NCBI GenBank assembly: GCA_030390025.1
Contig: CM059437.1
Span: 54,126,001-54,190,000, forward strand
Length of the DNA stretch: 64,000 nt
Origin: Squalus acanthias
Taxonomy: Eukaryota
Direction of reading: 5' to 3'
How positions within the stretch are numbered: the first letter of the stretch is position 1; every line of letters begins with the position of its first letter. Below the pieces are notes generated by a model. That model did not search any database. It was not told where the DNA came from and saw only the letters and a list, made by a program, of their open reading frames with translations. Position numbers and translations under genes: made by a program. Below are positions 1 to 64,000 of this stretch, in pieces.

Positions 1-1513
1 AGGTATACTTACCTGAGTGGTGTCCTAAGGAGACGGAGCAGCTGTACCAGGCCCTGCTAAAGAAATGTTTAGAAAATTTTACGAATTTGATTTTGCCAAT
101 ATAGACAAAGTAGTGCTATACAGAATACACCCTGAGAATCCTATGTGCACGGGTAGACAAAGAAGGGGAGCCTGGAATGATGTTTTCACTGCCTAAAGTC
201 CAGGATCCTTTGTAATAAATAGCCTGGATGACATGGAATTACAGACAGAGAAAAATGGTTTAAAAACCCAGTTAAGAAAGATCCTGAAGGATGGGAACAC
301 AGTGGTAGGCTCAGAGCTACATGAGGACCAAGCTATGACTGTTCATTTAAAGGAAATTATTGCAGAATTGGAAAGGCATGCCAAAACAGTAAATGCACTC
401 ATACGGGAGGATAGGAATGCATCGGATCAGGCTGCACAGAATGAGGTGTGTGTGCTGTACGGGGCATGGTTGCTGGGTGAGGGCCGTAGCAACCTGGAGG
501 ATTTAAAGCAAGGTTTAGTCCCCTCCTGGATCAGCAACAAGCACCTCGCAGCCCTCCACCCGTTTAGTAATTCCCTGAGCCCATGCCAATTTCGTCCAGC
601 CTCTGAAGCCTACCCTGTCCCAATAGATTGTGGGCGTTCCAATCACACTATCATGGAGATAGTAGTGAGGATGTAGGGCATGAGTGGGACAGCCCGACCC
701 GTACCAGTATACAGGGTGGAGAATATTGGAATCATTCAAGGAGGTGCACACATCCGTTTCACAGCGGTCCCACCTTATGTCATAAAGTGGGAGCACGCCA
801 TGACAGGTAATGACCTCTCCATGTCCCGGAGCCGGGGTTCACACATAATACTGTGTCCCCAGCACTTGAACGCCTATTCTAAACCACAGTGCGGGTTTAA
901 AGATGCTGGCGCACGACCTATAAACTGTACCATGGAGATAATGGCACATGGCCATGTTTCCCCACAGGTCGCATATATAGGGGGTGGGAGATATTGTGTC
1001 GCCACAGGTGCGACCCACTACCAGCATGGACACTTCTGGTGTCCTGTAAGTGACAGCAGTTTCTGCTTTAAACCCGAGGCAGAGGTTCAAGTGGCCCAGG
1101 AACGGATTGTCCCCATTCCTCAACCCTCCACTGTTCACCTCTCTGTAACAGAAAACATCACCAACCTGCAAAAGTATGTGACTAACATTGCATATAAAAT
1201 TCCCCCTCTACCCGAACATCTTACCATCCTACTTAAAGCTGTAGTGATTTCACAAAAACATTTCTACACCCTGGAAAAGAATACAGTTGAAATGGGGGCA
1301 GAGATTTTGGATATAGAAGTTCCACCCTGGTGGGATATTTTCGAGAATATAGAGGTGCCTTCCTGGATCAGGATGGCTTCCCATCTTTTGGTGGTCTGCC
1401 AGCTCGGGATAGTTCTCTACCTGCTGTGTACAAAGTGCAGGGGAAGGGACGGGGAGCTCCGTTCCAGACACGAAGGGACTTGGGAAGTGCATCAAAATAA
1501 AGGCTATGGCTAG
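1..1513 (+). pseudogene. env: Endogenous retrovirus env, 5'-truncated by the window edge; class I fusion protein with a long post-cleavage subunit (loki/spuma-like)
   Basis: One frame runs from 62 to 1513 (ORFs 233-676 and 680-1513 share it), broken by stops at 194-196 and 674-676 and a frameshift near 60. It has furin site RQRR|G (155-166), heptad-like helices, a Cys-rich region, a Trp-rich membrane-proximal PPWWDIF and a TM helix (HLLVVCQLGIVLYLLC). A PPT and LTR follow. Confidence 0.8.
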
Positions 1514-1807
1514 GGATGGAACGAACCTTGGTTATGTTAAAAAAAAAATTGTGTGTGTGTTGTGTCATTTTTATGATGTGTATGATGTGTTTTTCCAAGC
1601 TGTGCAGGGGTGTCGGACCCGCTCCGTGCTTGGATGTGAAATAAAGGTTGATTCTTACCTGTATGTACCTGAAACACCACATTTAATCGGGGAATGTATG
1701 TTTGGGTTATTAGTTTAGGTAATACAGGGGAAGGTTGGTTTTCGGGGATCAGAAATTTTGCTCACCTGTTAATGATACTAATTCAGTTTTAGTATCAAAG
1801 GGGGGAG

Positions 1808-3138
1808 TGTAGGCTTCGCAAAATACCTCAGAAACTCGAACAGAACACTAAAGCAAGTGATTTTTGTATCTTTCATACAAACGTGGGATGATGGGACCTA
1901 AGTGAAGTGATTTGAGGTAAAAACCTCAGTTTTGGACATTTTAAAGATCAGGGAATAAAAAACCCTGAGGAAAATTATCTTTGAATCTTACTGTTGGTAA
2001 AGACACCTATCACAGACACAGACAGGCTACGGATGGGCGTGGCCAGGCAGTGGACAGCTTTGGGTATTGGGTCCCAATCAAGCTGTCTGGGAATTTGTTT
2101 ACACTGCATTCCTACCAAGGAGGAAGAGACAAACCCAAAGCCTCACACACACATCGAAAAATGAATAATCCAAGACCTCTTTTGAAATTCCCAGGCCCAA
2201 ACAGGATAGCAGAAGCCTGAAATCATTAAAACATTTAGTACCCCGATTAGTTCATCAAAAACCAATCAACCAGGTATCCACAGGGACAGTTGTACAAGTC
2301 CGCCAAAAAACCTAGGACAATAGGGACAATATTTGGCGCGCAGATAAAGGCCCTGCCCAAATGGAAATATCGGAAGCCATCAGGACATGTTTAACACCAA
2401 GTTAAAGCCATCGAAACTAACAAGCCCGCCAAAACTAAGACAATGGAATAAACAGGGCTCATTTGAAATCTAAAGGAAACCGATTTAGTAAGGGGTTTTG
2501 GGCACGAAAAGGAAAAAGGGGCTGAACAGTATAATTGGGGGCCTAAACCCCCAAGACTCTCTCTCTCTCAGGACTCTCTGACAACGCTCTCAACGCTCGC
2601 ACAGCTCTCTCTCAGCTCTGCTCCAGCAGGACACCACAAGCCACGAGCAGGAGGAGGGAAGAAGGCCAACAACTTCACAAGCAGACCAACACGCAAGGAG
2701 AAACCAGAGCGACTGCCTCAGTGGCCATCGGACACCTTGCGGCAACAAGGGCCGTATGAAACCTTTTACTCAAAAGACTCTAAACCCTAATTCTCAACTG
2801 TCAAGGATTCGTTTGGCGAGCATTATCCCTGATCTGCTGAAACCAAAACCTAGCGAGATAGTGGGATTTTTGGGAGGGATAATGTTTTTTTGTATATTGT
2901 ATTTCTCCCTCACCTGTACCGTGTGTTCCCCAACCTGTGTTTAAGTATTAAGTGTGTTTTAAGTTTGTGACCTTTTTCTTTTAATAAAGTCAAAATTCTA
3001 TCATCAGAACCTGTTGTCTACTGCATCTTTGTTCACAACCCCTAAGTAAGTCCAAAGTCTAGAACCAGGGGCGTGGGAGCGATTCGAACCGCTCACTGAG
3101 TCAGAGGTGAAGGCTGACCCCAAATACCAACCCCTACA
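1808..3138 (+). mobile_element. ERV 3' LTR (1331 bp)
   Basis: Preceded by PPT AAAGGGGGGAG (1797-1807). Termini TGTAGG...CCTACA form a perfect 6-bp inverted repeat. AATAAA at 2983-2988. CR1 RT sequence begins immediately after 3138. Confidence 0.85.
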
Positions 3139-4640
3139 GCCACTAAGCCAATTTTGGATCCAATGTGCCAAATTGCCCTGGATCCCATGGGCTCTTACAT
3201 TCTTGACCAATCTCCCATGTGGGACTTTGTCAAAAGCCTTACTGAAGTCCATGTAGACTACATCAACTGCGCTACCCTCATGCACACACCTAGTCACCCC
3301 CCGAAAAATTCAATCAAATTGGTCAGTTATGATCTCCCCTGAAAAAGCCACGCTGACTATCCCTGATTAATCCCTGCCTCTCCAAGTGGAGACTAATTCT
3401 GTCCCTCAGAATTTTTTCCAATAATTTCCCTACCACTGATGTTAGGCTCACTGGCCTGTAATTCCCTGGTTTATCCCTGCTACCCTTCTTGAATAATGGT
3501 ATTCCGTTAGCTGTTCTCCAGTACTCTGGCTCCTCCTGAGGAAGGAGCAATCGATAGCTCCGAAAGCTTGTGATTTCAAATAAAACTGTTGGACTATAAC
3601 CTGGTGTTGTGCGACCTCTCAATTTTGTCCTCCCCTGTGGCCAGAGAGGTTCTGAAAATTTGTGTCAGAATCCCTGCAATCTTCTCCCTTGCCTCACAGA
3701 GCAACCTGGTTTACATCCCGTCAGGGCCTGGGGATTTAACCACTTTTAGGCAGCTAAAACCGCTAGTACCTCCTCCCTCTCAATCATAATTTGTTCAAGT
3801 ATATCACAATCTCCCTGCCTGATTTCTATGCCTACATCGTCCTTCTCCATAATGAACACAGATGCAAAATATTCATTTAAAACCTCACCTACATCTTTCA
3901 GCTCCACACACAGATTGCCACTTTGGTCCCTAATGGGCCCTACTCTTTCCCTGGTTATCCTTTTGCCCTTAATATACTTATAAAACACCTTGGAATTTTC
4001 CTTTATTTTGCCCACCAGTGTTTTTTCATGCCCCCTCTTCGCTCTCCTAATTTCTTTTTTAATACCCCCCTGCACTTTTTATACTCCTCTAGGGCTTCCA
4101 CTGTTTTTAGTCCTTTGTATCTGCCAAAAGCCTCCCTTTTTTCCGAATCCATTGTTGTATATCCCTTGACATCCAGGGTTCCCTGGGTTTGTTGGTTCCA
4201 TCTTGACCTTTACGGGAACATGTTGGCGTTGTACTCTCTCTATTTCCTTTCTGAAAGACTCCCACTGCTCTGATGTGGATTTTCCTACAAGTAGCTGATA
4301 CCAGTCCACTTTGGCCAGATCCTGCCTTATCATAATAAAAGCGGCCTTCCCCCAATTTGGAACCTTTATTTCCAGTCCATATTTGTCCTTTTCCACGACT
4401 ACCTTCAATCTCACCGAATTGTGATCACTGTCACCAAAATGTTCTCCTGCTGACACTTCTACCACTTGCCCGGCTACATTCCCTAGAATTAGGTACAGTA
4501 CTGCCCCCTCTCTTGTAGGACTGTCTGCATGCTGGTTCAAAAAGCTCTCCTGGATGCAATTAAAGAATTCCGCTACCTCTAAGCCATTCACACTCTAACT
4601 ATCCCAGTTAATATTGGGGAAGTTAAAATCCCCTACAATT
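3139..4640 (-). mobile_element. CR1-type LINE ORF2 fragment (endonuclease end to RT start), interrupted by the ERV
   Basis: Motifs GDSDHNSV, PGNYRPVSLTSVVGKLLE and VDVVYMDFSKAFDKVPH; frameshifted. Confidence 0.9.
3536..3627 (+). mobile_element. Short Penelope-type pLTR fragment with hammerhead core, inserted in CR1
   Basis: CTGAGGA-a-GGAGC(loop)GCTCC-GAAAGCTT core; TCCTCC is duplicated at both flanks; the insert interrupts the CR1 reading frame. Confidence 0.6.
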
Positions 4641-5789
4641 ATTACTCTGGTATTTTACCTGCTACTGATGTCAGGCTGGCCTCTGATTCCCGTTTTTTCC
4701 CTTCCTCCTTTCTTAAATAGCGCGGTTAAAAAGGGGACGCCTCTTGCACTGTTGAAACCCTGCACAAAGCTGAAGTGCTGCGTGCGAGACCCTGGGTGCC
4801 CCTTCCCCGGCTTGCTGAACTATTTGTGTTAGTGCTGAGACACTTTCCCGTTTTTCGAGGTTCAAAAGGGAATTCAGCTTTAAGTGCTGAAGACTCCCAT
4901 TCATTTTAATGTTTTTTTGAAAGGCAGTAAGGGCTGTAATCTGCATTTTACACTTCATTTTATTTTTATTTCAGAAGTCATTGCCTTTTTAATTACCCAC
5001 AATTCCTAGCGAACTGCATAGCCTCGCTGTTCGAGTCTGTTAGAAGCTGGAATGTTACTTCATGACTCTACAGGAGGGCGTTACACAGTAAGTTAGCGCT
5101 GGGCTAACAATCTTAAGCCCCCAGCACTAATTTTACCTGGTAGCGCTTCGTCCATTTTCAGCGGCGTCAGCCCTAGTTGCCAGTGACAAAGGCAACTCAC
5201 GTGGCGGCCATGAATTCCTCCCGCGCCCCGAATTTTCTTTCACATTGCTGTGTGCACGAAGTATAGGTGGTGCAATATTGTCACCTGCTGGTGCAATAGC
5301 ATATGACACACGGGGATGATATGATAGTAGTCTTGGAGCTGATAGGTTCGAAGCAAGTCACCTGCAGTTACTTTGAAATTGCCTATCAAATATATAAATA
5401 TCAGTGAGCTTGAGAACGAGTGGCCCTTTAATATTACAATCTATCTGGTGAGGTGTGTGCTAATACCTGCCCAATGGATATTCTACTTTTGAGGCTATAA
5501 ACGTATTAATTGCATGTACTATTCAGTGTGTTATCATTAATTAACAGGCATCTGTCAGATGAACCATTGCCTGATAGTTTCTCGGATCTGTTTATCAAAT
5601 AAAGGATAGGTCACAGGAGCTAGAGTAATAGTCCTGACGTGATATCAAGAATTAGCTCTGGGCTTCTCCCACTCCACCGTAACTTGTGCGGTAGTTTGGT
5701 GGAAACCCGGGGGATGAAATTGGTCTCCTGTGAGGGAGTAAAACAGGCCAGTGAATCGGTGGCCAATTTCAGCAGGGTGTAAAAACGGG

Positions 5790-6385
5790 TATAACAACAG
5801 AAAATGCTGGAAACACTCAGCAGGTCAGGCAGCATCGAGGAGAGAGAAACAGTGTTAACGTTTCGGATCGAGGACACTTCGTTAGAACTGGAAAAGGTGA
5901 GAGAAGAGAGACTTTTAAGCAAGTGCAGTGGCAGGGACAGGGAGGAGGTGAGGAAAGAACATAGGGATGGTCTGTGATAGATTGGAAGGCAGGGGAGATT
6001 AAAAGACAAACGGGATGGTGGTGCAAGGCAAAAGGAGAGGTAATGGGAGAAGTTAACTAAGAAAAGATGACTCTAGATGAGCTGTAAATGGCGATGGCAA
6101 TATCAACAACTACCATGTGAGAGACAAAAAAGGGAAAAATAAATAAAATATAGGGGACGAGGTTATAGTCTGAAATGCTTGAGCTCGATGTTAAGTCCAG
6201 AAGGCTTTAGAGTGCCTAATCGAAAGACGAGGTGCTGTTCCTCGAGCTTACGTTGAACTTCGTTGGAACAGTGTAAGAGGCCGAGGACCGAGAGATCAGA
6301 GATGGAGTGGAGCGGAGAATTAAAGTGACAAGCGACTGGAAGCTTGGGGTCACCCTTACTGACTGAACGGAGGTGTTTCGCAGTC
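5790..6385 (-). mobile_element. Penelope-like element 3' end (GIY-YIG endonuclease C-terminus plus pLTR with degenerate hammerhead)
   Basis: Translation HLRSV...PVACHFNS..HS.SDL.V.GL...RKLEEQHLVFRLGTLKPSGLN. The minus strand reads CTAACGA...GAAACGTTAAC near 5855-5890. Confidence 0.8.
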
Positions 6386-6469
6386 ATTCTCCCAGTTTCT
6401 CCGTCTCCGCCGCATCTGTTCTGTCGTTGGGGTGGGGGGGAGGGGGGGGGGCGTTGGGAGGGTGGTGCA

Positions 6470-6720
6470 GGGGTGGCGCGACAACATATTTTGCAGTAGG
6501 AAGGTATTATGACAACTTCCAACATCTTGGGTGTTGACATGAAAGATTCTCTTCATGTTGTCACACACAATCTCGACATTCTGGGATATGAAGCGCCTCG
6601 TGAAGTGATTTTCTGTGGTAGTTTGCAAAGCAACATGCTTCCCATCGATTGCAGACTTCCCCGGCAAAGTGGATGGCCCGAATATGTTTCTGCGTTTCTG
6701 TGATTCCAAAGGTAAATAAT
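6470..6720 (-). mobile_element. Highly decayed RTE-like LINE RT fragment (paralog at ~54960-55200)
   Basis: Faint ESQ...S.ID...LQ...RFIS....DNM pattern; shared between duplication units. Confidence 0.35.
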
Positions 6721-8349
6721 CTGCCTGCTGTCCTGTAAGGTAGTCAACAACATAATCAATGACCGGCCCATACTACTGCCCGGCTTATAGTGCAGAGATG
6801 CTAGAAAATAGAAAAATTGCTGGCAGTGATTACCTGTATAGCTCTTGAGAGATCAGTGTGAGTAGATGAGCGTGGCTGTAGGGCTATCGATATAATTGCC
6901 CTGTTGCCTCTTTGGTAAACTACACTGTGCTTGTGCACAACTCCTCAGAAAGTATGGAGTAATATCTGGTAGGCCGAATGCTTCTTAAATCCTGCCTGAG
7001 GTTTCTTTGCTCCATCCTGCACTGAATCTCCTCCTCCACGATAATTGCATACAACGGTAAGTCAATAGGAAATATCATCCTCAGGATCGTGAGACTGAAA
7101 GGATTCCCTGACCTTAGTTCATACAGAATGACACCGACAGAAGTTACAATTGATGATGATTAGTTAAAGAGGAGAGTTTACCTTCTGCACTTTACACCAG
7201 TTCTCATTCTGTATACGCAGGAAACAACGAGGGAGATGTCCAATGGAAACCTGAACCGTAAATAGCGGAATGGACTCCTCCTGTGTTGTATGATTCTATG
7301 ATGCTACAATTCAATGATTCTATAGATCAAAGAATCAGGGATCCTTAATATCAACACTGTGTATACAATAATCGAAAATGTTCCTTGCTCAGTCTAATTT
7401 TTATTGTCATTTGATCTCGGGTTATGGGCAACAATGGCATGGCCTCAGTTATTGTCCATCAGTAGGTGCCCTGAGAAATTGGTGAAGGGCGTTCTCCTTG
7501 AAGATCTGCAATCCCAGGTGATTGAACCAGCGACCGTGAAAGAGCAATGATATATATCCAAGTTGGGCTGTGTATGGCTTGGAGGGGAACCTGGAGCTGA
7601 TGGTGTTCGCAAAAAAATGTTGTCCTGATTCTTCTAGGGGTTAATGTTGCAATGAGGACCAGTGCTATCAAATCAACCGTGGTAATTTGCTGCAGTGCAT
7701 TCTGCAGATCCTACATATTGCTGTTAAAGTATGCCAATGATGGGCTAAACCTCGGGTTCATTGGCAGGTGCTCAGATCAAGCGAAGTGTTCTCTTTTGAT
7801 TGGTGGTGAAATACTTGAGTGTTGTTGAGGCTGCACGCCTCCAGACGTGTGGTTACAGCTACTGGAGGCATTGTGTTTGAATTCCTCTGTGGTAGGAATT
7901 CCTATGGTTACTGTGTAATGCAATACCGTAAATGTTTGTGAGATTTCCCCTTGCTTGACTCGTGAACGTAGAAGCTTGGGGAAAGTTCTTCTCGTAGGTT
8001 TACGAGATCACCAGCAATACTGAATGAGAGAATCTTCATCAACGCATTTACAGTGTCTCACAAATCGTGATTAATCAATTCCTAATACGCCTGTCAATAA
8101 GTTGACTGAGGAACACCCGGTGTTAACACAAAGCTAAACTCAGAGCCACCAATGTCACATTGCACAGCTTTAGAATGAACTAAAACACTCGTCACTCTCA
8201 CATAAACAGTATTGATCACTTTCACTATTGTTGCTTTACACTCATAACTTTAGGGACCCAGTCTTTCTCACTTTATTAAATCTCACGATTTCGTGTAACC
8301 CCTTGTTATGACTCGTTATTTTCTCCGCTTTACTTGTCAAATATTTAAA

Positions 8350-9480
8350 ACTCAAGGAGATACAAAGCATGTTTATGGAATCTGACCGCATAATTGAACC
8401 CTTTAAGCCCTGGTATCATTTTGATGAATCTGTACTACACCTCTTCCAAGACTAAGATATCTTTCCTATGTTCGGTGCCCAGAACTGAATGCAATACTCC
8501 AGATGGGGTCTGACCAAGGCTATGCACAACGGAAGCATTACTCCTTCACTTTTTAATTTCAATCCCCTTGCGATGAAGTTCAACATTCCATTTAGCCTCT
8601 TTGATCACCTTTTGCACCTGTGCACTAAATTTTAGTGATTTGTGTAAATGGACAACTAAATCCGTTTGCTCATCCACAGCTCGTAGTCTCTCAGCATTAA
8701 GCAAATATTCTGATTTGTCATTCTCAGGCCCAAAGTGGATGACTTCATGCTTCCCCACATTGAGCTACAGCTGCCATAATTTTGTCCCTTCACTTAGTCT
8801 ATCTATGTAACCTCCAGCGCCGATCCACGCAACCTATTGTGCCTCCTAACTTACTGTCATCTGCAGACATGTACATACAACTCACTATGCCTTCATCCAA
8901 ATCATTCATATATATAGTGAAAAGCTGAGGTCCCAGACCTGATCCCCAGTGAACACGACTTATCACATCCAGCCAATCAGACAACAAACTCTTTATCCTT
9001 ACTCTCTCTGTCTCCTACCTCCCAATCAATTAACATCCCATACCTTCAATTAAATTATTTACTTGTTCTGTAGGTTGTTATCTTATATTTATGCCTCCAT
9101 GGTCTGGACTCACCCACAGTGGAAACTGCTTATCCACGTACCCACTATCGCTCTCTATCATAAATTTAAAGGCCTGTATCAAATTTCAGCAGTCTTCTCT
9201 TTTCCAGAGAAAAGAGCCCAACCTGTTCAGTTTTACTGATAGTTGCATTCTCCCATGTCTAGATATATCCGTTTAATTATTTTCTGCACTTTCTCCAGTC
9301 CTTCAATACCATGTACGTAGTATGGAGACCAGAACTGAACACCGTTCTATATAACTCTAACACGAACTACCTGCTATTGTATTCTATTTTTCTAGAAAGG
9401 AACCCGCGCTTTTTGCAATCTTTATGGCCTTAACAACTTGTGTTGCTACTTTTAGCGATTTATGAATTATTAGTCTTAAA
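8350..9480 (-). mobile_element. Degenerate CR1 LINE RT and 3' fragments (paralog ~61140-62330)
   Basis: GSGLGPQLFTIYMNDLD, ADDSKL, LVRPHLEYCIQF-like motifs. Confidence 0.75.
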
Positions 9481-9977
9481 TCAGTCTGAACAACGAAGAC
9501 TATGTACTAAAGGGGATACCGTACCGAGTGTGCGATTATTGCGATGCTCAACTTAAAAAACGCGACTCTCATCTGAGACAACGGCCTGACAGAATCTGTA
9601 GTTATGACGCTTTGACCTGCTACTAATAACACCTGTTTTAATATAACCATATTGACCAATGATTAAAGTCCTCGGATAGCTTTTAAAAAAAAACATGCAG
9701 TTGCAGAAACTGCACAGATGTAGTTCCGGAATATAGAAAGGGTAGGCGGTCAGAGGTTTCCCCTGAGTTTGCGTAACCAGATTATTTAGAAGAACTTACA
9801 GCACGTGCTTTGAATCCTTGTATTAAAAACGGACACAATTCAGCCAGGTCAATTTTAAAATTATGTTGTAAGATTATTTTCACGAAATGTTATACAATGT
9901 GTACGTAATGTCACTATTCCGACTGATTTACCTGACGTTACATAAAATGTGCAGAATGCCACATAAAATAAAACCTC

Positions 9978-10239
9978 TGTGGCGGATCGCCACCTAAGAC
10001 GGGCATAATCCACTCTTCCGTCTGTGGGCAAATTTCCAGCACCTTCCCCTTTAAGGCACATTACCTTTAAGGCAGAAGGGGGCGGGGCCTCAGGTTTTAC
10101 CCAGAGAATTCTGGGAGTTTTTCCAGAGAATTCTGGGAGCAGCTCTCTCAACCTTTTTGTGTGCCATGCAGTGAATAAAAGTTTCTTGATTTCCACATAT
10201 GGATTCAGCCTCGATTCGTGTTTCGCGGCAGCCTCAACA
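9978..10239 (+). repeat. Gypsy 5' LTR
   Basis: Direct repeat of 14113-14374; TG...CA termini; internal AATAAA. Confidence 0.95.
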
Positions 10240-10240
10240 T

Positions 10241-10254
10241 TGGTGACCCCGACG
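10241..10254 (+). promoter_or_regulatory. Primer-binding site (tRNA-Trp)
   Basis: TGGTGACCCCGACG is complementary to the 3' end of eukaryotic tRNA-Trp (…CGUCGGGGUCACCA). Confidence 0.85.
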
Positions 10255-10279
10255 CTCAGAACGTATTCTGAGCACTGCA

Positions 10280-13200
10280 ATGGTGGACACGAACGCAGTT
10301 TCCGTGAAACTGCCGGAGTTTTGGGAAAACCAGCCCGAAGCCTGGTTTCTCCAAGCTGAATCTTGCTTCCGGCTTCGAAATATCACCACAGATGGGATTA
10401 AGTACGACTATCTCGTCACATCACTCAGTAGCGCCGCAGTTTCCAAGGTTTGGACAACGCTGCAGAACCCACCAGAGGAAGGCAAGTACGCACATCTCAG
10501 AACAGCGCTCCTTAAAAAATTTACGGTCTCGGCATATCAGCGAAACTGCCACCTCCTCGACCTTCCAGGCCTCGGTGATGCCTCACCGTCAGACCTCCTC
10601 TCCCACATGCTCTCCCTCACCGATGAGAGCCCACCCGGATCCCTCTTCCACATGCTGTTCATCCGCCAGCTCCCTCTCAGCATCTGCCCAGCGATCATGG
10701 CGTCCGGCCTCACGAACCTGGAAGCCCTGGCCGATGAGGCCGACAAGCTGCTGTCCGCTCACTCCAGCCGCGACGTCACTCCGGACCTGGCAGCCAATGC
10801 CTGGGCGCGCCCCTCACCATCCAGCACACGGCCACAAGGGCCTGTCACCAGGCCCACGGGGCTTTCACGCCCCACTAACCCGGGCCACTGTTACTACCAT
10901 GCACGGTTCGGCGCCAGGGCACAATGGTGCACACCTCCCTGCTCTTTCAAGTCCGCCCCCGTTCCAGCCCCCGCGATGGCCGTGGGCCACGCGGGCTCCC
11001 TACTGTTCATCACGGATGACAAAACTGGCTGCCGGTTCCTGTGCGACACTGGGACTCAGCACAGCATCATCCCGGCCTCCTCCCTCAACATCCAAAAGGG
11101 CGAACGAGGACCAGCGCTGGCTGCTGCTAACGGCTCGGAAATCCGGACGTATGGCACCCGGACAGTCACCCTCGACCTCGCTGGTCACCGCTACCGATGG
11201 GAGTTCATCACTGCCACGGTGCCCTCCCCCCTCATCGGCGCAGATTTCCTGTGTGCCCACGGCTTACTGGTAGACATCCCTCGTCACCGCCTCGTGGACA
11301 TGAACACCATGTCACCCATCCTGGGCGCCATGGCCCCCCGTCAACCTGCCGACATGGCATCACAGTGCCACGCCCGGGCCACAGATGACTACTCGGCACT
11401 CCTGGCTGAATTCCCGGCCCTTACCAATCCGACCTTCTCCGCGGAGGCCGCCAAACACGGGGTGGAACACTTCATCCCCACCACAGGCCCCCCAGTGTAC
11501 ACCCACGCCCGCAGGCTGGACCCGGCCAAACTGGAGATCGCGCGGACCGAGTTTGCCACCATGGAACAGCTCGGCATCATCCGCCACTCCAACAGTCCCT
11601 GGGCCTCCCCACTCCACATCACCCCCAAACCAGGCTGTGGTTGGCGCCCCTGCGGGGATTACCGCCGCCTCAATGACGCCACCACCCCTAATCGGTACCC
11701 CGTGCCGCACATTCAGGACTTCTCAGCTAGACTGGCCGGCCGCTCTGTCTTTTCCAAGGTCGACCTGGTGCGCGGCTACCACTAAGTCCCCGTCCACCAC
11801 GCGGCCGTCCCCAAGACGGCCGTAATCACCCCCTTTGGCCTGTTTGAGTTCCTGCGGATGCCCTTCGGCCTCAAAAACGCGGCCCAGGCATTCCAACGGC
11901 TCATGGACTCGGTCCTTCGGGACCTGAAGTTCCTGTTTGTCTACCTGGACGACATCCTGGTAGCCAGTTCCTCCAAGCAGGAACACCTCGAACACCTTCG
12001 CATCCTGTTCGGGCGCCTCAGCGACCACGGGCTCAACCTCAGCCCAGTCAAATGCCAGTTCGGCCGGGACAAGATCGACTTCCTCGGCCACCACATCACC
12101 CATGCTGGGGCCATTCCCCTGCCCACCAAGGTGCAGGCCGTCCAACAATTTCCCCGCCCCACCACCATCAAAGGCCTCCAGGAGTTCCTCGGGATGGTGA
12201 ATTTCTATAACCGATTCATCCCCAAAGCGGCGTCCCTCATGAGGCCCCTGTATGAAGCCCTCCGGGGCAGGAGCGGCAAGATGGCGGTCGAATGGACGGC
12301 AGATGCCTCCGCCGCCTTCAATTCCTCCAAGACCGCGCTCGCCAACACCACCCTGCTCGCACACCCATGGCCCAATGCCAGGGCAGTGCTCACCACGGTC
12401 GCCTCCGACCACATGGTCGGCGCCATGTATGAGCAGTGGGTCGACGGCGCCTGGCAACCACGTGCCTTGTTCAACCGCCAACTACGCCCCCCGGAGGTCA
12501 AGTACAGCACCTTCGACAGCGAGCTCCTCGCGCTGTTCCTGGCGGTCCGCCATTTCCGGTTTTTGCTTGAGGGCCACCCCTTCACTGCGTTTGTCGACCA
12601 CAAGCCCCTGACATTCACAATGGCAAAGACAACCGTCCCCTTGTCCGCCAGGCAGCAGCGCCAGCTTGCGGCAGTGTCCAAGTTCACCACGGACATCCAA
12701 CACATCTCCGGCCGAGACAATGTGGTAGCCGACTGCCTCTCCCACCCCGCCATCCATGCCGCACACCTAGCAGTCGACTACGCTCAACTCGCAGCAGACC
12801 AGATCACCGACCCTGATCTGCTCTCCGCACCCACCAACCTACCAGGGCTACGCCTGGCCGACGTCACCTGTGGCCCGACCGCAGTCACGGTCAAGTGCGA
12901 CATATCCCTATGTCAACCTCGGCCCGTTGTCCCAGCGTCCTGGCGCCGCCGGGTATTCGACATTCTCCACAACCTCTCCCACCCCGGCGCCCGCGCATCC
13001 ATCAAATTGGTAGCCAACCGCTTTGTCTGGCGCGGCCTTCGCAAGGATATGCGTACTTGGGCCAACTCCTGCCTAGCCTGCCAACGGGCCAAGGTACAGC
13101 AACACACGAAAGCACCCCTCGAGGAGTTTACCGTCCCCTCGCGGAGATTCGACCACATCCACGTGGACATCATCGGGCCCCTGCCGCCGTCGCAAGGCCA

Positions 13201-14092
13201 CACGCACTTGCTGACCATCGTTGACCGCACCACACGCTGGCCTGAGGCAATTCCACTGACCTCTACCACCACCGCCGACATCGCCAGAGCCTTCGTCAGC
13301 ACCTGGGTCGCTCAGTTCGGCGTTTCCTCTGACATGACGTCGGACAGAGGTCCACAATTTACCTCTGAACTCTGGACCGCCGTCGCACACAATCTCGGGG
13401 TGACCATTCACCGCACCACAGCGTGCCACCCCCAAGCCAACGGACTGTGTGAGCGGTTCCACAGATCCTTGAAGGCATCTCTTCGAGCCAGCCTCCAAGA
13501 CGGCGCCTTGACCGACCGACTTCCGTGGGTCCTCCTCGGCCTGCGCACCGCGGTTAAAGAAGACCTCCATGCATCGGCAGCAGAGCTCGTGTACGGTCAG
13601 CCACTGCGCGTACCCGGCGACTTCCTGCCCACCGCCACGACACCCTGGTCAGCCGACCAGCAACGCCATGACTTCGCCTCACTGGCGCTGCAGTTCGCCC
13701 CAGTGCCCTTTGCCCGACACGGCGAATCCACTTCACACGTCCCACTAATCCTGCACCAGGGACGGTTTGTTTTTGTCCAGCACGACGCCCACCACGGACC
13801 CCTTCAACCCCCGTACGATGGGCCCTACAAGGTGCTACAGGCTGGGGACAAATTTTTCACCCTGCAAGTGCGAGACAGGACCGAAAAAGTGTCGGTGGAC
13901 CGGCTCAAGCCAGCACACTCGGAGCCCGGGGAGCAGGTCCCTGTAGCTCGTCCACCTCCACGCGGCCGACCTGCCCTCAAGCCAGTTCACCCGGCTGCTC
14001 CACGCCTGGCCGTTCCACGTCCACCGGCGTCCTACAAGAGCTGCTCCGGCCGGCCCATCAGACCGCCGCACCGTCTCGTCCACACCTCCTAA
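10280..14092 (+). pseudogene. gag-pol: Gypsy gag-pol (gag-PR-RT-RH-IN) with a single premature stop at 11783-11785
   Basis: ORFs 10280-11785 and 11858-14092 are in the same frame. Motifs: KLPEFW, CYYHARFG..A..C.PPC, DTG protease, YLDD, HHCC and DDE integrase, GPY. Confidence 0.93.
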
Positions 14093-14112
14093 GCGGATTC
14101 TGTGGGGAGCTG

Positions 14113-14374
14113 TGTGGCGGATCGCCACCTAAAACGGGCATAATCCACTCTTCCGTCTGTGGACAAATTTCCAGCACCTTCCCCTTTAAGGCACATTACC
14201 TTTCAGGCAGAAGGGGGCGGGGCCTCAGGTTTTACCCAGAGAATTCTGGGAGTTTTTCCAGAGAATTCTGGGAGCAGCTCTCTCAGCCTTTTTGTGTGCC
14301 ATACAGTGAATAAAAGTTTCTTGTTTTCCACATATGGATTCAGCCTCCATTCGTGTTTCGCGGCAGCCTCAACA
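14113..14374 (+). repeat. Gypsy 3' LTR
   Basis: Direct repeat of 9978-10239; preceded by the G-rich tract TGTGGGGAGCTG. Confidence 0.95.
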
Positions 14375-14470
14375 CCTCACTATTTAGTCACATTTAGAAG
14401 GTTGCTGTGAATTGCTTTAGGGGTAACGGACAGGAAAGAATAAGAGCACCTGAGGTAATGGAAGAGTTAT

Positions 14471-14476
14471 TTTATT
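14471..14476 (-). terminator. IgL cluster 1 polyadenylation signal
   Basis: AATAAA ~215 nt downstream of the C stop; conserved at 37863-37868 and 62575-62580. Confidence 0.75.
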
Positions 14477-14689
14477 ACACTGTGGTATTTGTACCGTTAC
14501 ACTGAAACTTTGATCAGCTCAGGATGAGCACACTGTAAAATACAGACAGCGGGATGCAGTGGACAAACTGCACATCTGTTGTGATTGGACATGTTCCACT
14601 TAAAATCAAACATGTAATAGCTGATTACGGAATTTAATTTAAAGAACCTTTACTAATGGTATAATTGATCAATACATAAGATTCTTGAA

Positions 14690-15012
14690 TCAGATACAGC
14701 TGGATCTGTCGATACGTGTTTGAAGCGGGTTTGCCTGAGTCTCGTGTTTAACCACACAGGAGTAAAGCTCGTGTGAGTTCCACTCTGAGGCTGGCAGAGT
14801 CAGATAACTGCTCACACTAAACGTGTTGTCCGTCTCCTGCTGGATCCGACTGGTCTCAACATCATTGCCTCTCACACTGCCATCGACAGTCCACTCAATC
14901 TCCACAGCGCCTGGGTTAAAGCCGTTCACCAAACACACCAGGGTCGCTGTGTTCTTTGCTGCGATTTGATCCGCTGAAGGATGAAGGACAGAGACCGAGG
15001 GGGCCCGCGGAT
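14690..15012 (-). CDS. IGLC: Ig light chain constant exon, cluster 1
   Basis: Acceptor ttttcag; 323 nt, phase 1; PRAPSVSVLHPS...ATLVCLVNGFNP...W...TFSVSSYLTL...W..HELYSCVVKH...SSCI*; C1-set Ig domain with penultimate Cys. Confidence 0.96.
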
Positions 15013-15308
15013 CTGAAAAGCAGAAACAAATGAAGATCCCTTCTTAATTGACATAAATGTCGCAATCAATGTTTTACTTTCTTCAAATATTTTTAAATTC
15101 GGCGTCACTCTACAAAGCCAGGAGGAATTTCGTACAATGGAACCTCGTTAGTGTCAATTGTACAACGACTGGTGCCCACAGTTGTAGAAAATATAGGACC
15201 TGAGAAGATGTTCCTACTTTTCCTAGAAGGAAAGGACCAGATACAAATTATTAAAAGTAAGTTTAATCTGAAGGAAATAATCGGGTCAGAAAATAATAAA
15301 AACATAAA

Positions 15309-15390
15309 ACAGAAAATGGTGGAAATACTCAATCGGTCAGGCAGCATCTGCGAAGAGAGAAACAGAGTTAACGTTTCAGGTCGATGACCA
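15309..15390 (-). mobile_element. Penelope pLTR fragment in the J-C intron of cluster 1 only
   Basis: Matches the 34342-34430 arm (GAGAGAAACAGAGTTAACGTTTC); absent from paralogous introns near 38700 and 63420. Confidence 0.7.
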
Positions 15391-15928
15391 TTCAAATATA
15401 CAGGTCTCACGCAATCTGTCACAGACAGTGTCCCAGGAGCTGAGGATTTAAAAGAAACCTAAAAAGCAATGAATCAGAATTCGGGATAAATATTGGAACC
15501 ATTGCTGACAGCAAAGCTTCTGTAATATTTCACTCAAAACACTCGATTCAAATCAATTTACTGTTAATCTCGATTGTTTGCTTCTGTCTTCAATTTCGCT
15601 CTTCTTTTGACGGAAGTGGTAAATATTGGGCTAATGTTTGGATTTCTTTACAATCACTGCCACGGCCGCTCTGCTCGGCTCCGCGTTTCCACAAGGGTTC
15701 CCGCCCCGTCCGACGGTGACTGTATTGTGTAAAACTTCAGAAGACTGTTCTATCACACACGAAATACGCTGTGTGTAGACATCTCTGAGGTCAGAGTGTC
15801 ACAAATGTTACGTTTTCACTAATGAAAAAGAGTTTCCAACAAAGAACGTCGGTTATTGTAACAATTGTATCTATATTGTATAATTATATCCCAACAATAA
15901 CCTCAATATGCAAGTAATTAACCCAAAA

Positions 15929-16155
15929 ATATCCTGGGCAATATTTCTCTCTCAACCAACATCGCTAAAACAGATTAACAGATCAGGATCACATTGCTGT
16001 TTGTGGGACTTTGCTGTGCGTAAATAGGCTGCCGTGTTTTTACATTACCAGGGTGACTTAACTTCAAAAGTACTTAATTGGTTGTGAAGCGCGTTGAGAT
16101 GTCCTGAGGCCGTGGTAGGCGCTATTCAAATGTAAGTTCGTGCATTCTTTTCTTT
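15929..16155 (+). mobile_element. DeuSINE/SacSINE-like SINE remnant in the J-C intron (paralogs ~39267-39480 and 63950-64000)
   Basis: Deu-domain-like ACATTGCTGTTTGTGGGAC.TTGCTGTGCG and 3' tail GGCGCTAT...AATG.AAGT. Confidence 0.6.
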
Positions 16156-18191
16156 CTTATTATTAAATAGAAATATTCCTATGATAGTAACAATGAAATA
16201 TAAACCCAGTGTAAGAATGTTGAAGCCGGACTGTCACAATCTCCTGTCTCTTTAAATGACGGTTCGCAACGACCATATGCTATAAGCATCAGTTGCCAAT
16301 ATCCAACACTCGGCAAAATGATTTATGCAATGTAAAACACCGAAGTATTTTTTTTATATAGAGCCTGGGCCGCTACAATTGGTTCTGGCATTAAGGTGTC
16401 GTGTCAGCTACATGTGTGCGTCTCACCAATAACAGGTTTGTCCGGGTCGGTTTAACAGGCTATTGCCATTCTGAAAAGTTCGCCCTGGAGCCTGCAACTT
16501 CGCCTTGCTTTCTTTACATTATCATTTGGAGGCTAAAAGTGCGAGAAGTCATGAAAATTGATTTAATCACAGTTGGTTTAATCTCACTGAAGCACCCGGA
16601 GTTCAGATGAACATTCTGATACTGAAATATCTGGAGTCCCGTGGGATTATTGAACAGGTTTTACTATATTGTCTAAACACAAGAGTTGTACAGTGAACTT
16701 TCTTTACACTGGCATTTGTGCCATAGAAGTATTCTTAAAGAAACTTCTGATAATACTATAGAGCATTTTTCTGTTTTATATCTCATGTTAGCCTATTTCA
16801 CCATGATGTACCCGAATCACCAAGTTAAAATAGAGAGAGACTATCCGCATTCTCTGCAATATTACTCCTCTCACTGACACTGACCACAGAACCAGCTGCA
16901 AAGCGCACTTGAGTGAGTAGAAAAGCAGGTGCAAAAATCGGAAAATCTATTCCGAGACATTCGCACACAATTGATCGGATGGGAAGATAATGAGCCCGTG
17001 ACTTGTTAAGAAAATAGACATCCTGTCAATCATTGAGGTTTGTTACTGTGTTGTGGAGAAAATCGATCAGTGTTGATGATTATCACTCGCTGAATTTAGC
17101 GCAACAGTCTGATTAGTGTAGTCTTCGGGGATTAATGCGAAATGTAGGACGGAAGATCTTGTACTGAACGGTTTTCACTGAGTTTGGGGACTAAGGGGAG
17201 TGAGTTACAGCAAGTCGCCACACTATCATTCCGCAATCTCAGTCCAAGAATGGTGATTAAATCTCGACAGCGCTTTAAGTGGAATGAAAACGGTATTGTC
17301 TGAAAGTTTCGAATTTGTGTTTTTTACCTTTTTGATCGGAGCTATCAGGGCCGGGTGTAAGCCAATCTGAAAGACTATGTCGGATTCATGGAATCATAGA
17401 ATTACAGAGCACAGAAAAAGGCCGAACTCGCACTTCGAAAGGCATGCCCACTTAGTCCATTTCCCATATATTTGTTTTTCATTTTTCAAATGTTTATCCA
17501 CTTCCCATTTAAGCGCCACTATGGTTCTGCTCGTCCCACTCTGACAGGGAGGCCACTGCAGTCCTACCAGTCCCTTGGGCAAAGAAAATATCCTAACCTG
17601 TCCCTTGGTTCTTCTGGCAATTACGTTCAATTTATGTCCTCAGGTTATTACCGACCGAATTGTGGAAATACTATTTATCTATTTTGCCGTAACAGAATAG
17701 TTCATAATTCTGAACATTTCCAGCAGATCACAGCGTAAGCTTGTACGTATTCTCTAGTAACTAAAACCTCGCAGTACTGGTATTAACTTAATTAATTACC
17801 CCTGCACCCTCTCTAAGGCTTGAACACTCTCCGTAAATTCGGGCGTCCTTTGTGCCTGGATATCTCTTAAATATCACTTGACGCTGATTCACAAGCTCCG
17901 TATGCAAATATTTTAAGAGCAATAATCTTGATTTACACAATTCAATTTACCAAGCCAATGATTTTAAAGTATTTTTTGGTATTTCGTCGGTGATGTTGCT
18001 AATGTTAGAGGACAATTTGATGATCGCTTTCGATACCGAATATGAAACAAATAATTGGCTCTGTAATCACCAAGACAGACTCGGACACTGATATTTTTAG
18101 ATCCAGTGAATTTCGACAACACAAAATCAACACAAATCGAAAACTGGTTGTTGGCAAATCCCAAATTGCACACTGCGAATAATTTACTTAC

Positions 18192-18533
18192 TGCTCAGAA
18201 TCAGCTTGGTTCCCCTCCCGAAAGTGAGACTACTATCGCCCCACACACCACAGTAGTAATCCGCGGCGTCTTCGGACAGCACGTTAGTGATGGTTAAATG
18301 CATCTTGTTACTTGATAAGTCCACAGACCCGGCGAATCGATCTGGAATCCCCGAAGCAGTATCCTCGTACTCGTCCCAAACAAGCACAGGGGCACTGCCG
18401 GGTTTCTGCCAGTACCAGCTCGTGCTGTAGCTGCCGATGCTACCTTCGGGTATGGTACAGGTGATCCTGACTGTTTTCCCCGGGGTGGTTGAGATCAACG
18501 TTGGCTGAGTCACGACAAGATCCGCGTTTGTGC
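18192..18533 (-). CDS. IGLV: Germline-joined V-J exon, Ig lambda-like (shark type II) light chain, cluster 1
   Basis: Acceptor caccag and donor GTAAGT; 342 nt in frame; DLVVTQP...C...WYWQKPG...GIPDRF...DYYC-GVWGDSSLT-FGRGTKL; no RSS or intervening DNA between V and J. Confidence 0.96.
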
Positions 18534-18674
18534 CTGGTGAAATAACAAGTTATCAATCAGTTACACTCTGTGCAATTGTGAATATTGTTTGTAATTCCGG
18601 CCCGTTACACTTAAGCACAATAAAATTTGGTCAATGTAAAAGTAGCGATACTGAAGGTTAAGTCCTGTACTTAC

Positions 18675-18723
18675 TGTGGAGACAGAGCATCAGTGCGGCG
18701 AGAACACGAACACATTCAGTCAT
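18675..18723 (-). CDS. IGLV: IgL cluster 1 leader exon
   Basis: ACCATG; MTECVRVLAALMLCLH plus a phase-1 donor GTAAGT; 49 nt; splices in frame to VJ. Confidence 0.92.
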
Positions 18724-18799
18724 GGTGAAGGTTCTGGTGAAGGTCAGAAGCAAAATATTTCCTGACACGAATGTGATTCTAGGTTCTTTCTAACCCTCT

Positions 18800-18912
18800 C
18801 CTTAATACGGTTCAAACATCGCAACGTCATTGAATATTAATTTTGCATGCAAATCTCCATCCACATGAAATCTGGCTATAGGATCCCGTCCTGCGATAAC
18901 TGACATTTGCAT
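18800..18912 (-). promoter_or_regulatory. IgL cluster 1 promoter: two octamers, E-box, CRE half-site, TATA-like element
   Basis: On the coding strand, ATTTGCAT at 18847-18854 and ATGCAAAT at 18905-18912; CATGTG at 18862-18867; TGACG near 18825; conserved in cluster 2. Confidence 0.85.
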
Positions 18913-19165
18913 AAATTTAGATAAAAGAGAAGCAGAGTGAAAGAGTTAGAATACAACACGACAGTGGTTGAATACAGCATAATAAATGTGCGGTGAAGTG
19001 ATTAGGTGACCCCAGCGTTAGGTTTAAAAGCATGAAGATTATAATAGAGGGGAAGCTGCGGGCGGTAAGCGGTTTAACAGCCATGGGGTCCTCGGGAAGC
19101 ATGAATTGGATAAGCAGAGTGTGAGTTGAGATTTGATTTGTAAGAAACGAGGTGGTTGAGCACTG

Positions 19166-19314
19166 NNNNNNNNNNNNNNNNNNNNNNNNNNNNNNNNNNN
19201 NNNNNNNNNNNNNNNNNNNNNNNNNNNNNNNNNNNNNNNNNNNNNNNNNNNNNNNNNNNNNNNNNNNNNNNNNNNNNNNNNNNNNNNNNNNNNNNNNNNN
19301 NNNNNNNNNNNNNN
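19166..19314. other. Assembly gap (149 N)
   Basis: Run of N. Confidence 1.
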
Positions 19315-19789
19315 AGATGGATGGATATTGGAGGTGAGTCAAGGATGGACAAACACATAGGAACGTTTTCTTCTATCCTGTCCTGGAAAGTGATTGATGT
19401 ACCAAAAGTTCGCTGGGAGCATCATTCAAGTCTTTGGATGGACGAAGGTTGAATGAGTCAAATGTAACAGTTGTTTATTAGACTTGTGATTAATATGGAA
19501 AACCGCAAGCTGAAATCCCGCTGTGCCATGTTATTGTAGGAAACGTTGTATGAAATTCCATTGCACCCTATTTTAAAAATAGCAAACATAAAGAAATTAC
19601 ATACAAATACTTTAAATGCTGATAACTGATAACTTACCACACGACTTCACTCCAGGTGTCTTTGAAGAATTGAAAGAAGTAATATTTTCATTGTCCAACT
19701 GAAGAACACAGAAGAGAGCAAGAAGTAACAATTCAATCACTGCACTGTGAGGACTGACGGTCGTGGGTGCAGAGAGCGTCCCATAAGTA

Positions 19790-22580
19790 CATAGAATCAT
19801 AGAATGATACAGCACAGAAGGAGGCCTTTCAGCCCATTCGCGCCTATGTCTGCTCCGTTATGGAGCTATTCAATTAGACCCACTGCCCTGCTCTTTCCCC
19901 ATAGCCATACATATTTCCCACCTTCAAGTGTTTATCCAATTCCCTTTTGAAAGTTATTATTAAATCTTCTTCCATCACCCTTTCAGACCGTGCATTCCAG
20001 ATCATAACAACTGGCTGCTTTAATTTTTTTCCTCATGTCGCCGCTGGTTCTTTTGCCAAATTACCTTAAATCTGTGTCCTCTGATTACCGACCCTTCTGC
20101 CACTGGAAACATTTTCTCCTTATTTACTGTATCAAACTCCTTCAAGGACACATCTTGCAAATCTCGCAGTAACCTTCTCTACGCTAAGGAAAACAGAATC
20201 AGATTCTCTAGTCTCTCCTTGTAACTGAAGTCTTTCCGCTGTGGTGCCATTCTAGTATATCTCCTCTGCACCCTCTCTAAGGCCTTGACATCAACGTTAA
20301 TGAGTACTGTCCAGAATTGAACACAGTATTCCAGCTCGGGCCCAACCAGTGTTTTATAAATGTTGAGCATAACTTCCTTGCATTTGAACTCGATACCTCT
20401 ATTTATTAAGCCACTGCCTTTATCAACCGACTCCATTACTTCACCAAAGAACTCAATCGAGTTAGTCAAACAGGATATGCCTTTAACAAATCCGTGCTGG
20501 CTATCAGGATCCCGTATGCCTTTTGAACAGTCTTCTCGTTTTGTCCTGGCAGCTACTAAGACTTTTATACGTACACCCCAGGTCTCTATGTTCCTGCACC
20601 CCTTTAAAATGTATAATTTTGTTTATATTGCCTCTCCTCGTTCTTTCTACCGAAATCAATTCTCACATTACTGCGTTAAATTTCATTTGCCATGTTTCTG
20701 TCCATTTCACCAGTCTGTCTATGTCCTCCTGGAGTCTGTTACTATCCTTCTCACTGTTTACTACTTTTCCAGGTTTAGTATCACCTGCAAACGTTGAAAT
20801 GATGCCCTGTATACCCAATCCAAGGTCCTTAATATATATCAAAAAGAGCAGTGGTCCCAACTGTGATTCCCCGCGGGGACACCACTGTGCACTTCTACCC
20901 GGTCTGAAAACAACTGCTCACCACTACTCTCTGCTTTCTGTCCCTTAGCCAATTATGTATCCATGCAGCCACTACCCCTTTATTCCAACAGGCATCAATT
21001 TCGCTAACAAATCTATTTTGTGGTACTGTTTCAAAGGACTTTTGAAAGTCCAGCTAGACAACATCAACCACACTACCCTCATCAACCCTCTCGGTTGCTG
21101 CATTAAAGAACTCAATCAAGTTAGTTAAACACGATTTACATTTAACAAAGGAAGATGGTTGTGATTGATGGAGGTCAATCATCTCAGCCCCAGGACATCG
21201 CTGCAGGAGTTCCTCGGAGGTATGCCCAAGGCCCAACCATCTTTAGCTGTTCCATCAATGATCCTCCCTCCATCAGAAGGTCAGAAGTGAGGATGTTCGC
21301 TGATGATTGCACAGTGTTCACAACTCCTCAGATAATGAAGCAGTCTATGCCCGCATGCAACAAGACCTGGACGACGTTCAGGCTTGGGCTGATAATTGGC
21401 AGGTGACATTTGCGTCACAGAAGTGCCAGGCAATGACTATCCCCAATAAGCGAGAGTCTAACAAATTGCCCCTTGAAAGTCAGGGGCATTAGCATCGCCA
21501 AATCCCCTACCATCACCACCCTGGGGGGTTACCATTGACCAGAAACCTAACTGGACCACCCACATAAATACAGTGACAACAAGAGCGGGTCAGAGGCTTG
21601 GTATTCTGCGGCGAGTGACTCACCTCCTGACTCCCCAAATCCTTGCCACCATCTACAAGGCACAAGTCAGGAGTGTGATGGTATACTCTCCACTTACCTG
21701 GACGAGTGCTGCTCCAACAGCACTCAAGAAGCTTGACGCCATCCAGGACAAAACAGCCCGTTTGATAGGCACCCCATTCACCATGTTAGACATTCACTCC
21801 CTCCATCACTGCCGCCAAGTGGCTGCAGTGCGTACCATCTACAAGATGTACTGCAGCAACTCATCAAGGCTTCTTCGACAGCACCCCCCAAATCCAAAAC
21901 CTCTAGCTCCTAGAAGGACAAGGTCAGCAGATGCATGGGAACACCATCATCTGCAAGTTCCCCTCCAAGTTACACACCATCCTGACTTGGAAATATATTG
22001 TTGTTCCTTCATCGTCGCTGGGTCAAAATCCTGGAACTGCCTCCCTAACAGCAATGTGGGAATACCTTCACGAAAAGGACTGCAGTGGTCCAAGAACGTG
22101 GCTCACCACCACCTTCGCAATGGCAATTAGAGTTGGGCAATAAATGTTGGCCATCGATGCCCACATCCCAAGAACGAATAAAAAAATTCGTGCTGGCTTA
22201 TATTTATTAATTTATATTGTTCCAAGTGCCTATTAATTTTGTTGTTGATTGCTGTCTCTAAAGGTTTCCCCACCACTGGCATTAGGCTGACTAGCCTGTA
22301 GTTGCCAGGTTTATCCGTCTTCAACAGGGGTGTAATATTTGCAATCCTCCAGTCCTCTGGCGCCACTCCCATATCTAAGGAGGCCAGGGAATTTGGCTAA
22401 GAGCCTCTGCAATTTCCACCCTTGCTTCCCTCAGCAACTAAGGATGCATCCCATCTGGACTGGGTCACTTTTCCAGTTTGAGCGAGACCAACCTTTTAAG
22501 TGCCTCCACTTTATCTATTTTATCCTATCCATTTTCTCCACTATCTCCTCCTTTTCTGTGGCATTGGCAGCATCCTCTTC
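19790..22580 (-). mobile_element. Rearranged CR1 LINE fragments (paralog ~44230-46760)
   Basis: TLVGPELEYCVQFW, GPLLFLIYIKDL, PGNYRLVSL; ATTCTATG-type 3' tail. Confidence 0.8.
21150..22186 (+). mobile_element. 5'-truncated CR1/L2-group LINE nested in the CR1
   Basis: MFADDCTV, ATIYKAQVRSVM.YSPL.W; ends in an A-rich tail; absent from the paralog at ~46340. Confidence 0.8.
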
Positions 22581-23358
22581 TTTAGTGAATATCAGAGTGA
22601 AGGAGGACGTAACAAAATTTCTCCTGGCACTACTTGGTACTCTGCTGCTCTTTGTACACATATGCCTAAATCATTCTTATTTTCTGGAATTCTATACCCT
22701 CAGCACTGAAGTGGAGCGAATCATTAAAAGTACCAAGTTGATTGAAAATACCTGATCAGAATATTCTGCAAAATGGCAAATAGTTTTATATGTTTCTTGT
22801 TTGAAACACACATTTAGCATAACATTTCCTGGTGATGATTTACCCACTGTTAGCTGATGGATAAAATATTAGCACGCACTCGTGGAGTGGACAGTGCAAG
22901 GCCGTGTTTAATATAATAGGTTGACAGCTTGGTATGTTTAAAGGGTATTATGTTATGGTTAATATAGAGCGCTACGGTAAAGGGGCAATTGTAGACATCC
23001 AAGTGTTATATTGGGCATGATGTGGCAGAAGGCTTAGAGCCTCCGATGTGAAATAATGAAAAAAAAGCTTAATATAGAAGTTAGTGCTAATATCTTTCTA
23101 TTATGGATTCATTCTGTATGATGCAGTTTAACACGTGGTTTAGAGGAGGCTGTTAGGATTTTGCAGGCCAATCCTAAGCAACAGGAAGTGTTCGTTGAAG
23201 ACAATTTGGGAAGCCTCAAAGGGTTTATGTAAATAATTATGGGTAATTTGGAGACAAATGTGTAGTTTAAGTTGTTAATATTTTGATAAGAATGTGATAC
23301 ATTTAACCACAGAATGTTCTAATTGTTACTTATAAGGAAGGAAGGGCTAAAAATTGAG

Positions 23359-25120
23359 GGACTTTATGCCACCCGTTATCGTCAAAATATCGTGAAAAGA
23401 GGGTGGCCGCCGCTCTTCCACCAGCTGATGGCAGGTCCCATGGCATCCAACATTTTCTTCCGCCCGGCAGCGCTGCCGGTATGATGCGTCACCCTGCAAA
23501 GTAAAATGAGGGAGTTGTGACGTCAGTCGACATGCAACGCTGACTTAACGTCACCACGGCGAAGTTGGATCTCTGTGCTGGGTCCTGAGCTCGCACGTAA
23601 AACCAGCGTGCAAGCAGACACCTCTTAAAGGGCACACACATTTATCAGGTAAGTTTATATTTAAGCTTTTGGATTGGGAATTTTTGATTTTACTGCAGTA
23701 GTGGCTTGCTGGAATAGATGTTAAAACATTTTTAACTGTGTAGGGAGTGCTGCTGGATGCTTGCAAGGCCTCGGATGGTAACTGAAGGCCTCTGAAAAGA
23801 CAGAAAAAAGCTGCAAATACTCAGCAGGTCAGGCAACATCCGTGTAGAAAAAAGCAGAGTTCACGTCTCAGGTCAAGAAGCTGCCTGACCTGCTGAGTAT
23901 TTTTAGAATGTTATGCTGTCATTTCAGATTTACAGCATCTGCTTGCTGAGAAAAGAGGAAGACGCAGAAGAGGAAGAAACAAAAGAGGAAGAAGCTGTAG
24001 AGGAGGAAACAGCAGAGGAGGAAGCAGAAGAGGTGGAAGCAGAAGGAAGGATGCAACCCAGGCAGCCCCTTTCTGGCCATGCTATCCGGGATGGAATCAT
24101 TCGCCTGCAGTACCAGTGACCACAACCCCAATTTCCCTCTCAACATTAGCTCCACACCTTACCTTCCTTCTGTTACTGACTATCAAAGTGACATCTTGGC
24201 TACAATGCTGATATAAAAGCCACCACAAAGCTAACTTTCCAATTCAACTTTATACATCTATCCATCCAATATGACATCAAGAAATCAACTCATCACCCTT
24301 ATGCATTCTCTTAGTGACTGTCTCGTGTGTGCCTTTAACTATCCTACTGATCTCACGAAGTGCTACCCCAGTGGCTGTGGCAGGGCTGGTGGAAGACCCT
24401 GACTTTTGTGGGGGACACTGCAATTGGCCTTGATGTTCGAAGTTTAGGAGTTGGTGGCTGGGAGTNNNNNNNNNNNNNNNNNNNNNNNNNNNNNNNNNNN
24501 NNNNNNNNNNNNNNNNNNNNNNNNNNNNNNNNNNNNNNNNNNNNNNNNNNNNNNNNNNNNNNNNNNNNNNNNNNNNNNNNNNNNNNNNNNNNNNNNNNNN
24601 NNNNNNNNNNNNNNNNNNNNNNNNNNNNNNNCTTCTTGGCCAACCACTGGCTGGGCAAGCTGCATTTCTTGGGTATCTGAAATGAGGAAGGTACAAGGGT
24701 GGAGTTGTGGTGGGGGGACAGTGGGAAAAACAGAGGTGTATGCCAGAAGGAGGATAACGTATGATGATATCAGCGACTTGTATCCTTTCTGTCACACCAC
24801 TGGCCAACTGCTCAGCCATGCCCATGTCAAGAGTGGCGAGCACTGTCTCCTCCAAGGGGGTGAGGGGAAGCTAGGAATGGGAGGTATGCCTCGTGTTTGG
24901 TACAGATTTTTGGTCGGTGAGTGATTGTGGGGCAGGCGAGTCGTGCATTGAGAAGTATGTGAGGCTGTTAGTAGGAGATGGCTTTGAAGGTGCATTCACT
25001 GACCTTGACCACTGCTGTTAGGTCATGACGCTTCTTTGGTCGCTGTAGCCATGTTATGGGGGGCGAAACTGCTGGCAGTGACGGCCTTAGTGTTCTGGTC
25101 CCAAATCGTTCTTTCCCCCT
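23359..25120. mobile_element. Decayed PIF/Harbinger-derived element (acidic transposase tail, Myb/SANT remnants) with a Penelope pLTR fragment at ~23800-23905
   Basis: Glu-rich tract; similarity to 50450-51130; minus-strand W.Q..KK..DL remnant near 25000-25060. Confidence 0.55.
24466..24631. other. Assembly gap (166 N)
   Basis: Run of N. Confidence 1.
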
Positions 25121-25135
25121 AGCCCCTGTGGGTAG

Positions 25136-26555
25136 AGAACATAAGAACAGAAGAACAGAAGAAATAGGAGCTGGAGTAGGCCATTTGGCCCTTCGAGCCT
25201 ACTCCGCCATTCAACAAGATGATGGCTGATCTTCCACTTCAACTCCCGCTCTAGCCCCATATCCCTTAATTCCCCCAAAATTATCGACCTCTGCCTTGAA
25301 AATGCTCAATGACTGAGCATCCACAGCTCTCTGGGGTAAAGAATTCCAAAGATTCACAACCCTTCGAGTGAAGAAATTTCTCCGCATCTCAGTCCTAAAT
25401 GGCCGACCCCTTATTCTGAGACTGTGACCCCTTGGTCTAGATTCCCCAGCCAGGGGAAACTTTTTCTCAGCATTAACCCTGTCAAGCCCCTTAATTATTT
25501 TATATGTTTCAATTAGATCACCTCTCATTCTTCTAAACTCTGGGGAATATAGGCCTAGTCTACTCAATCTCTCCTCATAGGGCAATCCCGTCATCCCAGG
25601 AACAAATCTAGTGAACCTTCGTTGTACTCCCTCGAAGGCAAGTATGTCTTTCCTTAGATAAGGAAACCAGAACTGTCCACAGTACTCCAGGTGTGGCCTC
25701 ACCAATGGCCTGTATAATTGTAGTAAGACTTCTTTACTATCATACTCGAATCCCTTTGTAACAACAGCTAACATGCCATTTGCTTTCCTAATTGCTTGCT
25801 GTACCTGCATGTTAACTTGCTGTGATTCATGTACAAGGACACCCAGGTCTCTCTGAATGCAAAAATTTCTCAGTCTCTCACCATTCAAAAAAATTCTGCT
25901 TTTTTGTTTTTCACACTTCCCCACATTGTACGCCATTTAACATGTTCTTGCCCACTCAGTCAACCTGCCTATATCTCGCTGCAGCTTCCTAGCCTCCTCC
26001 TGACAGCTTAGTTTCCCACCTAACTTTGTATCATCAGCAAACTTGGATACGTTATAGTCAGTCCGTTCATCTAAGTCATTAATACAGATTGTAAATAGCT
26101 GAGGCCCAAGCACTGATCCTTGCGGTACCCTGCTATTTACAGCCTGCCAACCTGAAAAAGTCCAGTTGCTTCCTACTCTGTTTTCTGTCCATTAACCAAT
26201 CCTCAATCCACGCAAGTATATTACCCCCAATCCCATGAGTCCAATTTTGTGCAATAACCTCTTGTGTGGCACCTTAGCGAATGCTTTTTTGAGAATCCAA
26301 ATACACTACATCCACTGGCTCCTCCTTATCCATCCTACTAGTTACATCTAAAAAAAGTCGAACAGATTTGTCAAACACGACTTCCCTTTCGTAAAACCAT
26401 GTTGATTCTGCCTAATCATATTATGATTTTCTAAGTGCCCTGTTACCACGTCCCTAATAATAGATTCTAGCATTTTACCTGCTACTGATGTGAGGCTAAC
26501 TGGCCGATAGTTCCCCTTTATTTCTCTTCCTCCTTTCTTAAATAGCAGGGTTAAA
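25136..26555 (-). mobile_element. CR1 LINE 3' portion
   Basis: NYRPVSLTSV, LVRPHLEYCGQFW, RRNFFTRRVVNLWNSLP; short tandem tail. Confidence 0.9.
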
Positions 26556-27382
26556 AATAGGACGTCTTGCACTGTTGACCCACTGCACGAAGCTGGAGTG
26601 CTGCGTGCGAGACCCTGGGTGCCCCTTCCCTGGCCTGCTGAGCCATTTGTCTTAGTGCTGAAGCACTTTTCCCATTTTTTCGGAAGGGAATTCTGCTTTA
26701 AGTGCTGAAGACTCCCATTAGGGACTTCTTTTTAATGTTTTTGTTGAAGGCTGTAAGGGCTGTAAACTGCATTTTTTCACTTCATTTTAATTTTTATTAG
26801 TTCTGAAGACATTGCCCATTTAATTACCCCCAATACCTTGCGAACTCCATAGCCTCTCTACCAGAAGCTGTCAGCAGCTGGAATGCCACTTCAGGACGGG
26901 AACTTTGACTTCCTTGCCTGCACTAACTGCACAGGAGGGTGTTATACAGTAAGTTAGCGCTGGGCTAAAAATCTTTAGCCCCAGCACGAATCTTTCCCTG
27001 GCAGCGCTTCGTCCATTTTCAGCGGCGTTAACCCGAGTTGCTGGTGACACCGGCAACTCTCGTGGCCGCCATGAATTCAGCGCCTCCCCCCAAATGTCTT
27101 TCACATTCCTGTGTGTTCGAAGTATAGGTGGTGCAACATTGTCACCTACTGGTGCAGTAGCATATAACACACAGGAATAATATGATGGTAGACTGAGAGC
27201 TGATAGGTTCGAAGGAAGTCACCTGCAGTTGCTTTGAAATTGTCTATCAAATGTATAAATATCAGTGAGCTTTAGAACGAGTGGTCTTTCAAGTTTACAA
27301 TCTATCTGTTGAGTTGTATGCTAATACCTGCCCAATGGATATTCTACCTGTGCGTATATAGACGTATTACGTGCATGTACTC

Positions 27383-29800
27383 ATAGAGTCATAGTGTCAT
27401 TACGGCATAGAAGGAGGCCATTCGGCCCATCGAGTCCATGCCGGCTCTCTGTAGAGCAATCCAGTCAGTCCCATTTCCCCGCTCTATCCCCATAGCACTG
27501 CAAGTTTATTTCCCTCAAGTGCCTATCCAATTTCCTTTTGAAATCATTGATCATCTCCGCTTCCACCATCCTCGTCGGCAGTGAGTTCCAGGTCATTACC
27601 ACTCGCTGCAAAAAAAGTTCTTCCTCAGATCCCCCCTGTATCTTTTGCACATGAGGGTGTTACACAGTAAGTTAGCGCTGGGCTAAAAATCTTTAGCCCC
27701 AGAACAAATCTTTCCCTGGCAGCGCGTCGTCCATTTTCAGCGGCTTTAACCGAGTTGCTGGTGACACCGGCAACTCTCGTGGCCGCCACGAATTACCCCC
27801 AACCCAAATGTCTTTCACATTCCTGTGTGTTCGAAGTATAGGTGGTGCAACATTGTCACCTACTGGTGCAGTAGCATATAACACACAGGGATGATATGAT
27901 AGTAGACTGAGAGCTGATAGGTTTGAAGGAAGTCACCTGCAGTTGCTTTGAAATTGTCTATCAAATGTATAAATATCAGTGAGCTTTAAATTTGTGTCCC
28001 CATGTCCTTGTATCATCAGCTAATGGGAACAGTCTTTCTCTGTCTACCTTATCCAAACCCGTCATAATCTTGTACACCTCTCCCCTCAACCTCCTTTCCT
28101 CCAAGGAAAACAACCCCAGCTTCTCCAACGTAACCGTGCAGCTAAAATCCCTCATCCCTGGAACCATTCTGGTAAATGGCCTCTGAACCCTCTCAAGGAC
28201 CTTCACATGCTTTCCAAAGTGTGGTGACCAGAACTGGATGCAATACTCTAGTTGTGGCCTAACAAGAGCTTTATCAAGTTTCAGCATAACTTCCCTGCTT
28301 TTCTACTCAATACCTCTATTTATGAAGCCCAAGATCCCATATGCTTTGCTAACTATTCGCTCAATATGTCCTGCCACCTTCAAAGATCTATGCACATGAA
28401 CTCTTAGGTCCCTCTGTCCCTGCACACTCCTTAGAACTGTGCCATTAAGTCTATATTGTTTCTCCCTATCCTTTCTGCCAAAATGCATCACCTCACACTT
28501 CTCTGTATTAAATTCCACCTGCCACTTGTCTGCTCATTCTGCTAACCTATCTATCTCCTGTTGCAGTCGATTGGTATCCTCCTCACTTTTTGCCACACCT
28601 CCAAGTTTGGTATCATCGGCAAATTTTGAAATTTTACACTGTATTGCAATATCCAAGACATTTATATATACCAAAAAAGCAGTGGTCTTAGCACTGACCC
28701 TTGGGGAACACCACTGTCTACCACCCTCCAGTCTGAAAAACTACCATTTAGCACGACTCGCTGTTTTCAGTCCTGAAGATAATTTCTTATTCAAGCTGAC
28801 ACAGACCCTCCTATTCCAGGAGCCTCAATTGTGTTACCCAACCTTTTATGTGGTACTTTATCAAACGCTTTCTTAAAATCCGTATAAACTACATCCACTG
28901 CATTCCCTTCATCAACCTTCTCTGTTACCTCATCAAAAAATTCAATTAGATTAGTCAAACACGAACTGCCTTTTAGAAATCCGTGCAGGCTCTCCTTAAT
29001 TAACTTAAACCTCTCAACGTGCCTGTTAATTATTTCCCTGATTACTGTTTCTAAAACTTTATCCACCACTGGTTTTAAACTGACCGGCATGTAGTTACTA
29101 GGATTGTCCTTACAACCTTTCTTGAACAAGGGTGTCACATTTGCCACTTTCCAATCCTCTGGCACCTCCCCAGTATTTAGAGAAGATTGGAAGATTATAC
29201 CAAGCCCTTTCGCTATCTCCACCCCCACTTCCCTTAGCAACCTGCGATGCAAGCCATCCAGACCAGGCGACTTATCCACTCTAAGCATATCCAGCCTTTG
29301 CAGTACATCCTGCCTATCAATTTTCACCCCATCCATTACCTCTACCATCTCCGCTTCTACCGATGTTTTGTCAGCATCCTCTTCCCTAGTAAACACCGAT
29401 ACAAAGTACTCATTAAGTATTCTAGCCTTGCCTTGCGCCTCTAACCATATATCACCTTCTTTGCCCCTAATAGGCCCCACCTCACCTCTTACTATCCGTT
29501 TACTATTTATATGCTGGTAGAATATTATTCGGTTCCCTTTTATGTTAACTGCCATTCTATTTTCATATTCTCTCTTTGCCAGTCTTATTTTCCTCTTCAC
29601 TTCCCCTCTCAATTTATTGTATTTGGCCTGGTTCTCACTTGAAGAATTAACCTGACATGCCTCATACATCCTCTTTTTGTTTCATCATATTCTCTATCTC
29701 CCTCGTCATCCAAGGAGCCCTGCCTTTGGTTCCCTTACCTTTCCCTCTTTTTAGAATGTACCTAACCTCGACCTGAAACATCTCCTCCTTAAAGATCACC
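27383..29800 (-). mobile_element. CR1 LINE (RT and 3' end), interrupted by a 343-bp templated insertion and cut at its 5' side by a Gypsy LTR
   Basis: ORF 28791-29669 with KSPGLDG and VDVVYTDFKKAFDKVPH; downstream LVRPQLEYCIQFW. Confidence 0.9.
27646..27988 (+). repeat. Local copy of 26928-27274 inserted into a LINE
   Basis: Near-identical direct repeat; ORFs 26871-27170 and 27693-27884 start identically. Confidence 0.9.
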
Positions 29801-32800
29801 TGACGTAATAAAGACTCACTACGCACTTGAACATAAAGCAAGGCTTTAATCAACTTGTAACAAAACATGGAGGTCCAGTTAGCAGTCACTAGCTTCCTGT
29901 TTCCAGATTGTCTCTGCCCAAGGTGGGCCCATGCCTGAGTATTTATACTCCCTGGACGGCGCCCCAGCTGGCCGCCCAGTAGTACTTCCTGAGTTGTTAC
30001 TTGCGATTTATGACATTCTTCCTCCCTAAAAGGTTTGGAAGTCCAGTCTTCCTTTAACAGACTAGGCGGACCAGAAATAGCCGCAGACGTTTAGCTCTCT
30101 GCTTGTGACTGGAAGGCACGTCTCCCCGGACCGTGTCCTGGTCCCTGGGTCGCTTGGCCCGTACCGGTAAGTCAGTAGAGTCCGCGTCATCTTGATCATC
30201 CTGTGGAGGACTGGGAATATCATGACTCTGGGTGCGGGTCCCCACAGGTGCTGAGCTGGCCTCATCCCGGGTCGTGGCTGGACATTGTCCGGCGTCCTGG
30301 TTTCGGGTGGCCATCCTACGGGGAGCATCCAGCTCCCTGAGTTGATCCGGTAGCGTTGCCGGCAGATCCCCCGATGTCCCAGGTGCGGCGTCATTTTCAT
30401 AGGGGTGCGGAGTGTTGATATCATTGTCGGGGGATCCTTCATCATTCGGGCCCGTGTGACCGGTTGGGCAGGGAGCCAGATCTTGGAGCGAGACGGTGGT
30501 CTCCCGGCCATCAGGGTACCGTACGTGCGCATACGTGGGGTTTACCTCCGTTAACTCCACCTCGTCAACGAGAGGGTCGTTTTTGGCAGACTGGACGAAC
30601 CTCCGGAGTAGTACCGGGCCTGGAGCCACCAACCATGATGGTAGAGACGTCCCATGTGTAGAGCGACGCCGGAATTTGAAGAATCGCTCATGAGGCGTGA
30701 CATTAGTAGATGTGGAGAGAAGAGACCTGATAGAGTGTAACGCGTCGGGGAGCACCGTTTCCCACTGCTGGTCCGGCAGGTTGCGTGACCTTAGTGCCAG
30801 ACGGACAGTGTTCCAGATGATGGCATTGTATCGTTCAACCTGTCCGTTACCGATTGGGTGATATGGTGTCGTCCTACTTGAGGCGATTCCCCGTTGGGAG
30901 AGATAACTTTTAAGTTCACTCGACATAAAGGAGGGACCCCGATCAGTGTGGATAAAATTGGCTGTCCCGCAAAGGGAAAAGACCTGATCGAGGCATTTAA
31001 TTACCGTAGAGGTAAGCATATTAGGGCAGGGGAAGGCGAAGGGAAAGCGTGAATACTCGTCCACCATCGTAAGTAGGTAGGTGTTCCTTGTCGACGAAGG
31101 CAATGGCCCTTTAAAGTCTATGCTGAGCCTCTGCATAGGCTGCATTGCATGTATGAGTAAGCCATCTGATGGGCGAAAGAATTGTGGTTTCAATTCTGCA
31201 CAAATCCTACAGGAGGAGCATGTTTTCTTTACATCCTCGGTTGAAAATGGTAGACTTTTGGAGCGCACAAAGTGCAACATGCGGGTCACACCAGGATGGC
31301 ATAAGTCCATATGCAAATCCGCCAGAGTCGACGTTGACATTGAGGAGCAAAATGCCCGTGTGAAGGTATCTGGGGCCACGTTCTGTTTGCCGGGTCGGTA
31401 ACAGATAGTATATCCAAAGGCAGCCAGCTCCATCCTCCAGAGTTGAATTTTATTATTTTTGATTTTCGTGCGCCTCCGGTTATCCAACATGAAGGCCACA
31501 GAGCGCTGGTCAGTTATAAGCGTAAAATGACGCCGAGCAAGAAAATGACCCCATTGGCGTACAGCCTCGATGATGGCCGTAGCCTCCTTCTCGACGGGGG
31601 GGGGGGGGGGGGGGGGGGGTAATGGAGCTCGCTACCCTCCAAGGTTCTGGATAGGAATGCCACGGGTCGGCCACCTTGATTCAAGGTAGCGGAGATCGCC
31701 ACCTCCGATGCATCGCATTCGACCACAAAAGGAAGATTTTCGTCAATGGAGCGAAGCGTGGCTTTCTCCAGCTGTCGTTTGAGGAGGTTGAAGGCAGAAA
31801 TAGCCGTAGCTTCCAATGGAAAAGACTTCGCATGGAGCAGGGGCTGTATTTTATCGGAGAAGTGTGGTATCCATTTTGCGTAATAAGCAAACATGCCAAG
31901 TGCCCGACGAAGAGAGCCGAGGTTCGTCGGGGGAGGGAGCTCCTGAAGTGGACGAAGTCGCTCTGGGTCTGGTTTAATAACACCGTTGCCCACCCAGTAG
32001 CCAAGAATGTTCACCGATGGCACTAACTTCACCGATTTGGATTCGTTTAACGTTAAGTGGCGACGGCGGAGTACGTCAAAAAATCTTTGAAGATTGGCGT
32101 CATGCTCCTTTTGATCATGGCCGGCAATAGTGATATTGTCTAAATACGGAAAGGTATCCGTCAAGTTCTCTTGCCGGACTAGGCCATCCATAATACCGTC
32201 GACTAAAAGGCGAGAGATTTCCGCCTCAATAAACGCTCGATCATCTTGGCTAAAGCGCCGCGATTTGGTGGCTATGGGTTTACAGCGGGGGGGAAGATTG
32301 GCAAACAGGGAGGGTTCACCGAGTAAGGCCGCCGAGAGTGCACAAAATGGCACCTTAGAAATGGTAAGCTCCGGCCTTGACCCTCCAAACTCAAAAGTGA
32401 TCTTCTTGTGCTGCTTCTGGAAGCCCTGTCCCAGAAGCACATCGCTGCATAAGTTTGCGAGTACTCCGAGCCGGGTGGAGAGATACGTGCGGCCGTTGAG
32501 GATGAGGTTGACAAGACAGAAGCCAGAAGAATTGATGGTCAGAGTCGTCAGAGCCATTGCAATCTCCCTGTCCGAGGGATAAATGTGCAGTTTTAACCTG
32601 TTGACAGCCCACTTACTAATGAAGCTGTCAGAGCTGCAGGAGTCGATTAGCGCGCTTAGAGTGTGCCCATTTACTGAAACCTTCGTGGCTGCATGGGACA
32701 AACTTTGGGGAAAAACAGCCGTGATGGGAGGAGGGGCAATTTTCCCTTCGGCAACTGTAGCCTTAACAGTAGTTCTTGGGGGAGGAGCAGCTCCATAGAT

Positions 32801-33040
32801 AGCAGCTGTGAAGCTAACAGGAGCTCTCGACCGGTATACTTTAGAGGAGCGGCCTTTCTTGTTAGCAAAGGCCCGTGACTGGCATACCTTGGAAAAGTGT
32901 CCTTTCTTGCTGCAATGATTGCAGGTCACATTAAGAGCCGGGCAAAATTTTCTGTGATGGCACGCCCCTCCACAAAAGAAACACTTTCTTCCTGATTGCC
33001 AGGATGCTGCTAGGGCGGGGTCGTCATCAGCGAAGGCCTC
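29801..33040 (-). mobile_element. 5'-truncated Ty3/Gypsy element (Mag-like double CCHC gag) with 3' LTR at 29801-30015
   Basis: LTR TGTCATAA...TTACGTCA with PPT AGGGAGGAAGAA at 30016-30027. Motifs: CFFCGG..H...C and CNHCSKKGHFSKVC, LIDS protease, YLDN RT with an internal deletion at ~32190, RNase H (CDAS), integrase HPG/SIDFKGP/DRG. Confidence 0.9.
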
Positions 33041-33689
33041 ATATGGTGTAATACCTGGTCGGCTGCATCCTTCGTAAATGCTACCTGAGGCTTCTTTGCT
33101 CCATCCTGCGCGGTTTCTCCTCCTCCTCCTCCATGATAATTGCATAGAGCGGTAAGTCCATAGGAAATATCATCTTCAGGACCATGAGACTTAGCGGATT
33201 CCCTTGTTTTAGTTCACACAGAATGACACTGACAGAAGTACCAATTGACGATGATAGTTAAAGAGGAGAATTCACCTTCTGCACTTTACACCAGTTCTCA
33301 TTCTGTGTTCGCAGGAAACAACGTGGGAGATTTCCAATGGACACCTGAGCCGTAAATAACAGAATGAGTGAACAACACAAACAGGGATTGATGGTGTTCC
33401 TCAAATTTTCGGCAAGTACTCACGATGTAACCACGTCACCCGTTCGCAGTAAAACAGAAGGGCCCGACTCTCGATACTCGACACAATTCTGTTCAATGGG
33501 TTTTCACGAATTGGAACTGAATGGAACCACGTCGATTTTGGAAGGTTTAGATAATGGATGGCAGGAATTAGCGCTTCCCGACATATATTTTATTAGGCAT
33601 TACTGGGGAAACATTTAACATTTTCGTAGGTGCGCAGAAACGCAACATCTTCTCACAAGCACGCAGGGTCAGTATCAGTTTTGTGGTAA

Positions 33690-34255
33690 TAAATCACTGG
33701 TTAGGCCTCAGCTGAATTATTGTGTCCAGTTCTGGCACAGCACTTAAGGGAGAATGTCAAGGACATGGTGAGGGTGCAGAGGTAATTTATCAAAATGATA
33801 CCAGAGATGAGGTTCTTCAATTATGTGGAGATATAGAAGGGCTGCGTAATTCTCCTTAGAGCGGGGAAGGTTAAGGGGAGATTTGATGGAGCTGGTTAAA
33901 ACTACGAAGGGTTTTAATAAAGAGAAACAGTCTCCATTGGCAGCTGTGTCAGGAACAGAAGATATACATTTAAGATTATTGGCAAAATAACTAGAGGGAG
34001 GATGATGGGAATTGTTTTATGCAACGAGTTGTTATGATCTGGAATTCACTGCCGGAAAGGGAAGCAACTTCAGTAGTAACTTTTAAAAGGGAATTGGATA
34101 AATACTTGAAAAGGTAAAATGTTGCAGTGTTATGGGGAAGGAGCAGGTAAGTGGGACTAATTGGAAAGCTCTTTCAATGAGCCGGTGCTGGCACGATGGG
34201 CCGAATGGCCTGCTCCTGTTATGTATGATTCTATTATGCTACGATTCTATGATTC
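33690..34255 (+). mobile_element. Degenerate CR1 3' end
   Basis: LVRPQL.YCVQF remnant; (ATTCTATG)-type tail. Confidence 0.75.
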
Positions 34256-34409
34256 TATAGAACACAGACGCATTGTATGAAATAACATGAAGCGGATCTA
34301 ATTGATTTTTATGATAGCAAAATACTGCGGATGCTGGAAAATTGAAACAACAACAGAAAACGCTGGAAAAACTCAGCAGGCCAGGCAACATCCGTGAAGA
34401 GAGAAACAG

Positions 34410-34446
34410 AGTTAACGTTTCTGGTCGAAAACCCTTCGTCAGAACT
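34410..34446 (-). ncRNA. Minimal type I hammerhead ribozyme, antisense copy
   Basis: Minus strand AGTT-CTGACGA-AGGGTTTTCGACCA-GAAACGTTAACT; stem II has one extra mismatch. Confidence 0.6.
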
Positions 34447-34746
34447 GAGAAAAAAGCAGGAAATGAAACAGATAAAAAAGCAAGTGCGAGGCTGGGGGGA
34501 GGAATTGTGCCTTTTCCCTTTTTTCTCTCTCTCGCCCCCACGGCAGTTGTCTCTCATTCTGCCAGCATTTCACACTTCACACTTCTGAGCCACCCTTTGT
34601 TTCTTAACCTGTCCTATTACCATCTCGTCTTGCCTTGAGCATCTCTTAATGTCTCTACTTACCATAGACCACCACTTTTGTTCTTTTATTCCTCCTCTCA
34701 GCCTCCCACTTGCTTTTTTATCTGTTTCATTTCCTGCTTTTTTCTC

Positions 34747-34783
34747 AGTTCTGACGAAGGGTTTTCGACCTGAAACGTTAACT
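34747..34783 (+). ncRNA. Minimal type I hammerhead ribozyme (dimer type)
   Basis: AGTT-CTGACGA-AGG(GTTTTCGA)CCT-GAA-ACGT-T-AACT: stem I AGTT/AACT, intact core, palindromic stem III. Confidence 0.7.
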
Positions 34784-35908
34784 CTGTTTCTCTCTCCACG
34801 GATGTTGCCTGACCTGATGAGCTTTTCCAGCGTTTTCTGTTGTTGTTTCCAATTGATTTATGTAGGAACCAGGGATCCATAATATTAACACAGGGTATCC
34901 AAGAATCGAAAATGTTCCTTGCTAATTCTAATTTTTATTGTTCTTTGATCTCAGGTTATGGGCAACAAAGATATGGCCTCAGCTATGGTATATCACTAGG
35001 TGCCCTGAGAAATTGGTGTAGGGCATTCTCCTTGAAGCTCTGAAATCCTTCTGGTGATGGTGCTCCCAACTCGGAATTGGGTAGGTAATCCCAGGTGATT
35101 GAACCAGCAACCGCGAAAGAGCGGCGACATATATCCAAGTTAGGATAGCCTATGGCTTGGAGGCGAACCTGGAGGTGATGGTGTTCGCACAACATTGTTG
35201 CTCTGATCCTTCTAGAGGTTAAGGTGACAGGGAGGACCAGTGCTATCAAATCAACCGTGGTAATTTGCTGCAGTGCATTCTGTAGATCCTACAGAATGCC
35301 AATGATGAGTTATATATCGAGTTCAATGGCAGGAGCTCAGATCAAGTGAACTGTTCTCTTTTGATTGGTGTTGAAATACTTGAGTGTTGTTGGGGCTGCA
35401 CGCATCCAGACGTATGATTACAGCTACTGGTGGCATTTTGTTTGAATTCGTCTGTGGTAGGAATTCCTCTGGTCACTGTGTAATGCGATCCGTAACTTTT
35501 GAGAAGATTTCCTCTAGTTCGTCTGGTGAACCTAGAAGCTTAGGAGACGTTCTTTTAGAAGGTTTACGAGATCACTAGCAATACTGAATGAGAGCATCTT
35601 CATCAACGCATTTACAATGTCCCACAAATCGTGATTAAATCAATTCCTAACCCGCCTGCAAACAAGTTGACGGAGGAACACTCGGTGTTAACACGAAGCT
35701 AAACTCAGAGCCACCAATGCCACACTGTACAGCTCTATAATGAAATAAAACACTAGTCCATCTCACATAAACAATATTGGTCATGTTCAATACAGGTAGG
35801 GCGAGGGTCAACAATTGTTACTCTCACTATGTTAGGGACCCAATCTTACTGACTTCATTAAATCCCACGATTACGTGAAACCCTTTGTTATGACAGGTTA
35901 TTTTAACA

Positions 35909-36200
35909 TAGAAACATAGAAACATAGAATCTAGGAGCAGGAGTAGGCCATTCGGCCCGTCGAGCCTGCTCCGCCATTCAATACGATCATGGCTGATCAT
36001 CCAAATCCAGTACCCTGTCCCTGCTTTAATCCCCACAGTACACATATCCCACCCTACCCCCGTAACCCCACGTAACCCCACATATTTAATTCCCCCTAAC
36101 ATATCCCATCCTATCCCCATAACCCCACATATTTAATCCCCCCTAACACTAAGGGTCAATTTATCATAGCCAAATCAACCTAACCCGCACATTTTTGGAC
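35909..36200 (-). mobile_element. SINE/CR1-tail composite insertion with short internal repeats
   Basis: (AACATAGA)3 tail; CR1-type 3' UTR GGCCGAATGGCCTACTCCTG; absent from the paralog at ~59980. Confidence 0.6.
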
Positions 36201-38082
36201 TTTACTTGTCAAATATGTAAATAACTGAGGAAATCAATCGATGGCTGTTTAGACACAAACATTCTTGGAGGAGAGGATGATGAGCTGTGGTTTGGACCAT
36301 CTGGATCTGGATTGGTTATTGTGTTTTGTATTTTAAACCTCGTTAACATAAAAATATATTTATATATTCGATTCAGACTATTTACATCGTGTTCAAATTG
36401 TGTGTTATCCCGGGCGGGGAGAAGACACTACGTGGCTTTCTGTAGCTCTGTCAGGAGGCCACTTTGAGGTCATACTGAGCTGGCTCATTGCAATCTTCGA
36501 TGATCAGACTGCTGCTTGTTACCTTTTTGTATTTTACACGCGATGTATTGCTTCGGTTCAGTGTCAATGAGTACTCTCATCAGCGAAACACCCTCCTCCT
36601 GGAACCAGAGTGCGGCTTTATCTGCCCAATATTTAAATGAAAATAATGTGCCTCGGATTGAACACAAAACGCTTCTGCTCTGTGAAGGGACAACCTTTTC
36701 AAAGGCACTCCAACCGCAGTGACTCGAAACGTAATTGTTCGCTGTCCTACTGCACATGGGGTGTGCAGCTAATTGAAAGTAAAAATCTAACGCAGGCATT
36801 TTTGCTTTATCTTCGGTGGGGACGAAATAACCGTGTGCAACCACGTATTGTGATTGAAAAAATCTCTCAAACTTCGTGTGTTCGGCACATTTGAAGTCAG
36901 ATCAATATAAATTATTGGCACTGAATTCAATGTGATGCTTTTTTGTTATTTAAATTGTTTCTCACTACATATATCTGCAGAGAATCTGGAGCATAGAAGC
37001 AGGTCAATTCCGGCCGTCCGCCTTGTTCCGGCTTTCTGTTAAATCTCGGTGGATCTGCACCTGACTTCCATTTACCCGTCTTTGTAACATATCTCTTGAT
37101 ACACTTACCGAATTAAAATCTATCGATCTCAGTCTTGAAAATGTCAATTGACCCATTAAGCACAGCCTTTGGGAGGTTGTGGGTGTGGAGCGGGGCGGGG
37201 GGGTGAGGGGTGGAGGGGGGTGGTGGGGGTGGGGGCGGGTGCGATGCGGGGATGCTTGTTCCAGATTTAAACTATCGTGTGTGTGAAAGGGTGCTTCCTG
37301 ATTTCAATCCTAAATTGCCCAGCTCTAATTTTAAGATTGTGTCCTCTTTTTGATTATTGTGAAGCTCAATTTAAAAATCGAGACTCTTATCTGAGCAGGT
37401 TTTAGTCAAAGGCCTGACAGAATCTGTAGTTGTGACACTTTGACTTGCTACTAATAGCACCTGTTTCAATATAACCGTTATTGACCAATGATTAAATTCC
37501 TCGGATAGTTTTGAAAAAGTCATGCAATTGCAGAAACTGCGCCGCTGTAGGTCCGGAATATCCAAAAGGAAGGCCGTCAGAGGTTTTCGCTGAATTTGTG
37601 TAACCAGATGATTTAGAAGAACTTACACCACGTGCTTTGAATCCTTTTCATAAAAACGGAGAACATTCAGCCAAGTCGACTTTAAAACTATGTTGCATGA
37701 TTATTTTCACGAAATGTTAATTTAAATTATACATCGTGTATTCACTGCTTTCACCAAAAAATAAAACCTCACTATTTAGTCACATTTAGAAAGTTGCTAT
37801 GCATTGCCTCGGGGATATCGGACAGGAAAGAATAAGAACACCTGAGATAATGGAAGAGTCATTTTATTTCACTGCGGTATTTGTAAAGTTACACTGAAAC
37901 TTTGATCAGCTCAGGGAAAACACACTTTAAAATACAGACAGCGGAATGTAGCGGAGAAACTGCACATCTGTTGTGATTGGAAATGTTCCACTTAAAATCA
38001 AACATGTAATATCTGAACACGGAGAGTAATTTTAAAGAAACATTACTAATGGTATAATAGATCAATACATAAGATTCTTGAA

Positions 38083-38405
38083 TCAGATACAGCTGGATCT
38101 GGCGATACTTGTTTTAAGCGGGTTTGCCTGAGTCTCGTGTTTAACCACACAGGAGTAAAGCTCGTGTGAGTTCCACTCTGAGGCTGGCAGAGTCAGATAA
38201 CTGCTCACACTGAACGTGTTGTCCGTCTCCTGCTGGATCCGACTGGTCTCAACACCATTCCCTCTCACACTGCCATCGACAGTCCACTCAATCTCCACAG
38301 CGCCCGGGTTAAAGCCGCTCACCAAACACACCAGGGTCGCCGTGTTCTTTGCTGCGATTTGATCCGATGAAGGCGAAAGGACAGACACCGCGGGGCCTCG
38401 CGGAC
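38083..38405 (-). CDS. IGLC: Ig light chain constant exon, cluster 2
   Basis: Acceptor ttttcag; 323 nt; PRGPAVSVLSPS...CLVSGFNP...YSCVVKH...SSCI*. Confidence 0.96.
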
Positions 38406-41374
38406 CTGAAAAGAAGAAACACATGAAAGAAGCTCCATCCTTAATTGACATAAAAGTTGCAATCAATGTTTTACTTTCTTTAAATATTTTAAAATTCGGA
38501 GTCACTCTACAAAGCCAGGAGGAATTTAATACAACGGAACCTCATTAGTGTCAATTGTACGACGACTGGTGCCCACAGTTCTAGAAAATATAGAACCTGA
38601 GAAGATGTTCCTACTTTTCCTACATGGAAAGGAACAAATACAAATCTTTAAAAGGAAATTTAATCTAACGGAAATAATGGGGTCAGAAAATAATAAAAAC
38701 ACAAAAATAATACTGGACACAGTATTATATTGAAATGTACTGGTCTGACGCAATCTGTCACAGACAGTGTCCCAGGAGCTGAGGATTTAAAAGAAACGTG
38801 AAACGCAATGAATCCGAATTTGGGATAAATATTGGAACCATTGCTGACATTAAAGATTCTGTAATATTTAACTCAAAACACTGGATTCTAGTCAATTTAC
38901 TGTTAATCTCGATTGTTTCTTCTGACTCCAGTTTCGCTCTTCTATTGACGGAAGTGGTAAATATTGTGCTAATATTTGGATTTCTGTACAATCACTGCCA
39001 CGGCCGCTCTGCTCGGCTCCGCGTTTCCACAAGGTTTCCCGCCCCGTCCGACGCTGACTATATTGTGTAAAACTTCAGAAGCCTATTCTATCACATTCGA
39101 AATACGCTGTTTGGAGACATCTCTGGAGTCAGAATGTCACAAATGATACGTTTTCATTAAAGAGAAAGAGTTTCCAACAAAGAACGTCTGTTATTATAAA
39201 CAATTGTATCTATATTGTATAATTATATCCCCATAATAACCTCAATACGCAAATAATGAAGCCAAAAATATCCTGGGCAATATTTGTCCCTAAACCAACA
39301 TCGCTAAAACAAACGAACTGGTCTTCTGTTTCTGGGACCTTGCCGTGCGCAAATGGACTGCCGCGTTTTTTACATTACAAGGGTGACTGTACTTCAAAAG
39401 TACTTAATTGTGTGTGAAGCGCGTTGAGATGTCCTGAGGTCGTCGTAGGCGCTATATCATTGCAAGTTGATTCTTTCTTATTATTAAATAGAAATATTCC
39501 CATGATAGTATCAATGAAATATAACCCAGTGTAAGAATGTTGAAGCCGGACTATCACAATCTCCTCTCTCTTTAAATAACCTTTCGCAACGACCATAGGC
39601 TACAAACAAAAGCTGTCAATGACAAACCCTCGGTAAAATGGTTTATGTAACGTAAAGCACCGAAGAAAGGGCTAAAACATTTTTTTTTCAATTCTGGAAT
39701 TAGAGGCTGGGCCGCTACAATTGGTTCTGGCATTGACATGAGGAGCCAGCTATATCGGCGCGTCTCACCAATACCAGATTTGCCCGGTTCTGTTTAACAA
39801 TCTATTGCCGTTCTGAGAGGTTCACCCTGGAGCCTACAACTTCGCCTTTCTTTCTTTACATTATAATTTGAAGGTGGAAATGCGAATAGTCTGACAATGA
39901 CGTCAACTACTATTGTCACAGTTGGTTTAATCTCCCTGCATCACCCGGAGTTTAGCTGAACATTCTGATACTGAAATATTTGGAGTCCCGTGGGATTATT
40001 GAGCGAGATTTCATATCAGTTTATATTATTGTCAAAAAGCAAGAGTTTTACAATGAACTCTCTTTACATTGGAGTTAATACCAGAGATGTATTCGTAAAG
40101 GAACAGCTGATAATATTATGGAGTATTTTTCTATTTCATATCTCATGTTAGCCCATTTCACCCTGATGTAGCCGAATAACCAAGTTAAAATAGCGATACA
40201 ATATCCGCATTTTCTGTAATTTTACTCCTCACACTGACACTGACCACAGAATCAGCATCAAATCTCAATTGACTGAGTACAAATGCAGGTGAAAAAATCT
40301 GAAAATCTACTCCGAGACATTCGCACACAATTGATTGGATGGAAAGATAATGAGCCCGTGACATGTTAAGAAAATAGACATCCTGTCAATCATGTTGTTT
40401 GTTACTGTGTTATGCCGGAAATCACGAGCTGAATTTAGCGGAACAGTCTGGTTACTATTGTGATGGAGATTAATGCGAAACGTAGGACTTAGAATCTTGT
40501 ACTGAATGGTTATCATTGAGTTTGGAGACGAGTGGGAGTGAGTTACAGCAAGTCGCCACACTATCCTTCCGCAGTCTCAATCCAAGAATGGTGTTAAATC
40601 GCGGCTGCGCTTTAAGTGGAATGAAAACCGCATCATAAAGGTTTTGAATTTATGTTTGTTGCCTTTTGAGCGGGGCTATAAGGGCCGGGTGTAAGCCAGT
40701 CTGAAAGACTATGTGGAATTCATAGAGTTATAGAGCATGGAAGGAGGACGATCGCGCCCTTTGTAAGACATGTCCACTTAGTCCATTTCCCATACATTTG
40801 TTTTTCCTTTTTCAATGTTTTATCCACTCCCCATTGAAGCGCCACTATGGTTCTGCTCGTCCCACTCTGACAGGGAGGACACTGCAGTCCTACCAGTCCC
40901 CTGGCTAAAAAAAATATCCTAATTTGCCCCTCTCGATGTTCTCGACATGACGTTCAATTTATGTCCTCAGGTTACCGAATGGCCGACGAGTGAAAATATT
41001 TTTCATCTTGCTGGAACAAAATGGCTCATAATTCTGAACATGTCCAGCAGATCACAGCCTCAGCTTCTAGTGAATCCAACTTCATTCGTTTCTCTCGTAT
41101 CTAAAACCTCGCAGTACTGGTATCAACTTAATAAATTCCCCCTGCACCCTCTATAAGGCTTGGATACCCTCCGTAAAATCGCGCGTCCTTTGTGCCTGGC
41201 TATCTCTTAAATATCACCGGACGCTGATTCACAAGCTCCGTATGAATATATTTTCAGAGCAATAACCTTGATTTACATTAATTCAACCTACCAAGCCAAT
41301 TATTTAAAAGTACTTTTTGTTTTTTCTTCAGTAATGTTGCAAATGTTAGAGGACATTACAAATAATTAACTTAC

Positions 41375-41722
41375 TGTCCAGATTCAGCTTGGTTCCTCTC
41401 CCGAAAATGAAGCTATAAGTACCGCTAAGCATCGCACCACAGTAATAATCGGCGGCGTCCTCGGACTGCACGTTGGTGATGGTTAAATGCATTTTGTTAC
41501 TCGATGAGTCCACAGAACCGGTAAATCGATCTGGAATCCCCGAAGCAGTACCGGAGCTCTCGTACCAAACAAACAAAGGGGCACTGCGGGGTTTCTGCCA
41601 GTACCAGCTGACGTACTGGCTGCCGATGCTGCCTCCGGTCATGGTACAGCTGATCGTGACGGTTCTTCCCGGGGAGGTTGAGATGGACATTGGCTGAGTC
41701 AGGGCAGGATCCGCGTTTATAC
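41375..41722 (-). CDS. IGLV: Germline-joined V-J exon, Ig lambda-like light chain, cluster 2
   Basis: 348 nt in frame; DPALTQP...C...WYWQKP...GIPDRF...DYYC-GAMLSGTYSFI-FGRGTKL; canonical splice sites. Confidence 0.96.
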
Positions 41723-41864
41723 CTGGTGAAATAACAAGTTATGGATCAGTCACACTCTGTACAATTGTGAATATTGTTTGTAATTCAGGCCCACTCAATG
41801 CAAGCACCAATAAAATCAGGGCAATGTAAAAGCAGTGATACTGAAGGTTAGCGCCTGTACTTAC

Positions 41865-41913
41865 TGTGGAGACAGAACATCAGTGTGGCGAGAACACGAA
41901 GCCTTTCAGTCAT
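41865..41913 (-). CDS. IGLV: IgL cluster 2 leader exon
   Basis: MTERLRVLATLMFCLH plus GTAAGT; 49 nt. Confidence 0.92.
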
Positions 41914-41989
41914 GGTGAAGGATCTGGTGAGGGTCAGACGCAAAATAGTTCCTGACACGAATGTGGCTCTGGGTTCTTTCTAAACTTCT

Positions 41990-42102
41990 CCTTAAAAAGG
42001 TTCAAACATCGCAACGTCATTGAATATTAATTATGCATGCAAATCTCCATCCACATGAAATCGGGTTATAGGATCCTGTCCTGTGTTGACTGGCATTTGC
42101 AT
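41990..42102 (-). promoter_or_regulatory. IgL cluster 2 promoter with two octamers
   Basis: Octamers at 42037-42044 and 42095-42102, with the same orientation and 58-bp offset as in cluster 1. Confidence 0.85.
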
Positions 42103-42439
42103 AATGCGCATCCCAGCCATTTTAGAAAAAAGAGAAACAAAGAGTCAAAGAGATAGAATACAACACGCGAATGATTGAATACAGCAAAAAGAAAGTGCGG
42201 TGAGACAAGGAGGAGCGATTAGATGAGCCCAGGCTTGGGTTTTAGAAGTCTGAAGTTTATAATAGAGAGGGAAAGCTGAGGGCGGTAAGCGGTTTAATAG
42301 CTATGGGGTCCAAGGGAAGAATGAATTGGATAAGCAGGAAGTTTTATTAATGGATCTGAGAGAGAGAGATTTTAGTTCACAGGCAACAGTGAGGTTTAGA
42401 CTGTCAATGGATTCAAGGACAAAGGATGAATAGAATCTA

Positions 42440-43905
42440 GAACGGTTCCTGCAGATTGGAAGGTAGCAAATGTAACCGCACTATGTAAGAAAGGAGCGAG
42501 AGAGAAAACGGGGAGCTGCAGACCAGTTAGCCTGACATCTGTAGTAGGGAAAATGCTAAAATCTATTCTTAAGGACGTGGCAACAGGGCACTTAGAAAAT
42601 AATAATAGGATTGGGCAGAGTCAACACGGAATTATGAAAGGGAAATCACGTTTGATAAATCTGTTAGGGATTTTTGAGGTTGCAACTAGCAGAATAGATA
42701 AGTGGGAACGAGTGGATGTGGTGTATTTGGATTTTCAGAAGGCATTCGATAAGGTGCCACACAAGAGGTTATTAAACAAAATTAGGGCTCATGGGATTAC
42801 GGGTAATATACTAGCATGGACTGAGAATTGGCTAACGGACAGGAAACAGAGTGTAGGAATAAACGGGTCATTTTCGGGTTGGCTGGTGGGGTACCACAAG
42901 GATCAGTACTTGGGCCTCAGTTATTCACAATCTATATCAATGATTTGGATGAGGGGACCAAATGTAATATATCCAAGTTTTCTGATGATACAAAACTGGG
43001 TGGGAATGTAAGTTGTGAGGAGGAATCAAGGACGCTTCAAGGGGATATAGACAGGCTAAGTGAGTGGGTAAGAACATGGCAAATGGAATATAATGTGGAG
43101 AAATGTGAAGTTATCCACTTTGGTCGAAAAATAGAAAAGCAGTGTATTTTTTAAATGGTGAGAGATTGGGAAAAGTTGATGTTCAGCGGGACCTGGGTGT
43201 CCTTGTACACGAATCACTGAAAGTTAACATGCAGGTACAGCAAGCAATTAGGAAAGCAAATGGCATGTTGGTCTTTATTACAAGAGGATTTGAGTATGAG
43301 CGTAAAGACGTCTTACTGCAATTATATATGGCCCTGGTGAGACCACACCTGGAGGATTGTATACAGTTTTGGTCTCCTTACCTAAGGAAGAATATACTTG
43401 CCATAGAGGAATGAAGGGTCACCAGACTGGTTCCTGTGATGGGGGGTTGTCCTATGAGGAGAGACTGAGTAGACTAGGCCTATATTCTCTAGAGTTTAGA
43501 AGAATGAGAGGTGATTTCATTGAAACATTCAAAATTCTTACAGGGCTTGAGACGATAGATGCAAGGAGGATGTTTCCCCTGGCTAGGGTGACTAGAACCA
43601 AGGGTTACAGTCTCAGAATAAGGGGTCGGCCAATTAGGACAGAGATGAGGAGACATTTCTTCACTCAGAGGCTGGTGAATCTTTGGAATTCTCTACCCCA
43701 GAGGGCTGTGGAGGCTCAGTCGTTGAGTATATTCAAGACAGAGATCGACTAGATTTTTGAATATTAAGGGAACCAAGGGATATGGGGATAGTGCAGGAAA
43801 GTGGAGACGAGGTTTAAGTTCAGCCATGATCTTATTGAATGGCGGAGCAGGCTCGAAGGGCCAAATGGCCTACTCCTGCTTATATTTCTTATGTTCTTAT
43901 GTTCT
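42440..43905 (+). mobile_element. CR1 LINE 3' portion inserted ~350 bp upstream of the cluster 2 promoter
   Basis: VDVVYLDFQKAFDKVPH, GVPQGSVLGP, FSDDTKL; (TTATGTTC) tail. Confidence 0.92.
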
Positions 43906-45446
43906 TCTGAGTCAAATGTAACAGTTGTTTATTAGACTTGTGATTGATATGGAAAACGGCAAGTAGAAATCCCGCTGTGCCATGTTATTGTAGGAATCGT
44001 TGTTTGCAATTGCATTGCTTCCTAACTTAAAAACAGCAAACAAAAAGAAATTTCATACAAATGCTTTAATAACTTACCGCACGACATCACTAAATATGCT
44101 TTGGAAGAATTGAAAGAAGCAAAATTTTCATTGTCCAGCTGAAGGACACAGAAGTGAGCAAGAAGTAACGATTCAACCACGGCACTGAGAGGACTGACGA
44201 TCGTGGGTGTAATCAGCGTCCCATAAGTTCATAGAATCATAGAAAGTTACAGCACAGAAGGAGGCGATTCGGCCCATCGCGGCTATGTCTGTTCTGTGAT
44301 GGAGCTATCCAATTAGACCCACTGCCCTGCTCTTTCCCCATAGCCATACATATTTCCCACCTTCAAGTGTTTATCCAATTCCCTTTTGAAAGCTATTATT
44401 GAATCTTCTTCCACCACCCTTGCAGACATTGTATTCCAGATCATAACAACTCGCTGCGTAATTTTGTTCCTCATGTTGCCTCTGCTTCTTTTGCCAAATT
44501 ACCATAAATCTGTGTCGTCTGTTTACCGACCCTTCTGGCACTGGAAACAGTTTCTCCTTATTTACTCAATCAAACTCCTTTAGAAACACCTCTATCAAAT
44601 CGCGCCTTAACCTTCTCTGCTCTCAGGAAAATAACCTCAGTTACTCTAGTCTCCCCTTGTAACTGAAGTCTTTCCTCACTGGTACCATTCTAGTAAATCT
44701 CTGCACGCTCTCTAAGGCTTGACATCCTCCTAATGAGTACTGCCCAGCTTTGGACACAACACTCCAGCTCGGGCCTAACCTGTGTTTTATAAAGGTTAAC
44801 AAAACTTCCTAGCTCTTGTACTCTGTACCTCTACTTATTAAGCCTCTACCTTTATCAACCCTCTCCGTTGCTTCATCAAAGATCTCAATCACGTTAGTCA
44901 AACACGATTTGCCTTAAACAAATGATTGCTGGCCTTCAGGATCCGTATGCCTTTTGAGCTGTCTTCTCAATTTATCCTGCCACATTCAAAGACTTGTGTA
45001 CTTTCACCCAGGCCTCTACTTTTCTGCACCCCCTTTAAAATGTAACAATCCGTTTATATTGCCTCTTCTCATTCTTTCTAGCAAGATTTCTTCTCACAGC
45101 TCTGCATTAAATTTCATCTCTTATGTCTCTGCCCATTTCAACAGACTGGCTATGGAATCCTGGCGTCTGTTACTATCCTCCTCACTGTTTACTACATTTC
45201 CGAGTTTCGTGCCATCGGCAAAACTTTGAAATTAGGCCCCGAGATCCAAGCCAAGATCATGAATATTAATCAAAAAGAGCAGTGGTCCCCAACACTGACC
45301 CATGGGGGGACACCACTGTACACTTCTTCCAGTCTGAAAACAAGCACTCATCACTAATCTCTGCGTTCTGTCCCTTACCCAATTATGTATCCATGCAGCC
45401 ACTACCCCTTAATCCAATAGGATTTAATTTCGCTCAAAAAGGTATT

Positions 45447-46208
45447 GGCCAAAAAATTCGGCTGAATACGGGAGAGTTCGAACTGTGTACTCTCGTGTAT
45501 TCAGTCCCGAAGTGCCGGTTTCCTGCATGCACTGCGCATGCGCGGGAAACCGGCACTTCCGGTATGGCGAAGGGCGCGGTTCCTAAGTGAACCACGTGCG
45601 CACTACAGGCTGTGCGCACGCAGCACACTTAGTTTTTTTTTCAGGTTTCAATGCGAGGGTAAGTATGGAAGATTTTACACATGAAGAAAGGAGGCGTAAG
45701 ACCCCCTTTTAACAAGGTAGGTAGTTAATTAAGTATTATTTAAAACATTTTCAACAGGTTTATCTTTTTTAGAGACTTTAAAGAAAGGTAAGTTTATTTT
45801 TATAACTTTTAAAAAGAATTTAAATTTTTTCAAAAATTTAAATTTTTGTTTAAAGTGGTTAATTTATTTAACTATAGTTATTTTATTAAGGTGAGGTTTA
45901 TTTTTAATTTATTTGAAGTTTAGCTGTTCTTTTGGGGGGCAATTTGTATTCATAGTTTTGACAGTTCTCCTGTCAAATCTATGAATGAAAGATGGTGTGC
46001 TGCCATTGGCTCTCCATGCCCCACGTGATCCCAGAGGTCGCATCGAACTAACTGCGCCTCTGGGACACGCACACACTGCGCGCCGGCACCAGGGAGAGGC
46101 CCAGGACCAGAAGTTCGTGTGGGCCCGAAACACAACGGCCCGCACGGAGTGTGATATCGCGTGGGATCCTTGCCCCCGCGGCAAGCCTCCGCGTCAAATT
46201 TCTGGGCC
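45447..46208. mobile_element. MITE family B (762 bp; Harbinger-like)
   Basis: Ends GGCCAAAAAATTC / AATTTCTGGGCC; 3-bp TSD ATT; absent from the paralog at ~21015. Confidence 0.8.
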
Positions 46209-49200
46209 ATTGTGTTATACTGTATCAAATGACTTTTGAAAATCTCGATACACAGCGTCAACCACACTACCCTCATCAATCCTCTCCATTACATCATTAA
46301 AGAACTGAATTAAGGTTGAAAAACACGATATGTCTTTAACAAATCTGTGCTGGCTTTCAGTTATTAATCCGTATTTTTCCAGTTGACCACGAATTTTGTC
46401 GCAGATTGTTGCCTGTAAATGTTCCCCCACCACTACTGTTAGGCTGACTGGCCTGTCGTTGCTAGGTATATCCTTCTTCCCTTTTTGAACAGGTGTATAA
46501 CGTTTGAAATGCTCCAGCCTTCTTGCAACACTTCCATATCTAAGGAAGATTGGAAGGTTGTGGCCAGAGCCTCCGCAATTTCGATCCTTCCTTCCCTCAG
46601 CAATCTAGGATGCATCCCATCAGGACTGGGTGACTTTTTCAGTTTGAGTGCTGCCAACCTTTTATGTGCCTCTTCTTTATTTTTTTATCCTATCCAGTTG
46701 CTCCACAGTCTGCTCCTTTACTGTGGCATTGGCCGTATCCTCTTCTTTAGTGAATGTCACAGTAAAGGAGATGGTAGGAAAACTTCTCCTGACAACCGTC
46801 GAAGTCTGCTCCTCTTTGTGTACGCAGGCCTAAATCATTCTGATTTTCTGCAATTCTGTACTTCTGACTGAGGAGGAGGGAATAATTAAAGTACCAAAGT
46901 CGATTGACAATACCTGATGAGAATACTCTGTAAAACGGCAAAAAGTTTTATATATTTCTTGTTTGAAACACACATTTTCATCGCGATGGTTTACCCGCTG
47001 TTCGTCAATGGAAAAAAAAGATTGCGCCAATAGGTTAACAGCTTGGTCTGGTTAAAGGGTATTATGTAATGGTTAATATAGAGCGCTATATTAAAGGGGC
47101 AAGTGTAGACATCGCAGGGTTACATTGGGCGTGATATGGCAGAAAGTTTAGAACTTTCGATGTGGAATATAGAAAAAGAGCTCAATACAGAAGTTGATAC
47201 TAATATCTTTCTATTCCGGATTCATTCTGTCTGCTGCAGTCTAACACTTGGTTTAGAGTAGGTTGTTAGTGTTTTGCAGGCCAAACCTAATCAACAGGAA
47301 GTGTTAGTTGAAGACAATTTAGGAAGTATCAAAGGGTTTATGTAAAGAATTGTGGCTAATTTGCAGACAAATGAGTTGTTTAGGTTGTTATTACTTTCAT
47401 AAGAATGTGATATATTTAACCGCAGGATGTGCTTAGTTTTGCTGATAAGAATTAAAGCGACTTTCACATCCTGCGTGTACGGAGTACATGTGGTGCAACA
47501 TTGCCACCTACTGGTGCCGTAGCATAAGACACAAAGGGATGATATGAGGTGACAGTCTTAGAGCTGATGGCTTCGAAGCAAGTGACCTGATGTTGTTTGA
47601 AATTGTCCATCAGATGTATAAATATCAGTGAGCTTTAGAAGGTGTGGACATTCAAGACTACGATCTATCTGGTGAGGTGTAAGCTCATTCCTGTCCAATG
47701 GATATTCTACTTGAGTATATAAACGTAATACTTTCATGTACTACTCAGCGTGTTATCATTAATTAATAAATATGTCAGATAAACCACTGTCTAATTGTTT
47801 CTCGGATCTGTTCATTAAAAAGAGGATAGGACACAGCAGCTATAGTAATAGTCCTGATGTGATATCAAGACCACCACAGAGTTTCATCGGGAATTTTCTC
47901 TGGGCTTCGTGTGTAGGAAGCTGGGGTGCATGGAAATTAGAGTGCAGCGTTTAACAAAGACAGTTAAAACTATAGACTGTAGCATCATACTGGAGGACAA
48001 CAAGGTAAGGAGGGGGCAGTGCTTGGCTCAGTCAATTAACTCTCACATAACGTCAGTGCATGTTTCATCAATCTTGTTGCCATACATTTCAAGAATTATG
48101 ACGAGAGTTGGAGAATATGCACCAAGCACCCAGACAAGATGGCAGGACGTGGCAATCAGGAAGAGAAAATAATACAGAATTTCTGACTGGGACCTCTCAG
48201 CACACTTCAGGGAAACTGAATTAAGGAGGCAGAGACACGTGAATGTCTGTGCCAGCAAGCCTATCAAGAATAACCAATCCTGCCAACCTGATAGGAATGT
48301 CACGTGCCAGCTTGAGGGGAGTGGCACTGGCACTGCGTGCTCACTCTCTCACGCCCTGGACTGCCGACAAGTGCCAGAAGAAGTTCAATAACCTCACCAC
48401 GGGAAGCAAGGTAACTCACCAGGTGCTGGGCACCAGCAAACTCTGCACCATCTTAAAGCAACACTTGGTCATCTAACATTTCAAAATGTACTAAGGTTAA
48501 GGGAAGCTCCAACTCAAGACCTTGCACTGTGATTACACCGCTTCCCGAACAGTAATTACTTCCAGGCATAACTCTACCATCTCATCTGGCCCTCAGTTTG
48601 CACCCAGAAGAAGCACTGGAATGGTGAAGGGAAGGCACGTGCAGGTACCCAGGAGACGGAGCGTGTTAGGAAAGAATAAGTTGGCTTGTGTGCACTTTGA
48701 ACTTCATTGTATTAAAACAGATCATGCACTGGTATTGCACTCTGTTATTGATGGAGGTTACAGTCATACATGAGAAGGTGTAGTTATTTGGTGCTGTATT
48801 ATTCCACAGGTGGTGTTCATTGTCACCCTCGTGTAGAGGCAAAGGAGCTATTGTGTTGTCATGTTGTAGGAAAGGTAGTAGGTTGAGGGAATGTGTCTTT
48901 ATTGGAAATGTTGAGTATAGAAGGAGGTAATGCGATCGTGTCAATGGCAGACTTTAGTGATGTTTGTACTCTGATGCAGCATCACTGAGTGGTCACCTGA
49001 CGGTTGGTCATCATGATATTTTGTACCATGTAGTTCTGAATCTAGCAGAGATAGGGCCTCCTCGCCAGCAATGCTAAAGTCCAATTCAGCTGGCGGTTTG
49101 CGGTGGCGTAAACACTACCGCCATGATCTCCTGCGCCCGGAGATCGTGACATAGTCCCAGCGCGCATCGCACCGGTAGCAGCACTGAACGTAATTTGATT

Positions 49201-49469
49201 CTCGCACCCATGCCTCAGCGCCTGCTCCTAGGAATGACAGGTAGCATAAGACGGTTTGCAGTCGGCTTCGAGCTGCGGGAGCGCTATTTAAAGGCGTGCA
49301 CTTCCTGTTTTTTCCTGTCGGCAATCAATGCTGCCTTCGTACGTTCACAAAACCAAAGAGGTGTTTGGACACATTTGACGGTTTGCTACTTGAAGGAGTT
49401 TTGCTCGTGACAAAAAATTATCAGGTTCCATTTCTCTTACTTTTGATACTGCAACTTTACAACAGTTAC

Positions 49470-50636
49470 TAGGGGCTGTACTGGCACGGGGCTCGCTCTC
49501 CAGTTTCACCTTCGGAGGCAGCAGAGGCGGAGAGAAAGATTGGAAAACGTGGCCAGAGGGAGGAGGGCCAACAGGGCTCTCCACAGGAGACCTTATCCTC
49601 CCAGGGTATTCCGGGAGCAGTTCTCATACATTCATCTGTCAGAGGAGCAGTGCATTAGTAGGCTCCACTTCAGCAAGGAGATGGTCACACAGCTCTGCCA
49701 GCTCCTGCAGCCAGAGCTCCAGACTCAGCTCAGGACCAGGATGTCTCGGTCGGTGGCAGTGAAGGTCACAGTCGCTCTCAATTTCTACACCAGCGGCTGC
49801 TTCCAGGCTTCAACAGGGGATATTGCAAACATTTCACAGTTTGCTATCCATTGCTGCACCCGGGAGGTTACAGATGCTCTCTACAGCAGGAGAAGGGAGT
49901 ACATCTCATTCCCCATGTCCAGAGACAAACAGCATGATGCTCATGTGATTTTGCAAGGATAGCGGGCTTCCCCATGGTTGAGGGCACCATTGACTGCCCC
50001 CACGTGGCATTGCGGGCACCTCATCACAATGCAGAGGTGTTCCATAACCGCAAATGCTAACACTGTCTGAACGTGCAGTTGGTGTGCGACCACAGCGTGC
50101 GCATCCTCGCTATGCCAGACTGGTGTCCCAGACCTGTTCCAACCACCGCATCAAACTAGCAGCTGGCTCCTCAAGGACAAGGGTTATCCACTCACCACCT
50201 GGCTGTTGACACCACTCCATAATTTCAACACTCCTGCTGAGCACGCATATAATGAGAACCATAGTGCCAACAGGAACCTGATCGAACAGACTATTGGTGT
50301 GCTAAAGCAACGGTTCTGGTGTCTTGACCACTCTGGAGGAGCCCTGCAGTATTCCCATGAACATTTCTCCGTTTTCATTGTGTGCTGCATGCTGTACAAT
50401 CTGGCCATTCTGAGGGCCCAGCCATTGCCACCAGGGGATTGGTGAACCACCTCAGGAGGAGGAAGAGGGAGAGGAGGAGGAGGAGGCGGAGGTGGAGGAT
50501 GAAGAGGAGGAGGAGGAGGAGGTGGAGGAGGAGGATGAAGAGGAGGAGGAACAACACCAACGTAGGAGGGATCTGCTCAATGTTGCTTCTGCAAGGGCCG
50601 TTCGTGAACGCTTCATTGCACAGTGCTTCCAATAAA
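49470..50636 (+). pseudogene. Harbinger (HARBI1-like) DDE transposase, frameshifted
   Basis: [50 protein letters not shown]; acidic C-terminal tail. Confidence 0.9.
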
Positions 50637-50969
50637 TGAGATAGCAGATGGCACTTGGGCTGAACAACCACATCATTACAGCGAGCTCGCTGCCCCTATG
50701 ACCAGCCAAAGTTCCAATGAGAAACATGACAAAATTTGTAACGTTGAAATAAAAATGTATTATTTTGCATAACTCTGTCTTATTAAACACAACCAATAAC
50801 AAACAAACACAACAATTTATGAACAAATAGAACTGTTTCTTAGCAAATGGAAATACTTCTTACCAAACAGAAAAATATACTTACAAACACATCAACTTTG
50901 GTACACACACTCCCCACTTTTGCTGATCATGTGACTTTGCAAGGATCGCGGGTTTTATTTACTGGGCCT

Positions 50970-52930
50970 TCCTCAATGATATCCTGCCCCTTGCAATTTC
51001 CCCTTCCCAATCCTACTGCTCCTCCGTAATGTGGCCCCAGTGGCTGCAGCAAGGCTGGTGGAAGGCTGGTGAGTTTGGAGGTCAGAGACTGCAGATGGCC
51101 TTGCAGGACGCCCTCGACCAACTCTGGGTCCGGAGGGCCCGGCTACAGACTGCACCAACCCTGCATGGGCTGCAGCAGTCTGGGATGGCTGGGTTACAGG
51201 CTGCGGCAAGTGCAATGGTGGAGTGGCACTGGTGGGAGCAGGAATGCTGTCATCCTGAGATGACAGCACCTTCCTGCTCGACCGACACACTGCCACTTCA
51301 CCGGGGCAGAAACTCAGCATCCGGAGCAATCTGCTCGAGCACAGATTGCTGGCCTGCTGTGACACAGTGAGATCCCCGGTGGGCAGTGGGTGACCCAGCT
51401 ATGATGGCAGCAGTCAGCGCTTGCGTGGCATCAATTTGGGACTGCATGAGAGCAGTCTGAGATTGTATGGCACCAACCACTGACTCCATTACAGCACTAA
51501 GCCGTTGCATTCCCTCAGCATGTGCTGCATGTCACCTCAGTCTTGACACGTGGCATGGGGTCTGGCTCCCCATGGTCTCCCTGCAAGTTAACCATCCTCT
51601 GCAAAGTGGCAAGGATGGGCTCGAAGGTATGCGCACAGATGACAGAAGTGCTGGTGGCAGACTCCTCCATGCTCCAAGCCAGTGCATCCATGCTCTCGGG
51701 CACCCTTGCCATTGCACCCATGAGCTCAGTATGCATGCTCATCGCCTACGTGGTCATCGCCTCGACTTCGAGGTCCTCATCCAAGTCCTGTGCAGCAGAT
51801 CTCATGCGCCCACTCACTCTCTGGGGAGATGGCCCCCGAGCTTCCCTTCCCACATGGCGTTTCTGCAGTCTGCTGGGTCCCGGAGCTTCACTCACATCAG
51901 AGTGATTTCCACTGCTCCCCTCCAGCGACCGCATGGCCCCATTATCCGATGTCTCACCCTCGGGAGATGCAGGCAGTGAGGCTCTGGCTTGGTGTTCCTT
52001 CTCCTCTCCCATGTCACTGCCACTGGGAGGCTGAGGGACAAGCTGTTCAGATGGTAACTGATTATCTGAAAGCAGCAAGGCAGAAGAGCGGCATTAACGT
52101 GAGGGGCGAGGGGCAGGAAGGGAGCAAGGAATGGAGACAGTGTACTTAGATGGAAAGTGGGAAAGGCTCGTGTTGTGAGGGGAAGTGGTCTGAGAGACGA
52201 GGGACAATTAATGATCATACCATTGCTGTCCCCAATGGGGTCGACCTCTCCAACTGCCACAGCACCCATGACATGGCTTGCGATGGTGTAGTGCACTCGC
52301 TCCTCCAGCTGTGTATTTTCTTGCTGCTCCGCCTGACCTCCTTTCGTGCGGATCTTCTCCCTCCTGTTATGAGCAAGCTTGGCCTGCAAGAAAAAGGACA
52401 GCGTGTGAGTGAGTGTGGAGCCATGTGTTTGACACGTGTGCTTACCATAGTTGAATAGCTCTTAATGTCTGCGAGGTATCAACGTGACTTTTAGTTGTTG
52501 GGCGTAGTTGGTGGGTGAGAGTTGGGGATTTGGCGGTTAATACCATCTGTGCAGAGTCAGGTTGAGATGGTGGGATGTATTGGCTTTTCAAGCATGTACT
52601 CATGCTGATCACACGAGTGAGGTCATGAAATTCTTGCAACACTGGGTGTTAGTCCTTCGGACCACGCTTCTGGCCGAGATGTACTGGGCCACCTCAATCC
52701 ACATATTTATGAACTCCCGTGGCAATGGCCTCCTGCCAGTATCTGGGAACCGCATTGCCTATTGGCGTTACACAGCCATAACCACAGCCTCCAATGCCTG
52801 GTCGCTGAAACGATGAACTCTCTCCCTGCGCCTCTGAGCAGCCATGAGATTGCTGTTGGAAGGATTGCACTTCCTTGCAGGCCCAGGTCGCAAGCAGCAA
52901 TGATATAGGGTGAGGCTGTGCAGCATGATT
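50970..52930 (-). pseudogene. Harbinger Myb/SANT-like DNA-binding protein, spliced and disrupted
   Basis: RFSDQALEAVV...W.EVA...RT.TQC.K (52620-52825); AKLAHNRRE..RT.GG (~52330-52388). Confidence 0.75.
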
Positions 52931-53008
52931 GAACATCTCCTTTAAGAACTGGAAGGCACCAGTCTGCCTGACTACTAGGGGGAGCGCTAACAGGGCACTA
53001 GGAACTTA

Positions 53009-53901
53009 TGGGTAAAAATTCAGTTGGTTGCGCCTCCCGTTAGCGCCTTAAGAGGGCGCTAATGGGGCGCAAAGCCGCTAACGCCCGGGCGCAGCGATGT
53101 TTGCGCTGCTAGGGAACTTAACTTGACATTGTGCGGCGGCGCTAAACTTTACCGCTGCGATCACCTGCGCGCGCAGATTGTGATGTCATTCCATGGTGCA
53201 ACGCCCTTGTGGTGCCCTGGAGCGGAAATTGAGTGGCGCCCCCTGCCTTACCGCCTGGCGCATCCAACGACCAGAAGACTGGAACGCTATCAATCGCTGT
53301 GGGGCTGGGGGGGGGGGTGGGGGGCACTATTTAAAGGGGGCCTCTTCCTGTCTTTTATTGTTGGTGGCATTTTTGAACTACGCATTCTGAGAGAGAGAGG
53401 GAGAGACTTCTGGAGAGATTCAACGTTGTGTGAAGGAGTTTTGGGTACTGAGCAGGTTCATTTTGATTTGCCATTCCTTGTATCGATTTAGCAGAGACTG
53501 TGGGAGCTGCACTCTGAGCTCTTTGCCTGGTACTCTCCATTGTTCTTTCCAGCACATTTGATGTGCAAGTCTCTCCAGGCCGAGATTCAAGGCTGCAATG
53601 AACAGGATGTGGATGGAAAGCAAGATTAACCATCCCCTTTAAGAACTGGCCCATGCCATTGTGTGTGTGTTCCATTGCTGACTGACATTACATGAGCTTC
53701 GCCAGCGCTCTGAGTTAGCGCCTCACTCCTTGGCCTTTGCGCCTTAAGACAGGTGTGCAGCGCCTGATTTAGCGCTCCACTCACCTCCCGGGGCGGTAAA
53801 AGTGAAGTTTCCAGTCAGTGCCGATAATTAGCGCCAGGCGCTAATATTTGCGTCCAGACGATATTTGCGCCCCAAATGGGGCGCGACCTAATTTTTCCCC
53901 C
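53009..53901 (+). mobile_element. MITE family A (893 bp non-autonomous Harbinger), nested in an older relative spanning ~52977-54665
   Basis: TIR-like ends GGGTAAAAATT / AATTTTTCCCCC; TTA TSD (53006-53008, 53902-53904). Confidence 0.88.
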
Positions 53902-55260
53902 TTAGTGCGCAAAGTTTTAGCGCCACTCGTGAAATTGACCAATCATTTTGTGGCGACACTAAACACTACCGCCACGATATCTTCCACCCACAGATCGTGA
54001 TGTCAGTTGAGCATGCAATTTCCCGGTAGCGCCGCAGACCAGATATTGAGTTGCGCCCCCTGCCTTAGCGCCTGCGGCTAGGAACAACAGGTAAAGGGGA
54101 ACGTTTTCATGTCAGGAAGGGGCTGGGGGAGCGCTATTTAAAGGCGGGCACTTCCTGCCTTTTCTTGTCGGCAAAATTTTTGGTACACGCAGGTTCAGAG
54201 GGAGAGAGATGTCTGGAAGATTTTACGCTGTCCTAAGGAGTTTTGGCCCTCAGCACCACTTTTGCGGTTCCTAAGCTCACAGCTCTTTCCCTGGACCTAT
54301 CCATTAGTGCTTCCAACACAATTGCTTTAGAGGGCTCTCCAGGCCTAGATTCAAGGCTGCAATGAGCAGGGTGTGGATGACCAGCAAGATGGGCCCGCCC
54401 CTTTAAGAACTGGACGGCACCAGTCTGTCTGTCTTCCATGGCAACTGACATCACCTGAGCTTCAGTAGCATTCTAAGGTGGCACCTCGCTCCCCGACGTT
54501 TGCGCCTTAAGAGAGGTGTGTAGAGCCTGATTTAGCGCTCAAATCACCTCCAGAGGCGATAGAGGGAAATTTTGCAGTTGGAAGCAATAATTAGCACTGG
54601 CTGCTAAACTTTGCACCCGGCCGGTATTCGCGCCCCCAAAATGGTCGATACCGAATATTACCCCCAGGTCTTTTTGAATGGTGAAGTTGTAAAAGGTACA
54701 GCAGGCTGTAAATTTTTCGTGAAGTACAATCTGGATCATATTGCAAATCTGGCAAGGTAGTGAAAGTATGCCTTTTATGTCCTTTTTGTCCTCCAAACGA
54801 CTAACCTAGTAGAGGCAGTTGCCTACTAGCTGTGCTCCTGTGCTGTCTTCGGGCGCCCTTACTGGGAGTAGAATCTATAGGAGCAGGGGATAGGCTTTGT
54901 CACCAGAAAGCCATTCATGGACGCGATTTCCGCCGAACCGCCTGAACAGAGGTTGAGGAGGCGAATCATGCAGTAGGAAGGTATTATGACAACTTCCACC
55001 ATATTGGGTGTTGAGATTAAGGATTCTCTGCATGTTGTCGAACACCATCTGCACGTTCTGGGATATGAAGCGCCTCGTGTTGATGAAGTTGAAGAGTTTT
55101 CTGTGGTAGTTTGCGAAGCAACATCCGTACCATCGATTGCAGCCTTTGTGGAAACCACAACCCCGGAAAATTAGATGGCCCTTACTTCTTTCTGCCTTGC
55201 TGTGATTTCAAAGGTGATGAGTTTGCCTACTCTCCTGTAAAGGACATCCACAACATAAAG

Positions 55261-55988
55261 GGCCAGAAATTCGGCTTTCCGGCTTCCTGCGGGTGCAAGC
55301 ATCGTGCGCGTACTTGCCTACCGCGCCTGCTGTTGTGCTCTGGGCCCATGAGGACTTCGGCTCCTTGACCTCCTCCAGCTGCCGGCACGCAGTGCTTGTG
55401 TATCCCAGGGACGCAGTTAGTTCGAAGCATCCCCTGGGATCACGTGGGCCATGGAGAGCCAATCGGAGCAGGGCATTTTCATTCATAGATTTGACAGGAA
55501 GACCTGTCAAATCTATGAATAGAGATCGGCCCCAAAACCACACTTAAACTTCAAATAAATTTAAAAAAAAATCACATTTTTAAAATAACTATAAGTTACA
55601 TAAATTAACTACTTTAAACAAAAATTTTAAGTTTTGAAAAAATTAATTATACTTTTTAGCGGTGCTAAAAATAAACTTACCTTTCTTTAACGTATCTAAA
55701 AAATATAAACCTGTTGAAAAAATGTTTAAATTGTAATTAATTAACCGCTTACCTTGTTAAAAACAGGCCTTGTGCCTCCTTTGTAAAAGTGCAGCTTCTC
55801 CATACTTATCCTCCTGGAGAAACCTGAAAGAAACCCGTAGTTTGCTGCGTTCGACTTCTGAACCCTTCCCTTCAGGGGAACGGAAGTTCCGGTTTCCCGC
55901 GCAGTGCATGCAGGAAACCAGCACTTCAGGGGGCCTTATGCGTGAGTACACAGCGCGTACTCACCCGACAACAGCCGAATTTCTGGCC
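55261..55988. mobile_element. MITE family B copy (inverted relative to the 45447 and 56180 copies)
   Basis: TIRs GGCCAGAAATTCGGC / GCCGAATTTCTGGCC; absent from the paralog at ~6750. Confidence 0.85.
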
Positions 55989-56179
55989 GAATGAATGAAC
56001 GCCCATACTACTGCGTGGCTGATAGTGCAGAGATTCCGAACAGGTGCTTCGAATTGCCCTGTGGTATCAACGTTGAGGGCGGTGCCAAGCCCCTGAGAGA
56101 TCAGTGTGAGAAGATGAGTGTGGCTGGAGGTCCAGCTGCATGGTGAGCCTATTGCCTCTTCAATAACAGAATTTAATGA

Positions 56180-56875
56180 GGCAGATATTTCGTTCCCGAC
56201 GGGTGTCTACGCACTGTGTACTCACCCGTCGGGCCAACGGAAATGCCGGTTTTAGGCATGTACTGCGCATGCACTGGAAACCAGCATTTCCGATCTGTCA
56301 AGAAAGCTCTTGACAGATCCTCCACCTGCGCTGGAGCAGGGCCTCTGCGGGTGGAGAGTTCCATTTTTTGGAGACCCTCCATCCGCAGAAAACACTTACA
56401 ATTCTTGCGCCTGTAAAAGCAGGCGCAAGGCCTGCCTTTACCAGGCTAACAGTGGAAGAAAGTAACCACTGATTTATCATTTTAAAATACTTTAAAGAAA
56501 GGTAAGTTTATTTTTAGCCACGTTAAAAACTTTAATTATTTTTTCAAAAATTAAAATTTTTGTTTAAAATAGTTAATTTATGTAATTTATAGTGATTTTA
56601 AAAATGTGATTTAAAAAAAAATTTATTTGATGTTTTACTTAGGTTTTGGGGTGATCTCCATTCATAAATTTGACAGGTCTTCCTGTCAAATCTATGAATG
56701 GAAATTCCCTGCTCTGATTGGCTTCCCATGGCCCACGTGATCCCAGGGACGCTGCGAACCGCCTGCGCCTCTGGGATACGCATGCCCTGCACTCCGGCAG
56801 TTTGAAGAGGCCCAGCAACGGAACTCTGCGACTCCCGGGAGCCCGCAGGAGGCCTGCGAACTGAATTTCTGGGCC
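56180..56875. mobile_element. MITE family B copy inserted in a CR1 3' fragment
   Basis: Same internal layout as 45447-46208; ends GAATTTCTGGGCC. Confidence 0.8.
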
Positions 56876-58289
56876 ATTATACTTTGCAAAAGAACCAGAG
56901 GGGAGATGAGGAGAATTTTTTTATGTAACGCGCTCTTATGATCTGGAATTCACTGCCTTAAAGGATGGTAGAAGCAGATTGAATAGTAACTTTAAAAATA
57001 AAATTGGATAAATACTTGAAAAGGAAAAATGTGTAGGGCTATGGGGAAGGAGCAGGGGAGTTGGACTAATTGGGTAGTTCTTTCAAAGAGCGTGCACAGG
57101 CACGATGCACCGAATGGCCTGCTCTTGTTCTGTATGATTTTATGATTCAACGATTCTATAGAACACGGACACTTTGTATCAAATAACATGAAGCAGATCT
57201 AATTGATTTATGCTGGAATCATAGATCCGTAATATTAACCCAGGGTATCGAAGAATGGAAAATGTTCCTTGCTTCGTCTAATTATTACCATCCTTTGATC
57301 GCGGGGTTTGGGCAACAATGGAATGGCCTCGGTTATTGGCCATCACTAGATGCCCTGAGAAATTGATAGACTGCATTCTCTTTGAAGCTCTGTTTGCGTT
57401 GATGGTGCTCCCATGCAGGTATTGGGTAAGAAATCCCAGGCGATTGAACCAGCGACCGAGTTAGGATAGTGCATGGCTTGGAGGGCAGCCTGGAGGTTAC
57501 GGTGTTCGCACAACACTGTTGCTGTGATCCTTCTCAGTGTAGAGGTGGCAGGGAAGACCAGTGCTATCAAATCAACCGTGGTAATTTGCTGCAATGCATT
57601 CTGTAGATCTTACATATTGCTGCCAATGATGAACTATATGTCGGGTTCAATGGCAGGAGCACAGTTCAAGCGAACTGTTCGCTTTTGATTGGTGTTGAAG
57701 TACTTGTGTCTTGTTGAGGCTGCACGCATTCAGACGAGTGGTGAATATTACATCACACTGTTCACTTGAGTCGATAGATCTTCGAGAGGCTTCCAGGAGT
57801 CACAGAAAACCTAGCCTCAGCTCTGGTCTTGTAGCCTTAGTTTTGCTACGACTATTTCAGTTAATATTCTGGCCTTTGGTAACCTACAAGATGTTGATCG
57901 TGGGGCTTTTTGGAAGTATGATTACAGCTACTGGAGGTATTTTGTTTGTATTCCTTTGAGGCAGGAATTCCTCTGGTCACTGTGTAATGTGATACCCTAA
58001 ATGTTCGTGAACATTGCCTCATGTTTGTCTTGCGAACGTAAAAGCTTAGAAGACGTTCTTTTCGAAGGATTACGAGTTCACTAGCAATACTAATTGAGAG
58101 AATCTTCATCAACGCATTTACAATGTCCCACAAATCGTGATTAAATCAATTGCTAATCCGCCTGCAAACAAGTTGACTCAGGAACACCCGGTGTAAACAC
58201 GAAGCTAAACTCAGAGCCACCAATGCACACTGCACAGTTCTAGAACGAAATAAAGCAACAGTCCCTCTCACAAAAATAGTTTGGTCATG

Positions 58290-58951
58290 TAGATAAGGTG
58301 GTTAGAAAGGAATATGGGATACTTGCCTTCATTAGCCGAGGCATAGAATATAAGAGAAGGGAGGTTATGATGGAGCTGTACAAAACGCTAGTTAGGCCAC
58401 AGCTGGAATACTGTGTGCAGTTCTGGTCGCCACACTATAGGAAGGATGTGATTGCATTGGAGAGGGTGCAGAGGAGATTCACCAGGATGTTACCTGGGCT
58501 GGAGCGCTTCAGCTAGGAAGAGAGACTGGACAGGCTGGGGTTGTTTTCCTTAGAGCAGAGAAGGCTGAGGGGGGACCTGATTGAGGTGTACACAATTATG
58601 AGGGGCATAGATAGGGTAGATAGAAAGGAACTTTTCCCCTTAGTAGAGGGGGTCAATAGCCAGGGGGTATAGTTTCAAGATAAGGGGCAGGAGGTTTAGA
58701 GGGGATTTGAGGAAAAACTTTTTCACCCAGAGGGTGGTTGGAATCTGGGACTCACTGCCTGAAAGGGTGGTAGAGGCAGGAACCCTCACAACATTCAAGA
58801 AGCATTTAGATGAGCACTTGAAACGCCATAGCATACAAGGCTACGGACAAAGTGCTCGAAAATGGGGTTAGAATAGACAGGGCTTGATGGCCGGCGCGGA
58901 CACGATGGGCCGAAGGGCCTCTTTCTGTGCTGTATAACTCTATGACTCTAT
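58290..58951 (+). mobile_element. Young 5'-truncated CR1 LINE 3' end
   Basis: LYKTLVRPQLEYCVQFWSPHYRKD; (ACTCTATG)n tail split by the MITE. Confidence 0.9.
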
Positions 58952-59844
58952 GGGGTAGAAATTAGGTCGCGCCCCATTTGGGGCGCAAATATCGTCCGGA
59001 CGCAAATATTAGCGCCTGGCGCTAATTATCGGCACTGACGGGAAACTTCACTTTTAACGCCCCGGGAGGTGAGTGGAGCGCTAAAGCAGGCGCTGCACAC
59101 CTCTCTTAAGGCGCAAAGGCCGAGCAGTGAGGCGCTAACTCGGAGCGCTGGCGAACCTCATGTAATGTCAGTCAGCAATGGAACACACACACAATGGCAC
59201 GGGCCAGTTCTTAAAGGGGATGGTTAATCTTGCTTTCCATCCACATCCTGTTCATTGCTGCCTTGAATCTCGGCCTGGAGAGACTTGCACATCAAATGTG
59301 CTGGAAAGAACAATGGAGAGCACCAGGCAAAGAGCTCAGAGTGCAGCTCCCACGGTCTCTGCTAAATCGATACAAGGAATGGCAAATCAAAATGAACCTG
59401 CAAAGTGCTGCTCAGTACCCAAAACTCCTTCACACAACGTTGAATCTCTCCAGAAGTCTCTCCCTCTCTCTCTCAGAATGCGTAGTTCAAAAATGCCACC
59501 AACAATAAAAGACAGGAAGAGGCCCCCTTTAAATAGCGCCCCCCCCAGCCCCACAGCGATTGATAGCGTTCCAGTCTTCTGGTCGTTGGAAGCGCCAGGC
59601 GGTAAGGCAGGGGGCGCCACTCAATTTCCGCTACGGGGCGCCCCAAGGGCGTTGCACCATGGAATGACGTCACAATCTGCGCGCGCAGGTGGTCGCAGCG
59701 GTAAGTTTTAGCGCCGCCGCACAATCTCAAGTTAAGTTCTCGAGCGGCGCAAACATCGCTGCGCCCGGGCGTTAGCGGCTTTGCGCCCCATTAGCGCCCT
59801 CTTAAGGCGCTAACGGGTGGCGCAACCAAGTGAATTTTTACCCC
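58952..59844 (-). mobile_element. MITE family A copy (893 bp), reverse complement of 53009-53901
   Basis: GGGGTAGAAATT...AATTTTTACCCC; 3-bp TSD TAT inside the CR1 tail. Confidence 0.9.
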
Positions 59845-62796
59845 TATGACTCTATGTTCAACACAGATGGAGCTAGAGTCACTATTGCTGGTTTACTCTC
59901 ACTATTTTAGGGACCCAATCTTGCTGACGTCATTAAATCCCACGAGTACTTGTAACCCCGTTTTGTGATTCGTTATTTTCTGCACTTTACTTGTCAAATA
60001 TGTAAATGACTGAGAAAATCGATCGATAGCTGTTTAGGCACAGACATTCTTACAGGCGAGGATGATGAGCCTGCTGTGGTTTGGACCATCTGTATCTGAC
60101 AGGGTTATTCTGTTCTTTTTTGTTCTCGTTAACCTAAACATAGATTTATATATTCCATTCAGACTGTTCACTTTGTGTTCACATTATGTGGTATCCCGGG
60201 CGGGGAGAAGACACTACGTGGCTTTCTGTGGCTCTGCTGGGAGGCCAGCTTGAGGAGATACTGAGCTGGGCCGTTGTACGCTTTGATAGTCAGGCTGCTG
60301 CATGTTACCTTTCAGTATTTTACACGAGATGTACTGCTTGGTTGCAGTGTCTCATCAGCGAACCACCCTCCTCAAGGAAGCACAATGCGTCTGTATCTGC
60401 CCAATATTTAAGTGCAAATAATGTGCCCCGGAATGAGCATACAACTATTTTGCTCTGTTTCGCTTTACCCTGCTCCATTTCTTTGTTCTTTGGAGAAACT
60501 TTCGCAATTTAGTTAAATTTGGTCAGCAGGGACGCTATTGGTCAGAGAAGGGACATCCCTTTCAAAATTACTCCAACTGCAGTGATTCGAAACAAAATTG
60601 TTCGCTGTCTTACTGCACATGAGGAGCGCAGCTAATTGAATGAAAATGAAACTTAAGGCAGGCATTATCGGTTTATCTTAGTAGGCGGCGGAATAACTGT
60701 GTGCAAACACGTTTTGTGACTGAAAAAGCTCTTAAACTTCGCGTTCTCGGCGCATTTGAAGTCAGATCAATATTAATTATTGGCACTGAATACAACGTGA
60801 TGTTATCGTGTTATTTAAACAGTTTCTCACTACATATAATTGCAGGGAATCTACATCATAGAAACAAGGTAATTAAGTCCTTCCAACTTGTTCCGGCTTT
60901 CGGTTAGATCATGGTTGATCTGCACCTGACGTCCATTTACTCGCCTTTGTTCCGTATCTCTTAATAATCTTACCGAACAAAATAAAATATGGAGCACAGT
61001 CTTGAAAATGTCAATTGACACATTATCCACAGCCTTTGGGAGCGGCTGGGGTGCGGGGGTGCTCGTTCCAGATTTAAACTACCGTGTGTGTGTGAAAGGG
61101 TGCTTCCTGAGTTCATTCCTAAATGGCTCAGCTCCAATGTTAAGATTGTGGCCTCTTTTTCTGGATTTCCCCACTAGTGGAAATAGTTTATCTGTATCTG
61201 TCCTATCGAATTTCTTAATAACGTTAAATACCTCGGTGAGATCACTCCTGAGCCGTTAAAAATCAAGGAAATACAAACCACTTTTCTGTAATCTGTCCCC
61301 ATAAGTTACCCCTTTAAGCCCGCGCATCATTCTACACTGTATCCCTTCAAAGACCAATATATCTTTCCTGAGAGTCGGTGCCCTAAACTGAATGCAGTAC
61401 TCCAGATGGGGTCTGACCAAGGCTGTGTACAACGGAAACAATACTTTTCACTTTTTAATTCCAATCCCCTTGGGATAAGGTTCAACATTCCATTAGCCTC
61501 TTTGATCACTTTTTAGTGATTTGTTTACATGGACAACTAAATCCATTTGCTCATCCACAGCTCCTAGTCTCTCAGCATTAAGCAAATATTCTGATTTATC
61601 ATTCTCAGGCCCAATGTGGATGATTTCATGCTTCCCCACATTGAGCTACATCTGCCAAAATTTTGCCCATTCACTTAGTCTATCTAAGTAACTTGCATCG
61701 CCGATCAACAAAACTTAATGTGCCTCCTAACTTAGTGTAATCAGCAAATTTGTACATATAATTCTCTGGGCCTTCATCCGAGTCATTAATATATACGGCG
61801 AAAAGCTATGATCACTGACCTGATTCCTAGCGAACACCACTTATCACATCCTTTATACATACTCACTGTCTCCTACCTCCCAAGCAATTACCAACTCATA
61901 ACTTCAAATAATTTATACATTTGATCTGTAGGTAGTTATCTTATATTTATGCCTCCTTGTTCTGGACTCACCCACAGTGGAAACAGTTTTTCCACGTCCC
62001 CGTACCGCAAACCTTCATAATTTTAAACCCTGTATCAAATCTCATATGACTTCTCTTTTCCAGAGAAAAGAGCCTACCTATTTCTTTTTCCTGATAGTTG
62101 CATTCTCCCATTTCTAGTAACAAGCTTGTAAATATTTTCTGCACTTTCTCCAGTCCTCCGATATCATTTTTGTATGGAAGTTGAATTGAGCACAGTTCTA
62201 TATAAATCTAACACTAACCACCTGGTTTTGTATTCTATTATTCTAGAAATGAAGTAACACTTTGTTTACAATCTTTATGGCCTTAACAACTTGTGTTGCT
62301 ACTTTTAGCGATTGAAGAATTTTTACTCCTAAATCAGCCGGAACAACGAAGACGATGTACTAAGGGGTTACGGTACCGAGTGTGTGATTAGTGTGAAGCT
62401 CAATTTAAAACACGCGACTCTTATCTGAGCTGGTTTCAGTCAAGGGCTTGACCGAATCTGTAGTTACGATGAATAAAAGCTCAGAATTTTGTCACATTTA
62501 GAAAGTTGCTATTAATTGCTTCAGGGGTAACGGACAGGAAAGAATAACAGCACCTCAGATAAAGGAAGAGTCATTTTATTACACTGCGGTATCTGTAACG
62601 TTACACTGAAACTTTGATCAGTTCAGGGTGAGCACACTTTAAAATACAGACAGCGGAATGTAGCGGACAAACTGCACATCTGTTGTGGTTTGAAATGTTC
62701 CACTTAAACTCAAACATGTAATAGCTGATTACGGATTTTATTTTTAAAGAAACTTTACTAATGGTATAATAGATCAATACATAAACGATTATTGAA

Positions 62797-63119
62797 TCAG
62801 ATACAGCTGGATCTGGCGATACTTTTTTCAAGCGGGTTTGCCTGAGTCTCGTGTTTATCCACACAGGAGTAAAGCTCATGTGAGTTCCACTCTGAGGCTG
62901 GCAGAGTCAGATAACTGCTCACACTGAACGTGTTGTCCGTCTCCTGTTGGATCCGACTGGTCTCAACACCATTCCCTCTGACACTGCCATCTACAGTCCA
63001 CTCAATCTCCACAGCGCCCAGGTTAAAGCCGTTCACCAAACACACCAGGGTCGCCGTGTTCTTTGCTGCGATTTGATCCGATGAAGGTGGAAGGAAGGAA
63101 ACCGAGTGGTCTCGCGGAC
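62797..63119 (-). CDS. IGLC: Ig light chain constant exon, cluster 3 (VJ lies beyond the window)
   Basis: Acceptor ttttcag; 323 nt open; PRDHSVSFLPPS...CLVNGFNLG...YSCVDKH...SSCI*. Confidence 0.93.
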
Positions 63120-64000
63120 CTGAAAAAGAGAAATAAATGAAAGATCCATTCTTAATTGACTTAAAAGTCGCAATTAATGTTTTACTTTCTTCAAATCTTT
63201 AAAAATTCGGCGTCACTCTACAAAGCCAGGAGGAATTTAATAGAACGGAACCTCATTAGTGTCAATTGTACAACCACTGGTGCCCACAGTTCTAGAAAAT
63301 ATAGAACCTGAGAAGATGTTCCTACTTTTCCTACATGGAAAGGAGCACACGACAATTCTTAAAAGGAAATGTAATCTAAAGGAAGTAAATTGTGTCAGAA
63401 AATAATAAAATCATGAAAATAATACTGGGACACAATATTATATTGAATTGTACTGGTCTCACGCAATCTCTCACAGACAGTGTCCCAGGAGCTCAGGATT
63501 TAAAAGAAACATAAATGGCAATGAATCCGAATTCGGGATAAATATTGGAGACATTGCTAACAGCAAAGATTCTGCAATATTTAACTCAAAACACTCGATT
63601 CTAATCAAATTACTGTTAATCTCGATTGTTTGCTTCTGTCTCCAGCTTTGCTGTTCTTTTGACGGAAGTGGTAAATATTGGACTAGTATTTGGATTGCTG
63701 TACAATGACTGCCGTGGGTTTCCTGCATCGTCCGACGCTGACTATATTGTGTAAAACTTCAGAAGACTGTTCTATCACATTCGAAATACGCTGTTTGGAG
63801 ACCTCTCTGGGGTCAGAGTGTCACCAAAATTATGTACTCATTAAAGTGAAAGAGTTTCCAACAAAGAACGTCTGATTATTTAAAAAAATTGTATCTATAT
63901 TGTATAATTATATCCCAACAATAACCTCAATTTGCAAGTCATGAAGCCACAAATATCCTCGGCATTATTTATCCCTCAACCAACGTCGGTAAAACAGATT

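Follow-up and report, generated by a model that had tools for sequence, protein, structure and literature searches.

A decayed provirus in Squalus acanthias with a predicted paramyxovirus F-type envelope, likely related to snakehead retrovirus rather than to lokiretroviruses

Introduction

Envelope proteins (Env) of the F type are known among retroviruses from lokiretroviruses and foamy viruses, and endogenous retroviruses (ERVs) of the snakehead and epsilon types are known from sharks. Lokiretroviruses are defined by their reverse transcriptase (RT) and have been reported from lampreys, at least 120 teleosts, the coelacanth, amphibians and reptiles, and from none of the three chondrichthyan genomes screened; their Env is matched by PF00523 at 2.2e-7 (PMC7947760). 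Their RT forms a clade placed as sister to the other retroviruses, and the group is further marked by a CGIN1-like integrase, a tether with a group I RNase H and an optional smc gene. The F fold has also been reported for foamy Env (PMC11468914), and the Env of epsilonretroviruses was described as neither gamma- nor beta-type (10.1101/2021.11.23.469661).

ERVs related to snakehead retrovirus (SnRV; CmiERV lineage I) as well as epsilon-related ERVs have been reported from the elephant shark (PMC4422223). The kin of SnRV make up clade Huo, which has the widest range of any ERV clade (Xu et al. 2018, PMC6001957), and class III RTs form the majority in cartilaginous fish (PMC11089739). Here we describe the 3' end of a provirus in the window, that is, the whole stretch of 64,000 nt from Squalus acanthias that was analysed (contig CM059437.1, positions 54,126,001 to 54,190,000). 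The first-pass annotation had taken it for a candidate lokiretrovirus on account of its F-like Env.

Results

Anatomy and decay of the element

The window opens inside the env-like gene at the 3' end of a broken provirus; the parts of this end and its flank are as follows:

1..154, + strand: last stretch of env ahead of the cleavage site (F2-like), truncated where the window begins, with a frame break near nt 55-65
155..166, + strand: furin-type cleavage site RQRR, conserved in the relatives P0003, P0006 and P0013
167..1513, + strand: post-cleavage (F1-like) subunit of 448 codons, as judged from its translation and from the predicted folds of relatives
1514..1796, + strand: T/G-rich non-coding spacer with no accessory ORF
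1797..1807, + strand: polypurine tract (PPT), an A-run followed by a G-run, unlike the foamy-virus PPT
1808..3138, + strand: 3' LTR of 1331 nt, TG...CA, with 6-nt inverted ends
3139..4600, - strand: degraded LINE ORF2 flank, into which the provirus was inserted

The env reading frame begins with a short peptide in frame 3 (nt 3-60) and, after the break near 55-65, runs in frame 2, interrupted by premature stops at 194-196 and 674-676, as far as its natural stop (TAG, 1511-1513). Over 13-18 residues the frame 3 peptide matches the corresponding segment of four of the seven relatives tested at 76-78% identity (E 6e-11 to 8e-6) and is thus part of the same env. The earlier reading of a subunit of about 450 aa beginning with the glycine after RQRR agrees with the 448 codons counted to the TAG, and a motif check of the window Env found neither CX6CC nor an ISD-like motif, as had been stated. 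Within the F1-like subunit a weakly hydrophobic fusion peptide is followed by a long heptad helix, Cys-rich beta domains, a second heptad helix, a membrane helix and a short tail; the membrane helix, at about 1373-1429, is the single one predicted in env. An orthoretroviral TM of the gamma type (about 200 aa) was considered and rejected, since ISD and CX6CC are missing and hhalign to gamma Env gave 2.4%. The insertion of a non-retroviral paramyxovirus gene was rejected as well, because a PPT and an LTR lie 3' of the gene and the family extends through env and LTR.

The longest ATG-initiated ORF between 1514 and 3138 (+ strand) has only 62 aa, so that the absence of accessory ORFs between env and LTR, claimed earlier, holds, as does that of a long LTR of 1331 bp. 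The spacing of about 295 bp that had been given for env to PPT is correct for the distance from the env stop to the LTR (294 nt) and wrong for the distance to the PPT, which is 283 nt. Within the LTR a TATA-like signal lies at 2530 and AATAAA at 2983. Its 3' boundary is independently fixed by contigs that share only the flank and lead into other (LINE) sequence before 3139 (49, 36 and 20 contigs in three DNA runs). The flanking ORF2 presumably belongs to a CR1-type LINE, judging from its motifs. The window contains no second LTR copy, and no primer-binding site (PBS), which in foamy viruses is of the tRNA-Lys type, was seen among the contig loose ends listed. At the nucleotide level, LTR plus spacer matched nothing noteworthy among the reference records described below (best E 0.047, 25 nt).

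Relatives in sharks, skates and frogs

Pfam and PDB sequence searches with the window protein, in which stops were written as X, yielded nothing significant. An indexed protein search returned five matches, all from sawshark or skate and 58-74% identical, pointing to a cartilaginous fish as host, and an exhaustive protein search returned 35 at E <=0.001. Twenty-three of these come from sharks or skates (Pristiophorus, Rhinoraja, Scyliorhinus, Chiloscyllium, Mustelus, Heterodontus, Heptranchias and Rhincodon) and three from frogs (Pelodytes and Xenopus), the remaining nine being without an assigned host; a profile search yielded Lithobates in addition. Teleosts, lampreys and the coelacanth are absent among the 26 host-assigned relatives. 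Five of six full-length relatives carry an N-terminal head of 150-230 residues before the F2 strand. This head appears Ig-like in some of them, as indicated by a V-set match of P0031 (E 0.045) and by the name of P0012. The mean hydropathy of the fusion peptide is 0.4-0.8 in the family, compared with 1.4 in a gamma Env. A viral contig collection scanned with P0003 gave no match, and a metagenome scan with alignment A4 gave 233 pattern matches with none confirmed. A search of long proteins (1312-3745 aa) for pol-env fusions returned none, which is a weak negative.

Predicted fold of the envelope protein

Structure models were made of two natural relatives, P0003 and P0012, and stand in for the window protein; the mean pLDDT is 62 for each. 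P0003 is 64% identical to the window Env and was modelled from an alignment of 27 rows, whereas P0012 is a full-length relative of 25% identity modelled from 35 rows, with a pLDDT mostly of 75-93 over residues 380-600. The P0012 model superposes on Nipah F with Z 11.6 (291 residues aligned, rmsd 5.6), its residues 190-612 lying on F 31-444 across both F2 and F1. Together with hPIV3 (1ZTM), hMPV (5L1X) and RSV (3RRR), Nipah F (8DMJ) thus resembles the predicted fold over F2 and F1 at Z 10-11.6, with about 290-350 residues aligned, but at only 9-14% identity; moreover, relatives within the family add an N-terminal head, and the family sits in a retroviral genome. In the P0012 model the pre-furin helix follows an F2-like strand. 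Support for the proposed likeness of the pre-furin segment to the F2 helix is accordingly structural, from the model of this relative, and does not come from sequence similarity to F.

In Foldseek, the P0003 model matched post-fusion hMPV F (E 2.6e-6), foamy Env 8RM1 (3.3e-6) and RSV F (4.9e-6), all with low TM-scores (0.2-0.33). The first-pass annotation had proposed that a match to foamy gp130 rather than to F would speak against its reading; given this tie, such a contrast does not discriminate. Against a viral structure library, the P0012 model returned the Env of WEHV1 (E 7.7e-10), of walleye dermal sarcoma virus (WDSV; 4.6e-7) and of feline foamy virus (2.5e-6) among many F proteins, and foamy Env was not among the best 50 matches listed for this model in the comparison by Z-score. 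The atlas feature search with P0003 ranked PF00523 and baculovirus-F clusters first (0.92), and baculovirus/errantivirus F was also returned by the atlas and fold searches. The VIA wide search with the P0003 model was filled by coiled coils, its sole long match being foamy Env (Z 6.4, 234 aligned). These fold matches support the view that the Env is of the F type and that the helix ahead of the furin site is F2-like. The window Env is predicted to have the paramyxo/pneumovirus F fold, in line with the original proposal.

Comparison with other retroviral Envs

Forty-two contigs were collected by RT motif, and the first 35 served as the reference set, with 16 foamy Envs (one of them Pfam-checked), 11 gamma-type Envs, delta-type records and the records L029 and L032. 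From their length and layout, we take L029 to be WDSV and L032 to be SnRV, and they are called the walleye and the snakehead record below. In hmmsearch with the family HMM the walleye Env scored 26.9 bits, foamy Envs 4.6-20.9, the snakehead Env 0.2 and gamma Envs about 0. With the family alignment A5, hhalign gave 96.4% for the walleye Env (448 columns), 92.7% for foamy (140 columns), 91.3% for the snakehead Env (294 columns) and the 2.4% already mentioned for gamma; with the narrower alignment A2 the values were 86, 64, 4 and 1%, respectively. The walleye, snakehead and foamy Envs reached less than 1% when aligned pairwise with one another, which makes the family profile a useful bridge, as it links Envs that miss one another. 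Aligned identities between the family and the reference Envs are 13-19%. Homology to WDSV/WEHV Env is thus indicated by both profile and fold matches.

The family has three cysteines in common with the walleye and the snakehead Env, one ahead of the F2 strand, one in the F2 helix and one at the end of the first heptad; they do not align in the two foamy Envs shown. Conversely, a Cys-Gly...Cys loop is common to the family and foamy Env and missing from the walleye and snakehead records. An Env tree (13 rows, long branches) placed both of these records with the family and foamy Env outside.

The walleye record, as a representative of epsilonretroviruses (WDSV, WEHV1), provides the best full-length profile match and has a similar PPT in addition to the shared cysteines. 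It differs in its 15% identity, in an Env of 1229 aa with 757 residues after the furin site and several membrane helices, and in two accessory ORFs (315 and 319 aa) after env, where the window element has the 283-nt spacer devoid of such ORFs. Exogenous epsilonretroviruses carry accessory ORFs, a cyclin-like orf A and an orf B, at this place between env and LTR. The snakehead record resembles the window element in a long Cys-rich post-furin subunit, the lack of CX6CC/ISD and the lack of a long ORF after env, but its Env is only about 16% identical, is longer (1134-aa ORF) and was missed by hmmsearch alone.

Foamy gp130 (PDB 8RM1; PMC11468914) was the top PDB sequence-profile match of the family (E 0.0054). 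It has, like the family, the F fold, a weakly hydrophobic fusion peptide and a Cys loop, and its post-cleavage length is similar (417-419 aa). It differs in about 15% identity with a match confined to the Cys-rich domain, in its PPT and in accessory genes that are absent here. The Pfam foamy Env model PF03408 had no match among the family proteins scanned. The window PPT resembles that of the walleye and gamma records and differs from the PPT shared by five of five foamy records examined.

The loki Env was compared by eye and qualitatively, using 14 of the 23 published entries, whole or in part and including frog ones (PMC7947760). Like the family, it is encoded by an LTR element of vertebrates and is a class I fusion protein of the F type that carries an RxxR site. 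However, loki Env is about 550 aa long, its F2 strand follows the signal peptide with no head in between (in the 13 entries with an N-terminus) and its fusion peptide is strongly hydrophobic, and by eye it lacks several cysteines conserved in the window family, whereas the window family has a head of 150-230 residues, a weakly hydrophobic fusion peptide and different hosts. PF00523 found no match in P0002 or in 26 relatives, and five short family motifs sought in the loki supplement were absent, a weak negative.

A pol gene linked to the Env family

The sole pol linked to this Env family is that of P0018, a degraded and automatically spliced gene model of the whale shark, in which fragments of RT, RNase H and integrase precede a piece of env that shares 51% identity with the window Env over 100 aa. 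Among the reference records, which include no lokiretrovirus, its RNase H scored best on the snakehead record (36.8 bits, E 4.5e-6; next 26.9), with a z of 13.7 against 10.4 for the next among 36 ORFs scored and 0.8 for the walleye record. The RT fragment ties between the walleye, gamma and snakehead records and is lower on foamy, and both RT and RNase H are low on all foamy pols. Compared by eye with published loki sequences, the 50-aa RT fragment differs from loki RT, whereas two short motifs recur in the RNase H of both P0018 and loki. A PDB search with P0018 returned only the RNase H of MLV (E 0.47), and an atlas search with its residues 1-215 was uninformative, all matches being below 0.9.

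Discussion

The element is best read as a dead provirus in a LINE, with an Env of predicted F fold and of a lineage likely related to snakehead retrovirus rather than to lokiretroviruses; we assign this reading as a whole a probability of about 0.58. It is favoured by the RNase H of P0018, which is nearest to the snakehead record, by the shared cysteines and the Env tree, and by the reports of SnRV-related ERVs in sharks (PMC4422223; PMC6001957). Against it, the lineage is read through the pol of one relative, as the window does not reach the pol, PBS and 5' LTR of the element itself, and the RT fragment of P0018 does not favour the snakehead record. Moreover, the Env is closer to the walleye than to the snakehead record, both in hmmsearch and with alignment A2. 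Finally, an elephant-shark SnRV-like provirus (CmiERV scaffold 2, read by eye) carries a gamma-type Env (PMC4422223), and recombination between env and pol is frequent in anamniote ERVs (10.1101/2021.11.23.469661).

A first rival reading takes the element for an ERV of class I, related to epsilonretroviruses, whose F-like Env of the epsilon type was either retained or acquired. The walleye record is indeed the best Env profile match, and WEHV1 Env is the best retroviral match by fold. The A-run/G-run PPT, seen in the walleye and gamma records alike, and the RT fragment of P0018, which scores equally on the walleye, gamma and snakehead records, would fit as well, and epsilon-related ERVs occur in sharks (PMC4422223). 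However, the RNase H of P0018 has no significant match to the walleye record and is best on the snakehead record, and the 1229-aa Env and the two post-env accessory ORFs of the walleye record have no counterpart here. We regard an epsilon-related origin as unlikely.

An ERV of the foamy-like clade shared by shark and frog (CmiFLERV/XtrFLERV) appears improbable. The window PPT differs from that of all five foamy records examined, a PF03408 match and accessory ORFs are missing, the similarity to foamy Env spans only about 140 columns, and the RT and RNase H of P0018 score low on every foamy pol. This explanation is nevertheless kept alive by the hosts, since the shark, skate and frog pattern of the Env family mirrors that clade (PMC5512871). 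According to the same report the clade is known by pol only, its Env not having been found by the authors, so that the missing PF03408 match and accessory genes do not exclude it. Foamy gp130, in addition, was the top PDB profile match and the only long VIA match of the P0003 model, the Cys-Gly...Cys loop is shared with foamy Env, and the length of the LTR lies in the foamy range.

The proposal of a candidate lokiretrovirus, which would extend the group to cartilaginous fish, is not supported, and we consider it very improbable: architecture, cysteine pattern, the hosts of the relatives and the one linked pol fragment point away from it. An F-type Env with an RxxR site was described for lokiretroviruses (PMC7947760), and the family indeed has an F-type Env with an RxKR-like site, but this is common to foamy, walleye and snakehead Env. 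Since these Envs also match the family or the F fold, an F-type Env is no lokiretrovirus hallmark and must not serve to call lokiretroviruses. In favour of a loki origin, PF00523 clusters rank first for the atlas features of P0003, a GP..G-led F2 strand is common with loki Env and two RNase H motifs are common between loki and P0018 (both by eye), and only three chondrichthyan genomes had been screened (PMC7947760). On the other side, layout, fusion peptide and cysteines of the Env differ by eye from the loki entries consulted, PF00523 matches no family member, and the RT motif of P0018 differs by eye. The named relatives include no teleost, lamprey or coelacanth, although lokiretroviruses occur in 120 teleosts, and none of the three chondrichthyans had them (PMC7947760).

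The least credible explanation is a Ty3/gypsy element with an env, or a satellite of another ERV that is non-autonomous and lacks pol. In invertebrates, F-type env is widespread among Ty3/gypsy elements (10.1101/2023.10.26.564294) and baculovirus/errantivirus F occurs among the atlas and fold matches, but that study reports no vertebrate homologues of the invertebrate elements, P0018 has an RNase H of the retroviral type ahead of env, and pol-less status would leave the origin of env and LTR unchanged.

Whether the loki Env or the "retroviral" Env was the original one was left open by Wang and Han (PMC7947760). Should the foamy, loki, snakehead-type and epsilon-type lineages all carry an F-type Env, the simplest account would be that their common ancestor had such an Env, which was later replaced in the gamma and beta lineages. 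Speculatively, the shark, skate and frog proteins might form an undescribed Env lineage, composed of a head and an F core, that bridges walleye, snakehead, foamy and loki Envs, with the F fold as the ancestral retroviral envelope and the gamma/beta TM as a later replacement; the boldest version of this doubtful idea would place a basal RT, loki-like or still unplaced, in cartilaginous fish. The literature searched contained no description of this Env family, of walleye or snakehead Env as F-like, or of lokiretroviruses in Chondrichthyes.

On the preferred, snakehead-related reading, the Env would belong to a shark-and-frog family with distant homology to the Envs of walleye epsilonretrovirus, snakehead retrovirus and foamy viruses, and its function can be sketched after established class I F biology. 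The parent virus would have made it as a precursor that forms trimers and is cleaved by furin at RQRR. The N-terminal head, which lies beyond the window and is Ig-like in some relatives, might have bound the receptor. The first heptad helix would then throw the fusion peptide into the target membrane, as F proteins do, and the second would zip back onto it to form a six-helix bundle, whereupon the membranes would fuse. The virus presumably entered the germ line and multiplied there, after which the copy in the window decayed so far that it cannot make Env.

The locus described here is a decayed copy, and there are many others. Four sequencing runs, in which at most 0.31 of the sampled words were present and which may be of related species, gave 6040, 9063, 1428 and 337 contig pieces on the stretch, mostly 90-99% alike and covering all 30 bins. 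Such thousands of similar pieces indicate a high-copy family, of which the window element is a single decayed member.

Relatives of the envelope protein

An Ig-like strand motif was found in the N-terminal head, the residues ahead of the F2-like strand, in three of six full-length Env relatives (the relatives named being P0006, P0012, P0031 and P0041), and this head was modeled with low confidence (pLDDT under 50) in the predicted structure of P0012. In the fold search of the viral structure library, the F-type model, that is the predicted P0012 structure, also matched a fish filovirus glycoprotein (E 3.7e-12), as well as frog and abalone herpesvirus proteins. These matches point to an F-type fold that is widely shared among aquatic viruses.

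Pieces of the env family are fused with host genes (Niban-like, cadherin-related and fbxo15) in the shark gene models P0007, P0010 and P0027, which are probably annotation artefacts or exonised provirus.

Other elements and repeat layout of the window

Two further pol regions, with 23-30% identity to retroviral pols, showed no linkage to the studied LTR (1808-3138):

10,943-13,950, + strand, pol region with RT motifs that we take to be of Ty3/gypsy type
about 30,400-32,150, - strand, pol region

Between about 5,100 and 63,900, numerous repeat families reappear every about 22-28 kb with 80-96% identity, and this recurrence suggests an old tandem duplication with a unit of about 23-25 kb. Two examples are:

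14,638 / 38,031 / 62,745, first repeat set
7,557 / 35,135 / 57,456, second repeat set

The window also carries a pair of long inverted arms, about 5 kb apart, an arrangement that resembles either a DNA transposon whose terminal inverted repeats are long or the product of an inverted duplication:

53,007-53,905 and 58,948-59,846, arms of about 900 nt each, 95-97% complementary
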